Under the pieces are notes generated by a model. That model saw only the letters and a list, made by a program, of their open reading frames with translations, did not search any database and was not told the origin of the DNA. Source: a virus. From it: DNA of 64,000 bases. Position 1 is the first letter of the stretch; the number at the start of each line of letters is the position of its first letter. Location of the stretch: the IMG/VR virus record IMGVR_UViG_3300025096_000010, positions 2,823 to 66,822 of that record; one strand, written 5' to 3'. A program made the position numbers and the translations under genes. Positions 1 to 64,000 of this stretch are shown one piece after another.

Positions 1-95
1 CGTCTTTCTTGGACGGCAAAGACCAATTGAATCACGAGCAGATTATGGAGGTGCTCTCTGGAGAAGCGTGGACCGCCCCCAATGATCCCGAATAG
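1..95 (+). CDS. 3' end of a small tail-associated hypothetical protein (partial)
   Basis: Frame 3 reads SFLDGKDQLNHEQIMEVLSGEAWTAPNDPE* with TAG at 93-95, abutting the next ATG. Confidence 0.5.
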   Translation, partial: SFLDGKDQLNHEQIMEVLSGEAWTAPNDPE

Positions 96-97
96 AT

Positions 98-469
98 ATG
101 GCTAATACGCTCTCAGAGACTCACCGATTCTTCCGCGTGGACCCCGCAGCCTACACGGCGCTGACGGACTATGTGGACAGTTCGCGTGGATACCCGAACG
201 AGACTACTGAGCGCGGCCTGCCGCTATTTGAATGGCTGGTCAAGGAAGAGGACGGCTGGGGACTGATCCCGATTGATAAGTGGAGGTTTACCGATGACGA
301 CGAAGTTGTAGTCGCAGACGCCATTGATGCTGGAACGGTTGAGGAGATCGGCGTGGATACCTACGTGGCCAAACGTGAGGCCATCCTGAACCCGCCCCCA
401 CCGGAACCGGAACCGGAGCCAGAAGATGTGGTTCTCGATTTTCTTGATTTCATAATTGAGCCTGATTGA
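98..469 (+). CDS. hypothetical protein, tail module
   Basis: 123-aa ORF, tightly packed with neighbours, acidic with a PEPE tail. Confidence 0.6.
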   Translation: MANTLSETHRFFRVDPAAYTALTDYVDSSRGYPNETTERGLPLFEWLVKEEDGWGLIPIDKWRFTDDDEVVVADAIDAGTVEEIGVDTYVAKREAILNPPPPEPEPEPEDVVLDFLDFIIEPD

Positions 470-1404
470 TGTTCGCCTGTGAGATACTACCCACCGCCGA
501 GAAGGTAACCGACTGGTGCGACTACATTGAGAGAGCACAGGATCGGTTGGGTAAGTCGGGCTCTGGTCAGCGCAGTGGGACCATTGTCCTTACGGATCGC
601 TACCCGCTGAAGCGGGAGCTTGTCCTCGACAGCCACGTTACTATTGAGGGGAGCGTCCGCGCAAAGCACCACTCTGGGTCGAGCCACGGGTTCTACGTGA
701 CCGACGACTTTGAAGGAGACACCGTGCTCTCATGGCGGAAGCCCAAAAAGAATTCCAATTATTCCAACTTCGGCGCAGGGATCTACCAGATCCACGTAGA
801 ATCAAAAGACGGCGTCAATGGGGTTTCGTTCAGGGGCGCACAGCAAAGCTGCCGTGTGGACAATCTGGTTGTGCGTAATTTCGGGGCCGCGACGGGCCTC
901 ACCCTGCACGGTGACACCTACACGGTGCGCGATTGTTTCGTTGATGCCGTCAAAGGCGGCGGTAGGTCGGCCACAGTGGACGGGGCAACCGCGTTCAAGC
1001 TCCCCGAACGAGCCTACAGCCTCGCGTTGAACAATATTACCAGTCATAATTGTGAAGTCGGACTTGAGGCTGCTGATCTGCACCAAGTCGCGATCACCAA
1101 TTTTGAAACCGAAACCACCCGCCAACCGCTCCTTTTCACGTATAATGTAATTGGAGTTAACATTTCCAATTGCACCTTCCGCCACACAGACGAGATCCTG
1201 AATATCACCAAGGCGCGGTTCCCGAAAGACTACCTGATCAAGCTCGATGGGATGTCAGCCGACGGCAGTGGTTCGGCAATCCGATACCCAGACGACCTAG
1301 TGTGGACGAGCCCCAACAAAGTCTTTGATCTCGTTATTGAAGGCAACAGCGACGGCTTATTTATAATCGACCTAAAGAAACAAAGAAGACAGTTGATCCC
1401 TTAA
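466..1404 (+). CDS. right-handed beta-helix (pectate-lyase-like) protein, possible tailspike/depolymerase domain
   Basis: Beta-helix-type repeats (VTIEG, VDNLVVRN, LNNITSHN, ISNCTF). Confidence 0.6.
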   Translation: MMFACEILPTAEKVTDWCDYIERAQDRLGKSGSGQRSGTIVLTDRYPLKRELVLDSHVTIEGSVRAKHHSGSSHGFYVTDDFEGDTVLSWRKPKKNSNYSNFGAGIYQIHVESKDGVNGVSFRGAQQSCRVDNLVVRNFGAATGLTLHGDTYTVRDCFVDAVKGGGRSATVDGATAFKLPERAYSLALNNITSHNCEVGLEAADLHQVAITNFETETTRQPLLFTYNVIGVNISNCTFRHTDEILNITKARFPKDYLIKLDGMSADGSGSAIRYPDDLVWTSPNKVFDLVIEGNSDGLFIIDLKKQRRQLIP

Positions 1405-1416
1405 CTACTGTGCCCC

Positions 1417-4400
1417 ATGCCCATCAGACGCGCATCAACGGTCTCTGGCCAACCTTCGCCAGACCGCCAGAGTGTCCTCTCGTTCGTTTCACCGAACGTC
1501 GCGGACCTGTTGTTCTACGAAACGGTTGATGCCAAGACCGTTGGGGCTGGGTCGGGGAAGACTATAACTGGTGCTACGTGGGCGTCTACTTCCATCAGTG
1601 TCGTGGCTGGTATCCACGAAGCGGGTTACACTGTTACTGTCACATCCGTAGCGCATGGGTTTGTTACGGGCGACGTTGTTACCATAGAAGGTCTTGGCGA
1701 CCGCGAAGACGACTCCGCGTATTCTAGACCAACCGGCACCCATAAGATAGCATATGTAGACGCGGACACGTTTACATATTTCGTCAGCGCACAGCCTGAT
1801 ACCGCATCCCCTCTGGATGTCACCAACAATCCCTATTGTTACAAGGCGCATCCAAGTTACGGGACGGCCCATCCCGACACTGAGAATTTTCCCAAGCACA
1901 AGCTGTGTCACGTTAAGCAGGCCGATACCGAGGGTTTATTCTTTGAATACTACTATGCCGCGGAACGCCACCACCAAGATAACTACAACTTTGAGTTCAG
2001 CCAAGCCGACCTAGGGGGCAATCAATACGATACCGTCGTTCGGACGTATGTTAACCTGCGATCTGATTTTTCTGATACTGATGGTGAGTATCAAGCGGGG
2101 GATGCCATGCCAGCTATTCCGGCTTATGTTTTTGGGGACACCTACATCCTGATGACGCGCCAGCAGAAGCGCATTGGGGACGCCGAACTCGATAGTCTTT
2201 TTGTTATCGAGCAACGTGTTTACTTTAAAGACGAAGACAAGATTTCGTTTACCACCCACCCTGAGTTCAAGGACGAACTTTCAACAACTGAAACCCTTGC
2301 TCATGTGGGAAAGACGGGCATTGTTACCAATGCCGGAACTGTCACATGGTCTACCGCCGCCGCAGTTGCCATAGCGAATTGGGGTGTTGCAGAAGATGGT
2401 TCGTATGATTATGCGGTTGAGAAGTTGTCGAATGACTGGTGGAAAGTTGTCAAGCAACAGCTTGTAGGACAGAACAGACTCGCCGCCCCCACAGGTAATC
2501 TGCTCGCCCGTAGGCCCTACGCGATGGCGAAGGAGGAAATTCACACCCATGTGACTCCTGTCGTTGGCGATGTCCTTTTTTATGTAACCAAGGATAGACC
2601 CGCTGACGATGGCGATGGCAAACCGGATCATCCTGTTTATGGATCAATCTATGACATTGAGCCATTTGAATCCCACAAGCTATGCTACATAAAACAGGCT
2701 GACCCAGAGGGGCAGTATTTCCAATACTACTACGCAGCCGACCGCGCCGATCAGGACACTTACAATTTCGAGTTCAGCCAAGCCGACTTAGGGGGGAACC
2801 AATACGATACGGTCGTCAGGACATACGTTATCCTGCGATCTGCTTTTGACGACACCGATTCCTCGCTTGAAGCAGGTGACGCTATGCCAGATGCGACTGG
2901 TCTGTTCAACGATGACTACATTTTAATGACTCGCCAGCAGAAGCGTATTGGCGAGCAGGAACTGGACAGTCTGTATGTCGTCGAGCAACGTGTATACTTT
3001 AAGGATGAGGATACGGTTTCGTTTACCACCCACCCTGAGTTCAAGGAGGAACTCAAGACGACTGAAATTCTAGCCCATGTAGGTAAAACGGACGTTCCCG
3101 TAAAGAATGGAACCGTTACATGGGGTGCGGACCAAGCTGTTGCCGCCACAAACTGGGGTATTAACATTACCAATACGTATGAGTATGCGGTCCAGCAGTT
3201 ATCCAACGACTGGTGGAAAATTGTTAAGCAGCAGATTGTAGGTTCTAATAGACTGCCATCCGCCGGGGCGGCGTCCAAAATGCTGGACCGAAGGCCCTAT
3301 GCCATAGCTAAAGAGGAGGAGCATTCTCATGTGACTCCTGTTGTTGGGGACGTTCTTTTTTATGTAACGGTTGATCGACCCCCGAATGCCTCGGGCGGAA
3401 CTCCCGACCACCCTGCTTATGGCACCGCTTATGGCACTGCGCCGTTTGCCGACCATAAACTATGTTTCGTAAAACAAGTCGATCCAGAGGGGCAGTTCTT
3501 CCAATACTATTATGCTGCCGACCGCCTCAATCAGGATGACTACAATTTTGAATTCAGTCAGGCCGACTTAGGTGGGAACCAATATGATACGGTAATACGC
3601 ACGTACGTTAATCTACGAGCTGATTTTACGGATACCGATGGTGACCATGTAGCGGGGGACATTATGGATGACCCAACGAGTCAGTTCGACGACATCTATA
3701 TTTTAATGACCCGCCAGCAGAAGCGCATTGGGGACTCTGAACTTGATAGTCTTTTTGTTATCGAGCAACGTGTATACTTTAAGGATGAGGACAAGATTTC
3801 ATTTAACACGGACTCTGAGTTTAACGATGAGTTGAAGACTACTGAGATTTTGGCTCATATTGGTAAGACAAACGTCCCGACTAAGTCAGGGGATGTTACT
3901 TGGAGCGCAGCAGAGGTTATCGACCGCACTAACTGGGGCATAAAGGTAGTCGCAGATACGGCTGCTGATGATGGTGCCTACAACTATGAGGTGCAGCGTC
4001 TGTCCAACGACTGGTGGCAAATCATAGAGCAGCAGATCGTAGGCGAGAACCTCATAGATGGGATTAGTTATAATACCAACCGTGCTTATTCGTATCCCGC
4101 CGAATTGATAGGGTTCCGGTTCACCCTTATCTCCAGACGCGATGGCACTCAAGAGAACTCCGTGACCGCGTTGGAGAAAGATGCTTTTTCGGGGCCAATT
4201 CTGATGACAGTGAATCGGCAGTGGTATCCACTTGCCTCGGATGCAAACCCAATTGTTAGTGCTTTCAAGATAGATACGTACAAACCCCGCAGCGGTAGCT
4301 ACTCAGGGGCACTGTACAGTCTTAGTTATTCCAATGTGCTGACCAGACCTTTCACGTTGATCGACACGGTGGGAACAGGGCACCCCACTTATCTGATGGG

Positions 4401-4542
4401 GGCTTACGCCAGTGACTTCTTTGAACAAGGCAGCACACCAGTGGCACAACCCGCATCCGGCTCTATTGTCAATGTAGCCGCTACGTCCCAGCAGTTCAGG
4501 GGCGGGTATCTGGTGGAAACCGTTACGGGGGTAATCCCCTGA
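1417..4542 (+). CDS. virion/tail protein with three internal ~260-aa repeats
   Basis: Block YYYAA..DxYNFEFSQADLGGNQYDTVxRTYV..ILMTRQQKRIG..LSNDWW occurs three times. Confidence 0.7.
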   Translation: MPIRRASTVSGQPSPDRQSVLSFVSPNVADLLFYETVDAKTVGAGSGKTITGATWASTSISVVAGIHEAGYTVTVTSVAHGFVTGDVVTIEGLGDREDDSAYSRPTGTHKIAYVDADTFTYFVSAQPDTASPLDVTNNPYCYKAHPSYGTAHPDTENFPKHKLCHVKQADTEGLFFEYYYAAERHHQDNYNFEFSQADLGGNQYDTVVRTYVNLRSDFSDTDGEYQAGDAMPAIPAYVFGDTYILMTRQQKRIGDAELDSLFVIEQRVYFKDEDKISFTTHPEFKDELSTTETLAHVGKTGIVTNAGTVTWSTAAAVAIANWGVAEDGSYDYAVEKLSNDWWKVVKQQLVGQNRLAAPTGNLLARRPYAMAKEEIHTHVTPVVGDVLFYVTKDRPADDGDGKPDHPVYGSIYDIEPFESHKLCYIKQADPEGQYFQYYYAADRADQDTYNFEFSQADLGGNQYDTVVRTYVILRSAFDDTDSSLEAGDAMPDATGLFNDDYILMTRQQKRIGEQELDSLYVVEQRVYFKDEDTVSFTTHPEFKEELKTTEILAHVGKTDVPVKNGTVTWGADQAVAATNWGINITNTYEYAVQQLSNDWWKIVKQQIVGSNRLPSAGAASKMLDRRPYAIAKEEEHSHVTPVVGDVLFYVTVDRPPNASGGTPDHPAYGTAYGTAPFADHKLCFVKQVDPEGQFFQYYYAADRLNQDDYNFEFSQADLGGNQYDTVIRTYVNLRADFTDTDGDHVAGDIMDDPTSQFDDIYILMTRQQKRIGDSELDSLFVIEQRVYFKDEDKISFNTDSEFNDELKTTEILAHIGKTNVPTKSGDVTWSAAEVIDRTNWGIKVVADTAADDGAYNYEVQRLSNDWWQIIEQQIVGENLIDGISYNTNRAYSYPAELIGFRFTLISRRDGTQENSVTALEKDAFSGPILMTVNRQWYPLASDANPIVSAFKIDTYKPRSGSYSGALYSLSYSNVLTRPFTLIDTVGTGHPTYLMGAYASDFFEQGSTPVAQPASGSIVNVAATSQQFRGGYLVETVTGVIP

Positions 4543-4551
4543 TCCTAGCTA

Positions 4552-5196
4552 ATGCCCGTTGAAATAACACCCGCTGGTCCCGAGAACATACCCGATACCG
4601 GATTTCCTGAGGGCCATGTAAGTGCCGCTAATAACCCCGCGGAACCCCCTTTACAGCACCGCCCGCACGCCTTCGCGCTGATGCATGGTGATGGTGGGGC
4701 CAAGGTCGCCTACGGGCAGTTAGCGTGGCGTATTGATGTTCTTCAACTTAGTTTTGCTACCGCCTCTGGACCAGTTGACGAAGCAGGCCAACTCGCCATA
4801 GCCGCGTTTAATATAAAAATCCCGACTATTGACAGCAGCACTGGAGAACCGATGGACCGGACGGCCCCCAATACTTACAACCAGTTGGATGGGTACGGGG
4901 ATGTATACCTTTATTGGGAGACAAGTCTTAGTGAAGAGGAACTAGAGGATCGTGTGGACGCTTGTTGGGTGCAAGTAGGGGGCTCCTCCCCCGCTGAAGA
5001 CGAATTAGATGCTGTAACTACCGCGGCGGGTGCGTTCGGCAGATTTTATCCAACTACGGGGTCTCCTTCAACGGCGCAATTAGAGGGAACCTACCGTGTT
5101 AAATTGGGGACCGTTAATGAGGACGAGTTAGTCAAACAAGACCACGCATCCGATGTATATTGGTCTACGGTCCTTTTAGAAAGGTATGGCGGTTGA
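4552..5196 (+). CDS. virion structural protein (paralog A)
   Basis: Shares PENIPxTxFPEGHV, AEPPLQHRPH, LDGYGDVYL and EGTYRxKLG with the next gene. Confidence 0.65.
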   Translation: MPVEITPAGPENIPDTGFPEGHVSAANNPAEPPLQHRPHAFALMHGDGGAKVAYGQLAWRIDVLQLSFATASGPVDEAGQLAIAAFNIKIPTIDSSTGEPMDRTAPNTYNQLDGYGDVYLYWETSLSEEELEDRVDACWVQVGGSSPAEDELDAVTTAAGAFGRFYPTTGSPSTAQLEGTYRVKLGTVNEDELVKQDHASDVYWSTVLLERYGG

Positions 5197-5198
5197 TA

Positions 5199-5852
5199 AT
5201 GAAGAGTGACGAATTAGCACCGCCCCACTTCCCCGAGAATATACCCGGCACCCGATTTCCTGAGGGGCACGTGTACGGGGCCAATAAGACCGCGGAACCC
5301 CCTTTACAGCACCGCCCCCACCCATTCGCTTTGAGTTATGGCGAAAATGGGGCCAAGATCGCATACGGTCAATTTACATGGCACGTGAGTGTATTTGATT
5401 TACTGTTTAATAACAGCGACGACGGCCTTGACGACACTCCCTTGGAGAGAGCGGGGCAAGACGCTATTGATGGGGTAAATGTGGTTGTCCCTAGATTAGA
5501 CGATTATACTGGAGATCTGATGGACCGGGATATCCCTAATGTCTACCATGAACTAGATGGGTATGGGGATGTTTATCTTGTCTGGCGTTTGGAATTTGCT
5601 GAAGCGCCCGATATTGTTACTCAATGCTATGTTGAAGTTGGGACGGGCACCACCATTGCTGAGGCCGCTGGTGTAACTGTCGATGCGACTACTTATAACA
5701 GGTTCGATGGGTCGGGGACGTCCTCAGCGGAAGAGGAGGGCACGTATCGGATAAAATTAGGTAATGTGACTGAAGACGCTTTGGTTACACAAGATATTTC
5801 TAGTGATGTGCATTGGTCTTTCTTTTTAATGGAAAGAGAACTAACTGCATAA
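5199..5852 (+). CDS. virion structural protein (paralog B)
   Basis: Start placed at ATG 5199, 2 nt after the paralog A stop; collinear similarity to paralog A. Confidence 0.65.
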   Translation: MKSDELAPPHFPENIPGTRFPEGHVYGANKTAEPPLQHRPHPFALSYGENGAKIAYGQFTWHVSVFDLLFNNSDDGLDDTPLERAGQDAIDGVNVVVPRLDDYTGDLMDRDIPNVYHELDGYGDVYLVWRLEFAEAPDIVTQCYVEVGTGTTIAEAAGVTVDATTYNRFDGSGTSSAEEEGTYRIKLGNVTEDALVTQDISSDVHWSFFLMERELTA

Positions 5853-5854
5853 AA

Positions 5855-6319
5855 ATGAATGGTCGTTTTGAATGTTCTTGTGCGGCCTTCACAAGAGACT
5901 CTTTCGCGGCTTATTGTACAGAACCCGCCTATGTAGGTGTATTCCCACTGCCTATAGATACCTTCATTCGTTTGGCTTCTTCTTTAGAAGAAGAGACTAA
6001 GCCTACGGCGCGGTCGTTGTACGACAGAGGCGTGAGATTTTTTAGGCTCCCCTTTTTCAGGTTGCGGGAGATTTCTTCAGGGGTTTTCAGGGTGTGTAAA
6101 CATGACGGGAGGCACAGAGCCCATGTCTTACGAGACGAGGGGTACGAAACCATGCCCGTTATATTATTCCGTTCTAGCAACGAGTCCGAGAACCAGACTT
6201 GGCCTGAGGTCATACAGGCACAGGAGGATGCAGAGGACCCTGAATTCAGGGTCTCCCTGCCCCACGCCTTGATCCCGCCCAGTGGCCTGATCCTTGACCC
6301 CGGACCCCCCATCTGGTAG
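5855..6319 (+). CDS. ParB/Srx-like domain protein
   Basis: HDGRHR motif followed by GYETMPV, typical of ParB/sulfiredoxin cores; start placed at ATG 5855. Confidence 0.5.
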   Translation: MNGRFECSCAAFTRDSFAAYCTEPAYVGVFPLPIDTFIRLASSLEEETKPTARSLYDRGVRFFRLPFFRLREISSGVFRVCKHDGRHRAHVLRDEGYETMPVILFRSSNESENQTWPEVIQAQEDAEDPEFRVSLPHALIPPSGLILDPGPPIW

Positions 6320-6322
6320 CTT
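6294..6322 (+). promoter_or_regulatory. sigma70-like promoter, probably leaderless
   Basis: TTGACC-N17-TAGCTT with extended TG, 5 nt before ATG 6328. Confidence 0.5.
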
Positions 6323-6327
6323 TAAGC

Positions 6328-7353
6328 ATGGCCACACTGACCGTTCAAGGCGTGGAAGATGCCCTACTGGATGTATGTGGTTCCAGAGGTGCCAATAGCG
6401 CCCAATTTAGAAAAGAACTTAATCTGGCCCTCCCCCGCCTCTATAATATGGGGATGTGGCGTGACCTCGTTTTTGAGGAGGTCATCACTACGGATGCCAG
6501 CACGTTCACCATCCCCGATAATGCCGAGTCAATTATTTCGGCTCTCGTGGACGCTGACGGGAGCAGCACTGATTATTCCTACCCCCGCTCAGTCCGCAGC
6601 CAACACCACGACTACCGACTGGCTGGTCGGGACGACTCGGCGGGAGATCACACCTTGTCCGTGTTCGGGATCGTGGACGACGGCTACTCAGCGACGGTCG
6701 AGGAGCCTGTGAATGGGAAGACCTACAGCTTGCGGCTGAAGCCGATCAACCCATCCACAAACCTCCCCGCTTCTGGGGTTATCTATGTAACTTTTTCAGA
6801 CGGAACAAATACATCCAAGATTGGAACAGATGAGAGTTCCGAAGACGGAGGCAAGTTTACTTGCGACGGGACAACAGGTTTGAACACAGTTCTTGTAACC
6901 GACGACATAACCAGTATTAGTGAAATAAGGGTAGATACCACCGAATTGGCTGCTCCAGTTCAACTGTTGTGGGTCGAGACAAGCTCATCCCCCGAAGTGA
7001 CTCGCGTAGCCGCCAACAACCTCCGACAGGCCAACCAAGTCACCCGCTACCGCCGCTACCGTATCGACAACAGGGATTCCAAGACCATGTCGCTGCGGCT
7101 GCTCCTCAAGCGGAAGTTCAAAACGCTGATCGACAGCACGGACGTTGTCTATCTTTCCAGTTTGAATGCAATCAAACACGCGCTGCTCGGCAACATTGCC
7201 GACGAGAACGCAGACTTGGAGCGGTCCACTTACCACTGGGATGCGTGTCGTGCCGTGCTCGATGAGCAACTCGACGCACACCGCGGAGCCGCTAGGCCCT
7301 CTATTAAATTTGATCCTTCTGGTGTAGGTGCCTACACCCCCAATTTGATGTAA
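6328..7353 (+). CDS. putative head-tail adaptor / tail tubular protein
   Basis: 341 aa with helical N- and C-termini (ELNLALPRLY..W; AIKHALLG..E) like podoviral adaptors; position in tail module. Confidence 0.45.
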   Translation: MATLTVQGVEDALLDVCGSRGANSAQFRKELNLALPRLYNMGMWRDLVFEEVITTDASTFTIPDNAESIISALVDADGSSTDYSYPRSVRSQHHDYRLAGRDDSAGDHTLSVFGIVDDGYSATVEEPVNGKTYSLRLKPINPSTNLPASGVIYVTFSDGTNTSKIGTDESSEDGGKFTCDGTTGLNTVLVTDDITSISEIRVDTTELAAPVQLLWVETSSSPEVTRVAANNLRQANQVTRYRRYRIDNRDSKTMSLRLLLKRKFKTLIDSTDVVYLSSLNAIKHALLGNIADENADLERSTYHWDACRAVLDEQLDAHRGAARPSIKFDPSGVGAYTPNLM

Positions 7354-7367
7354 TACCCCCTACTAAA

Positions 7368-7547
7368 ATGATCCAATACCTTAACGAAAACTCAGAACAG
7401 ATTCTGCAAATCGCGGCCAGCGTAATCGCTGTGGCTTCACTCATTGCGACCATGACCCCGAATGAATCGGATAACATTTGGGTGAATCGCATAAATCGCG
7501 TGGTGTCGTGGCTAGCCCTGAATGTGGGCCGTGCGAAATCTAAGTGA
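7368..7547 (+). CDS. small holin-like membrane protein (59 aa)
   Basis: MIQYLNENSEQILQIAASVIAVASLIATMTPNESDNIWVNRINRVVSWLALNVGRAKSK; hydrophobic segment plus TPxxxD motif; below ORF-track cutoff. Confidence 0.55.
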   Translation: MIQYLNENSEQILQIAASVIAVASLIATMTPNESDNIWVNRINRVVSWLALNVGRAKSK

Positions 7548-7759
7548 AGCTCTTTTTCCAACTGCTGACTGCTGCGCTCCATGCCTACATCGAACACATC
7601 AGGCTCCAAAGAGACAGGCACCTCGACGCTCTTGAAGATCGTCTTGATGCTCTGGCCGCTGGCGGTTCTCCCGCTGACAAGCTGCTCATGGAACGAGTTG
7701 CCCAACGCATCAAGCGCGAACGCGAGCGCCTTATACGATCCCCCGACGATCACGCTTAA
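7544..7759 (+). CDS. putative i-spanin (Rz-like)
   Basis: Hydrophobic N-terminus followed by coiled coil; overlapped out of frame by a lipoprotein ORF. Confidence 0.45.
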   Translation: MKLFFQLLTAALHAYIEHIRLQRDRHLDALEDRLDALAAGGSPADKLLMERVAQRIKRERERLIRSPDDHA

Positions 7760-7868
7760 AGAGGGTAAGGTCTACGAGTTTAAGGAAGGAGCACTGGTTG
7801 GTCGTAAAGGTCACCGCTTCCATTCGGATTACAGTTACCGGAGGGCCGTTATCATCGGGGAGAAGTGA
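7632..7868 (+). CDS. putative o-spanin lipoprotein (Rz1-like)
   Basis: Signal-like KIVLMLWPLAVLPLTSC with lipobox Cys; overlaps the Rz-like gene; TTG start inferred. Confidence 0.45.
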   Translation: MKIVLMLWPLAVLPLTSCSWNELPNASSANASALYDPPTITLKEGKVYEFKEGALVGRKGHRFHSDYSYRRAVIIGEK

Positions 7869-8284
7869 TGCCTGATTCTTTTACAGAAGCGGTTGAGCGC
7901 ATCATCAAAGGTAGGGGGGCTGAATTTGACCCTGAAGGAACTGGTTACGATGAGCTTACTGCGGAAGAGTTAAGGCAGTTAGCCCCGTTGCCCGCTATGT
8001 CAAAACCCACATGGCGCGGCGATGTTGGCGATGAGGTTGTTTACACTGACCCCAAAACAGGTGAAACATCTTTTGAAGCGTGGGTTTGGCACCCGAAAAC
8101 AGAGAGGGAAGAAGAGGGGTGGTATGTACACGGTTCCAGCAGAGACCCTAGAACGGGTCAGTTGCTTAAGGGCCGTAAGCATCGAACTTGGAAGCAGCTA
8201 GAAGAGCGTGAAGCAGAACTGGGCAACATCATCTACAAAGATCCGGGGTCGGGGAGATATTATTCTAGTAAATCCGAAAAATGA
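7865..8284 (+). CDS. hypothetical protein
   Basis: 139-aa ORF overlapping both neighbours by 4 nt. Confidence 0.6.
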   Translation: MMPDSFTEAVERIIKGRGAEFDPEGTGYDELTAEELRQLAPLPAMSKPTWRGDVGDEVVYTDPKTGETSFEAWVWHPKTEREEEGWYVHGSSRDPRTGQLLKGRKHRTWKQLEEREAELGNIIYKDPGSGRYYSSKSEK

Positions 8285-8445
8285 TGAACCCCCGCGTCAT
8301 AGATTCTTTGGTTGGAATGGCAGCACCCACAATGGGTCTGATAACCAGTATGCAGGAACAGTTTGAATATTGGCTTCGCGTCGGTTCACTGCTTGTGGGC
8401 ATCACTGTGGGACTTGTGTCCCTGTATCGTGTTATAAAGAAATGA
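8281..8445 (+). CDS. small holin-like membrane protein (54 aa)
   Basis: MMNPRVIDSLVGMAAPTMGLITSMQEQFEYWLRVGSLLVGITVGLVSLYRVIKK; hydrophobic segments, basic tail, ATGA overlap with the amidase. Confidence 0.55.
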   Translation: MMNPRVIDSLVGMAAPTMGLITSMQEQFEYWLRVGSLLVGITVGLVSLYRVIKK

Positions 8446-9017
8446 AGATTGGATTATGTGTGGGCCACAGCCGCTTGGGGGACCAAGGGGCCTACACGCA
8501 TGGGGAATATGTTGTCAGCGAGTGGGACTTTAACCGCGATCTTGTGCGCCGTATTGGGCATGTACTAAGCAACCAGCACGGGTGGGCCATCGGTGAGGAC
8601 TATGCCATATATGACCATTACCCCGCCCGCAGTTACAGCGGGGCAATAAGCTACATATCCCGAAAGCTGTGGGAAGATGGCGTTACTGCCGCAATCGAAC
8701 TTCACTTTAATTCCGCCACCCCCACTGCGAGGGGCCACGAGTGGTTGTATTGGCCCACAAGCAGAGGAGGCATACAGTTGGCCACGGCGTTACGCGATTC
8801 GATGGAGAGGTCTTACCCCGACATGAAGTCACGGGGCATCAAGGCACGCGGCCCCCGCCAACGCGGTTCTGCTTTTTTGCGGAGGACGCACTGTTATTCC
8901 GTAATCGCAGAGCCTTTCTTCGGTTCCAACGAAAAGGAGTGGCATATGATTAACGATTCCCGCGACAAACTCGCGGCGGTTTACGCACACGCCCTGATCA
9001 ATTTTATCCCCCGATGA
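8442..9017 (+). CDS. N-acetylmuramoyl-L-alanine amidase (Amidase_3) endolysin
   Basis: IGLCVGH..E..AIELHFNS..EPFF zinc-amidase motifs; start at ATG 8442. Confidence 0.85.
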   Translation: MKIGLCVGHSRLGDQGAYTHGEYVVSEWDFNRDLVRRIGHVLSNQHGWAIGEDYAIYDHYPARSYSGAISYISRKLWEDGVTAAIELHFNSATPTARGHEWLYWPTSRGGIQLATALRDSMERSYPDMKSRGIKARGPRQRGSAFLRRTHCYSVIAEPFFGSNEKEWHMINDSRDKLAAVYAHALINFIPR

Positions 9018-9310
9018 ACATCCCGAAGAGCATCACTATGGCGGGGGTCCGCGTGAGGATCAACTTCAGGGATCTTAGTGAGGATGATTGCTATGGGATG
9101 TATTCCCATAAACGAAAACTTATCACGATTGACAAAACCATTACCGGAAAAGACCTGCACGCCACGATCCGTCACGAGATGCTCCACGCGGCTTTAGGTA
9201 TTTCAGGGCTTTCGTTTTGTGAGACCTACGAAGAGGAAGCTATTGTCCGGTGTATGGATGAAATATTTTTTCCTTCTTGGGATCGCTTCGTTCAACGAAC
9301 CAAACCTTAA
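9014..9310 (+). CDS. small zincin-like (HExxH) protein
   Basis: YGMY..ITID..TIRHEMLHA..EE. Confidence 0.65.
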   Translation: MNIPKSITMAGVRVRINFRDLSEDDCYGMYSHKRKLITIDKTITGKDLHATIRHEMLHAALGISGLSFCETYEEEAIVRCMDEIFFPSWDRFVQRTKP

Positions 9311-9313
9311 GAT

Positions 9314-9877
9314 ATGCCCTCCCCAAAGATCGCTTTAACAAGTCCCCATAAGAGGCCCGTTGATATCAATGCGGCGTTCGATGTCTTGTTCGCTTATGAG
9401 GGATTTCGTTCAAAACCGTACAAAGACTCCAAGGGTAAGTGGACTATTGGTGTGGGCCATTTGATTGGGGATGGGTCTGACAAGGCTTATAAAAAGTCCC
9501 CCTTCTATAACAAGACGCTTAGTAAAGACGCGGCGATAAAACTCGCTAAAACGGAACTGTCTGACCGCCTACCGAAGATCGTGTCCCTGATTGGGAATAG
9601 GTTTTTTGATATGCAGCCCAACACCCAGAACCAGCTTATAGCGTCTTTTTACAGGGGTGGTATAACGGGGTCACCCAAGACCCTTAAGTTGATTCGTGAG
9701 GGCAAATTCCAAGAGGCCGGGGATGAGTTCCTCAATCACGATGAATACCGGGATGCTGTTAAATCCGGCAGTGGGGTAGCCGGTCGAATGGACAATGTTT
9801 CGGTTGCCCTTAAATCTGAAGAGAAATCGAAAGATATAACCTTTGAAGAGTCCGTTGAACAACGCCTGATCCAATGA
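9314..9877 (+). CDS. phage lysozyme (GH24-like)
   Basis: EGFRSKPYKDSKGKWTIGVGH catalytic E-8x-D-5x-T pattern. Confidence 0.85.
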   Translation: MPSPKIALTSPHKRPVDINAAFDVLFAYEGFRSKPYKDSKGKWTIGVGHLIGDGSDKAYKKSPFYNKTLSKDAAIKLAKTELSDRLPKIVSLIGNRFFDMQPNTQNQLIASFYRGGITGSPKTLKLIREGKFQEAGDEFLNHDEYRDAVKSGSGVAGRMDNVSVALKSEEKSKDITFEESVEQRLIQ

Positions 9878-9921
9878 ACGAAGAAGATGTCAGCCCCCAT
9901 GTATTAAACCCACGGCAATGA

Positions 9922-10455
9922 ATGAGGAAGCTGCCCCGACAGTTCTCGAAAAAGAAGGGGAGCAAGTTCATTGTTTTCACACCCTCTTCTGAGAATGTGA
10001 AACAGGCTTTCGAGCGCAGCCAGAAATTGGGTATAACCCCCAACTCGTTTACACGGGGGCTGGGTCGAATGACGGGGTTTTTGGGAGAGATAGCTTTTGG
10101 TCTCTTATACCCCGATGCTAAGTATGTGGGTGGGCGGTGCTACACCCATGATTATTCCCTCAAGGGCAAGAAGATAGATATTAAGTCAAAGAGCTGCAGT
10201 GGTACACCCTTGCCCCACTATACGGCTTCGGTGAATTGCCCGCCTGATAAGGACCCCGAAGCAGGGTATTACTATTTTGTCCGAGTACGCAAAGACCTGA
10301 GCAAGGCTTGGTTGCTTGGGTGGCTACCGACACCTAGACTCTTAAAGAGCGGGGACTATAAGAAACGGGGGGAGAAGGGGGACGATGGGTTTATTTACAG
10401 GGTAAGTGGTTACCATGTACCTATCAAATGTCTTCGTCTGCCCTTATCCCTTTGA
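9922..10455 (+). CDS. PD-(D/E)XK-like nuclease-fold protein
   Basis: GFLGEIAF..D..IDIKSK..YYFV..WLLGW pattern. Confidence 0.5.
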   Translation: MRKLPRQFSKKKGSKFIVFTPSSENVKQAFERSQKLGITPNSFTRGLGRMTGFLGEIAFGLLYPDAKYVGGRCYTHDYSLKGKKIDIKSKSCSGTPLPHYTASVNCPPDKDPEAGYYYFVRVRKDLSKAWLLGWLPTPRLLKSGDYKKRGEKGDDGFIYRVSGYHVPIKCLRLPLSL

Positions 10456-10630
10456 TGCGTGCGGCCACTCCCTTGAGTTTACGTAGCTCCCCCTCCAGTC
10501 GACTACGCTCCCGCAGGTGGTAATCAATCCGGTTTGTGAGCATCCGGTAATCCTCTCGCAGGAACTGAATGTGGGTCTCCACCCGTTCAAGGTCTTCAAG
10601 CTCGCGCACGTGTTCATGGGGGTCTGCCAT
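10424..10630 (-). CDS. small coiled-coil hypothetical protein
   Basis: 68 aa, last gene of the minus-strand replication operon. Confidence 0.5.
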   Translation of the reverse strand: MADPHEHVRELEDLERVETHIQFLREDYRMLTNRIDYHLRERSRLEGELRKLKGVAARIKGIRADEDI

Positions 10631-10638
10631 AGGCTTCG

Positions 10639-12789
10639 TTATACCGAGGCTTCGGATATGTCAAAAGTTTTCGCTAGGTCGATTGTCCACATTTTTCCCC
10701 CACCCTTGCCTTGGGAGTGGACTGGGCGAACATGGGTGTTGTTCTTCCTCGCCTCCTCTAGGGAGGCCATACCCCTTCTAACGAACTCCAGATTGTGGCT
10801 CATGCCCACACTCCGACCGTTATTAAATTCGTGGAGCAGGACTTGGAATTCTGTGAGGGTACCCTGCCATTTAGGTATGGTATCATTTTGTTCCCGGCAG
10901 CGTTTGCAGAAGAACTCGACCAGTTCGGCAATAGACGACCTACTGGAATTGTCGTATGCAGCGGATGCCACAGACTCGTCAATGAAACTGACTACCCCGA
11001 AACGCCCCCCGATTATGACTTCTTGTGGTGGGGTCCAGTCTAGAAGCCACTTACCAAAGTGGGGGAGTTCCTGATGTATCGTGGTCTCGACAGTGCTATT
11101 TGATGGGAAGGAGCTTCGGGCTTCGTCCCTCACTCGGAGAGCCATTAGTTTATCGCGGTTGCTGCTATCCAGTGCCGGGATGACGGACAGGCTGTTGGCG
11201 TCCATGTTGAGTGACAGGATAACCCGGCCTGCCCACGGAACTGATAGAGAGTCTGCGTACTTCGCTTGGTATTCGACTCGGGGGTTGGCGACGGCCCGTT
11301 TGATAAGTTCCGTGGCTTTCCTCTGGTCTTGGAAGCTCGCGGCTGAAGTCGTGTCATCGATCACCCATGCCGCGACCCTACCGAGATCCTTGTTGAATTT
11401 GGTTTGCCCAGAGAGGTAGTCGCTGGCGTCGGCGTAGCCGCCTACTAGACCTGAGATAACCCGGTTCGACAGTAGACTCTTACCTTTACTGGTCGCGCCT
11501 ACGAGGATGAGCGCCTGTCCTTGCGACATCTTCCGGCTGATGACGGCTTCGTAAAAGCGTTTCATCCATGCGTAGAAATAGTTTAGTGTGTTTATAGGGG
11601 TGGAGTTCTTGAAGAGCTGCTCCAACCAATCATGGATGAAGGGCCAGTTGGCTGGGTCCCCGTCCTCAGCTGGTTCCACGGGTATGAGGTTCGCGTTATT
11701 GAGTATCCGTTGACTGTTGTATGACACTACACGGTTACTGGAGAAGATTACGGGTGCAATCTCGTCTATGCGGTTGTGGTTACTTATCGTAAGGATGGCG
11801 GCTTCTACTTCTGTAAGAGCCTGTCCTTTCTTTGGTTTCATGGAAAATCCCGTCTGCCTGAGTTCCAATATCAGCTGTTCCTTGGGGATAGTCACCGCAG
11901 AGTTATACAGGAGTTTGAAGAAAGCGCGGCCATTGAACCAATACTCGTCTAGCAGGTTCCCCATCTTCGTCTCCTCGTAGTCTGAGACGAACTTGGCTCC
12001 GAATATTTCCCGCCAGCTGACGAATCCCTTACCCGCTCGGTCTGAGTAGCAGACCATCCCGTCGTCGCCTACCTGACAGCCTTCTCGGTGGATGCCGTCG
12101 TCTATCCAGAACAGGGGGCCTCGGGTACCGACCTCAAAATCTCCGATCCATCTGTTGGGGAATTGCTTGTCGATTTCGGCGGCTACTACCTCGATGGGGA
12201 TAGCCGTGTCGCTGGTGGTGGGTGGCTTGGAAGCCGCGGCCTTTGTCAGCGCGGTCTGGATTGTGGCGCTGGACACAAGTCCCCCCATGTTTACCCAGTT
12301 TATTCCCAGCTCGAAATACTGGGACGCCCGTAAAGAGGAGGAGTCAAATCCGGCAAGAATCCTGTCTGGTTTTATAATGTTCTTAAGGCACTTGATAAAC
12401 GTGTCGAACATTTCGGGAGCAATAGGCATCCCTTTTTCAAACTCCCACACTAGCCGGATGTAGCCCGATTGCGTTTCTGACCGCCATGTCGGCGGGTGGT
12501 TAGGACACTTAGCTGCGATGACCGCGCCCACCTCTGCCCAGTTTACGGGGGCGTCGTAGTCGGCTATCACCCCGTAAATTTTGTTAGGGGGGTTGTCGGT
12601 TGAAATCCGTTTGGATGGAGCACTACCTTCTACCAGACTATAAAATACGTGGTCTGTCTTGGAGTTGGCGCACCATGCCCTGAAATCTGCTTTGCTGCTG
12701 AATTTAGGTTTCGATTTGTTAAGGGCCGCGGGGTCAGATGTTTTGAAGCATTTGGTATCTCTTAGGTTCTTTATGTATCGGTAACTCAT
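10639..12789 (-). CDS. primase-helicase (N-terminal primase/polymerase-like domain plus SF3-like NTPase)
   Basis: IADYD motif, Walker A GATSKGKS, WVIDD Walker B, ILSLN. Confidence 0.7.
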   Translation of the reverse strand: MSYRYIKNLRDTKCFKTSDPAALNKSKPKFSSKADFRAWCANSKTDHVFYSLVEGSAPSKRISTDNPPNKIYGVIADYDAPVNWAEVGAVIAAKCPNHPPTWRSETQSGYIRLVWEFEKGMPIAPEMFDTFIKCLKNIIKPDRILAGFDSSSLRASQYFELGINWVNMGGLVSSATIQTALTKAAASKPPTTSDTAIPIEVVAAEIDKQFPNRWIGDFEVGTRGPLFWIDDGIHREGCQVGDDGMVCYSDRAGKGFVSWREIFGAKFVSDYEETKMGNLLDEYWFNGRAFFKLLYNSAVTIPKEQLILELRQTGFSMKPKKGQALTEVEAAILTISNHNRIDEIAPVIFSSNRVVSYNSQRILNNANLIPVEPAEDGDPANWPFIHDWLEQLFKNSTPINTLNYFYAWMKRFYEAVISRKMSQGQALILVGATSKGKSLLSNRVISGLVGGYADASDYLSGQTKFNKDLGRVAAWVIDDTTSAASFQDQRKATELIKRAVANPRVEYQAKYADSLSVPWAGRVILSLNMDANSLSVIPALDSSNRDKLMALRVRDEARSSFPSNSTVETTIHQELPHFGKWLLDWTPPQEVIIGGRFGVVSFIDESVASAAYDNSSRSSIAELVEFFCKRCREQNDTIPKWQGTLTEFQVLLHEFNNGRSVGMSHNLEFVRRGMASLEEARKNNTHVRPVHSQGKGGGKMWTIDLAKTFDISEASV

Positions 12790-14558
12790 TTTGTGTAACG
12801 TGATAAGATTGATCCTTCAGCGGCGAGCGGAATATCAGATATCCATTCGGGCGATTCAGACATTATTTTCAGGATGTGCTGCAAGGATTCCTCAGCTTGG
12901 TCGGCGTCAGCCTCGATGACTACTTCATCATGCACATGAAGCACGATCTTGTAGCCCGCTTCGTCAATCCTTACAAGCATATCACTGAAAATGTCGCGGG
13001 CTAGGGCTTGGGAGGCGTTCTCCGCTACGAACCCGCCCCACAATTTTACGGCTACCCTCTTCCCGTGCCGCATTAACTTGGCGGTAAAATGCCGGTCCTT
13101 TTCTTTCCCATCCGTGCGAATAACCCCGTAGTCAAGAACGCGGCCACTCGGTAAGTCCACTGTGAAGGGGGTAAGATAGCCTTGTACGGATAAATCATAA
13201 GCGCCTGCTATGCCCGAGTTGAAATATCGCCATAGTTTGGTCACGGAGTTCATAGACTCGCGGTAAAGATCCACGGCGGCATTAGCATCTTTCTGATCCA
13301 TGCCCGACATTTGGGCAAACCTAGCTTTACCCGCCCCATAACCACACCCAAGGACCATCGCCTTAATTTTGTGGCGTAGTTTCGGGTCTTGTTTAAGGGA
13401 GCCTTTCTCTTTGTCCCACTGCCCGAACCGGATGGCAAAAGCTTCATAAATGTCATCAGACTCCGCGATCTCCCCCAACATTTTTTTATCCTCGGCCAGC
13501 CAGCAGAGTGTCCGCACCTCAATCTGACTTAGGTCTACTACGACAAGTCTCTTGTCCGGTTTAGTTGAGATGAGATTCCTAAGATTGACCCCGAACATCT
13601 CTTCCCGTGGGAGGTTTTGCAGGTTGAGGTTACCCCCGCCCCCACTGAAACGTCCTGTGTGCGCCCCGAAGTACATGATCCCGCCGTAGTAACGCCCATC
13701 AGGCATGGTGGCGAAGTCGAAGCTCTCTATCTTTTTCTTGAGTGCGTTGATCCTGCGCCAACTACGAACTGCGTCAATCCATGCGTGTTTCTTACCGTGG
13801 TAGTCTATCCACTTCTGTGCGTCTTCGTCTGTAGCGGCAAGGCTACCCGGAGGTTCAATACCCACGGCTCGACATTGGTCATCGAAAGCCTTTCGGCTCA
13901 ACAGAGGTGCGTTCCCCATCCACGGGATAGCTTCCTCGGCTTCAAATAGCTTACTGTTTATTACCTCAAGTTGAGATTTAAGCAGCTCCGCGTCGATGGG
14001 GAGTCCCCGCTGGGTGATCCGCCGGTTAAGCACACTGATTGCTTTTTCATGCTCGGGCCAGTTTTGATGGTGCGTATCCCATAAGTCCAAGCATAGTTGT
14101 GCATCCTGCAAGGCGTAGTCACTGACTTCCTTACGGAACTCGTCAGTCATTTCCTCCCACCGTTTCCCGCTCATATTGTCGCGGGTGCTTTTGTCTACGG
14201 TCAGTCCAAAAGCCTCGCCAGCCGCTCCCTTAAGCGCCCGAGGAAGCCGCACATACACCGCCATATCTGCGGTACAATGCCACGCGGCGGGGGAGATTTT
14301 CGGCCACCAGCCGCGGGCCGTTCCATATAGATATAGGGTTTCATCAAATGATGCGTTGTGACTTAGGACGACGCTCCCGTTGAGGAGGCTCCAGTTAAAA
14401 TCTTTAGGGCTCCCCACAAAAGATGTCCCGTCTGTTCCGACCACGGACACCATGTAAGCATCGAAGTCGGGGTGGGAGAAGTATCCAAGGGGGCCGAGGG
14501 TCCGAATACTACAACTCTTGTCGTAGTAGGTTTCGTAATCGAGAGCATAGGTATACAT
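12786..14558 (-). CDS. polA: DNA polymerase, family A, with 3'-5' exonuclease
   Basis: ALDYET, HNASFD, AHTGRFSG, NLQNLP, DLSQIE, KAMVLGCGYG, VHDE. Confidence 0.95.
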   Translation of the reverse strand: MYTYALDYETYYDKSCSIRTLGPLGYFSHPDFDAYMVSVVGTDGTSFVGSPKDFNWSLLNGSVVLSHNASFDETLYLYGTARGWWPKISPAAWHCTADMAVYVRLPRALKGAAGEAFGLTVDKSTRDNMSGKRWEEMTDEFRKEVSDYALQDAQLCLDLWDTHHQNWPEHEKAISVLNRRITQRGLPIDAELLKSQLEVINSKLFEAEEAIPWMGNAPLLSRKAFDDQCRAVGIEPPGSLAATDEDAQKWIDYHGKKHAWIDAVRSWRRINALKKKIESFDFATMPDGRYYGGIMYFGAHTGRFSGGGGNLNLQNLPREEMFGVNLRNLISTKPDKRLVVVDLSQIEVRTLCWLAEDKKMLGEIAESDDIYEAFAIRFGQWDKEKGSLKQDPKLRHKIKAMVLGCGYGAGKARFAQMSGMDQKDANAAVDLYRESMNSVTKLWRYFNSGIAGAYDLSVQGYLTPFTVDLPSGRVLDYGVIRTDGKEKDRHFTAKLMRHGKRVAVKLWGGFVAENASQALARDIFSDMLVRIDEAGYKIVLHVHDEVVIEADADQAEESLQHILKIMSESPEWISDIPLAAEGSILSRYTK

Positions 14559-14573
14559 TTTGATAAAGGAAAG

Positions 14574-14618
14574 CCCCCACCAGCGATAAGAAAACCACAG
14601 ACTAATCGCCAGTGGGGG
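14574..14618 (-). terminator. terminator-like hairpin 15 nt upstream of the polymerase start
   Basis: Minus strand CCCCCACTGGCGAT..ATCGCTGGTGGGGG followed by CTTTCCTTT. Confidence 0.5.
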
Positions 14619-14721
14619 TTAAGCAAAGAGGGCATCCAGTTTTATGCGGTTACTGGACAGGACACATTACTAACCAGAGCTGCAACACCCCGCCGCAATT
14701 CCATATGCCCTCTTTATTCTC

Positions 14722-15018
14722 CTAGGGAGAGACTTTTTCTGCGTCGGGAGTATCCACGTAGTAATGAATGGCTTCTTCCAAGCCATCGTCCGTTTTACTA
14801 TCCGGTTCGTCTTCCGCCACGGGCATGGGGAGTGGAAGCTCCAGTTGCTCAACGTCAATGCCAAGGGTCGATACCAAGGCGTCTCTCACTGTGACCAGTT
14901 TGAGGCGGTTGATTGCGACTTCCGCAAGCTGTTCGTCCAGCTTGGTAATCATATCTGTGAGCATCTTAGCCTCGCCAGTGAGGATAGGAATCGTAGGATC
15001 TGTAGGTTCTCCAGACAT
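14722..15018 (-). CDS. hypothetical coiled-coil protein
   Basis: Start at ATG 15018, 2 nt after the SSB stop. Confidence 0.55.
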   Translation of the reverse strand: MSGEPTDPTIPILTGEAKMLTDMITKLDEQLAEVAINRLKLVTVRDALVSTLGIDVEQLELPLPMPVAEDEPDSKTDDGLEEAIHYYVDTPDAEKVSP

Positions 15019-15020
15019 GA

Positions 15021-15671
15021 CTAGCGTGCGTTGAAGTCTGCGATCCACTCAGCCACGGCCTTGTCGGGCGCGTTCTGAGACACGGTGAGCATGGGTGCGA
15101 ACCAGCTATACTTACCCCTAGTGATGGGGCAGGACTCAAAGTTCCACAGAACTTCCCCGAGGTTTTTGTCTCGGTTGAAGGCTGCATAAGTAGCCAGACG
15201 CTTGAAGGTCTGCCGGTAGGCGTCCTTTGCCACGTTGATTTTCCCGAGGGCGTATCGGTGCTCCCCGATGGTGAACGGGTAAGCCCCGTCATTTTTATCG
15301 TCCTTAGGCTGCTTGAACAACAGAGTGATCTCTGCGAATTCAAGCAGGTTATACTCCGAGGATTCCGCGAGCTTCGCCCGCACCTCCTCGGTGTATGCGA
15401 TTTGGGGCATCGCGTCCTCTTCAAAGGGTACATCTTCACGCCAGCCCTTTGTTGCGGCGAGCACGGATACTTCCGTAGGCTCTTCCGGGGGCAGCAGAAT
15501 ATGCTTCTTATCGAGGACGGCACTCCCGAAGGGCGCGTCAATGTCACTCGTCTTTTGGACGATGTTCAAGCGGGGGATATCAATATCCGAGGCGTCGATG
15601 ACGAAGCCAGCTTCGTTAGGGATCATCCCTCCTTTAGGTGCGGCTGCGAGAGCCGTAGTTTCGTTACTCAT
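15021..15671 (-). CDS. putative single-stranded DNA-binding protein
   Basis: DIDIPRLNIVQ..KYSWFAP pattern; between nuclease and polymerase. Confidence 0.55.
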   Translation of the reverse strand: MSNETTALAAAPKGGMIPNEAGFVIDASDIDIPRLNIVQKTSDIDAPFGSAVLDKKHILLPPEEPTEVSVLAATKGWREDVPFEEDAMPQIAYTEEVRAKLAESSEYNLLEFAEITLLFKQPKDDKNDGAYPFTIGEHRYALGKINVAKDAYRQTFKRLATYAAFNRDKNLGEVLWNFESCPITRGKYSWFAPMLTVSQNAPDKAVAEWIADFNAR

Positions 15672-15699
15672 GGTTACGTTTTTGGTTCTTGGTTACAAC

Positions 15700-16815
15700 C
15701 TACGATAAAGTATACCGCGGGTCTGAGGTTTCGATAATGCCTGCGTCTTCGCAGGCGTCAACGAAATTGTCAGATAATTTTCTCTTCCCTCCTTTTTCAG
15801 CCGTATCGCCCACGGCCTTAGCGAGTTTCGCTAGAGGAATATTTGCGTGTTTCAGCACATCTTCAGCACTCACTCCAAATTCAGACGCTACTTCCAAGAG
15901 GCTTTCGTTGTCCATGATGCGTCGTGATGCTCCCATACTCTTCAGTTTAAGAGAGGGGAACTCGGTGCCATCCTTGGCTAGGGCTACCGCCTTCTTTTTG
16001 AAGCGGTCTGCCCAGTTGGAGACGATTTTAGCAATGGCCCACAGTTGTTCTACAATCTCAGGATCTTCCGTGCCTTCGATATCTACGTCCGGTAGCTGGG
16101 GGTTGATCTTCTTGGCAACCTCGATAACCAGCCCACCGAGGGCGGGGCAGGAATCTTCATAGCGGCAGAAGCGACAGTTCACGTTGGGGGTCAGGTCACC
16201 CAGACTAGGGGTTCCCGAATCCCACTTGGGGCGGGTCTTCTCGGCTTTTTTAATAACGTCACTTAGCTCGGCTACAATACCGTCGACGTCCGTTCGGTTA
16301 AATGTGTGGTGAAGACTTGCGTTGTGCTTGGGTACATAGAACACGAATACTATTTTCTCTATGTCGGGGAACTTCTGGAAAGCTCCGACCGCATAAGCTT
16401 TCGCTTGCCAGTTCTTGTCGGGTGGGTCGATGATACTTATCCCTGTTTTGTAGTCTGCCATTACGGCTTCACCTGACTCAAGGATGAGGAACCTGTCGCA
16501 GGTTCCCCATGTTCCTGTCCCATCCAGTTCAACGTCGACTTGGATCTCGTTGTGCTCTTCGATAACAGGTGGAAAATTCCCCATGAATGCACCCTCCATC
16601 TCAACGATCTGCTCATAAATGGATAGTTCTTCTTCGTTATGCAGAGCCGAAGGATCGTGTACTTCCAAGGCTTCGTGGATGCGGGTACCCATTTCAGCGG
16701 CGGCGTTTGTGCCGTCCCTGCCGTGGTAGCCCCCACAACCTGCCAAGTACTTGAGGCTGGAGGGGCTGAATTCAGCGTGGCCGCGCGAGCTGTGGTCTGG
16801 GCTATTTTTGTTCAT
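15700..16815 (-). CDS. Cas4/DUF2800-like PD-(D/E)XK exonuclease
   Basis: HAEFSPSS, GTRIH, WGTCD, DYKTG, CRFC..CP. Confidence 0.85.
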   Translation of the reverse strand: MNKNSPDHSSRGHAEFSPSSLKYLAGCGGYHGRDGTNAAAEMGTRIHEALEVHDPSALHNEEELSIYEQIVEMEGAFMGNFPPVIEEHNEIQVDVELDGTGTWGTCDRFLILESGEAVMADYKTGISIIDPPDKNWQAKAYAVGAFQKFPDIEKIVFVFYVPKHNASLHHTFNRTDVDGIVAELSDVIKKAEKTRPKWDSGTPSLGDLTPNVNCRFCRYEDSCPALGGLVIEVAKKINPQLPDVDIEGTEDPEIVEQLWAIAKIVSNWADRFKKKAVALAKDGTEFPSLKLKSMGASRRIMDNESLLEVASEFGVSAEDVLKHANIPLAKLAKAVGDTAEKGGKRKLSDNFVDACEDAGIIETSDPRYTLS

Positions 16816-16845
16816 TTGTTGGTTGTATGTGTTGTTAATTCTTTT

Positions 16846-17061
16846 TCACTTGCCACTCTTCCGCGCATGGAACCCCAAGCGTTGGGGGGTGGAGGAGGGC
16901 AGGATATTGCAAGCCGCCCCGAACTGGGCAAGCTGGTTGTCATGCATCTCCTCGTCATTTGATAATCTCTCTCGGGCCTTCGCCGGAAAGGAGGCTGGTG
17001 TGTCACGCCTCTCACAATAGCTTACATGTGCCCTCAAGGATTCAAGGTATTCACTGTTCAT
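16846..17061 (-). CDS. hypothetical protein
   Basis: 71-aa ORF in the operon orientation. Confidence 0.4.
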   Translation of the reverse strand: MNSEYLESLRAHVSYCERRDTPASFPAKARERLSNDEEMHDNQLAQFGAACNILPSSTPQRLGFHARKSGK

Positions 17062-17087
17062 GGCAGTTTAGGAGTGGAGAATGGACA

Positions 17088-17336
17088 TTAGAAAAATAAA
17101 TCGTTTGGTTTCTTGGGATCAAAGGTTTCTTTTGTGCGGTCTCCTTCAGGATTGTCTGCCCAAAGTCCATCATCCATAAGGAACATAAGTTTATCTATAT
17201 TTTCTCTGGTTGATTTTAGTAGGCGGCACTGTTGGACCCTTGTGGTCGGCAGTTTACTTTTGTTTGCAATATCGAGTAGGCGTTTTTTCATCGGCCTCAA
17301 GATTTTTGCTGCTTTCGCGTATTGGTCGTATTTCAT
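17088..17336 (-). CDS. hypothetical protein
   Basis: Start at ATG 17336 (MKYDQY). Confidence 0.5.
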   Translation of the reverse strand: MKYDQYAKAAKILRPMKKRLLDIANKSKLPTTRVQQCRLLKSTRENIDKLMFLMDDGLWADNPEGDRTKETFDPKKPNDLFF

Positions 17337-17365
17337 GGTTTGGTTTTTGGTTAGTATGAAGTTGT

Positions 17366-18661
17366 TCAAACTCCGTGTAGTTCCGCTATGTTTAGAGCTT
17401 TCCGTTGTACGGAAGCCATGACGGCTTCCTCGACGGTCCCCGCCGCGACTAGAATCTTTTGAATGGCGTCACTCTTAGCCCCGTTCCGGTGGATTCGGCC
17501 TAAGGTTTGCAGGTAGCTTTTAGCATCGAAAGTAGGGCTGATCAGTGAAATTCGTGGTCTGTTACCGTGGGTGTCGTGGAGAGAGATACCCAACCCTCCT
17601 GCGGCTATATTAGCTACGATACAATGCGTTTTATCCGCTTGGAAATCGTCGATAACTTTTTGCCGTTCTTGGGCTGACTGCCCGCCTTCTATCCTACCGC
17701 ATTGAAGCAGCCCACACAGGGCGTCTACGGTGTCTTTGTAGTTCACAAAAATAACAAGGCTGTTTCCTTCGTGAATCAGGTAGTCGGCTGTGTCCGCCAT
17801 TTCTGGGACTTTGAAGGACTCCGCGAGTTGGCGAGCCCTGCCTAGGTTTACAATCAGGTGTTCGCTGTTGGCTACGGTGCCATGTTCAATATAGTCTGTG
17901 ATGATATCTGGAGTTATTCCCAACTCGTCGTAAGCATCGAAGATCTTATTTGAGTCCTTGAAGTCAATGGGCTCCACGAAAACCATGTTGCCACGGAACG
18001 AGTCGGGGAAGTCTTTAACAGTTAGTCTGCGCGCACATTGTCCATACATCTCTGCGTGTAGTTCCTTGAGGGCGCTCCGTCTCAATAGCTTCCAGTTGTT
18101 CCATTGGTCTTTGAAGCATCCCTTTTTACGCATCCACTTAAACCAGTTCTGGAGGGGGAACACATCTTTGTTGAGAGAGTGGAGCCCGAGGCAGAAGCCC
18201 AGTGCCCTCATCTCTACAGGAGTCTCACTGGCGGTGGCGGACATCCCGTGGACCCTGAATTTCTGCAGGACTAGGGAAATCAATAGTTGGGCGTTAAGCG
18301 TGAAGGGGCCTTTAGCTTTGTGGATCTCGTCCATTAGTACGAAAGTGTTCCGCGGTAAGTGCCACTTGAAAATTTTCTTTCCCTTCCGGCTCATGAATTT
18401 TGTGTTGCCGGTGCGTATTTTTTCGTAGTTGAGGACAAATACGGGGTCAATACCGAACTCCTCAAGCTCACGTTCCCAGCTGGTAATGACTGCCTTGGGG
18501 CAGATCACTGCGACGGGGAACCCCAGCATCTTCGCGATGTAACAGGCGACCACGGTTTTACCGCATCCCGTGCTGGAACCGTCCAAGGTGTTTATACGTC
18601 TGGCTAGCAGGTTGATAAAGAAGTCTGCAGCTCCTTGTTGCGGTGTGTAGAGTGTTTTCAC
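17366..18661 (-). CDS. SF2 (SNF2-like) helicase
   Basis: TGCGKT, DEIH, SAT, GLGISL, QTLGRIHR. Confidence 0.9.
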   Translation of the reverse strand: MKTLYTPQQGAADFFINLLARRINTLDGSSTGCGKTVVACYIAKMLGFPVAVICPKAVITSWERELEEFGIDPVFVLNYEKIRTGNTKFMSRKGKKIFKWHLPRNTFVLMDEIHKAKGPFTLNAQLLISLVLQKFRVHGMSATASETPVEMRALGFCLGLHSLNKDVFPLQNWFKWMRKKGCFKDQWNNWKLLRRSALKELHAEMYGQCARRLTVKDFPDSFRGNMVFVEPIDFKDSNKIFDAYDELGITPDIITDYIEHGTVANSEHLIVNLGRARQLAESFKVPEMADTADYLIHEGNSLVIFVNYKDTVDALCGLLQCGRIEGGQSAQERQKVIDDFQADKTHCIVANIAAGGLGISLHDTHGNRPRISLISPTFDAKSYLQTLGRIHRNGAKSDAIQKILVAAGTVEEAVMASVQRKALNIAELHGV

Positions 18662-18688
18662 ACGGGCTATTTACCAGATCTTTCAGCC

Positions 18689-19186
18689 TCAACAAGAAAA
18701 TTCTTTAATTTCTTTTCCACGGATGTAGAGGGCAATCAGGTAGGCGTCGATCATCCCGTCGTGGGGGGTGCGGCATCGCTTGTTCTTGAGCCAGTTTTCT
18801 TGAGGGGCCTTCTCTTCAGCCACGAAAAGCGCGGCCTCCTTTGTCTTACCTTTGATGGTGTTCCCCAGTATGTGCTTCTGCCATTTATGGACGCTGACCC
18901 GCTTGACGGCATAGTCATGGGACTCAGCCATTCCCAACAGCTTCCCGAAGCTAATCGCCATTGAGCGTACAGCTTGTGAGCTTTTGGCATGGGCTAGGGG
19001 CTCTTCGATGGCCAGTTCAAATGGGGTGCACAATTCGGTCAACCAGTTGTTGATCTTGCGGATGTCTATCTCCCGCTTCTTGGAGCGTTGGAGACAGGGC
19101 ATTGGGATCTTGTCTATTATAGAGCCGCTGTGTTTTGAGATGGCACAAAGGCCCCCATCCAAACCGTTATCTACCCCTACGATCAT
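18689..19186 (-). CDS. RuvC-like Holliday junction resolvase
   Basis: IVGVDNG, IEEP, WQK, DGMIDAYLIA. Confidence 0.85.
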   Translation of the reverse strand: MIVGVDNGLDGGLCAISKHSGSIIDKIPMPCLQRSKKREIDIRKINNWLTELCTPFELAIEEPLAHAKSSQAVRSMAISFGKLLGMAESHDYAVKRVSVHKWQKHILGNTIKGKTKEAALFVAEEKAPQENWLKNKRCRTPHDGMIDAYLIALYIRGKEIKEFSC

Positions 19187-19189
19187 TCG

Positions 19190-19438
19190 TTATCTAAACT
19201 GGTCTATCAGTCTAGCCGAGACAAGCAAACCATTACCAGTCTCAGGAACGAAAAACTCCAGATCTTTCTGTGAGCACCTTAGGAAAGCCACTTCTTTCCC
19301 CGTCTTTGGTATCACGCGATAAAAGTGACCTACAAGGGGCACCCGTTTGAACGTGAAGTCATCAATATCGGGGAGCTGTACCCGCACCATTGCGACGGGC
19401 TGCTCCTCTTTGACTTTATTCTGGAACAGTTTACTCAT
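19190..19438 (-). CDS. hypothetical protein
   Basis: 82 aa, coupled to neighbours. Confidence 0.5.
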   Translation of the reverse strand: MSKLFQNKVKEEQPVAMVRVQLPDIDDFTFKRVPLVGHFYRVIPKTGKEVAFLRCSQKDLEFFVPETGNGLLVSARLIDQFR

Positions 19439-19767
19439 CCCCCAAGGATACTAGTATCCAGAAAGCAGGGCGTCGAAGGGCCTAAGTACGTTTTGATCAG
19501 TTCGCTCATAGCTTCTAGTGCTAGCTTTTCTGACAAGTTGTGTTTTTCACGCAGAATGGTTTTGACCATGTCTATGCTGTAGCAGGCCCGCGGGTGTGTA
19601 TCCGCCCCTTCTATAATCCCTATCAGGGCGTCGTGTAACTCGGGTAGAAGGATGAATGGGATATCCGGGGATTTGATTTTCTTAGACGGGGGGCCTAGGA
19701 ATGCGCGCCTATCAAAAGATAGGTCACCCATTCGCCCCCCGTCGAAGTCATCAAAGTTGTTAATCAT
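19435..19767 (-). CDS. hypothetical phage protein
   Basis: DALIGI..RACYS..YLGPSTP pattern common in small phage proteins. Confidence 0.55.
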   Translation of the reverse strand: MINNFDDFDGGRMGDLSFDRRAFLGPPSKKIKSPDIPFILLPELHDALIGIIEGADTHPRACYSIDMVKTILREKHNLSEKLALEAMSELIKTYLGPSTPCFLDTSILGG

Positions 19768-20353
19768 TGTCTGGGTTAATATCTATGACTTTCTTGGGCC
19801 TTATGGCCCCTCGCCCGCGGTCTGCTTTGGCATTGTTAAGGATAGAGATGTCGATTTGCATGGTGCTGGCCCCGCCCCCCTTTGCGTTGAGTCCAAGGTT
19901 TCGCCGGATTAGCTGATCCAGTTCCGAGAGTTCTCGTACGGTTTTAGGTCCCCGTAGGTGAGTTACACTGTCCCGCAGGAGTTTGATCCCCGCAGCAGCT
20001 ATGTAATGCTGGTATTTATCTGCGGGGGAGGATTGCCGCTCGGCTATTTCCATCATGGTTTTATCCTCATCTTTTCTAGCGTCATGTTGAGCACAGAGGA
20101 TGGCATCGTCTGTCATGTTGTGAAGTTCCCCGTCAAGGTCGGCAGCAAGTTGATCTGTGGGGGGCTCATTTTCGACAGCCGGTTCGTGGGGGACATTGCC
20201 ACCCTTCCTAGGTGGGAGCCCCGCCGCCTTGAACCATCTCCGCACTGTACCTGCGTGGACTCCGAGTTCCCGCGCTATGACATTCATCCTGTAGTTCTTA
20301 TTGTGCATCTCTAAAGCTCTGCGCTTTAGTTCGTCTTTGGGGTTGTCACTCAC
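19760..20353 (-). CDS. HTH protein, probable terminase small subunit
   Basis: N-terminal HTH (IARELGVHAGTVRRW), helical core and beta tail; adjacent to TerL. Confidence 0.55.
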   Translation of the reverse strand: MSDNPKDELKRRALEMHNKNYRMNVIARELGVHAGTVRRWFKAAGLPPRKGGNVPHEPAVENEPPTDQLAADLDGELHNMTDDAILCAQHDARKDEDKTMMEIAERQSSPADKYQHYIAAAGIKLLRDSVTHLRGPKTVRELSELDQLIRRNLGLNAKGGGASTMQIDISILNNAKADRGRGAIRPKKVIDINPDND

Positions 20354-20371
20354 AGGCGCGGTCCTTACTTT
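20343..20371 (+). promoter_or_regulatory. sigma70-like promoter for terL
   Basis: TTGTCA-N17-TACTTT. Confidence 0.45.
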
Positions 20372-20382
20372 ACGTTTTGATT

Positions 20383-22167
20383 ATGGCTTCAAAGAAGAAG
20401 ACCTACAAGCAGATACTCGATCCCGTCATCGACCCCAAGACTAAGCAGATGGACGTCGGTGGGCTACTAATCCCCCCAACCAGTTTAATAACGGCTTTAC
20501 TTTATGGCTTTGCACACCACACCCATGCCAAGGCAAAAGAATATTATTTTTGGAAGGTGTGCGATGAGCTGTGGAATCATGTAGATCTACCGGAACAGTT
20601 GATGGTGCGGCATCCGTGGGCGGAAGAGATGATACGGTGTGCGATTGAGAATAAATATTTGGCGATTGGTGGGTCCGCTTCGTCGGGTAAATCGCATACT
20701 ATGGCCGCGTGGGGTATAGTAAACTGGTTGTCTCAACCCAAGGATACACTGGTTTTGATGACCTCGACGACGTTACGTGAGGCACGTAAACGTATCTGGG
20801 GGTCGGTGATGTCTTTGTTAACTGTCATTGAAGGGGCTCCGGTTAAAATCAGGGACTCCATTGGGAACGCCGCATATGTCGATGAGAAGGGGACGCTTAT
20901 TGAACGGGCGGGCCTAAGCCTTATTTCTGCGGAGAAATCTAAGACACGTGAGGCCGTGGGAAAATTTATCGGGATCAAGCAGAAGCGTGTAATTTTGGTC
21001 GGGGATGAGCTGTCCGAACTTTCAGAGGCGATTCTTCAGGCGGGTTTGACGAACTTGTCGAAGAACCCTGAGTTCCAACTCATCGGGATGTCAAACCCGA
21101 ATAGCCGGTTTGACGCTTTTGGTATCTGGTCTCAGCCCAAAGGGGGGTGGGATTCGGTGGATACTAATACATACGATAACTGGGAGACAAAGTGGGGCGG
21201 GCATTACCTACGGTTGGACGGGGAGCGGTCCCCTAATATTATGGCGGGGGAGACCCTGTATCCATGGCTACCGACACAGGAAAAACTCGACGAGGATAAG
21301 GCTCTATTGGGGGTCGAATCGCGGGGTTATATGCGGATGGTACGCGCGGTGTTCTTTGATTCGGATGAAACCACCGGAATCTACAGTGAATCTGAGTTGG
21401 CTACCTGCGGGGCCATGAATAAGGTGGACTGGGCCAGCGCCCCAGTAAACGTCGCGGGGTGTGACCCCGCGTTTACCAATGGTGGGGACCGTACGATTCT
21501 CTATACCGCGTCGGTCGGGTATGATAAATCCGGCCAATACGTGATAGAGTTTGGGGAGGCGATTCATTTGAATGATGATGCGACCAACAAGGCCGTTCCA
21601 CGGACTTATCAAATCGTTAGGCAGATTAAGGAACATTGCGAGAAACGGAAAATTCTCCCTGAGAATTTAGCGGTCGATGCCACCGGAGCGGGAGCCCCTT
21701 TTTGTGATGTGCTGGCGGGGGAGTGGGCTGGGACTTTTATGCGGGTGAGTTTTGGGGGTAAGCCTAGTGATAAGCGGGTCAGCATGAGTAGTAAGCTCAC
21801 GGGGGTCGAGATGTACACAAATCGTGTATCCGAGATGTGGTTCGTGGGAAAAGAATTGATGCGGACAAAGCAGATGTTCGGGGTGGGGCCAGACTTGGCT
21901 CAAGAGATCACGGGGCGAAATTACGATTTAGTTAAAACAGGGTCGCTCAAGGTGAAGATCGAGCCTAAGCCTGAGTTTAAGGGGCGATTCGGCAGGAGCC
22001 CCGACTTGGCGGACGCTGCATTTCTGGCCCTCGACTGTGCTCGCCAGCGTCTTGGTCTCGTAGCGATTGACCCCCCACAAGCGGATTCTGGAACGGTCCG
22101 CCCACCTGTAACTATCAAGCAGTTGGATAGCGCGCTAAGCAACCCTGAGGCGGCATTGCTGGATTGA
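20383..22167 (+). CDS. terL: terminase large subunit
   Basis: GSASSGKS Walker A, VGDE Walker B, MSNP, GCDPA nuclease motif, SPDLADA; an alternative TTG start lies at 20377. Confidence 0.9.
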   Translation: MASKKKTYKQILDPVIDPKTKQMDVGGLLIPPTSLITALLYGFAHHTHAKAKEYYFWKVCDELWNHVDLPEQLMVRHPWAEEMIRCAIENKYLAIGGSASSGKSHTMAAWGIVNWLSQPKDTLVLMTSTTLREARKRIWGSVMSLLTVIEGAPVKIRDSIGNAAYVDEKGTLIERAGLSLISAEKSKTREAVGKFIGIKQKRVILVGDELSELSEAILQAGLTNLSKNPEFQLIGMSNPNSRFDAFGIWSQPKGGWDSVDTNTYDNWETKWGGHYLRLDGERSPNIMAGETLYPWLPTQEKLDEDKALLGVESRGYMRMVRAVFFDSDETTGIYSESELATCGAMNKVDWASAPVNVAGCDPAFTNGGDRTILYTASVGYDKSGQYVIEFGEAIHLNDDATNKAVPRTYQIVRQIKEHCEKRKILPENLAVDATGAGAPFCDVLAGEWAGTFMRVSFGGKPSDKRVSMSSKLTGVEMYTNRVSEMWFVGKELMRTKQMFGVGPDLAQEITGRNYDLVKTGSLKVKIEPKPEFKGRFGRSPDLADAAFLALDCARQRLGLVAIDPPQADSGTVRPPVTIKQLDSALSNPEAALLD

Positions 22168-22191
22168 CTTATAATCCCTGAAATATAGTAT
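22164..22191 (+). promoter_or_regulatory. sigma70-like promoter, probably leaderless
   Basis: TTGACT-N16-TAGTAT, 5 nt before ATG 22197. Confidence 0.5.
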
Positions 22192-22196
22192 ACGGC

Positions 22197-22973
22197 ATGG
22201 CTGAAGTGGATGCAGTTACTAAATCGCGTCAGGATTTTGCAGAGGTTCTTCGTAAACACCGCATAAAAGGAATGGGCCGTGCGGATATGCTGGATAGGTG
22301 GGAACAATTAGGTCCCTCTGGGTTTGGGGCGACCCTTGGGGCTTCTCCCGAGATCGACCCGGAACTTGACGATATTGACTCGAAAAAATACCTCGATCCC
22401 GACAAGTTTAAGACCTTTGTTGACAAGATGTACTCGGGGAAGATGGACACTGCGAGGGACAGACAGCAAAGAAGGCAAATCGAACGCAGCGATTTTGCAC
22501 GGCAACAGAAGTCGCGTAAGCTGGACCGGGAAGCTGCATTTACGGATAAGATGGACCGGCAGCGTAAGGAGAGTGCCGCGAAGTTTGGTGTAAAACACGA
22601 GGTGGAAACTCCCGGTTTGGATAGGATCGCCGCGATGCAGGACGCACCTTTTGGTACAAGCACCGCTCATGCGGGGGAAATTGCCAAGGGGGTTGGGCAA
22701 CAGTCTAGGCGGACGGTAACTCCTAGGTCGGCAGCTTTTGGAGCTGAGGCGCGCGCCCACGAAAGGGCCGGAAATAAAGCGGAGGCGGCAAAAGCCCGTG
22801 CTGCACAGTTTGCGGAACGTCGCGGGGAACCCAACATCAGGGGGCAGGTAGAGAAACAGCGAGAGAGGGAGCGCGAACGAGACGCTAGAGAGAAACATCT
22901 AAAAGATAAGGCAGCTAGGGAGGCTGATGCAGCTGCAGCCAAAGCGAGAGCCGAAGCTGAGAAAAACAGATAG
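22197..22973 (+). CDS. putative internal virion (ejection) protein
   Basis: Helical, A/R/E-rich; first of a small-medium-giant trio. Confidence 0.45.
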   Translation: MAEVDAVTKSRQDFAEVLRKHRIKGMGRADMLDRWEQLGPSGFGATLGASPEIDPELDDIDSKKYLDPDKFKTFVDKMYSGKMDTARDRQQRRQIERSDFARQQKSRKLDREAAFTDKMDRQRKESAAKFGVKHEVETPGLDRIAAMQDAPFGTSTAHAGEIAKGVGQQSRRTVTPRSAAFGAEARAHERAGNKAEAAKARAAQFAERRGEPNIRGQVEKQRERERERDAREKHLKDKAAREADAAAAKARAEAEKNR

Positions 22974-22975
22974 CG

Positions 22976-24205
22976 ATGGCCGAACCAGACCTTAAGCAGG
23001 GCGTAGACGCCCTTAAGAATAGATTTGATCTGGAGGCTCCTGTTACTCGCGAGGAACGGGATGCCGAAAGAATTCACTATGAGCGGTACATTGCCCCGCG
23101 TCTGGAGAGCATTACGGAATCTTATGACCGTATAACCAAGCGGAGACAGGATGCCGAGATGCACAAACTCAAGACGGCAGAGGTGGCCGCTAGTATTGCC
23201 AAACTAAAGGAAAAAAAGGATACAGACGAACAGGATCAAGCGGGGTTGGCCGCGATCCACAAGAGCTGGAGCGATATTAGCGAGATAATTGATAACATAG
23301 GCGTTGTCCCCAACCCCGACGATCTTGAGGGGGTTTTCCCCCGCACATACGTTCCAGCATCGATTCCCCAGATGCGGGACGCCCTTCAGCAGGCACGAAA
23401 TATGTATAACAATTTTGGTTTAAGAACCCGCATCCTAAATAGTACTGACAAAGTAGGGTTTGAAAAAATGTTCGCGGACAAAATCTCTCAAGGAGAGAAA
23501 TTCATAGCGACCACCGAAACGCGACGGAAAGAGTCGTCGACATTGATGGCGGACTACGAGGACCTGCTGAATTATGACAGCTCAGATATCATAGACGACA
23601 AGGGTAAGGTTACTGGTAATACTGCTGACCAGTACAAAGCCGCGCGCGGTAGATTTGAATCTACTCACAACATGAATGAGTTCAGATCTGTTATTAGCCG
23701 GGGCAAGAAAAGACTTAACCAGAATCGCGACCGCATGGAGGTTCGTATTAAAAGAGTGGACGAGCTGTACGACAAAGTAGCTAATAAACGCAAGTTCGTA
23801 GCTACGACCGAGGTGCTGCGGGAAGGTCAACAAATTGAGGACCAAGTTATACGCCGGGTACCAAATGACCCCATATTTGTTCGGAGCATATATAAAGAGT
23901 ATCTCTCTTTGCTGGGGGACCGCGCAAAAGATCCAGCGGATTTTGAGCGGTTGGTTGGGAAATCTAGGACTGCGGCAGAAGCCCAGCTGAACAAAGGCCA
24001 CGGCGATCAAACTTTAGAATCCGAAACGCCCTTCGATGAATTTTCTAATACGCTGTATAAGAGGATTATTGATTATATGGCCGAAGAGAAAAATACTCTA
24101 GAGGAGGACGCGAGGGCCATAGGCGTATCTGTCCCCCGCGGAGCAGACACACAAGTGTCCCCCTCGGCTGAAAGAATCGTAGAGGATAAGTTAAATTCCC
24201 CATAA
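22976..24205 (+). CDS. putative internal virion (ejection) protein
   Basis: 409 aa, helical and charged. Confidence 0.45.
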   Translation: MAEPDLKQGVDALKNRFDLEAPVTREERDAERIHYERYIAPRLESITESYDRITKRRQDAEMHKLKTAEVAASIAKLKEKKDTDEQDQAGLAAIHKSWSDISEIIDNIGVVPNPDDLEGVFPRTYVPASIPQMRDALQQARNMYNNFGLRTRILNSTDKVGFEKMFADKISQGEKFIATTETRRKESSTLMADYEDLLNYDSSDIIDDKGKVTGNTADQYKAARGRFESTHNMNEFRSVISRGKKRLNQNRDRMEVRIKRVDELYDKVANKRKFVATTEVLREGQQIEDQVIRRVPNDPIFVRSIYKEYLSLLGDRAKDPADFERLVGKSRTAAEAQLNKGHGDQTLESETPFDEFSNTLYKRIIDYMAEEKNTLEEDARAIGVSVPRGADTQVSPSAERIVEDKLNSP

Positions 24206-24226
24206 CCATTAACCACATAATTAAGC

Positions 24227-37573
<13,347 letters not shown>

Positions 37574-37584
37574 GTTAGTATTAT

Positions 37585-37797
37585 TCAGCGGTCCATCTGC
37601 CGAACCACGGTCAGGCGGCTGGCTATCTTCTTGCCGAGATCATCGGGGTCCATGTGACCGAAGAACGGATACCCGAGGACGTCCCCCTCTATCGGGAAGA
37701 TCCGTATGGAATCAGGGATCACTTCACCCCCCGCTACCACACCGTCGATCATGATCGGCAACCCGCTGGGGTAGAACTCACGTATCATTTCAATCAT
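37585..37797 (-). CDS. hypothetical protein
   Basis: 70 aa, ATGA overlap with upstream gene. Confidence 0.5.
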   Translation of the reverse strand: MIEMIREFYPSGLPIMIDGVVAGGEVIPDSIRIFPIEGDVLGYPFFGHMDPDDLGKKIASRLTVVRQMDR

Positions 37798-38096
37798 AGT
37801 TCCGGTATCTCAGTTGGAGTTAGTTGCTTGATGGCCAGTTGGAGCTTATCCAAGTCCGCTTCTGCTATGGGGTGTTCCAGTTCCCACGGTCCATAGCCAC
37901 AGGCGATTGCGATTGCGTGGGCATAGCTGTCTCGTTTTTCTGAACTGTATGTTGTCTTTGATCGAAGGGACATGACGGGGGTATAGGTAATCACCGCCCA
38001 TCCATTGACCGCTTCGTTGTCTGGTTTAGACTGCATCTTAACGGGGACTCCGTTAATATCAATCACCTGCATATTTATCTTTGGGGGTATACTCAT
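37794..38096 (-). CDS. hypothetical protein
   Basis: 100 aa, coupled. Confidence 0.55.
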   Translation of the reverse strand: MSIPPKINMQVIDINGVPVKMQSKPDNEAVNGWAVITYTPVMSLRSKTTYSSEKRDSYAHAIAIACGYGPWELEHPIAEADLDKLQLAIKQLTPTEIPEL

Positions 38097-38398
38097 GGTC
38101 TCTTGAAGGTCATTCCATCCGAGAATGGGATGGGGTTGCGGTCAGGCCCGATAGATACCCACCACTTAAAGTCTTCCTGACTCACCCAGAAGTCTAATCC
38201 GTAGGCACTGGCAGTGTCGTTCATTCTTCTTTTGGTGGTGGCTGTTCTCCAACCACCAGAGTTCAACGTAATGGTGCCCTGTGTGAACTCCACTACGTTC
38301 GTATCGTGGTAGCGAACGGCGGTCTTCAGACCCATCTTGTCAGACAGGTCGAGTACCTTCGTCGCGGCCTTTCCCTTGAAGGGATTACTCATGCTCAT
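38093..38398 (-). CDS. hypothetical phage protein
   Basis: YHDT..ITLNSGGWRTATTKRRMN motif typical of a common small phage protein family. Confidence 0.65.
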   Translation of the reverse strand: MSMSNPFKGKAATKVLDLSDKMGLKTAVRYHDTNVVEFTQGTITLNSGGWRTATTKRRMNDTASAYGLDFWVSQEDFKWWVSIGPDRNPIPFSDGMTFKRP

Positions 38399-38567
38399 TT
38401 GTTTGTTCTTTGTACTTGGTTAATGCTTCCTCCATACGGGCAGCGAGGTCCGCTAGCCAAGGTCCAGTGGACACGGCATTGATAGTCAGACTTGTGCTGA
38501 TGTCCTTGATCTCATCAAGGAGTTCGGCAGTTGCTTCCCGTTCCCTGCATAGTGTTGAGTTGCTCAT
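38385..38567 (-). CDS. hypothetical protein
   Basis: 60 aa. Confidence 0.45.
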   Translation of the reverse strand: MSNSTLCREREATAELLDEIKDISTSLTINAVSTGPWLADLAARMEEALTKYKEQTNEHE

Positions 38568-38642
38568 GGCTTGGGGTCGTCTGTCCGCTTCCGTCGCAGG
38601 ACAAGAAGCAGGGTTAAGGGTACAAGAATCAGGAATAATAAT

Positions 38643-38909
38643 TCATTCATGGTCTTCAGATACCGGTGGTTTGTTCGCGGTTACACGAATCGTGGTACAG
38701 GATGGGGATGCATCGGAATCGATGCCTCGGGCGGCTACCTGATTGAGGAGATGCACGATGCTTACACGGGTGTTATCAATGTCCCATGTTACGACCTGTG
38801 TTTCCTCATCAGGGAACTCACGCTTAACTTCCTTCAATGCCCGTTGGGCGGTGGCTTTTTTGTCAAACCATTCGCGGCCTTCGGAGCATCCTACTTCATA
38901 TATCTTCAT
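38643..38909 (-). CDS. hypothetical protein
   Basis: Start at ATG 38909 (MKIYEV). Confidence 0.5.
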   Translation of the reverse strand: MKIYEVGCSEGREWFDKKATAQRALKEVKREFPDEETQVVTWDIDNTRVSIVHLLNQVAARGIDSDASPSCTTIRVTANKPPVSEDHE

Positions 38910-38928
38910 GTGTTTATTGTGGTTTAGT

Positions 38929-40254
38929 TTATCCAAGGAGAGTCATGGTTGATTCAGCTTCTGCTTCTGCTTCTGATTCGATAGTCGCAGCAGGGTCGGC
39001 CATCTCGGTAGCTGCAGCAGTCCGAAGAACCGCAAGGGATTCCTCGTTCTCATCAGTCAGGCTGAACCCGAAGGGCTTAGGCTCGGCAAAGCCCAGCCGC
39101 TCAAACAAGTCTACAAGCATAGACCAGTTGGCCCGTAGCTTGGTAAAGCTTGGTATATCCAGACCCATGAAGCACTCGTTGGATTGATACAGGGTGTCAT
39201 CACTACACATCTGGTCCCAACGATCCTGTTCCTTGCGACAAGCCTCTGGGTAATCATGCCGGTACTGGTCACTATCACGGATGCAACGGGTCTTCCAGTT
39301 TTTGTCCACTACCTTATACAGATCCCTGTCACCGCGATAAGAACTGGGCATAATAAACGGGAACTCCTCCTCTACCATGTGAGACAGGACATAATCTAAG
39401 CCCTCCCCGACTGTATCTGTGTTAACCTTTTCATTACTATAAGCCTCCCGTAAGGATGTTGAGAACGCCGCCCACCTGTCCACATATTCAAGAGGCTCCT
39501 CGGTAAGGACCGCTTTCTTGATTGCCTCAAGCGCGGTCTCAAGTTTCTTCAACTCTGGTGAGTTAAGATACTGGGTCGCATATGCCCCGAATGAATTGCG
39601 GGCGTTGACCCTTACCGCACAGTTGTTGGTGAGGTAGTGCGCCCAGCCCAGTTGCCAGTTGCGTTCGGCCTTGTCTTTGCCGCAGACATCCACAAAGATT
39701 TTCTGAAATACTCGGAGGAGTATGTCCATAGGATCTACAGTGCGAGTCCTTGCGGGGATGCGTACCCCATGCATGGCTACTACCGGAAGGCGCAGGATAC
39801 AGGAACCATACAGCTTGTCGTATGCCCACTTGGCATCACGGCGAGCGAACAAGGTATTGCTACTGAACAGTGACGACCAGCTACCGGGCGCAGCTGCACC
39901 AACAAATAGCCAGTCCGCCTCATCATCTACCCTCTTGGTTACGGAATCGGGGAGGGCCACAATCATGGGCACCCAGTCCTTTCTTGTTAAGTCATCGTCA
40001 GCAAAGAAATCGTCGGGGTTCTGATAGGCCCGCCCAAGATGGTGGACTGCATCATCCCTGAGACTTGCCTCCTTTGCTTCCTTGCCCGTCACAGCGTATT
40101 TACGATCTTCCTCCCCGTCATCGTGGAAGATGTTGGCACCACTGACACCCTGCTTGGCCATCAACACCCCGTTACGGGCGCGGACTAATGTAGTTTGTGC
40201 ATCGCACTGGAATGGTTCGCGGTGGAACCACTCGATTACTTCTTCAGTTTTCAT
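38929..40254 (-). CDS. hypothetical protein (441 aa)
   Basis: Long ORF downstream of the vWA gene; no motif recognised. Confidence 0.65.
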   Translation of the reverse strand: MKTEEVIEWFHREPFQCDAQTTLVRARNGVLMAKQGVSGANIFHDDGEEDRKYAVTGKEAKEASLRDDAVHHLGRAYQNPDDFFADDDLTRKDWVPMIVALPDSVTKRVDDEADWLFVGAAAPGSWSSLFSSNTLFARRDAKWAYDKLYGSCILRLPVVAMHGVRIPARTRTVDPMDILLRVFQKIFVDVCGKDKAERNWQLGWAHYLTNNCAVRVNARNSFGAYATQYLNSPELKKLETALEAIKKAVLTEEPLEYVDRWAAFSTSLREAYSNEKVNTDTVGEGLDYVLSHMVEEEFPFIMPSSYRGDRDLYKVVDKNWKTRCIRDSDQYRHDYPEACRKEQDRWDQMCSDDTLYQSNECFMGLDIPSFTKLRANWSMLVDLFERLGFAEPKPFGFSLTDENEESLAVLRTAAATEMADPAATIESEAEAEAESTMTLLG

Positions 40255-40256
40255 AT

Positions 40257-40562
40257 TTACTTATCTTGGTTGGTGTTGTTTGGATTGACGGACAACAGAT
40301 GAACCGTCTTTGCATTTATATGCGCTTCTAATACTTTATCACCCAGTTGAACTGGGATGGTTGAAAAGGCATAGCGATTGTTCAGCCATGTGGCTAACGC
40401 TATGCGATTATTAACAGGGACGGGAACCGTACTGAGATTCAGGCCGGTGACGGCACCGCGCAGATCATCGTGAAATGTCTGCGCGGTACCTTTATCAGCG
40501 AACCATACCTCAGTAACGTCCCCACCCTTGTGCGGGCGGAAAGCTACCAAATGTATTCTCAT
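40257..40562 (-). CDS. hypothetical protein
   Basis: 101 aa, TGATG-coupled to the vWA gene. Confidence 0.55.
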   Translation of the reverse strand: MRIHLVAFRPHKGGDVTEVWFADKGTAQTFHDDLRGAVTGLNLSTVPVPVNNRIALATWLNNRYAFSTIPVQLGDKVLEAHINAKTVHLLSVNPNNTNQDK

Positions 40563-41929
40563 CAGGTGGTAGCTTGGTCGATCTGTTCAAGATCAATGAC
40601 ATCCCCGAACGGATACTCGGCAGCACCTTTGCCCCAAGTAAGCCAGAGAACTGGCATATTGGGAGGGGACTCGGGGAATGTTCCCCAACCATCGGTCATG
40701 TAGACGAGTACCCGTGGGTCCACTCGGTTATCCTCGACCCAGTCGAAGGCGGGACGGAAGTCCGTACCACCACGACCGTGGATCTCGATGTCCACTGGCT
40801 GATAGGGAGCGTACTCCCGCACCTTGGCAACCCGACTGTCTACATCCATATGGATGAGCCTGTCGGCGTTAAGAGTATTGACTGCATTCTGGATAACAGA
40901 GCAGCATACTTCTGCCACACGGGCGGGCATGGACCCACTGGTGTCATTGACGAACACCAATGAACCGATACGCTCATCCTCCATACCCGCCACGCATAGA
41001 TCGTGGTTGGCAAGGAACCTCTTGTCGGGCTTGGTCGAGCCTTCATCCATACAGAACTCGTCTGCATACTTCTGCAGAATATCCTTCATGTTCAAAGGAG
41101 ACTTCTGCAACTGCTGAAGTTTCTCCAAGAACCCACCCGGAGCATCGCCGCGCAGCTTGGAGGCATGGATGGAGGTAGATAAAATCTCCCGCCACTTGTC
41201 CTCCTGCTCGGCAATCTCCTCAGGCGTACCCTTGGGGATCTCAAACTCACCGGGTGACACAGGCTCGGGTAAGGGTTGGCCACCAGATCCACCTTCCGGT
41301 TTGTCTGGCTTAGTGCCGGAACCATCCTTGGATTCACCATCCTTGGAGTCGTCTGGCTTGGTGCCTTCACCTTCCTCACCGCCTTTACCATCACCATCAC
41401 CCTCGCCATCACCCTCACCTTCTTCGTCTCCCTCGGGAGGCTTAGGTGGCGGCGGTGGTGGGGGCGGCAACTCTTCTTCTTGGAGGCTCTTATAGATAGC
41501 CTCCGCGGCCTTCGTCTTGAACCGCTCAAGATCTACACACCCATCCTTAGGTAGGACGATTGGTCTGCTGGCTGTGTTGCTATACTCAGTCAGCAGGTTG
41601 TTGATCTCGTAATCGGTAGCGATGTTGGCGAGGCGCCCGTTACCCATCGCAACTGCTGAAGCGAAACGAACAAGGTGCCCAAACAAGGGGTGGCACACCT
41701 CATGAATGAGGAGGCCGACCAGTTCATAGTCGTTCAGTGTTGCTGTGAAATCAGGATTGAACCTGATAACACGACCATCCGTACAAGCCGTGGGGATTGT
41801 ACGATCCAATACTAGCGGCATACCCGCCATTGCTGGTGCGAAGAACGGGTGGTCCTTCATCACCGTGTTGGTCGCGGACTTTAACCGCGTTAGTTGCAGC
41901 TCATCTAGAGCTGTGTTGTCTGCACTCAT
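40562..41929 (-). CDS. DUF2201-type metallopeptidase plus vWA domain protein
   Basis: TACTDG..NPDF..HEVCH..NIATD; Pro/Gly/Glu linker; MIDAS DTSGSM, GRGGTDF, YMTDG. Confidence 0.9.
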   Translation of the reverse strand: MSADNTALDELQLTRLKSATNTVMKDHPFFAPAMAGMPLVLDRTIPTACTDGRVIRFNPDFTATLNDYELVGLLIHEVCHPLFGHLVRFASAVAMGNGRLANIATDYEINNLLTEYSNTASRPIVLPKDGCVDLERFKTKAAEAIYKSLQEEELPPPPPPPPKPPEGDEEGEGDGEGDGDGKGGEEGEGTKPDDSKDGESKDGSGTKPDKPEGGSGGQPLPEPVSPGEFEIPKGTPEEIAEQEDKWREILSTSIHASKLRGDAPGGFLEKLQQLQKSPLNMKDILQKYADEFCMDEGSTKPDKRFLANHDLCVAGMEDERIGSLVFVNDTSGSMPARVAEVCCSVIQNAVNTLNADRLIHMDVDSRVAKVREYAPYQPVDIEIHGRGGTDFRPAFDWVEDNRVDPRVLVYMTDGWGTFPESPPNMPVLWLTWGKGAAEYPFGDVIDLEQIDQATT

Positions 41930-42212
41930 AAGATATAAGTTCTTTATGCAATAATGCTATAGCCTCAAAGTCATCCCTGTGTTTCGCCCACAGTTCGTAA
42001 ACATGGGGCGATGCATACACACCCCGTGAGGTGCGCTCCATGTGCTGCCCTGCTTCATTGGCCTTGAGCCATTTGTTGAACCAGAACATTACAAGACCAT
42101 CCCACTCCGCTTCACCCAACTTGTGATCCACGGAGGTGGGAGGATTATGCAGGATGTGATCTATGAGATCGTTACTTGAGAAGTTCACCTTTGTGTTTGA
42201 GTTGCCATTCAA
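41901..42212 (-). CDS. hypothetical protein (start uncertain)
   Basis: Fills the gap between the AAA and vWA genes. Confidence 0.4.
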   Translation of the reverse strand: MNGNSNTKVNFSSNDLIDHILHNPPTSVDHKLGEAEWDGLVMFWFNKWLKANEAGQHMERTSRGVYASPHVYELWAKHRDDFEAIALLHKELISYECRQHSSR

Positions 42213-43323
42213 TCAAGGCACGCTCAGTACTCAAGTCTTTTCTCTTGCGACGGAGGCGATTGCCAACCATAGACTCCATAGACTCCAGATCCTCTGGACT
42301 ATTGAGGTTGGGGTCGGTCAACCTGTGACTCAAGAGAAGTACATCTGACAGATTGTCCTTCTCAGCAAGGGTCACCAGCTTACTGGCAACGATGTACTTG
42401 AGGTCGGGACGTTCCACGATCCGTCTCAGGTCACAGTTACGGGCATCGGCCAGCAACTCACCGACATCACCACAGGTAGCATAGAGCTGCACGAAGGTGA
42501 CGAACTCCTGCCCAGCCTTGGCACCTATACACCCACAAACATCTGCCTTGAACAGGCGGGTGTTGTCGGTAGCTACCATCTCAGCAGGCTCGGAGTACGT
42601 AGTAAGTAACTGATCCAGCTTGGTGTACGAACGGGAAGTAGACTGAGCCTGCTCCCCATCCCACTTGTCCATGTTGTCACAGTAGAGGGACTCGTTGTGA
42701 GCCTGAAGGAACCCGTAGACATACTCAGTCTGCGCGTTATCCATCAACCAATCGAGGGTACCCTTGATCGAGGGTTCCAACTGATAGACAACGAACCTGT
42801 CTATGACTGAAGCAGGCGCACGGCTAGACTGACAGTGATGCTTCTGCCCATTGGCAGCAGCCACCATCATGGTGTTGCGGGGGAACTTGTACTCCCCGAT
42901 CATACGCTCCAGCACAGCCTGCTGGGCTACCTTGATAACCGAAGCGTTGGCATTGAACAGCTCATCCCAGAAGATGAGATACTTCTTGTCGCAATCGGAA
43001 TCAGGAAACACTGCGTCCCGATACCAGATCATTCGTTCAAAGGTATCTGAATTGGGATCACGATCAGGGACACCGAAGCCCTTGATGTCGTTGAAGGTAT
43101 TGTAGGACAGGTACACAGGGATGTATATCATCCCATTGTCGTGTGCAAACTGTTCTACCTGCGCGCTCTTACTGACGCCGGGAGGGCCAATAAGAAGTAC
43201 GGGTTTGTACTTACCGGCTTGTTCACCGGTAGGATTGTCGGCCCGCCATGCCCGCCTAAGGATAAGCGGGATCATCTCGGGGGTACTGGTTGGTAGCGGG
43301 ACCACCGCATCATTTTCACTCAT
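42172..43323 (-). CDS. MoxR-like AAA+ ATPase
   Basis: GPPGVSKS, IFWDE, AAAN, DRF, TSRS. Confidence 0.9.
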   Translation of the reverse strand: MSENDAVVPLPTSTPEMIPLILRRAWRADNPTGEQAGKYKPVLLIGPPGVSKSAQVEQFAHDNGMIYIPVYLSYNTFNDIKGFGVPDRDPNSDTFERMIWYRDAVFPDSDCDKKYLIFWDELFNANASVIKVAQQAVLERMIGEYKFPRNTMMVAAANGQKHHCQSSRAPASVIDRFVVYQLEPSIKGTLDWLMDNAQTEYVYGFLQAHNESLYCDNMDKWDGEQAQSTSRSYTKLDQLLTTYSEPAEMVATDNTRLFKADVCGCIGAKAGQEFVTFVQLYATCGDVGELLADARNCDLRRIVERPDLKYIVASKLVTLAEKDNLSDVLLLSHRLTDPNLNSPEDLESMESMVGNRLRRKRKDLSTERALIEWQLKHKGELLK

Positions 43324-43336
43324 ATGTATATACTGG

Positions 43337-44260
43337 TTACAGTTGGATCAGGTCTTTCATTCGGTTAGTTCCAGCAATGACCTTGTTGCGGGAGTGTTCA
43401 TTGGCTTTCAAAATGTCAGCATCGAGATCCTCAAGGAGGCCCTTGCCGATAAGGATAGCTTCGTCCAGATCAGCACTGGGTCGGGGAGACTTACGGTCTG
43501 CCATCTCCAGATTCTCTACGAGTCGCTCGACTACAGACCCCGTGATGGGGCTACTGCTGGACTTGTTCTTAGCCTCGCACTGCTTGCCCACATGGGCGGC
43601 GGACTTAATCACTTCCTTCGTGACGTCGAGGGTTACAGCCTGAAGTCCATACTCCACCTGTTCCTTCTTGCGCTCGTCGAGTTTCTCTATCTCAACACGG
43701 AGCCGCTCGTCGAATACATCCGGCATGAAGCTGGTGACAATCGGGTCCTCAAACGTAGTGAAGGAGACTCGCTCCCCAACTGCATCTTGTGTGGGGAACC
43801 GGTGCCTGAACCTTATGAAGTCGTGACCAAGCCCTCGGCTAGTCGCGGCCTTGAGGAGGAGGTCGGGGTACCGTCGGAGGAAGTCCTGCTTGGCCACCTC
43901 AAACCGCTGCCTGTACTTGGACATTGTGTCAAGATACTCAGACAGGTATTCAGTAGACAGGAAGTACCAGCATCCCTTGGTGGATAGGTTGACCTTCTCG
44001 TTGGGGTCGGGCTTGTAGTCAAGCCACGGTGCGGATACCAACCGTTGGAACGCGGCGCGTCCTTCGGACTCGACAACCTTGAGTGTCTTGATGTCATCAC
44101 CATCTACCAAGTGTACCTGATGGCTATGCTGTCTTGCATTGGCATCCTTCTTCTTGGCTTGCTCTGCTGCCGCTTGCTTGTCATTCACCAGTGGGTTGAA
44201 GTGACATACGGTCAGCCTTACTTTGATCCCCTCACTGGAGGGGGTAGGTGTACTACTCAT
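43337..44260 (-). CDS. DUF3150-like helical protein
   Basis: FLRRYP..FPT..V..F pattern and position upstream of AAA/vWA genes. Confidence 0.5.
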   Translation of the reverse strand: MSSTPTPSSEGIKVRLTVCHFNPLVNDKQAAAEQAKKKDANARQHSHQVHLVDGDDIKTLKVVESEGRAAFQRLVSAPWLDYKPDPNEKVNLSTKGCWYFLSTEYLSEYLDTMSKYRQRFEVAKQDFLRRYPDLLLKAATSRGLGHDFIRFRHRFPTQDAVGERVSFTTFEDPIVTSFMPDVFDERLRVEIEKLDERKKEQVEYGLQAVTLDVTKEVIKSAAHVGKQCEAKNKSSSSPITGSVVERLVENLEMADRKSPRPSADLDEAILIGKGLLEDLDADILKANEHSRNKVIAGTNRMKDLIQL

Positions 44261-44349
44261 TTGTTTATACTTTGATTCCTTATGTGTGGTTAACCCTACA
44301 ACCTGCAGGAATCAGGATACAGGATGCAGGGTTGGGTTGCATTGTGACG

Positions 44350-44598
44350 TCAGCTGACGTCGGGAGGAGTGTTGAAGGAGTTCTCGGTGTTCACCCCATG
44401 CTCATCATATGGGTCGGGGTTAACTAAGATCTTGTCCCCGTCAATAGTGGCATAGCCCACCGCACTGGAGGCAGTTACCATCTTCATTGGTATTAGTCGT
44501 GGGATAAACGAGGGATGATTCCGAATCATACGTAGTATGGTGTGAGACATCGGAGCATTGAGGGCGCTCCACCTGTTGTAGATGTGATGTTGTATCAT
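44350..44598 (-). CDS. short protein resembling the N-terminus of the DUF2201 peptidase
   Basis: HPSFIPRLIPM..ATIDGDKILVNPDPY versus HPFFAPAMAGM..ACTDGRVIRFNPDF. Confidence 0.5.
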   Translation of the reverse strand: MIQHHIYNRWSALNAPMSHTILRMIRNHPSFIPRLIPMKMVTASSAVGYATIDGDKILVNPDPYDEHGVNTENSFNTPPDVS

Positions 44599-44602
44599 GG
44601 TT

Positions 44603-45292
44603 CTAACTCTTGGGGATGGGTTCAAAGAATACCTCATCAGGTTTGTGCACATACTTCATGGCATCCCGCTTGAGAACACGGGGTACCTTGCCGTTGATAA
44701 TACTATCCAGCTTGGCGGGCAGGTAGCCCGCTGCCTCAAGTGAGAACAGGAACCACCGTTCATCCTCTTCATCCTGCCATGCCGACTCTTCGTCACGGTG
44801 GTTGCGGAGGTGGAGGTGGCCGTGGATGTTGAGGTCGATACCCTCTGGCAGACTGTGATCTTCAGGGTCGAGGACATACGCGCCCCGTCTTTGGTCCCAC
44901 TCGGGTTCTTCATAACGGTTATACACTTCTGTCATCACAGGGTGGTGACTGAACAGGATGGTCTTACCCCCATACTTGAGGGTAAAGGTTTCCACCACAG
45001 CAGAGAACCCTGCGCGCAGATACCAGTGGGTCGAGTGACCGTCGTGGTTACCGAGGCACAGGATCTTGGTCCGTGCTGGACACTGAGCCAAGTAGTCGGG
45101 GAGCTGCCCCTCATCCTTGTCGATCACATCCCCGAGATGGATGAGGATGTCATGTGGGAAGAGTCGTTTCAACCCTTCCCCTGATAGGGCCGTGTGGTTA
45201 GGGGGCCTGACCCCACGCCTTACTATGCTGGAGAGATTCTCTGGCGTATCTATGTGGGTGTCACTGACTACCCATATGGTTGGTGTTCTCAT
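44603..45292 (-). CDS. calcineurin-like metallophosphoesterase
   Basis: SDTH, LGD, GNHD, SHHP, HGHLH. Confidence 0.9.
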   Translation of the reverse strand: MRTPTIWVVSDTHIDTPENLSSIVRRGVRPPNHTALSGEGLKRLFPHDILIHLGDVIDKDEGQLPDYLAQCPARTKILCLGNHDGHSTHWYLRAGFSAVVETFTLKYGGKTILFSHHPVMTEVYNRYEEPEWDQRRGAYVLDPEDHSLPEGIDLNIHGHLHLRNHRDEESAWQDEEDERWFLFSLEAAGYLPAKLDSIINGKVPRVLKRDAMKYVHKPDEVFFEPIPKS

Positions 45293-45684
45293 ACTTCAAT
45301 GTCGATGAATGCTTGGATGGTTGCTTCCTCTTCCTCAGTCAATGGATCTGAGGGGCGGATGGTGTGGTGCTTGTGCCCTCCTATCTTCTGGAATGCCTCC
45401 GACAACCCATCAATATCTGCCTGCTTAATGTTAAGGCAGCTACCGTCTGACAGTTTGTTCGACTGGACTACCATGTCCACCATATGGATGGCGTCTGTCC
45501 AGTCACCCTCGTTCCCGTCTTCCGTATGCTGAGGGCACGAGAAGGTGCAGGATAGGTTGTGGTCATCAAACGTGACTGACTCTACTGCAGCACAGATGTC
45601 GGCGGTTAACGCATCTGCTAACTCTTCTGTCGGGATCTCACGGAAGATGGTGAGAGCGACGTCTACTGTTTCTGTATCTTTCAT
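45289..45684 (-). CDS. hypothetical protein
   Basis: Start at ATG 45684. Confidence 0.5.
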   Translation of the reverse strand: MKDTETVDVALTIFREIPTEELADALTADICAAVESVTFDDHNLSCTFSCPQHTEDGNEGDWTDAIHMVDMVVQSNKLSDGSCLNIKQADIDGLSEAFQKIGGHKHHTIRPSDPLTEEEEATIQAFIDIEV

Positions 45685-45689
45685 AACGC

Positions 45690-46151
45690 TTATCTTATTG
45701 CTGACACTAGGGCATAGACGATGATACCAAAGGCAAGCCACGGGATGACCACACCAATGGCGTGGGCTACCCTACTTCTCTTCCGCCGATTGACTTGACG
45801 GAACCTACGTTTGCCCAGATCAACCTTGCGGTCACGGGGGGACTCCCACCAGAACTCCTCGGCCCTTGGTGTCATGCGGGGGTCACGCTTCCTGAAAGCC
45901 CTCCGCTCTTGCTGTTCCTGCCGACTGTGCGGGGGCGCGCTTTTCTCAAGGGTCCTATCTCCCATTGGTTCAACATCCCAGAGGATCTCAGTTTCGAGCG
46001 GTAGCGCGGTCACATCATCCGGCATATTTATACCCGCCCACTCATCGGTGTTGATGATTTCACCAGTGAGGTTGATGTGCTCGACACACCCCACATCCTT
46101 GGAGGTGGAGGCATCGAAGTATGTAATGCGGAAGGATCTATTTGTTCTCAT
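45690..46151 (-). CDS. hypothetical protein with C-terminal transmembrane helix
   Basis: Basic patch followed by AIGVVIPWLAFGIIVYALVSA. Confidence 0.55.
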   Translation of the reverse strand: MRTNRSFRITYFDASTSKDVGCVEHINLTGEIINTDEWAGINMPDDVTALPLETEILWDVEPMGDRTLEKSAPPHSRQEQQERRAFRKRDPRMTPRAEEFWWESPRDRKVDLGKRRFRQVNRRKRSRVAHAIGVVIPWLAFGIIVYALVSAIR

Positions 46152-46405
46152 ATCTTGATGACAAGGGTTGTCCGCGCTTGGTTGTTGATTTCGGCAACCT
46201 GCTTCTCGGTGATTTTATTGCCGACCACCTTCACGATCTGCTCGTTGTTACCAATGGAACCAATGTGTTCATTGTCCTGCTGGATACGGTTATGCATGGC
46301 AGGCCACACGGTGACGTTCTCCGTGTTACGGAGTTGCTTGATCGTGTAGTAGCGGTGCTCACCTTGATCACTGGTGAGCTTAACTGTTACGGTTATGTCT
46401 TTCAT
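46148..46405 (-). CDS. hypothetical protein
   Basis: 85 aa, ATGA overlaps. Confidence 0.55.
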   Translation of the reverse strand: MKDITVTVKLTSDQGEHRYYTIKQLRNTENVTVWPAMHNRIQQDNEHIGSIGNNEQIVKVVGNKITEKQVAEINNQARTTLVIKI

Positions 46406-46620
46406 CGGTCTTGAGTCTGCGTAAACGCATGGGTTAGTGAGTTAATCCCTACTTGAGGGGGTCGGACACCACGTTTGGTTATGCCAGCCTCCCCTAACGG
46501 GTGGCTGCAATCATCTGTAGTATTGAGCAAGTCTGTGACCTTGCGAAGGTGGAGTGGGGGCTTGGCTCGATCATTGAGATCGGCCTCTACCAAGGCCCGC
46601 GTTTCAGGTGACATACTCAT
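46402..46620 (-). CDS. hypothetical protein
   Basis: 72 aa, coupled. Confidence 0.45.
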   Translation of the reverse strand: MSMSPETRALVEADLNDRAKPPLHLRKVTDLLNTTDDCSHPLGEAGITKRGVRPPQVGINSLTHAFTQTQDR

Positions 46621-46623
46621 GCT

Positions 46624-46794
46624 CTACCTGTTGGCTATACGTTTGGTGAGACGGGCGCGCTCTTTCTTAGCGCCCCTGTTCTTACCGTTAATCTTATCCA
46701 GCATCTTGAGCTGGGCTCCATCGGTCCGCTTGGCACGGGCCGCTTGTCTCTGTGTCGCACGCTCTTGGCGTGCTATCTTCATTTGCTTTCTCAT
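46624..46794 (-). CDS. small basic phage protein (56 aa)
   Basis: MRKQMKIARQERATQRQAARAKRTDGAQLKMLDKINGKNRGAKKERARLTKRIANR; below ORF-track cutoff. Confidence 0.55.
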   Translation of the reverse strand: MRKQMKIARQERATQRQAARAKRTDGAQLKMLDKINGKNRGAKKERARLTKRIANR

Positions 46795-46809
46795 AAGAAT
46801 GGAAAGGGG

Positions 46810-47820
46810 TTGGTTCCGGCAGGGTTAGTAGCCACATCAAAGATGTTTGACCACTTGAATGCGTGCTGAAAGTAGGGTTACCGCCCCGCCATGTGTATCC
46901 AGAGCGTCCTCTGTTGAGTGGTGTTGGTAACTTCACCGGCATCGGTGGGTGTCTTAGGTTTACCCTCGACCCAGCAGTTCCGGTTCCTGATTACTACGCC
47001 ACGGTGTCGATACACACGGCGGGATAAGCCATATGTTTCCATTCGTCCGATACCTACAGGTCGGGTGGAATGACTCACGGCAGTGCATGGTGGGGACCCG
47101 AAGGCATCTGCCGCCTTTGCGGGGCGGACTGCCCACCTCTTGCTTACCTATCCTCACAGGGTGAAGGCACACTCCACCATGAGGGCTGTTGCAAAGTAAT
47201 GTGCTCCCCCTTTGATGCGGGTTAGTTTTACGTGGCCTATATTGACTGCACGGCGGAGGCGGGGAGCCTTCCTCAAAGCATCGTTGTTTCGTCTGGCCTG
47301 AGCTTCATCAGCCAGTGTTGGTATTATCCCCCAACTGGGTTCCCCATCCAGTAACGTGCCATAACAGGGGTACCCCAGACCTCAGACCCACCTACGAGGG
47401 CGGGTAACGTAGAGGTCTGGATCTTTCGGCGTTCGCAGGCAGCAAGCTCAAACATGGCAAGCCGCCAGAAAGTGCAGGGCCTTTTAACCTCATGCCCTAG
47501 GAGGGTGACGGTATTTGTAACTGCCCCTTGCCCACCGCTACCAATGTAGCTTGAGTGGATCGGACAAGCAACGCACACCTTATGGTGCACCACGGTGCCG
47601 CCGCCGTGTTACCCCGCCGTCGTTCGGGGTAAAGGGTAGCCCTCTCTCCAGTTTCATTACCGTCAGGCAGTTAGCAAGTGATCAAGCCAGAGCTTTTACC
47701 TACATGGCTCGATGGCCAGCGGTTGACCTACATCTCTTGCAGTCGGGATCTCTATGAGAGCCGACCATGAAACGTGCAGAGGAGATGCCGGTGGAACGGT
47801 ATGGAGAGAGGGCAAAGGGT
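46810..47820 (-). ncRNA. candidate large structured non-coding RNA (~1 kb)
   Basis: No credible CDS; dense nested stems with G-U pairs and a GNRA loop favouring the minus strand. Confidence 0.5.
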
Positions 47821-47929
47821 AAAGCTTTTGGTGGCCAAAAGTGGTAAAAAAACGAAGATTTGGCCACTAATAAATTCTAGGAATCAGGAATCAATAGTGT
47901 GTGTCCCACCACTTGGAGAACACTATGGA

Positions 47930-48214
47930 TCAGGCACGGAGGTAGTTATACAGGAAGTCCTGCACATCAGCGCGTTCGGGGTAGGTCAGTGGGCTCCTGT
48001 GCATAAGCCACAGGTATACCCCCGCTCTGCGGGGCTTCTTCTCTTCGTAGAACAACTCAAGAGCCTCATCACAAAGAGCACGGGTCTCGATGTAGCGGGT
48101 ACGTATAGCTACCCAATGATGTGAGTGTGCGTGGGGCACATCTTCACTGGGTGAAGCGTCAAGTTGACGGAGCATCTCGCGCTCGGTGTCGTTAACTATA
48201 TCAATCAGTTTCAT
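47930..48214 (-). CDS. hypothetical protein
   Basis: 94 aa. Confidence 0.5.
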   Translation of the reverse strand: MKLIDIVNDTEREMLRQLDASPSEDVPHAHSHHWVAIRTRYIETRALCDEALELFYEEKKPRRAGVYLWLMHRSPLTYPERADVQDFLYNYLRA

Positions 48215-48240
48215 TCAGTTCATTCAGTTTCATTCAGTTT
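48201..48240. repeat. tandem 9-10 nt repeat (CATTCAGTTT-like, x4)
   Basis: tcaatcagtt tcattcagtt cattcagttt cattcagttt. Confidence 0.8.
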
Positions 48241-48486
48241 CTCGGCAAACGAGCGCACCTCTCGGGCCGCTCCTCTACCTATGAGTTCCCGTCGTAAGGC
48301 ATAGGTATTACCCTGTGCCCCTATGATAATGGGCTCATCCGGCCAGTTGGATGGCACGGTGAGGGAGGTGATCTCCACTGTCCCTGTTGCCCTGATGTGG
48401 GTATCAAACAGGGAGGCGGCGAGCTGCGCCGCAAGCCCACCCCTTTGCAGGATGAGGCTACGGGCTGCGGTTATGTCTAGGTTCAT
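48220..48486 (-). CDS. hypothetical protein
   Basis: Start at ATG 48486, ATGA overlap. Confidence 0.5.
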   Translation of the reverse strand: MNLDITAARSLILQRGGLAAQLAASLFDTHIRATGTVEITSLTVPSNWPDEPIIIGAQGNTYALRRELIGRGAAREVRSFAEKLNETE

Positions 48487-48779
48487 GGGTTCAGGGGATA
48501 CCAGCTCCGCTTGTATCGGGCTACCCGCCCGATTCCCGTGCCGCACATGACCATCCGCCGCCAACAGTGGCGGCGATAGCGCCCACAGAGTGGGTCCTCT
48601 GAGGGTTGGGACGGTGCCTTTGCGGGGGCAAAGGCTTCAGGGTGCCTGCTCAACCATTCCACCATCACATCATCAACGATAATGCGTGTATAGGTGGTAT
48701 TGTCCCCGTTGTCGCAGATGACACGGGGGGTCGGGCGCTTGAGGGCGGAAGCCGCGCGCAGCTTGGTTATAGTTCTCAT
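48483..48779 (-). CDS. hypothetical protein
   Basis: Start at ATG 48779, ATGA overlap. Confidence 0.45.
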   Translation of the reverse strand: MRTITKLRAASALKRPTPRVICDNGDNTTYTRIIVDDVMVEWLSRHPEAFAPAKAPSQPSEDPLCGRYRRHCWRRMVMCGTGIGRVARYKRSWYPLNP

Positions 48780-48997
48780 GGGTTCAGTGGATAATTGCGT
48801 TTGAGGTGGTATCGGTCCTCCGCTCTGGCCTGTAGTATAGAGCAGGCTACTGAGGTGACAATACCTGACAGGGCAACCGAAGCTGGCAACAGCTCGACCC
48901 CCTTGGCGTAGTAGTCTACGCCGATTTTGATTACACCTGCAAAGAACAGGGCAATCCCAAGGCCCGTGAGGGCTCGGTATATTAGTATATGTCTCAT
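48776..48997 (-). CDS. small two-TM membrane protein
   Basis: Two hydrophobic helices. Confidence 0.55.
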   Translation of the reverse strand: MRHILIYRALTGLGIALFFAGVIKIGVDYYAKGVELLPASVALSGIVTSVACSILQARAEDRYHLKRNYPLNP

Positions 48998-49009
48998 GAT
49001 AGATAGGAA

Positions 49010-49262
49010 AGGGGGGTGTGAGAGTGAGTACGGGCTTGCATCCGGTTTTACTTCGGGTGCGGGCGGGCCTTTGCGGGGCTAGCGGCACACGATTCTACTC
49101 ATTCACTACTAAGGGAGATCAATCCCGTTTCGCTCCCGTCTTACGGTCCACGCCTTTCGGTTAGCGGATACCGGCTTACGGCTCTCGAAAGTCTGGGCTT
49201 ACTTCCCGTGGTTGCCCACCCACGCTTTCTTTATAGAGGGACAGTGCTACTGCCATCCTCTC
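49010..49262 (-). ncRNA. candidate structured RNA (~250 nt)
   Basis: Intergenic; multiple stems capped by GCAA/GAAA loops on the minus strand. Confidence 0.5.
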
Positions 49263-49267
49263 CCACC

Positions 49268-49534
49268 TTACTCGGTGAGGTGTGGGTTGGCCCTGTATAG
49301 GGCTTCCCACACAGATTGATCCACCGCGTGTTCCACGGGGTCACGGTTCAGGATACGGGATGCAGATGCACCCGCAAGGTGGTCACTAAAGTCCACCTTA
49401 GGTGGACTAAACGCGGGTTGGTTACCGCGTGCTTGCCATTGGCGACCGAGACGTCTGCGCTCTTGGCGCATTATCCGGTCGGGTTTGCAGATTCTCTTGG
49501 CGCTCTGCACTGACGCCCTATGGTTCTTACTCAT
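49268..49534 (-). CDS. hypothetical protein
   Basis: 88 aa, basic N-terminus. Confidence 0.45.
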   Translation of the reverse strand: MSKNHRASVQSAKRICKPDRIMRQERRRLGRQWQARGNQPAFSPPKVDFSDHLAGASASRILNRDPVEHAVDQSVWEALYRANPHLTE

Positions 49535-49622
49535 AACTTGTGACCCATACCCTCAGGCGAACCGGAGGGCAGGGGTCACAAGCGGGGTGGTTACCCATCC
49601 CGCAAGGACACACTTGTTGAGG

Positions 49623-50042
49623 TTACTTGGTTTCCGTGCGATCAATCGCAGTTCCCCACGTCGCAATCTGTCCGCCGAGGGAGAACGCGAAGGTCTTCAC
49701 GTTTACACCCGCGGCCTTGAACCGATCCCGAAGGCCGAGGAACAGTCCAACCTCTTCCGAGGTTGGTCCATTGGGGCCGAACGACTTGGGGTCGAACTTG
49801 TTCATGTCCACGGACATGTATTGATCTTCTCCGAGCTTCCACTCGGTCTTGACCAAGCCCAAGAGCTTGGCCGTTTCCATGAGGAGGGCATTACCAGCGG
49901 ACTGGAACTTCTTCCTGACGGCTTGACGCTTCTTCTTAGCCTCGCCCCGTCCGGGTTTCACCTCATCGGCGGCATCGAGAACCTCATTGAGGGACTCAAT
50001 CTTATCTTTTGGCTCCACAAGGGGAGCATTCTTATTAGCCAT
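49623..50042 (-). CDS. hypothetical early protein (139 aa)
   Basis: Start placed at ATG 50042 (MANKNAPL); codon choice skewed to C/G-ending codons. Confidence 0.6.
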   Translation of the reverse strand: MANKNAPLVEPKDKIESLNEVLDAADEVKPGRGEAKKKRQAVRKKFQSAGNALLMETAKLLGLVKTEWKLGEDQYMSVDMNKFDPKSFGPNGPTSEEVGLFLGLRDRFKAAGVNVKTFAFSLGGQIATWGTAIDRTETK

Positions 50043-50292
50043 ATGCTTGGTTGAGCGAAGGGTTATGTCCTTGCACTCACTCGCACCTCTCCATGCTCGG
50101 ATACAGGGTTCCGGTTCAGGGAGGGGGCGAGTGAGTGCAGGGACTGCTAGGGCTTGGCGGTTTTGCCAAGGTTGCACCTAGCAGCCCTGCACTCAACAAG
50201 TGTTAAAGTCTGATTCTAGAGTCTCCATCCGCGCGCTCCGCTAGAGGTGAGTGGCGTTCCCACTTTGCGAGGATCGGGTTGTCATGCCGAGC

Positions 50293-50514
50293 CTAACGGA
50301 TTATCAGCTTACTCTCTAAGGTGACTTTAGACTTCGCGCCTGTAGCGGCTCCGCGTCCTCCCATTACTGGTTGCGTCCCTTGTTTCATTCTACCCCGGGT
50401 CCGAAGATTGCCGTGGAATGATCGTGCACTCCGCTGTTTCCGCCGGGTTTTGGCAATGACTCTGGTTTCCCGATTGGACTCGCTTGTTGCGCCCGTTATG
50501 TCGCACTCCAGCAT
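50293..50514 (-). CDS. hypothetical basic protein
   Basis: 73 aa; weak support. Confidence 0.3.
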   Translation of the reverse strand: MLECDITGATSESNRETRVIAKTRRKQRSARSFHGNLRTRGRMKQGTQPVMGGRGAATGAKSKVTLESKLIIR

Positions 50515-50939
50515 GGCCCACTATGGTCATTCGCCCCCCATTGTGTAGCACTTCTTGACTCCCTCACACTCCACCGTGGTTCTTCACGGGTTCATCATGC
50601 TTGTTCGTCACACTGCATACGGATGGTTAAGTGATATGTTGTCAAGAACCGTCACTTGCAACGTCCCGCTTGCCGGGGAAGGGTCTCTCACCTTCATGGA
50701 ATGATCCGTTTCCGGTGCCGGGAACTGGCCTCCTGAGGAGAACCGCCCGGGGCGGGCTGAATCGCTTCAACCCCCTATGGGTCCAGAGAGGGGCCGTATG
50801 GACCGGCCCCATGAATCATGCGTCGTGAACCATGAACCACGCCACCCGTCCCCCCTCGCTTTTTGTGGCGCGCTACGTGTTGTGTGTGTATGTTGTGTGA
50901 AAAAATTTGACACCAGCTAAATGCACGCTAAAAAGCGTG

Positions 50940-51242
50940 ATGCGCGACGAGAAGAAGCACGATTACTACATAAAGAACAGAAAAGCACGCAGGGACTACC
51001 AGCGCGATTACTATGCTGTGAATAAGCGTAAGATACTCAAGCAGAGGGCTTTAGATATGCTAGCCGACCCCGAATTGGCCGACAAAAAGCGTGCATATAA
51101 CCGCGCATATTATCTAAAAAACCGTGCACGATTAAAAGCACGGCGGCTTGCCAAAGCTGAGGCCGCGAAAGCGGGAGCGCTGGGACAGCCCCCGTCAAAC
51201 AAAAGTTCAAATCCGACCCCCCACCCTAAAACTTTCTTCTAG
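50940..51242 (+). CDS. small basic Tyr/Arg/Lys-rich protein
   Basis: Repeated YYxxN motifs; TTGACA at 50907-50912 upstream. Confidence 0.55.
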   Translation: MRDEKKHDYYIKNRKARRDYQRDYYAVNKRKILKQRALDMLADPELADKKRAYNRAYYLKNRARLKARRLAKAEAAKAGALGQPPSNKSSNPTPHPKTFF

Positions 51243-51299
51243 AGAAGCTCAAACAAAAGTTCTAGAAATTAAGTTTGACTAACTCTAGAAGAAAGTTTT
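51228..51299. repeat. 72-bp interrupted palindrome with three evenly spaced TCTAGA sites
   Basis: AAAACTTTCTTCTAGAG (51228-44) and CTCTAGAAGAAAGTTTT (51283-99); inner TCAAAC/GTTTGA. Confidence 0.85.
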
Positions 51300-51328
51300 T
51301 ATATAGGGGGTAACGAAAACGCTTGAAA

Positions 51329-51787
51329 ATGACGACGCTCCCACAGACCAGATCGATCCCCAACGCCCGCGATTATACCCTGTTATCTTCGGGGTATGTC
51401 TTCAACACCAAGACCTGCAAGCGCCTTCGCCGTCAGTGGAACGGCAACCAGTGGAAGACGCTGCTTACCAATAATGACGGCAAGCGCGTCCATTTCGCCC
51501 ACGATTCGTTGGATTCGCCCCCTCCCGAGCTGTCGCTCAAACACATCCTCGATTTCGAGGGCGCGCGTCCCATCCCTGAGTTCCCCCGCTTTGTAGTCAC
51601 AGCATATGGATGTATATACTGTGTAAAACCTGAATCCCGTGGCCGGAAGTCTGGGCGTGTCTACGCTGTAGCCGAGTTCATGCGCCGCAATACGCGGTAC
51701 GTATCCATGAAACACGAATCAGGAATCAGGAAGCAGGTTCCCGTGGACAAGCTCACCAAGAGTGTGTGGGGAGAAGATTGTGCATAG
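51329..51787 (+). CDS. tandem NUMOD4-like domain protein
   Basis: Two repeats, RSIPNARDYTLLSSGYVFN and RPIPEFPRFVVTAYGCIY; no HNH motif seen. Confidence 0.5.
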   Translation: MTTLPQTRSIPNARDYTLLSSGYVFNTKTCKRLRRQWNGNQWKTLLTNNDGKRVHFAHDSLDSPPPELSLKHILDFEGARPIPEFPRFVVTAYGCIYCVKPESRGRKSGRVYAVAEFMRRNTRYVSMKHESGIRKQVPVDKLTKSVWGEDCA

Positions 51788-51893
51788 CCTTCTTAACGTG
51801 CGGTAGTAAGCCGGTAGACAGCCAATAATTAGTCACTTATCTGGTTTATATAAACCGGAAAAGTCGATTTCCGCGGCCTATTTTAGGGGGAGT

Positions 51894-51969
51894 TGGCAGG
51901 ACAGGCGAGACTCGAACTCACAACCCTCGGTTTTGGAGACCGATGCTCTACCAATTGAGCTACTGTCCA
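51894..51969 (-). tRNA. trnW: tRNA-Trp (CCA)
   Basis: 76-nt cloverleaf TGGACAGTAGCTCAATTGGTAGAGC..CTCCAAA..GTTCGAGTC..CTGTCCTGCCA with encoded CCA end. Confidence 0.95.
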
Positions 51970-52153
51970 AGTTACTACTACCGCTTACCGTAAAGGTTCC
52001 CCCAACCCACCCCCGTGAAAACCTTGATTGGCACGACGCGTTACACGGATGTGTCCATAAACGTCACTAAAATAGACATGAAAAGCGCGGGAGCCCCGAT
52101 TGGTTCTGCCAGAACAATCGGAAGGAGTAGGGCCAGACTCCCGCGCTGAGACC

Positions 52154-52372
52154 CTACTCTGCTGTCTCGCCCGTATCAGATTCTTCCTCAGTAGGCACGA
52201 GGTCGACCCCAATACAGAATCTCGGAGGCATGGGCCTGAGGTTAAGGTCCAGTTGAGCCGAAGTAGAGGGCTCAGTGAACGGCAACGGAACAGAGCCGCC
52301 TAAGTCCATCGTGGAGCAGGAAGATACTAGAAAAGAACAACCTGCACCGATTACGAATAGTTTGGCTTTCAT
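52154..52372 (-). CDS. small lipoprotein
   Basis: MKAKLFVIGAGCSFLVSSC lipobox. Confidence 0.6.
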   Translation of the reverse strand: MKAKLFVIGAGCSFLVSSCSTMDLGGSVPLPFTEPSTSAQLDLNLRPMPPRFCIGVDLVPTEEESDTGETAE

Positions 52373-52513
52373 GTCCCGTGCGTTTTAGAGGATCTGGGAT
52401 TATATGTCCAGAATTTTCATCGTGATCCACACTAAAGTTAGAGCAACCACAAAATACACATACACTGTTGTTTGATCGTCTATCATGTTAGTGACACCTA
52501 CTTATTTACAGAA

Positions 52514-52542
52514 TTGACTATTATAGCCTAAAAGGCTATCAC
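52514..52542 (+). promoter_or_regulatory. sigma70-like promoter for the portal gene
   Basis: TTGACT-N17-TATCAC, 7 nt before ATG 52550. Confidence 0.45.
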
Positions 52543-52549
52543 ATAAACG

Positions 52550-54766
52550 ATGAGCGACCGACCGCTTGATAGCATCGACAGTCTGAACCTCGGTTCCTTG
52601 GACGAAAAGGGGAAACCCGTAGAGACCCGCCTGAAGGATGTGCAGAGTGCCATAGCTATTTTCGCGACCCTCCTCTCCGCCGACGAGAAGTCTGCAATAA
52701 ATCGCGCCCGTGTCGATTCCATGTTTGATGGCGGGGCACCATATAACTCCCAGAGTCTGGCAGTAAGCGGGCAAGGGCTAAAAACAAACCTGAATTTTGG
52801 AGATGCCCAACGACTTTTGGATATTTCTCTTAGTGCTTACGTTGACCTTTACTCTTCACTGGAAAGACTTGTTGAGGTTAAGGGAACGCAGGGCGAAGCG
52901 AGCGAAGTTAAACCGGCGGAAGAAATCGTCGCGGAAGAACTGACCCACCTCATTCGTGCGTGGCCTGAGTTCCACAACGCCTACCTGAGGCTCTGCACAA
53001 CCTTCATCAAGCACGGCGTTGCCGTCGCTTACTTTGATTCGCCTGACGACTGGCGGTTTCGGGTCGGCGGATTTACCGATATTCTTATCCCGCGGCAAAC
53101 CCCCGCCAACGAGGAGTGTATCGATGTTGCTATCGGACGCCGTAGCTACCTGTTGCACGAACTCTACGCCTATATTAAGAACCCCGAAGTGGCCACCAAG
53201 GTGGGGTGGAATGTGGATGAGGTAAGGCGGGTCATTGCCAAGAACGCCTCGACCTCAGGCAGGCCAGAGAGTTACGAGTCTTGGCAGGCCGAGATGAAGA
53301 ACAATGACCTGCACACCGGACTCCAGAACCCATCTGTAAAGGTGCTGCATTTCTGGATCAAGGAGATGGACGGCAGCGTCAGCCACTATATTTCGGCAGA
53401 AAACTCCCCGAAGGATTTCCTCTATAAGAAAGTTTCCAGATATGAAAAGGCCGAGCAGGCATACGTGATGTTCACCTATGGCGTCGGCAGCAACGGCACA
53501 TACCATTCGATTCGTGGCCTAGGCCAACGCATCTTCGCCCATGTACAGACCAGTAACAGACTGCGTTGCCAGCAGATCGACGGAGCCATGCTCGCGTCTG
53601 CGGTGATGATCCAACCCGAAAACCAAAGGTCTCTGGACGAATTGCAATTCACCTTCTACGGCGCGTATGCCGTTTTGAGCCCCAACGTGAGCATCGTTGA
53701 GAAGGCGATCCCTAATTTGGGGACTGCCGTCCAACCCGCCTTGGAGGACCTAACCCGACAGCTGCAGCTCAATACCGATACTGTCAGCACGTATGGCCCC
53801 GATCAGAGTTCACCATACAGGAATCAGATGCAGGTTACAGCTGACATGGATGTCACCACCCGCTTGTCGGGGGCCAGCCTGAACCTGTTCTATGCCAGCT
53901 GGAACCGGCTTCTCCGAGAAGTCGTTCGGCGTATTGTTACGACGAAAAAACCGGATGGCGCGATCAGGGACTTCTATGCGCGCTGCGAAGCGCGGGGCAT
54001 TCCCCCCGAGTTTATCAAGACTTTGGATGTGGACCGCACGAAAGCCGTAAGGTCTATCGGCAATGGTAGCCACGCCAATAGGATGGTAGCCCTTCGGGAG
54101 CTTCAGGGCATCAGCGGCCAGTTCGACGACGTCGGTCGCCGCAACCTGACCCGCGATATTGTCTCGACCAGAGTGGGCCACGACCTCGCGGACAGGTACG
54201 CCCCGTCGAATGCAGAGAAGCGCCCAACCGTAGACCTTAAGATTGCCTTCTTTGAAAACCAGCAGCTCATGGAGGGCCAGCCCGTTCCGGTTGTCGGAAA
54301 CGAGTTGCATGGCACACATCTGGAGATTCACCTAGCCCCCCTCGCACAACTGATTGAACAACTCAACGTGGGGGAGGCCGATCCAATGCAGGCCCTACCT
54401 ACGTTGCAGGCATTTTATGAGCATATTAGCCAGACCGTCCAACTTGCCGCAGGCGACCCCGCCCTTGAGGGGTTGGTCGGGCAGGCCCAACAGGTCCTTC
54501 AGTTCGCTGAAGAAGCCATCAATAATACCGCCAAAGCCGCTCAGAAGATCCAACGAGATCAAGCGCAGCAGGCCGAGGTCCCGGCTGAGGGAGAAGAGGC
54601 CCCACCTCAACAAGACCCCAAGTTGATGGAACATCAGGTAAAAATGCAGATCGCCCAAGAAAAGGCAGAACTAGATATGGCGATTAAGCAGAAGAAACAT
54701 GAGCAAGAAATGGCTTTGCGAGATGCGAAGGCCGCGCTAGAGTTCCGCGAAAGTAGTGAACTCTAA
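52550..54766 (+). CDS. portal protein (podoviral type)
   Basis: 738 aa; HGVAVAY, Q-rich C-terminal barrel; first gene of the head module. Confidence 0.75.
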   Translation: MSDRPLDSIDSLNLGSLDEKGKPVETRLKDVQSAIAIFATLLSADEKSAINRARVDSMFDGGAPYNSQSLAVSGQGLKTNLNFGDAQRLLDISLSAYVDLYSSLERLVEVKGTQGEASEVKPAEEIVAEELTHLIRAWPEFHNAYLRLCTTFIKHGVAVAYFDSPDDWRFRVGGFTDILIPRQTPANEECIDVAIGRRSYLLHELYAYIKNPEVATKVGWNVDEVRRVIAKNASTSGRPESYESWQAEMKNNDLHTGLQNPSVKVLHFWIKEMDGSVSHYISAENSPKDFLYKKVSRYEKAEQAYVMFTYGVGSNGTYHSIRGLGQRIFAHVQTSNRLRCQQIDGAMLASAVMIQPENQRSLDELQFTFYGAYAVLSPNVSIVEKAIPNLGTAVQPALEDLTRQLQLNTDTVSTYGPDQSSPYRNQMQVTADMDVTTRLSGASLNLFYASWNRLLREVVRRIVTTKKPDGAIRDFYARCEARGIPPEFIKTLDVDRTKAVRSIGNGSHANRMVALRELQGISGQFDDVGRRNLTRDIVSTRVGHDLADRYAPSNAEKRPTVDLKIAFFENQQLMEGQPVPVVGNELHGTHLEIHLAPLAQLIEQLNVGEADPMQALPTLQAFYEHISQTVQLAAGDPALEGLVGQAQQVLQFAEEAINNTAKAAQKIQRDQAQQAEVPAEGEEAPPQQDPKLMEHQVKMQIAQEKAELDMAIKQKKHEQEMALRDAKAALEFRESSEL

Positions 54767-55082
54767 GGAACTTCTCACACTACATGATGAGACTTGCAGG
54801 GAGTGCAAGGATATCATGCGGACTAAAAACTCCGATTATACGGGGGGCAAGGATGCCGTGGACCCGTTTGCTAATTTCAAAAGTAGCACAGTGGTCGGTA
54901 TCCACCCCGTGCACGGCCTCCTGATGCGGGTACTGGACAAGATCCAGAGAATACGTTCATTTGTGAACGATAAAGAGTTACAGGTCCCCAATGAGAGTGT
55001 AGAAGACGCCTGCCACGATATTGTGAATTATGCGATTCTGGCGAAAGCCATGCTCAAGGAGGAGCGCGAACAACTTCAATAG
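54756..55082 (+). CDS. nucleotide-modification-associated domain (Nmad1/DUF1599-like) protein
   Basis: KNSDY..DPFANF..DKIQRI..ESVEDACHDIVNYAIL. Confidence 0.7.
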   Translation: MNSKELLTLHDETCRECKDIMRTKNSDYTGGKDAVDPFANFKSSTVVGIHPVHGLLMRVLDKIQRIRSFVNDKELQVPNESVEDACHDIVNYAILAKAMLKEEREQLQ

Positions 55083-55379
55083 ATGCCCAAGTCTGTTACA
55101 CCCCCGGTTCCCGTAGATCGTTGGTTCAGGGATACGGTCGCCGTTAAAGAGCTGCACGATATCTTGGAAACCCCCACTTTCCAGAAAGCCGTTGCCGTCC
55201 TCAAAGAAATAGCTGGCCCCTCGTTCAATACTTTGCAAGACTGCGAGCGGAATAATACCCGACTTGCATGGTACGCAGGCTACCGGGATGCCTTTAATGA
55301 CCTCCATAAATTAACAAAGATTCGCAATCCTAAAACTACGTCCGCTCATCCTGATGAGTGGACCCATATTGACTCATGA
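55083..55379 (+). CDS. hypothetical head-module protein
   Basis: 98 aa between portal and scaffold. Confidence 0.55.
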   Translation: MPKSVTPPVPVDRWFRDTVAVKELHDILETPTFQKAVAVLKEIAGPSFNTLQDCERNNTRLAWYAGYRDAFNDLHKLTKIRNPKTTSAHPDEWTHIDS

Positions 55380-56590
55380 GTGAAGAAGCCGCCGTTGAAA
55401 CTGCGCCAGAAGCCGCGCCAGAAGTTGCCGTAGAAGCCACCCCCGATACCGTAGTTGAGTCCCTGCCCGACGCGGGTAATGAACCTGCTAGTTTTTCTGA
55501 TGCCTTAGAGCAGGCGCTTGAAAAAATGGGCGCGGAGGCCCCTGAACCAGAACCAGAAGTAGCCCCCGAACCGGAACCGGAACCGGAGGCCGAAACCGCC
55601 CCCGAGCCAGAGGCAGCAGAAAAAACGACCGAGGAAGCGGAAGTCGCCCCGTTGGATCAGCTTAGTGAGGATGTGGGGGACGACTGGACCCCCAAAGCCG
55701 CAAGCAGATTTAAGCAGCTTAAGGCAGAGCTGAAGAATAGTTCCTCTGAGTTGGAGACCCTGCGGCAGAAAAGCGTCGAACATGAAGCTAGGATCAAGGA
55801 GCTGTCAGCTATAAATGAAGCGGATGATCCAAAAGCATTACAGGAAAAGCTCGCTCAGTATGAACAGGAAAAAATGTTCACCAATCTGGAAGAGACCGAG
55901 GCTTATAAGCAAAGGGTCACCAAACCGTTACGAGAATTACTAGACAGTACCGAAGCGGTAGCTGAAAAATATGGTATCGATGCGGAGGCTCTTGTTGACG
56001 CCGTAGCCCTGACTGATGAGGCTGAGCAAGATAAAGCTCTGGAGGGGTTGCTTGAATTGGCTACTGATCGCGACAAGTCACGCATTTACCGGGTCATTGA
56101 AAACATCGAGCCCCTCATGGCTGTTAGGAAGGCCATGCACGACAATGTGGAACAGGCCGTTGCTGAGGCCAAGGAAGCCGACGAGCAAAAGCAGAAGCAA
56201 AAATTAGCTACCCAGTATAAAGTGCGTGAGCAAGTTGCTACCGAGGTTGGGGACCGAGTTTCTGAAAAGCTGCCCTTCCTGAAGGCCGTAGAGGGGTTTG
56301 ATATGTCCGCGGCTAAAGAAGCCGCAGTCAACTCAGACCCCACCACGATTCATCCGGTAGACCACGCCTACAATACCATAGCTTCCCAGATTTTACCCAC
56401 GGTCGTCAGGGAATACGCCTCCATGCGTAAAGAAATTGAAGTTCTGACGGACCGCCTCGCTGAATTTGAGGGGGCCGAGCCCACTGCGGGGCATATCCCC
56501 AGCTCAGCCGCGGGTTTACAGCAGTCCTCGGACAATTTATCGTTTGAGGAGTCTATCAGCGCGGCCTTTTCCTCACTGCCCGCGCAGTAG
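55376..56590 (+). CDS. capsid scaffolding protein
   Basis: Acidic disordered N-terminus, coiled coil, directly upstream of the capsid gene. Confidence 0.7.
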   Translation: MSEEAAVETAPEAAPEVAVEATPDTVVESLPDAGNEPASFSDALEQALEKMGAEAPEPEPEVAPEPEPEPEAETAPEPEAAEKTTEEAEVAPLDQLSEDVGDDWTPKAASRFKQLKAELKNSSSELETLRQKSVEHEARIKELSAINEADDPKALQEKLAQYEQEKMFTNLEETEAYKQRVTKPLRELLDSTEAVAEKYGIDAEALVDAVALTDEAEQDKALEGLLELATDRDKSRIYRVIENIEPLMAVRKAMHDNVEQAVAEAKEADEQKQKQKLATQYKVREQVATEVGDRVSEKLPFLKAVEGFDMSAAKEAAVNSDPTTIHPVDHAYNTIASQILPTVVREYASMRKEIEVLTDRLAEFEGAEPTAGHIPSSAAGLQQSSDNLSFEESISAAFSSLPAQ

Positions 56591-56626
56591 CCTATAGGAG
56601 GGGGTGACAGCCCAATAACTATGCTG

Positions 56627-56656
56627 TTGACACATTGGTGTGTTTAGTATTATATA
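56627..56656 (+). promoter_or_regulatory. sigma70-like promoter for the capsid gene
   Basis: TTGACA at 56627-32 followed by AT-rich TAGTATTATATA. Confidence 0.45.
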
Positions 56657-56673
56657 GCTCAAATGACGCAGTT

Positions 56674-56775
56674 GGTTGCTCTAGCCATCAAATAGTTCTA
56701 CAAGCTGCCGAATACATCGAGCGTTGACTCACCCACATAGACAGGCCGGTTGCTCTAGCCATTAAATAGTTCTAC
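56674..56775 (+). repeat. 28-bp direct repeat x2 with a 46-nt spacer
   Basis: GGTTGCTCTAGCCATYAAATAGTTCTAC at 56674-56701 and 56748-56775. Confidence 0.9.
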
Positions 56776-56869
56776 CCACGGTCCGTCCCTAACCTTTTAT
56801 TTTAGTCAGGCCGCTTAAGCCCCAGACAGGGGAGTGGTCTATTTCCCTCAACTTTACTCCTATAATACA

Positions 56870-58249
56870 ATGGCCTTCGGACCTCCCGGAACTCTTACGC
56901 TAGGCGCAGGTGGTGTAGACCCCACTGGTGCTTCGCAAGACATCAACACGATCCTGACCCAAGAAGCTGGTCGGATTGGCAATGACATTCATAAAGCCAC
57001 TCTGCACACCAGCCCTTGGCTTGATCTCATTAAGCAAACCACATTCCCTGAAGGAATGGGTTATCAACTCAGCACACTGGTTTATGACCGTTCGCTGCCT
57101 ATCACTCCTATGACACATGACCTTGGCGATGGTTCAGGGCAGTCTGTAGGTACCAACTGGGCTGCTATGGGTAATAACGATCAGACTGCTTCTCGCGGTT
57201 TCACCGCTTTGCAGACCGACACGACCGCCTCACTCCCAACTGAGGATGCAAATGTTAATACCATTGACTTCTCCAAGCAGCTCAAGGTCTACAGCCTGAG
57301 TCGTGCAGTAATCGAATCCCCACGTATCAACGTCGAGGAACTTCGCTACGCCGCACACCGGACTGAGCAACTTCGGGCTATCATGGATCTCCTCAAGGAG
57401 TCCACTCGTCAGTCTTGGGAAGAGCGTTATCGTCAGCAGTATGACAAGCAGTGCGACAACGTCGTTTACTGCAAGGCGTCGGGCACCGTCTTTGCTACTG
57501 GTGCAGAAGGTAGCCCGACTACCACCAACGACGCCAGCGAAACTGCTCTCGACGTTGACGCTGCAATCACCGTTGGTGGTGACGGCGGCGATTCCGACGA
57601 TGTAGTTGATACTACTGCCAACATCTCCAACGCAATTCTGGATAAGATTTACTTCCAGCTCGTGCGTAAAGGTGCAGGCACCAATGCCTACGGTCGCGAG
57701 AATGGTCGCCCCGTGTTCACCCTCGTGTGTTCTTCGGAGGCGTCCTATCAGCTCCAGACCGAAGCAGGTTTCCGCGACGATGTGCGTTACAACAATTCCA
57801 AGGTCAGCGATCTCATCGCTCCTTTGGGTGTTGAGAAGTCCTTCAGAGGGTTTTACCACCTGATCGACGACATGGCCCCTCGTTTCAACCTCGCACTTTC
57901 CACCGACAATCTGGTTGAAGTGCCTGTTTACAACGTCAACGTGACCACCAATAACGTCGAGATGAACACAGACTACGACAGCGCCGCTGTTGAGGCTGCT
58001 TACATCCTCCACCAAGATGTGATGGAATCCCTGATTCCTTCGCCCATTGGTAATGTGGGTGCACTCAAGTTTGACCCCGTGTCATACAAAGGAGACTTCC
58101 GCTGGACGAACATCCCAGATGTTATTCGCAATCCTGACGGCCAAATTGGTTTCTTCAGAGGCATCATGGCCAGCGCATCGAAGCCGATTAAGACGGACTT
58201 CGGTTACGTCATCCTCTTCAAGCGCACCAGCACCACGCCTGCTGCGTAA
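56870..58249 (+). CDS. major capsid protein
   Basis: 459 aa after the scaffold; strong codon bias; followed by a hairpin. Confidence 0.8.
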   Translation: MAFGPPGTLTLGAGGVDPTGASQDINTILTQEAGRIGNDIHKATLHTSPWLDLIKQTTFPEGMGYQLSTLVYDRSLPITPMTHDLGDGSGQSVGTNWAAMGNNDQTASRGFTALQTDTTASLPTEDANVNTIDFSKQLKVYSLSRAVIESPRINVEELRYAAHRTEQLRAIMDLLKESTRQSWEERYRQQYDKQCDNVVYCKASGTVFATGAEGSPTTTNDASETALDVDAAITVGGDGGDSDDVVDTTANISNAILDKIYFQLVRKGAGTNAYGRENGRPVFTLVCSSEASYQLQTEAGFRDDVRYNNSKVSDLIAPLGVEKSFRGFYHLIDDMAPRFNLALSTDNLVEVPVYNVNVTTNNVEMNTDYDSAAVEAAYILHQDVMESLIPSPIGNVGALKFDPVSYKGDFRWTNIPDVIRNPDGQIGFFRGIMASASKPIKTDFGYVILFKRTSTTPAA

Positions 58250-58259
58250 GGTTTAACTT

Positions 58260-58293
58260 GTGCGGGGTAGCGGCTAAACCCGTTACCCCGCGC
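58260..58293 (+). terminator. GC-rich hairpin after the capsid gene (no U-tract; stabiliser or attenuator)
   Basis: GTGCGGGGTAGCGG-ctaaac-CCGTTACCCCGCGC. Confidence 0.5.
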
Positions 58294-58310
58294 ATAACCC
58301 AAATACGATT

Positions 58311-58883
58311 ATGCCAACTTTAGATGATTTACCAACCTTGGCGAAGAACGCTGCGGTTGCTGCAAGCGATTCCATTGCCATTTCAAACAAAGATTTGGGT
58401 GGCGGGACCAAAATTCAACAAGTCCCCGCAGCCCTCGTCGGGCTAGGTTATACCCATGCTTGGGTTCTTAACTGGGATACTGCTGAGTTAGCCGCTGAAA
58501 CGGTTGATGATACTGATGAAGAGATCACGTTGATTGCGATTCCCGCTAATTCCTTTATTACTAAGGCAATGTTCGTAGTTACAGAAGCGTTTGCGGGGCT
58601 TACAGCCTGTAATGCTTTTTTAGGAAGAACCGCCGATAAAAATGGCTACATTGAATCAACATCTCTATTAGCTAAATTAGCGAAAGTTAACATAGCTGGA
58701 GATGAGATTGATGCCTTCGGTGAGCTTGATGTTGTTACCGCATCTGACCAAGACTTGATAATTACATTTGATCCAGCAGGTAACACTGAGGCTTTAGGAA
58801 CAGACTTAACTGCTGGACAGCTTGTAGTTCTTGTTGCTCTTACTGAAATTGCTGACTTCAAAGACCTTGTTCCTGCAACCTAA
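58311..58883 (+). CDS. putative capsid decoration protein
   Basis: Beta-rich, IPANSFI..VTEAF..G motif; follows the capsid gene. Confidence 0.5.
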   Translation: MPTLDDLPTLAKNAAVAASDSIAISNKDLGGGTKIQQVPAALVGLGYTHAWVLNWDTAELAAETVDDTDEEITLIAIPANSFITKAMFVVTEAFAGLTACNAFLGRTADKNGYIESTSLLAKLAKVNIAGDEIDAFGELDVVTASDQDLIITFDPAGNTEALGTDLTAGQLVVLVALTEIADFKDLVPAT

Positions 58884-58908
58884 TTCCCACCCGCAACCCA
58901 ACCCACAG

Positions 58909-58952
58909 ATCCCGAGCCCTGAACAACCCTTCGGGGTTCGGGATTTTACTTT
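58909..58952 (+). terminator. intrinsic terminator
   Basis: ATCCCGAGCCCTGA..TCGGGGTTCGGGAT followed by TTTACTTT. Confidence 0.7.
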
Positions 58953-58958
58953 ACGATC

Positions 58959-60419
58959 ATGGCTACTAAGAAGAAACCGCGCCGGATTACCCAAGAAGAA
59001 CTCGCGGGGATGCACTACGATCCCGTGGAGAAGGTATATTATGACACCTCGGAGCTTGAGGAGCGTGGCATGGAGGTGCCCGAGTGGGCTAGAGGAGGTG
59101 GCGACAAGACGTCTAAAGACTTTAGCCCTACCCATGAACTGTCCGAATCGGGCAGAATCGTCCCCATCGGCGGCGAACCTGACTCGTATGACCCCGCCGT
59201 CGCCCGAGGGGGTGGTGAATTTTATGCCCCTCCCGAAGGCGAGCCAGTCTGGCAAGAAAAAGATGCTGACGGTAACGTAACGTACACGGAGTATGCTCCG
59301 GGGTCCGAGGCGCGGAAGGTCCGCTTTGAAAGTAGAGCCGAGCTTAAACAAGAGCTGGAACGACGTAGGGTACAGGGGGAGTTTCCCCGCGGAAGAGGGG
59401 GGCTGTATGGTCTCATCCCTTATGCCGATTACGAAAAACAGCGGGAAGAAGAACTAGCTAGAGAACGAGCCGACCGGCTTGAAGCAAAGGTCGAGAAACT
59501 AGGTCCTGTTGCTGCGCGGGAGGATGTTGAAACCCCTACAGATAAAGCACCATCGACGCCGGTACCTGATAAACCCGTTAAGGATGACGGTGCAAGTGCC
59601 GCCGCCGACGACGAGGGCATTACTGAGCAGGAGCGCGCCGAGAGAAGTGGATTTCCAAAGGGACACCCCAGCGGTAAAGAACCCAAAACCGAGTATAAGC
59701 CCGAGCCCGAATCCCCGACGACTAAAAAGGCCAAATCTCGACCACCGGAAGATAAACCGGAGTCGACGCAGCTGGCTGTTGGAGACGTCGTTGAAGAGCG
59801 CGATTTCGACCCGCTTGATAAAGAACTGACCGCTGAAGAGCGAGAGAAGATCGAGGCCGGGTTGGCCGAATTGGACGATAAGGTTGGTCCGTTGGAGGAT
59901 GCTATGCAAGCCGTTGAGGAAGAGCCCGACACAATTACTGTTGGCGAAAAGGGAGAAAGCCGCGAAGGAGAAAGCCGCGAAAGGGGGGATGAGATTACCC
60001 TAACCGAACTCAACCCATCACAGGAAATACCAGAATCCCCCGATGACCCAGAGCTTACGGATGTGGAGTTGGCAGTGGAGCCCCCCGAACCCCCGATGGA
60101 GGCCGCGGCTGAAGACACCCCCGCAGCCGGTGAGATCCCACCACTTCCTGAAGCGGAGGAAGATGGATTAACAGCTGAGGAGATAGCGGTGCTTGCTGCA
60201 AAAGAATTCCCCGACAACGGGATGGAGTACCTTGAGCCTATTTTTGAGGCTTCCGTATTCAAGCATAAGTATAACGCCAACGACCCGAGGGACCGAGCAC
60301 AGATGGAATTCCTGATAAACTTCTTCATTAGGGAGGGGCTTCCCCTCACGCCCACAATAGAGGGCGATCTAGCTGAAAAGGCTGTTAATGAATTTTATGG
60401 AGCAGAAGAAGCCAAGTAA
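58959..60419 (+). CDS. acidic, largely disordered hypothetical protein
   Basis: 486 aa, E/P-rich. Confidence 0.65.
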   Translation: MATKKKPRRITQEELAGMHYDPVEKVYYDTSELEERGMEVPEWARGGGDKTSKDFSPTHELSESGRIVPIGGEPDSYDPAVARGGGEFYAPPEGEPVWQEKDADGNVTYTEYAPGSEARKVRFESRAELKQELERRRVQGEFPRGRGGLYGLIPYADYEKQREEELARERADRLEAKVEKLGPVAAREDVETPTDKAPSTPVPDKPVKDDGASAAADDEGITEQERAERSGFPKGHPSGKEPKTEYKPEPESPTTKKAKSRPPEDKPESTQLAVGDVVEERDFDPLDKELTAEEREKIEAGLAELDDKVGPLEDAMQAVEEEPDTITVGEKGESREGESRERGDEITLTELNPSQEIPESPDDPELTDVELAVEPPEPPMEAAAEDTPAAGEIPPLPEAEEDGLTAEEIAVLAAKEFPDNGMEYLEPIFEASVFKHKYNANDPRDRAQMEFLINFFIREGLPLTPTIEGDLAEKAVNEFYGAEEAK

Positions 60420-60426
60420 ATCACTC

Positions 60427-60454
60427 TTGAAACCCAACCCCCACCCTGTATCCT
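60427..60454 (+). promoter_or_regulatory. sigma70-like promoter, probably leaderless
   Basis: TTGAAA-N16-TATCCT, 5 nt before ATG 60460. Confidence 0.4.
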
Positions 60455-60459
60455 GAGTC

Positions 60460-60867
60460 ATGGCCGCTAAATCAGTAACACATTCAGTTTCCCTCGCTGT
60501 GGGGAATATCGCACTAGCCCTCAGTGATTCCCAGACCGCTGCTTCAGACCCCACTAACTTTGTATTGGGGGACCAACGAGTAGGTGCTGTTACTCCCCTT
60601 TATATAGGGGGATCATCGAGCAAACCGTCAACTATTGGTGATGTAGAAGTCTCTGGCCATAAAGTTTTGTTGCTACTGCGAAATGAAACCGCAGCAGGTG
60701 GGGGGGACTTAAAAGTATCCCTTTATGACGGTTCTCCTGATTATGAGCTAGAAATAAAACCCCAACAAATAAACCTGCTAACGGTCAAGGATTTGGATGA
60801 GGTGGTAGTTCTTTCTTCTTCGGGAAACTGCGACTTTAACTACATGGCCATTCAGATAGACGAATAA
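60460..60867 (+). CDS. virion structural protein
   Basis: 135 aa, beta-rich. Confidence 0.55.
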   Translation: MAAKSVTHSVSLAVGNIALALSDSQTAASDPTNFVLGDQRVGAVTPLYIGGSSSKPSTIGDVEVSGHKVLLLLRNETAAGGGDLKVSLYDGSPDYELEIKPQQINLLTVKDLDEVVVLSSSGNCDFNYMAIQIDE

Positions 60868-60884
60868 TTCAGCAACCAACAATC

Positions 60885-61181
60885 ATGGCAACCAACAATG
60901 TCGAAAAACAATCCTTCGGGGAAGCAGGAGGCGCTTATGTTACAGGAACAACAGCCGTTACGGGGCAGTTCTGCGCGATTACATCTCTGGATGATGCAAC
61001 TTTTTTCAGTGCACTCACATGGCCCGAGATAAACAAGCATAGAGATGGGTCAGCTAATTCCACTGGAACGGATGATCTATTAACCGCCTCAGAAACTATT
61101 CCCAAAGGAATAACTATTTACGGCCAGATAACAGGCTTCCAGCTTGGTGCTGGCAGGGTAATAGCTTATAACGCAGCCTGA
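60885..61181 (+). CDS. small virion protein
   Basis: IPKGITIYG..GRVIAY motif typical of small marine phage fibre-associated proteins. Confidence 0.6.
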   Translation: MATNNVEKQSFGEAGGAYVTGTTAVTGQFCAITSLDDATFFSALTWPEINKHRDGSANSTGTDDLLTASETIPKGITIYGQITGFQLGAGRVIAYNAA

Positions 61182-61187
61182 TTCACG

Positions 61188-64000
61188 ATGCGTATTGGCC
61201 TGTCAATGGGGCTCAGTGTGCCACCACCACCGTGGGCTCCTCTCGACCCCCTTTACCTGAACCCCTACCTGTATTTCGCGGCGGATACCAACATCAGCGC
61301 GAGCGGGGGAGCAGTCTCTACATGGTATTCTAAGTGGTATGGGGGCTCAGCCCCCTCCAATGGGCGCGGAGAATATCTGACGCAGGGCACCTCCACCCTC
61401 CAACCAGCCCACGATACGGACGGCTTCATGACGTTCGATACGGTTGAAGGCGAGGAGGACAAGCTGGCGCTCAGCGCAGAGGTGGGGCAAGCGGGTGTCC
61501 TCATTGTGGCGACATCGAATGGCATCTTCGCTTACGAAGTGGATGCCGATTCTGTCGATGAGATTACCGCATTGGGTTTTGAGACAGGTTACTACCAAGC
61601 CCTCGACCTGTATGCCTACGTGCTCCTGCCAACGACCGTGACTGATGCGGATATTGCGAGCGTCATTCAATTCTTTGAGGAAGAAAAAGGCGCGACGAGG
61701 AACCCGACTGGGAGTCTGTTGAATTATTGGCGCGGGAGGACTGACCTTGTGACGCTCAAGTTTGCTGCGTTGGATTTCAGTGGGGTGACAAATTTCAGTG
61801 TCTGCTGGCTCGGGTGCTCTTCACTCGAAAGTTTTCCCGGAGAACTGGACCTGTCTAGCGGCACAAATTTCTATGCCTGTTGGTATTCGTGCACTTCACT
61901 CGAAGAATTTCCCAGCGAGCTGGACCTCTCAAGCGGCTCAAATTTCGAGAAAGGCTGGTATAATTGCAATTCACTCGAAAGTTTTCCCGGAGAACTGGAC
62001 CTGTCTAGCGGGACAAATTTCAGTCAAAGCTGGTATAATTGCAGTTCACTCGAAGAATTTCCCAGCACACTGGACCTCTCTAGCGGGACAAATTTCAATA
62101 GCTGCTGGAAGAATTGCAATTCACTTGGCGAATTTCCCGGTGACCTAAACCTCTCCAGCGGCACAAATTTCTCCAACTGTTGGTACGGGTGCACTTCACT
62201 TGGCGAATTTCCCGGTGCGTTGGACCTCTCAAGCGGAACAACTTTCGATTTCAGTTGGTACAATTGCAATTCACTCACCGTATTCCCTGCTTTGGACTTA
62301 TCGAGCGGCACAAATTTCTGGGCCTGCTGGCGGTCGTGCACTTCACTGATCTCCTTCCCTGACCTAGACTTATCTAGCGGGACAACTTTCTATGCCTGCT
62401 GGGATAGTTGCACTTCACTCGCCGTATTCCCCGCTGGCTTCTTTGACGACTGGAATCCTGCAAGCGTTTCTACCAACTGCTTCCAATACGCATGGGACGG
62501 ATGCACCGCACTCACCGAACAGTCAGTCGAAAACATTCTCCTCTCCATCTCCGCTAGCGGGGTCTACCCGACATCAGATGGAACGGCCAGCGGCACCCTG
62601 ATTGCTGGCAGGGAGATAACTATTGATTCCAACAACGTAAACGTAGACAACCTCTCCGCTTCCAACCGCGCAGCCTGCACCGCGCTCCAGAGTCGCGGCT
62701 GGGAGGTAGTGATTAACGGTTCGGTGGTGAGTGAATACGCGCTCTCCCTTAATGGGAGCGATGAGTATGTTGACACGGGCCTCATTCCTGAGAATGTTCA
62801 CGCCAATGCCACGATGTCTTTCTGGGTGAAGATGGACAATTTCACGGGACAACAACTTATGGGGTGCCATAACGCTAAGAGGTTTTATGCGGGGTTTTAT
62901 GAGGCGACCGCGATGTTCGGAGTCGCTGGTGACGCAAAAAGCATGACGGATATCAGTTCCTACGTTTCGGCTGGCACATGGCACCACATCTGCCTCGTCG
63001 CGGACGGGGGGACTGCAACCTATTACTTGGATGGGGTTTCCAGAGATACGATGTCCTACACGCAAGCCTCTGCAAGCAACCCTGAAACCAATTTTCTGAT
63101 TGGGGCATTATCGAACTCCCCGCCCCAAGACTATATGGAGGGCGACTTTGACGAAGTAGCCATCTGGAACGTAGCCCTCGATGCCGATGCCGTTGCAGCG
63201 GTTTACAATTCCGGTTCGCCCATCAACCTTAACCAAGACAAGGGCAACTACGATAACTCAGATGACATTGTTTCGTGGTGGAGAATGGGCGACTCCGATT
63301 CGGGGGCTGGCGACTTCGTGTCTGACGTTATCGCAACTGACGGTGAGGCGCTGCACCTGCCGGGTGTAGCCAGCAATTATGCGAGCGTTCCTGATGCCGC
63401 TGACCTTGATGGGTTCACCAACTTCACGTTGGAGATGAAGGGTGTGACGTTCGCTGACTGGACCTCCCCCGCTACCGACCAAGGGTTGATGTCCAAATAC
63501 AAAACCTCTGGGGACAGTAGGTCTTGGAGGCTCAATTTGCAAACTGACGGCAAGCTCTATCTAGTCCTTTCCTTTCTTGGGGATGACACCACTACTTACC
63601 CCTCGTCTGAGGTAACGGGTGTGACTGATGGCGCGACCGCAGACATCATGGTGATGCGAACTGGGGAGGACATCCGCTTCTATGTGAATGGGGTCCAACT
63701 GGGCACCGATGTAACCTGTGTCACAACCGCTCTTCATAACAGCACCGATGTTGTGGCAATCGGGGCGGATTATAATACGACCGGAAACCCCATGACTGGC
63801 TCTATCCAGAGAGCGCGGATATGGAACTCAGCGGTAGCCAATCAAGCGACCCCAACAGAAACCCCAGTGCTGGATGCAAACTTCACGCTGGCAAACAAAG
63901 GGTGGACCAGCTTCACCGCTACCAGTGGTCAAGAGGTCACGGTCCACAGCACCGCCATAGCCAATCCCGCCGCGATTCGTTCGGCCACTGACGGGGTTCT
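61188..64000 (+). CDS. fibre/receptor-binding protein with BspA/DUF285-like LRRs and LamG (ConA-like) domains; partial, open to window end
   Basis: Open frame from ATG 61188 (MRIGLSMGLS); nine LRR units; WHHICLV..YYLDG..GDFDEVAIWN LamG motif; absent from the ORF track because there is no stop. Confidence 0.8.
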   Translation, partial: MRIGLSMGLSVPPPPWAPLDPLYLNPYLYFAADTNISASGGAVSTWYSKWYGGSAPSNGRGEYLTQGTSTLQPAHDTDGFMTFDTVEGEEDKLALSAEVGQAGVLIVATSNGIFAYEVDADSVDEITALGFETGYYQALDLYAYVLLPTTVTDADIASVIQFFEEEKGATRNPTGSLLNYWRGRTDLVTLKFAALDFSGVTNFSVCWLGCSSLESFPGELDLSSGTNFYACWYSCTSLEEFPSELDLSSGSNFEKGWYNCNSLESFPGELDLSSGTNFSQSWYNCSSLEEFPSTLDLSSGTNFNSCWKNCNSLGEFPGDLNLSSGTNFSNCWYGCTSLGEFPGALDLSSGTTFDFSWYNCNSLTVFPALDLSSGTNFWACWRSCTSLISFPDLDLSSGTTFYACWDSCTSLAVFPAGFFDDWNPASVSTNCFQYAWDGCTALTEQSVENILLSISASGVYPTSDGTASGTLIAGREITIDSNNVNVDNLSASNRAACTALQSRGWEVVINGSVVSEYALSLNGSDEYVDTGLIPENVHANATMSFWVKMDNFTGQQLMGCHNAKRFYAGFYEATAMFGVAGDAKSMTDISSYVSAGTWHHICLVADGGTATYYLDGVSRDTMSYTQASASNPETNFLIGALSNSPPQDYMEGDFDEVAIWNVALDADAVAAVYNSGSPINLNQDKGNYDNSDDIVSWWRMGDSDSGAGDFVSDVIATDGEALHLPGVASNYASVPDAADLDGFTNFTLEMKGVTFADWTSPATDQGLMSKYKTSGDSRSWRLNLQTDGKLYLVLSFLGDDTTTYPSSEVTGVTDGATADIMVMRTGEDIRFYVNGVQLGTDVTCVTTALHNSTDVVAIGADYNTTGNPMTGSIQRARIWNSAVANQATPTETPVLDANFTLANKGWTSFTATSGQEVTVHSTAIANPAAIRSATDGV
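61770..62435 (+). repeat. nine tandem 72-75 nt LRR-coding repeats
   Basis: LDLSSGTNFxxxWxxCxSLxxFP units starting at 61770, 61845, 61920, 61995, 62070, 62145, 62220, 62292 and 62364. Confidence 0.9.

What the first reader, a model, noticed from the sequence alone, without database searches (positions are those of the whole stretch)
46795..47929. ~1.1 kb ORF-poor, densely base-paired tract: candidate novel large phage ncRNA
Seen: in an otherwise gene-packed genome this gap has only weak short ORFs but many stems. A 12-bp stem (47639-50 with 47802-13) encloses GTTTCAT/ATGAAAC and three sub-hairpins. Others: TTACCCCG/CGGGGTAA (47609-32); CCAGACCTC/GAGGTCTGG (47375-47420) with an inner 7-bp stem; CATGGTGG/CCACCATG (47086-47181) enclosing a GCAA-capped hairpin; CATTC..CCGA/TCGG..GAATG (47040-72); and terminal stems that need G-U pairs on the minus strand. 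I could not find group I/II intron, RNase P or tmRNA hallmarks. Known: phages carry large RNAs such as GOLLD and ROOL. Inference: a new large RNA, or an array of RNAs, in the early transcript. This is the strongest candidate here for an undescribed system.
Basis: partly seen in the sequence, partly recalled or inferred. Interest (0 to 1): 0.8.

Follow-up and report, generated by a model that had tools for sequence, protein, structure and literature searches.

The report
Candidate large structured phage RNA
A protein-free stretch of about 1.1 kb in an uncultured phage genome behaves like a modular, folded RNA of no described family, but only four closely related copies could be compared, so the case is suggestive rather than proven.

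Summary
The tract (window 46797-47925) is real, single-copy and non-coding. No reading frame is kept across four variants, and their indels are not multiples of three. It matches none of 4227 Rfam families, even at E<=10.

Folding energy alone does not set it apart. Local z-scores over 46800-47600 are ordinary. The whole-tract alignment-fold z lies inside the range of the coding controls. Its sequence identity (84.6%) is about that of third codon positions nearby (81.8%).

The comparative pattern does look like RNA:
- Lineage-specific segments are self-contained stem-loops: 21 segments, mean z -2.43, against -0.37 for 63 matched coding controls.
- Two hairpins keep their place but change their stem sequence.
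- A 209-nt 3' domain folds the same way in each variant and contains a 15-bp helix that changes C-G to U.G to U-A.
- Helices with two or more compensated pairs are in excess (4 against about 1).
- G.U pairs point to the minus strand, the strand of the surrounding genes.

Best reading: a new family of large modular phage RNA, function unknown (about 0.45). Rivals are a cis-acting leader, a DNA-level cassette and a tolerated remnant. No transcript data could be obtained.

The parts
47879..47925 (-). Conserved 47-nt 5' block with a small hairpin. It starts 4 nt after the stop codon of the upstream ORF and is kept even where the upstream genes differ.
   Evidence: 91-100% identical in all variants. 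Single copy in the window at up to 3 mismatches.
47827..47878 (-). Hairpin (9-bp stem) found only in the window's own lineage.
   Evidence: Absent from L008, L007 and L002. z -3.70. It is the only Rfam near-hit: potC, 18.7 bits, E 3.4, far below gathering.
47638..47826 (-). Accessory domain closed by the 12-bp stem 47639-47650/47802-47813.
   Evidence: Present in the window, L008 and L007, absent from L002. In L008 and L007 it is bracketed by a 10-nt direct repeat of which L002 has one copy. z -4.17, -5.00 and -4.42 in the three versions. Single copy in the genome.
47501..47637 (-). 5' core: three hairpins, including a roughly 20-bp imperfect hairpin.
   Evidence: Alignment fold A10 gives 40 pairs. 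In the long hairpin 4 pairs change in L002 and all stay paired, one by a change on both sides. Alignment-fold z -4.5 sense against -0.9 antisense.
47474..47507 (-). Variable segment V1.
   Evidence: 34 nt in the window, 71 nt with two extra hairpins in L002. z +0.51 and -1.38.
47368..47425 (-).
   Evidence: Same position, three versions: a long stem with an inner hairpin (window), the same stem without the inner hairpin (L008, L007), and an unrelated 9-bp stem (L002). z -3.15, -1.96 and -3.15.
47201..47367 (-). Central conserved region, holding the second-longest run identical to L002 (47 nt; the longest, 64 nt, lies in the 5' core).
   Evidence: Of 45 predicted pairs, 1 is compensated and 2 are broken in L002, so structure here is not shown. 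Model R2 finds no copy in 22 other phage records.
47148..47186 (-). Hairpin V4: an outer stem, an internal loop and an inner 6-7-bp stem.
   Evidence: Three different stem sequences form the same shape (window = L002, L008, L007). z -2.99, -3.23 and -3.91. Top hit of the unbiased helix scan, with 4 compensated pairs.
47082..47142 (-). Variable segment V5: one or two hairpins. It includes a hairpin whose loop 12-mer recurs at 48616-48627 and 49067-49078, and a UNCG-class hairpin only in the window's lineage.
   Evidence: z -0.35 to -1.46, so not significant on their own.
46872..47080 (-). 3' multi-branched domain of 209 nt, with 10 helices including a 15-bp helix.
   Evidence: A6/A7: 64 pairs, 96.5% of cells paired, 5 pairs changed on both sides. 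All four variants share the closing stem, the left arm, the 15-bp helix and the small 3' hairpin when folded alone; the inner branch matches in three of them and folds differently in L007. Alignment-fold z -8.6 sense against -3.1 antisense. Model R1 scores 182-245 bits in the variants only.
46797..46879 (-). 3' tail that runs straight into the start codon of the next gene, with no terminator-like site between them.
   Evidence: A 5-bp helix between this tail and the central region changes consistently in three lineages.
46624..46794 (-). Neighbouring gene, not part of the RNA: a 56-aa arginine-rich protein.
   Evidence: 24 protein clusters. 23 IMG/VR loci, of which only the L002 contig has the tract upstream. 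No Pfam, PHROG or PDB match.

Best explanation
The tract is the gene for a large, modular, structured non-coding RNA, about 0.85 kb in the shortest variant and 1.1-1.3 kb in the others. It is read from the minus strand together with the surrounding leftward genes. It has a conserved frame: the 5' block, the 5' core hairpins, the central conserved region and a 209-nt multi-branched 3' domain. On this frame different lineages carry different peripheral stem-loop modules. I infer that the frame is the working part and that the RNA acts as an autonomous folded RNA (a scaffold, a ribonucleoprotein core or an RNA-only assembly) in the manner of the other large phage-borne RNAs of unknown function. 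I infer that it is not a message and not a control element of the next gene. Shown: it is non-coding, it belongs to no known family, it has module-wise variation, and it has some compensatory changes and a strand preference. Inferred: that it is transcribed, processed and stable, and what it does.
For: (1) It is non-coding. No frame is open in all four variants. Mismatches against L002 show no third-position excess in 9 ungapped blocks. In the only half-shared frame the changes fall on second codon positions and L002 has no start codon.
(2) It has no known family. There are 0 Rfam matches at E<=10 in the 881-nt core, only a sub-threshold hairpin hit in 3.1 kb, none in the tract of L002, no tRNA or tmRNA in the tract, and no blastn match in 50,697 phage records.
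(3) The variable and indel segments are stem-loops. Across 21 segments the mean z is -2.43. 20 of 21 are negative and 9 of 21 are at or below -3. For 63 length-matched coding-sense segments the mean is -0.37 and 0 of 63 are at or below -3 (Mann-Whitney p 1.5e-7).
(4) Hairpins V2 and V4 keep their position and shape with unrelated stem sequences.
(5) The 3' domain: folded alone, all four variants share its closing stem, left arm, 15-bp helix and small 3' hairpin, and three of the four also share the inner branch. The 15-bp helix goes from C-G to U.G (L007) to U-A (L002). 5 pairs change on both sides, against 0-2 in slid controls. The covariation score is reached by 3 of 500 shuffles. Alignment-fold z is -8.6, the most extreme of 64 window-strand values, with a control minimum of -5.2.
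(6) In the unbiased scan of alignment A3, helices of at least 5 bp that are compatible in all sequences and have at least 2 compensated pairs number 4. The expectation is 0.43 under column shuffling (maximum 2 in 40) and 1.07 under a null that keeps the places of the variable columns (0 of 200 reach 4).
(7) Strand: the sense z is lower than the antisense z in 16 of 21 segments. The scan gives 4 on the sense strand and 1 on the reverse complement. The strand favoured by G.U pairs is the one the neighbouring genes use.
(8) It behaves as a separate module. Phages that carry the downstream gene without the tract have ordinary ORFs in its place: 22 of 23 loci, including a complete 63-kb relative.
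Against: Single-sequence folding z is ordinary over 46800-47599. The whole-tract alignment-fold z (-5.7 sense) lies within the coding controls (-0.5 to -4.5 sense, -1.9 to -6.2 antisense, which timed out after three control chunks). A test using pairs predicted from the window alone gave no signal: 8 of 18 changed pairs kept on the minus strand against 12 of 20 on the plus strand, with coding controls at 23-67% (the unfiltered version gave 41-48% against 38%). A pairwise window/L002 helix scan is not exceptional: 2 such helices against 0-2 in nine coding chunks. Identity to L002 is 84.6% over 794 aligned columns with 285 gap columns. That is close to the 81.8% at third codon positions of flanking genes, and coding DNA holds longer identical runs (146 nt against 64 nt). 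Purifying selection on the sequence is therefore not shown. Only four distinct variants, 79-92% alike, could be fetched, and three of them are nearly identical over the central 670 columns. The 21 segments are not independent, and I chose their limits from the alignment. Two of the four top helices are alternatives to the other two. The central region has 1 compensated and 2 broken predicted pairs. No promoter-like or terminator-like site bounds the tract. No transcript evidence could be obtained.
Confidence: 0.45

Rival explanations
1. The tract is a structured RNA that acts in cis. It would be an unusually long leader or intercistronic region of the leftward polycistronic message, controlling the stability, processing or translation of the arginine-rich 56-aa gene and the genes after it.
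For: The tail runs into the start codon at 46794 with no terminator-like site between them. A shorter conserved non-coding element at 49009-49195 stands the same way before the 73-aa ORF, ends in a similar 14-mer, and shares an exact 12-mer hairpin loop. All the evidence for RNA structure listed above applies here too.
Against: The downstream gene family does without the tract in 22 of 23 IMG/VR loci. From recall, leaders of 0.85-1.3 kb with swappable 190-nt modules are not a known bacterial or phage pattern. The lack of a Shine-Dalgarno-like site before the gene is not special: only 7 of 50 genes in the window have one.
Confidence: 0.17
2. The tract is tolerated non-coding DNA in a hyperplastic region of small accessory genes. 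It would be a decayed remnant or spacer that drifts nearly neutrally and collects palindromic insertions and deletions by slippage or template switching at short direct repeats.
For: Its identity is close to that of third codon positions. There are many large indels, some bracketed by short direct repeats. Genes on its upstream side are swapped between variants. Most energy-based tests are unremarkable.
Against: All four variants keep 0.85-1.3 kb of it in a compact genome. The indels are stem-loop-shaped far more often than matched controls. Hairpins are replaced in place by other hairpins. Stepwise compensatory changes and the excess of covarying helices favour one strand. No similarity was found to ORFs that occupy the same place in related phages.
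Confidence: 0.2
3. The tract works as DNA. It could be a recombination or regulatory cassette that mediates shuffling of the small genes around it, or an origin of replication or packaging site.
For: The 47-nt 5' block and the element at 49009-49195 stay 90-100% identical while the genes between and beside them are exchanged. Hairpins form on both strands (mean antisense z -1.74).
Against: No iterons or tandem repeats were found, and G+C is 0.555-0.568 in the 400-nt windows from 46800 to 47799, not AT-rich. No repeated promoter-like motif was found: the 5' block is unique in the window and there is 1 sigma-70-like site in 4.6 kb against 2.7 expected. G.U-dependent pairs and the sense/antisense asymmetry point to RNA. 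From recall, 1 kb is far longer than known cassettes of this kind.
Confidence: 0.13
4. The tract hides protein-coding sequence, either small ORFs or a gene read with frameshifts or another genetic code.
For: Gene callers elsewhere have extended the downstream ORF into the tract's tail: six clusters align over their whole length to L002, upstream extension included.
Against: No frame is conserved. Single-base indels lie inside conserved blocks. The two independent assemblies L002 and L012 agree at 99.9%, so these are not sequencing errors. The neighbouring genes read normally under table 11.
Confidence: 0.03

Closest known systems
GOLLD RNA (large phage/prophage-associated ornate RNA)
   Same: It is a large non-coding RNA carried by phage DNA, with a conserved part and a variable part and no known function. 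This description is recalled. The abstract start of PMC12286853, seen in a search listing, says that GOLLD, ROOL and OLE form homo-oligomeric RNA complexes.
   Different: There is no match to any Rfam model, GOLLD's included, at gathering score or at E<=10. There is no sequence similarity to any deposited phage. The tract is known only from one narrow lineage of uncultured phages. Oligomerisation is untested.
ROOL RNA
   Same: It is a large structured RNA, often phage-borne and often near tRNA genes (recalled). A tRNA-Trp lies about 4 kb from the tract.
   Different: No covariance-model match. The size and modular make-up differ.
OLE RNA and its ribonucleoprotein
   Same: It is a large RNA that sits inside an operon and works with small partner proteins. 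The abstract starts of PMC9723947 and PMC12054373, seen in a listing, describe an OLE ribonucleoprotein. Here a small arginine-rich protein gene follows the tract directly.
   Different: No model match. The arginine-rich gene family mostly occurs without the tract, so a partnership is not indicated.
Lambda N leader with nut/boxB sites (recalled)
   Same: A small arginine-rich protein gene is preceded by structured RNA carrying a hairpin whose loop motif recurs further up the same operon (47113-47124 and 49067-49078).
   Different: The tract is 5-10 times longer than such a leader. The third copy of the motif lies inside a coding region. No antitermination function was tested. No similarity of the protein to any family was found.
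Promoter-stem-loop cassettes that shuffle early genes in T4-type phages (recalled)
   Same: Conserved non-coding sequence flanks small genes that are swapped between close relatives.
   Different: From recall, those cassettes are about 100 bp and include a recognisable promoter. Here the tract is 0.85-1.3 kb, has no promoter-like site, and shows RNA-type covariation.

Membership tests
Any Rfam 15 family (4227 models, including GOLLD, ROOL, OLE, HEARO, raiA, RNase P, tmRNA, 6S, group I and II introns and small ribozymes) | Match to the family's covariance model at or near its gathering score | tested here: not met
   Whole window at gathering: only a tRNA at 51897-51969. Window 46500-49600 at E<=10: two sub-threshold hairpin hits, at 18.7 and 16.4 bits. 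Window 46780-47660 at E<=10: 0. L002 2500-6100: one miRNA-like hit outside the tract.
Group I or group II intron | Interrupts a gene whose two exons join into one reading frame | tested here: not met
   The upstream ORF ends in a stop codon 4 nt before the tract and is replaced by unrelated sequence in L002. The downstream ORF has its own start codon in all variants.
Group II intron | Domain V/VI core and, in mobile forms, a reverse-transcriptase ORF | tested here: not met
   No Rfam intron model matches. The tract has no ORF above 89 aa.
tRNA / tmRNA | Cloverleaf, or tRNA-like domain with a tag reading frame | tested here: not met
   ARAGORN finds 0 genes in L002 and only the tRNA-Trp at 51894-51969 in the window.
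Large structured non-coding RNA (generic class) | No conserved reading frame | tested here: met
Large structured non-coding RNA (generic class) | Secondary structure conserved through compensatory change | tested here: inconclusive
   In favour. Neutral or against. Only four variants were available.
Large structured non-coding RNA (generic class) | Made as a discrete, stable transcript | not testable with these tools
Replication origin | AT-rich unwinding region and repeated initiator sites | tested here: not met
   G+C is 0.555-0.568 in the 400-nt windows from 46800 to 47799. There are no iterated repeats beyond scattered 12-15-mers.

The most novel reading that the evidence does not exclude
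This is a previously undescribed class of ornate phage RNA. It has a conserved frame of about 0.75 kb and takes on or sheds whole stem-loop modules of 50-220 nt. It works as an autonomous RNA machine or RNA-only assembly during infection. A second, smaller structured element (49009-49195) in the same operon shares one of its hairpin loops.
Probability: 0.3. Interest if true: 0.8.

Novelty: new member of a known kind. Interest (0 to 1): 0.55.

Why it matters
Few RNAs above 500 nt have conserved architecture and no known function. From recall, each one found so far (GOLLD, ROOL, OLE, raiA) has led to unexpected structural biology. A further class, carried by a phage lineage with no cultured relative (nearest deposited phage proteins below 30% identity), would widen that set. 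Natural variants that add or drop whole modules would also be a ready-made deletion series for structure and function work. If the tract instead proves to be tolerated DNA, it shows that stem-loop counts and ORF poverty alone over-call RNAs in phage accessory regions.

Tried and rejected
Folding-energy route. I ran sliding single-sequence z-scores, alignment-fold z in 160-column windows and the same over the whole tract (which timed out after three of the planned control chunks, so I used the partial output). Only the two ends of the core stand out. The rest is no better than coding controls.

Pair-retention test. Using pairs predicted from the window alone gave no signal. I consider it under-powered (18-20 informative pairs) and dependent on an unreliable 843-nt global fold, but it counts against the structure claim.

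Pairwise helix scan. Against coding chunks it was not exceptional. The control alignment was poor between 45.3 and 46.6 kb.

Long-range helices. The helix from the two-sequence fold (47513-47527 with 47182-47195) is broken in L008 and L007, and its 3' strand is used by hairpin V4, so I dropped it.

Search for more copies:
- blastn of deposited phages found nothing.
- Flanking proteins in IMG/VR gave one contig.
- Four DNA patterns in IMG/VR gave the same contig plus two chance hits, L049 and L050.
- One pattern in metagenome contigs gave 8 loci, of which 6 are real and 2 (L005, L011) are chance matches in coding repeats.
- One pattern in genome contigs gave 2 chance hits (one search gives one of them, L037, only 8.1 bits at E 2).
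- Models R1 and R2 were searched against 21 and 22 other phage records. R1 gave two records with 9-10-bit partial matches at E 0.37-0.85. R2 gave none.
- BLAST against five related records gave a best E of 0.05 on 20-nt matches.

Pseudogene idea. ORFs that occupy the same position in related phages show no tblastn similarity to the tract.

Bacteroidota-type promoter idea. A consensus recalled from memory gave 0 paired sites and 34 single sites against 27 expected, so I dropped it.

Partner-protein idea. The arginine-rich protein has no family, structure or named relative and mostly occurs without the tract.

Literature. Two full-text searches listed no paper describing such an RNA. I saw only listings and abstract starts and opened no paper. 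Supplements were closed and might hold candidate-motif lists that I could not see.

Full report
WHAT AND WHERE. The window is bases 2823-66822 of a 66,822-bp virus record rated 100% complete, and the tract occurs once in it. Genes from about 37.8 to 50.2 kb lie on the minus strand. The tract sits between a 94-aa ORF (47930-48214) and a 56-aa arginine-rich ORF (46624-46794), both on the minus strand. The phage has no close deposited relative. A MoxR-like ATPase 4.6 kb away finds 503 phage records, all below 60% identity and the best below 30%. blastn of the tract finds none.

THE OBSERVATION. The energy claim holds only in part. In 200-nt windows on the minus strand, z is -1.93 to +0.91 from 46800 to 47599, against +2.65 to -3.04 in the coding flanks. 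It reaches -2.4 to -2.6 only at 47600-47899.

KNOWN FAMILIES. Rfam gives nothing: gathering thresholds on the whole window, E<=10 on 3.1 kb, E<=10 on the 881-nt core, and E<=10 on the relative L002. ARAGORN finds no tRNA or tmRNA in the tract.

RELATIVES. One IMG/VR contig carries the tract (L002). A 20-mer scan of metagenome contigs gave six more true loci. Together they make four distinct variants: window = L006, L008 ~ L010, L007 = L009, and L002 ~ L012. These are 79-92% alike. All further scans and two covariance models found no other copy. Public protein sets hold more. Six clusters of the downstream protein carry spurious N-terminal extensions that are translations of the tract's tail. 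Their contigs could not be fetched.

IT IS NOT CODING. No frame is open in all four variants. Single-base indels lie inside conserved blocks, and two independent assemblies agree on them. Mismatches show no third-position excess. In the one half-shared frame the changes are second-position changes and L002 lacks a start codon. ORFs that occupy this position in related phages are unrelated to it.

THE PATTERN OF VARIATION. The four-way alignment shows long invariant blocks broken by discrete segments that are replaced or absent as units:
- A 47-nt 5' block is kept even where the upstream genes differ.
In L008 and L007 it is bracketed by a 10-nt direct repeat.
- L007 has an extra 209-nt insert and L002 an extra 198-nt insert elsewhere.
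- Hairpins V2 and V4 keep their place and shape with different stem sequences.

Folded alone, 20 of 21 such segments have negative z. Their mean is -2.43 and 9 are at or below -3. For 63 length-matched coding-sense segments the mean is -0.37 and none is at or below -3 (p 1.5e-7). The segments are not independent and I set their limits, so the p-value overstates the case. The direction is nevertheless clear.

COVARIATION. The 3' domain (46872-47080) gives the best evidence. Folded alone, all four variants share its closing stem, left arm, 15-bp helix and small 3' hairpin; the inner branch matches in the window, L008 and L002 but folds differently in L007. 96.5% of cells are paired. 5 pairs change on both sides, against 0-2 in slid controls. 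The covariation score is reached by 3 of 500 shuffles, and the count of doubly changed pairs by 14 of 500. A 15-bp helix shows C-G, then U.G, then U-A across the lineages. Its alignment-fold z is -8.6 on the sense strand and -3.1 on the antisense strand.

An unbiased scan of all column pairs finds 4 helices with at least 2 compensated pairs. The expectation is 0.43 under column shuffling and 1.07 under a stricter null (0 of 200 reach 4). The reverse complement gives 1. One of these helices is a 5-bp pairing between the central region and the tail that changes consistently in three lineages.

WHAT SPEAKS AGAINST. The whole-tract alignment-fold z (-5.7) is within the coding controls. Pairs predicted from the window alone are not kept better than in controls. 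The pairwise helix scan is unexceptional. The central conserved region has 1 compensated and 2 broken pairs. Identity to L002 (84.6%, plus 285 gap columns) is about that of third codon positions nearby (81.8%), and coding DNA has longer identical runs, so conservation proves nothing here. No promoter-like or terminator-like site bounds the tract. No read data could be consulted.

CONTEXT. The downstream arginine-rich protein belongs to a family found in 23 IMG/VR loci. Only the L002 contig has the tract upstream, and elsewhere ordinary ORFs stand there. The tract therefore behaves as a module of its own, not as that gene's obligatory leader. The protein has no known family.

READING. The most likely reading is a new family of large, modular, structured phage RNA read from the minus strand (0.45). 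This rests on non-coding status, module-wise hairpin variation, strand-biased compensatory changes and its independence from the neighbouring gene. The rivals are a cis-acting leader (0.17), tolerated DNA in a hyperplastic accessory region (0.20), a DNA-level cassette or origin (0.13), and hidden coding (0.03). It resembles GOLLD and ROOL in kind but is not a member of either. What it does is inference only.

NOVELTY AND SCORE. No Rfam family matches the tract. Two full-text searches (listings and abstract starts only) turned up no paper that describes it. I rate it a new member of a known kind. Interest is 0.55: a specialist would want it followed up, but four shallow variants and no transcript leave it unproven.

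Noticed in passing
window 49009-49195 (minus): A second conserved non-coding element of about 190 nt lies upstream of a 73-aa membrane-like ORF (48776-48997). It is 90-92% identical in all variants. One whole hairpin is absent from L002 and has a different loop in L007 and L010. Variable inserts of 295-445 nt lie between the element and the ORF in L007 and L002. It shares an exact 12-mer hairpin loop with the tract (47113-47124, 49067-49078; a third copy at 48616-48627 is inside a coding region).
   Followed up: partly
window 50000-50260 (minus): A very stable structure (z -6.35, 0 of 200 shuffles as low) with a 13-bp stem, at the head of the leftward gene block. It overlaps the start of the putative 184-aa ORF 49623-50177. 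The stretch 49200-49700 also has z of -3 to -4.6. Neither region is conserved in the other variants.
   Followed up: partly
window 48206-48240: Three to four tandem copies of a unit of about 10 nt lie between ORFs 47930-48214 and 48220-48564, directly upstream of the 94-aa ORF's start (seen).
   Followed up: no
window 48483-48779 and 48776-48997 (minus): Two adjacent small ORFs (98 and 73 aa) end in the same five residues and share an 18-nt repeat at their 3' ends. Each overlaps the next start codon by 4 nt. The listed 201-aa GTG ORF 48483-49088 is probably an over-extension of the 98-aa one.
   Followed up: partly
window 24227-37573 (plus): A 4448-aa ORF with no PHROG family and only a low-complexity Pfam hit. 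I could not confirm that it is an N4-type virion RNA polymerase.
   Followed up: partly
whole window: Only 7 of 50 likely genes have a Shine-Dalgarno-like site. Upstream regions are A/C-rich. This hints at a host with Shine-Dalgarno-independent initiation. A Bacteroidota-type promoter consensus is not enriched.
   Followed up: partly
L002 5080-5275: The 198-nt insert specific to L002 contains a 4-bp stem with a 7-nt loop that reads like a tRNA T-arm (my reading). ARAGORN calls no tRNA there.
   Followed up: partly
window 46624-46794 and loci L013-L035: The 56-aa arginine-rich protein defines a family spread over phage contigs of 12-327 kb (23 IMG/VR loci, 24 protein clusters), with an invariant C-terminal motif and no known function.
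   Followed up: partly
protein P0012: Its N-terminal read-through looks like a translation of the tract's 3' domain joined directly to the gene start. That suggests a further variant lacking about 60 nt of the tail. This is inferred from the protein sequence only, and tblastn aligned only residues 29-89 to L002.
   Followed up: no
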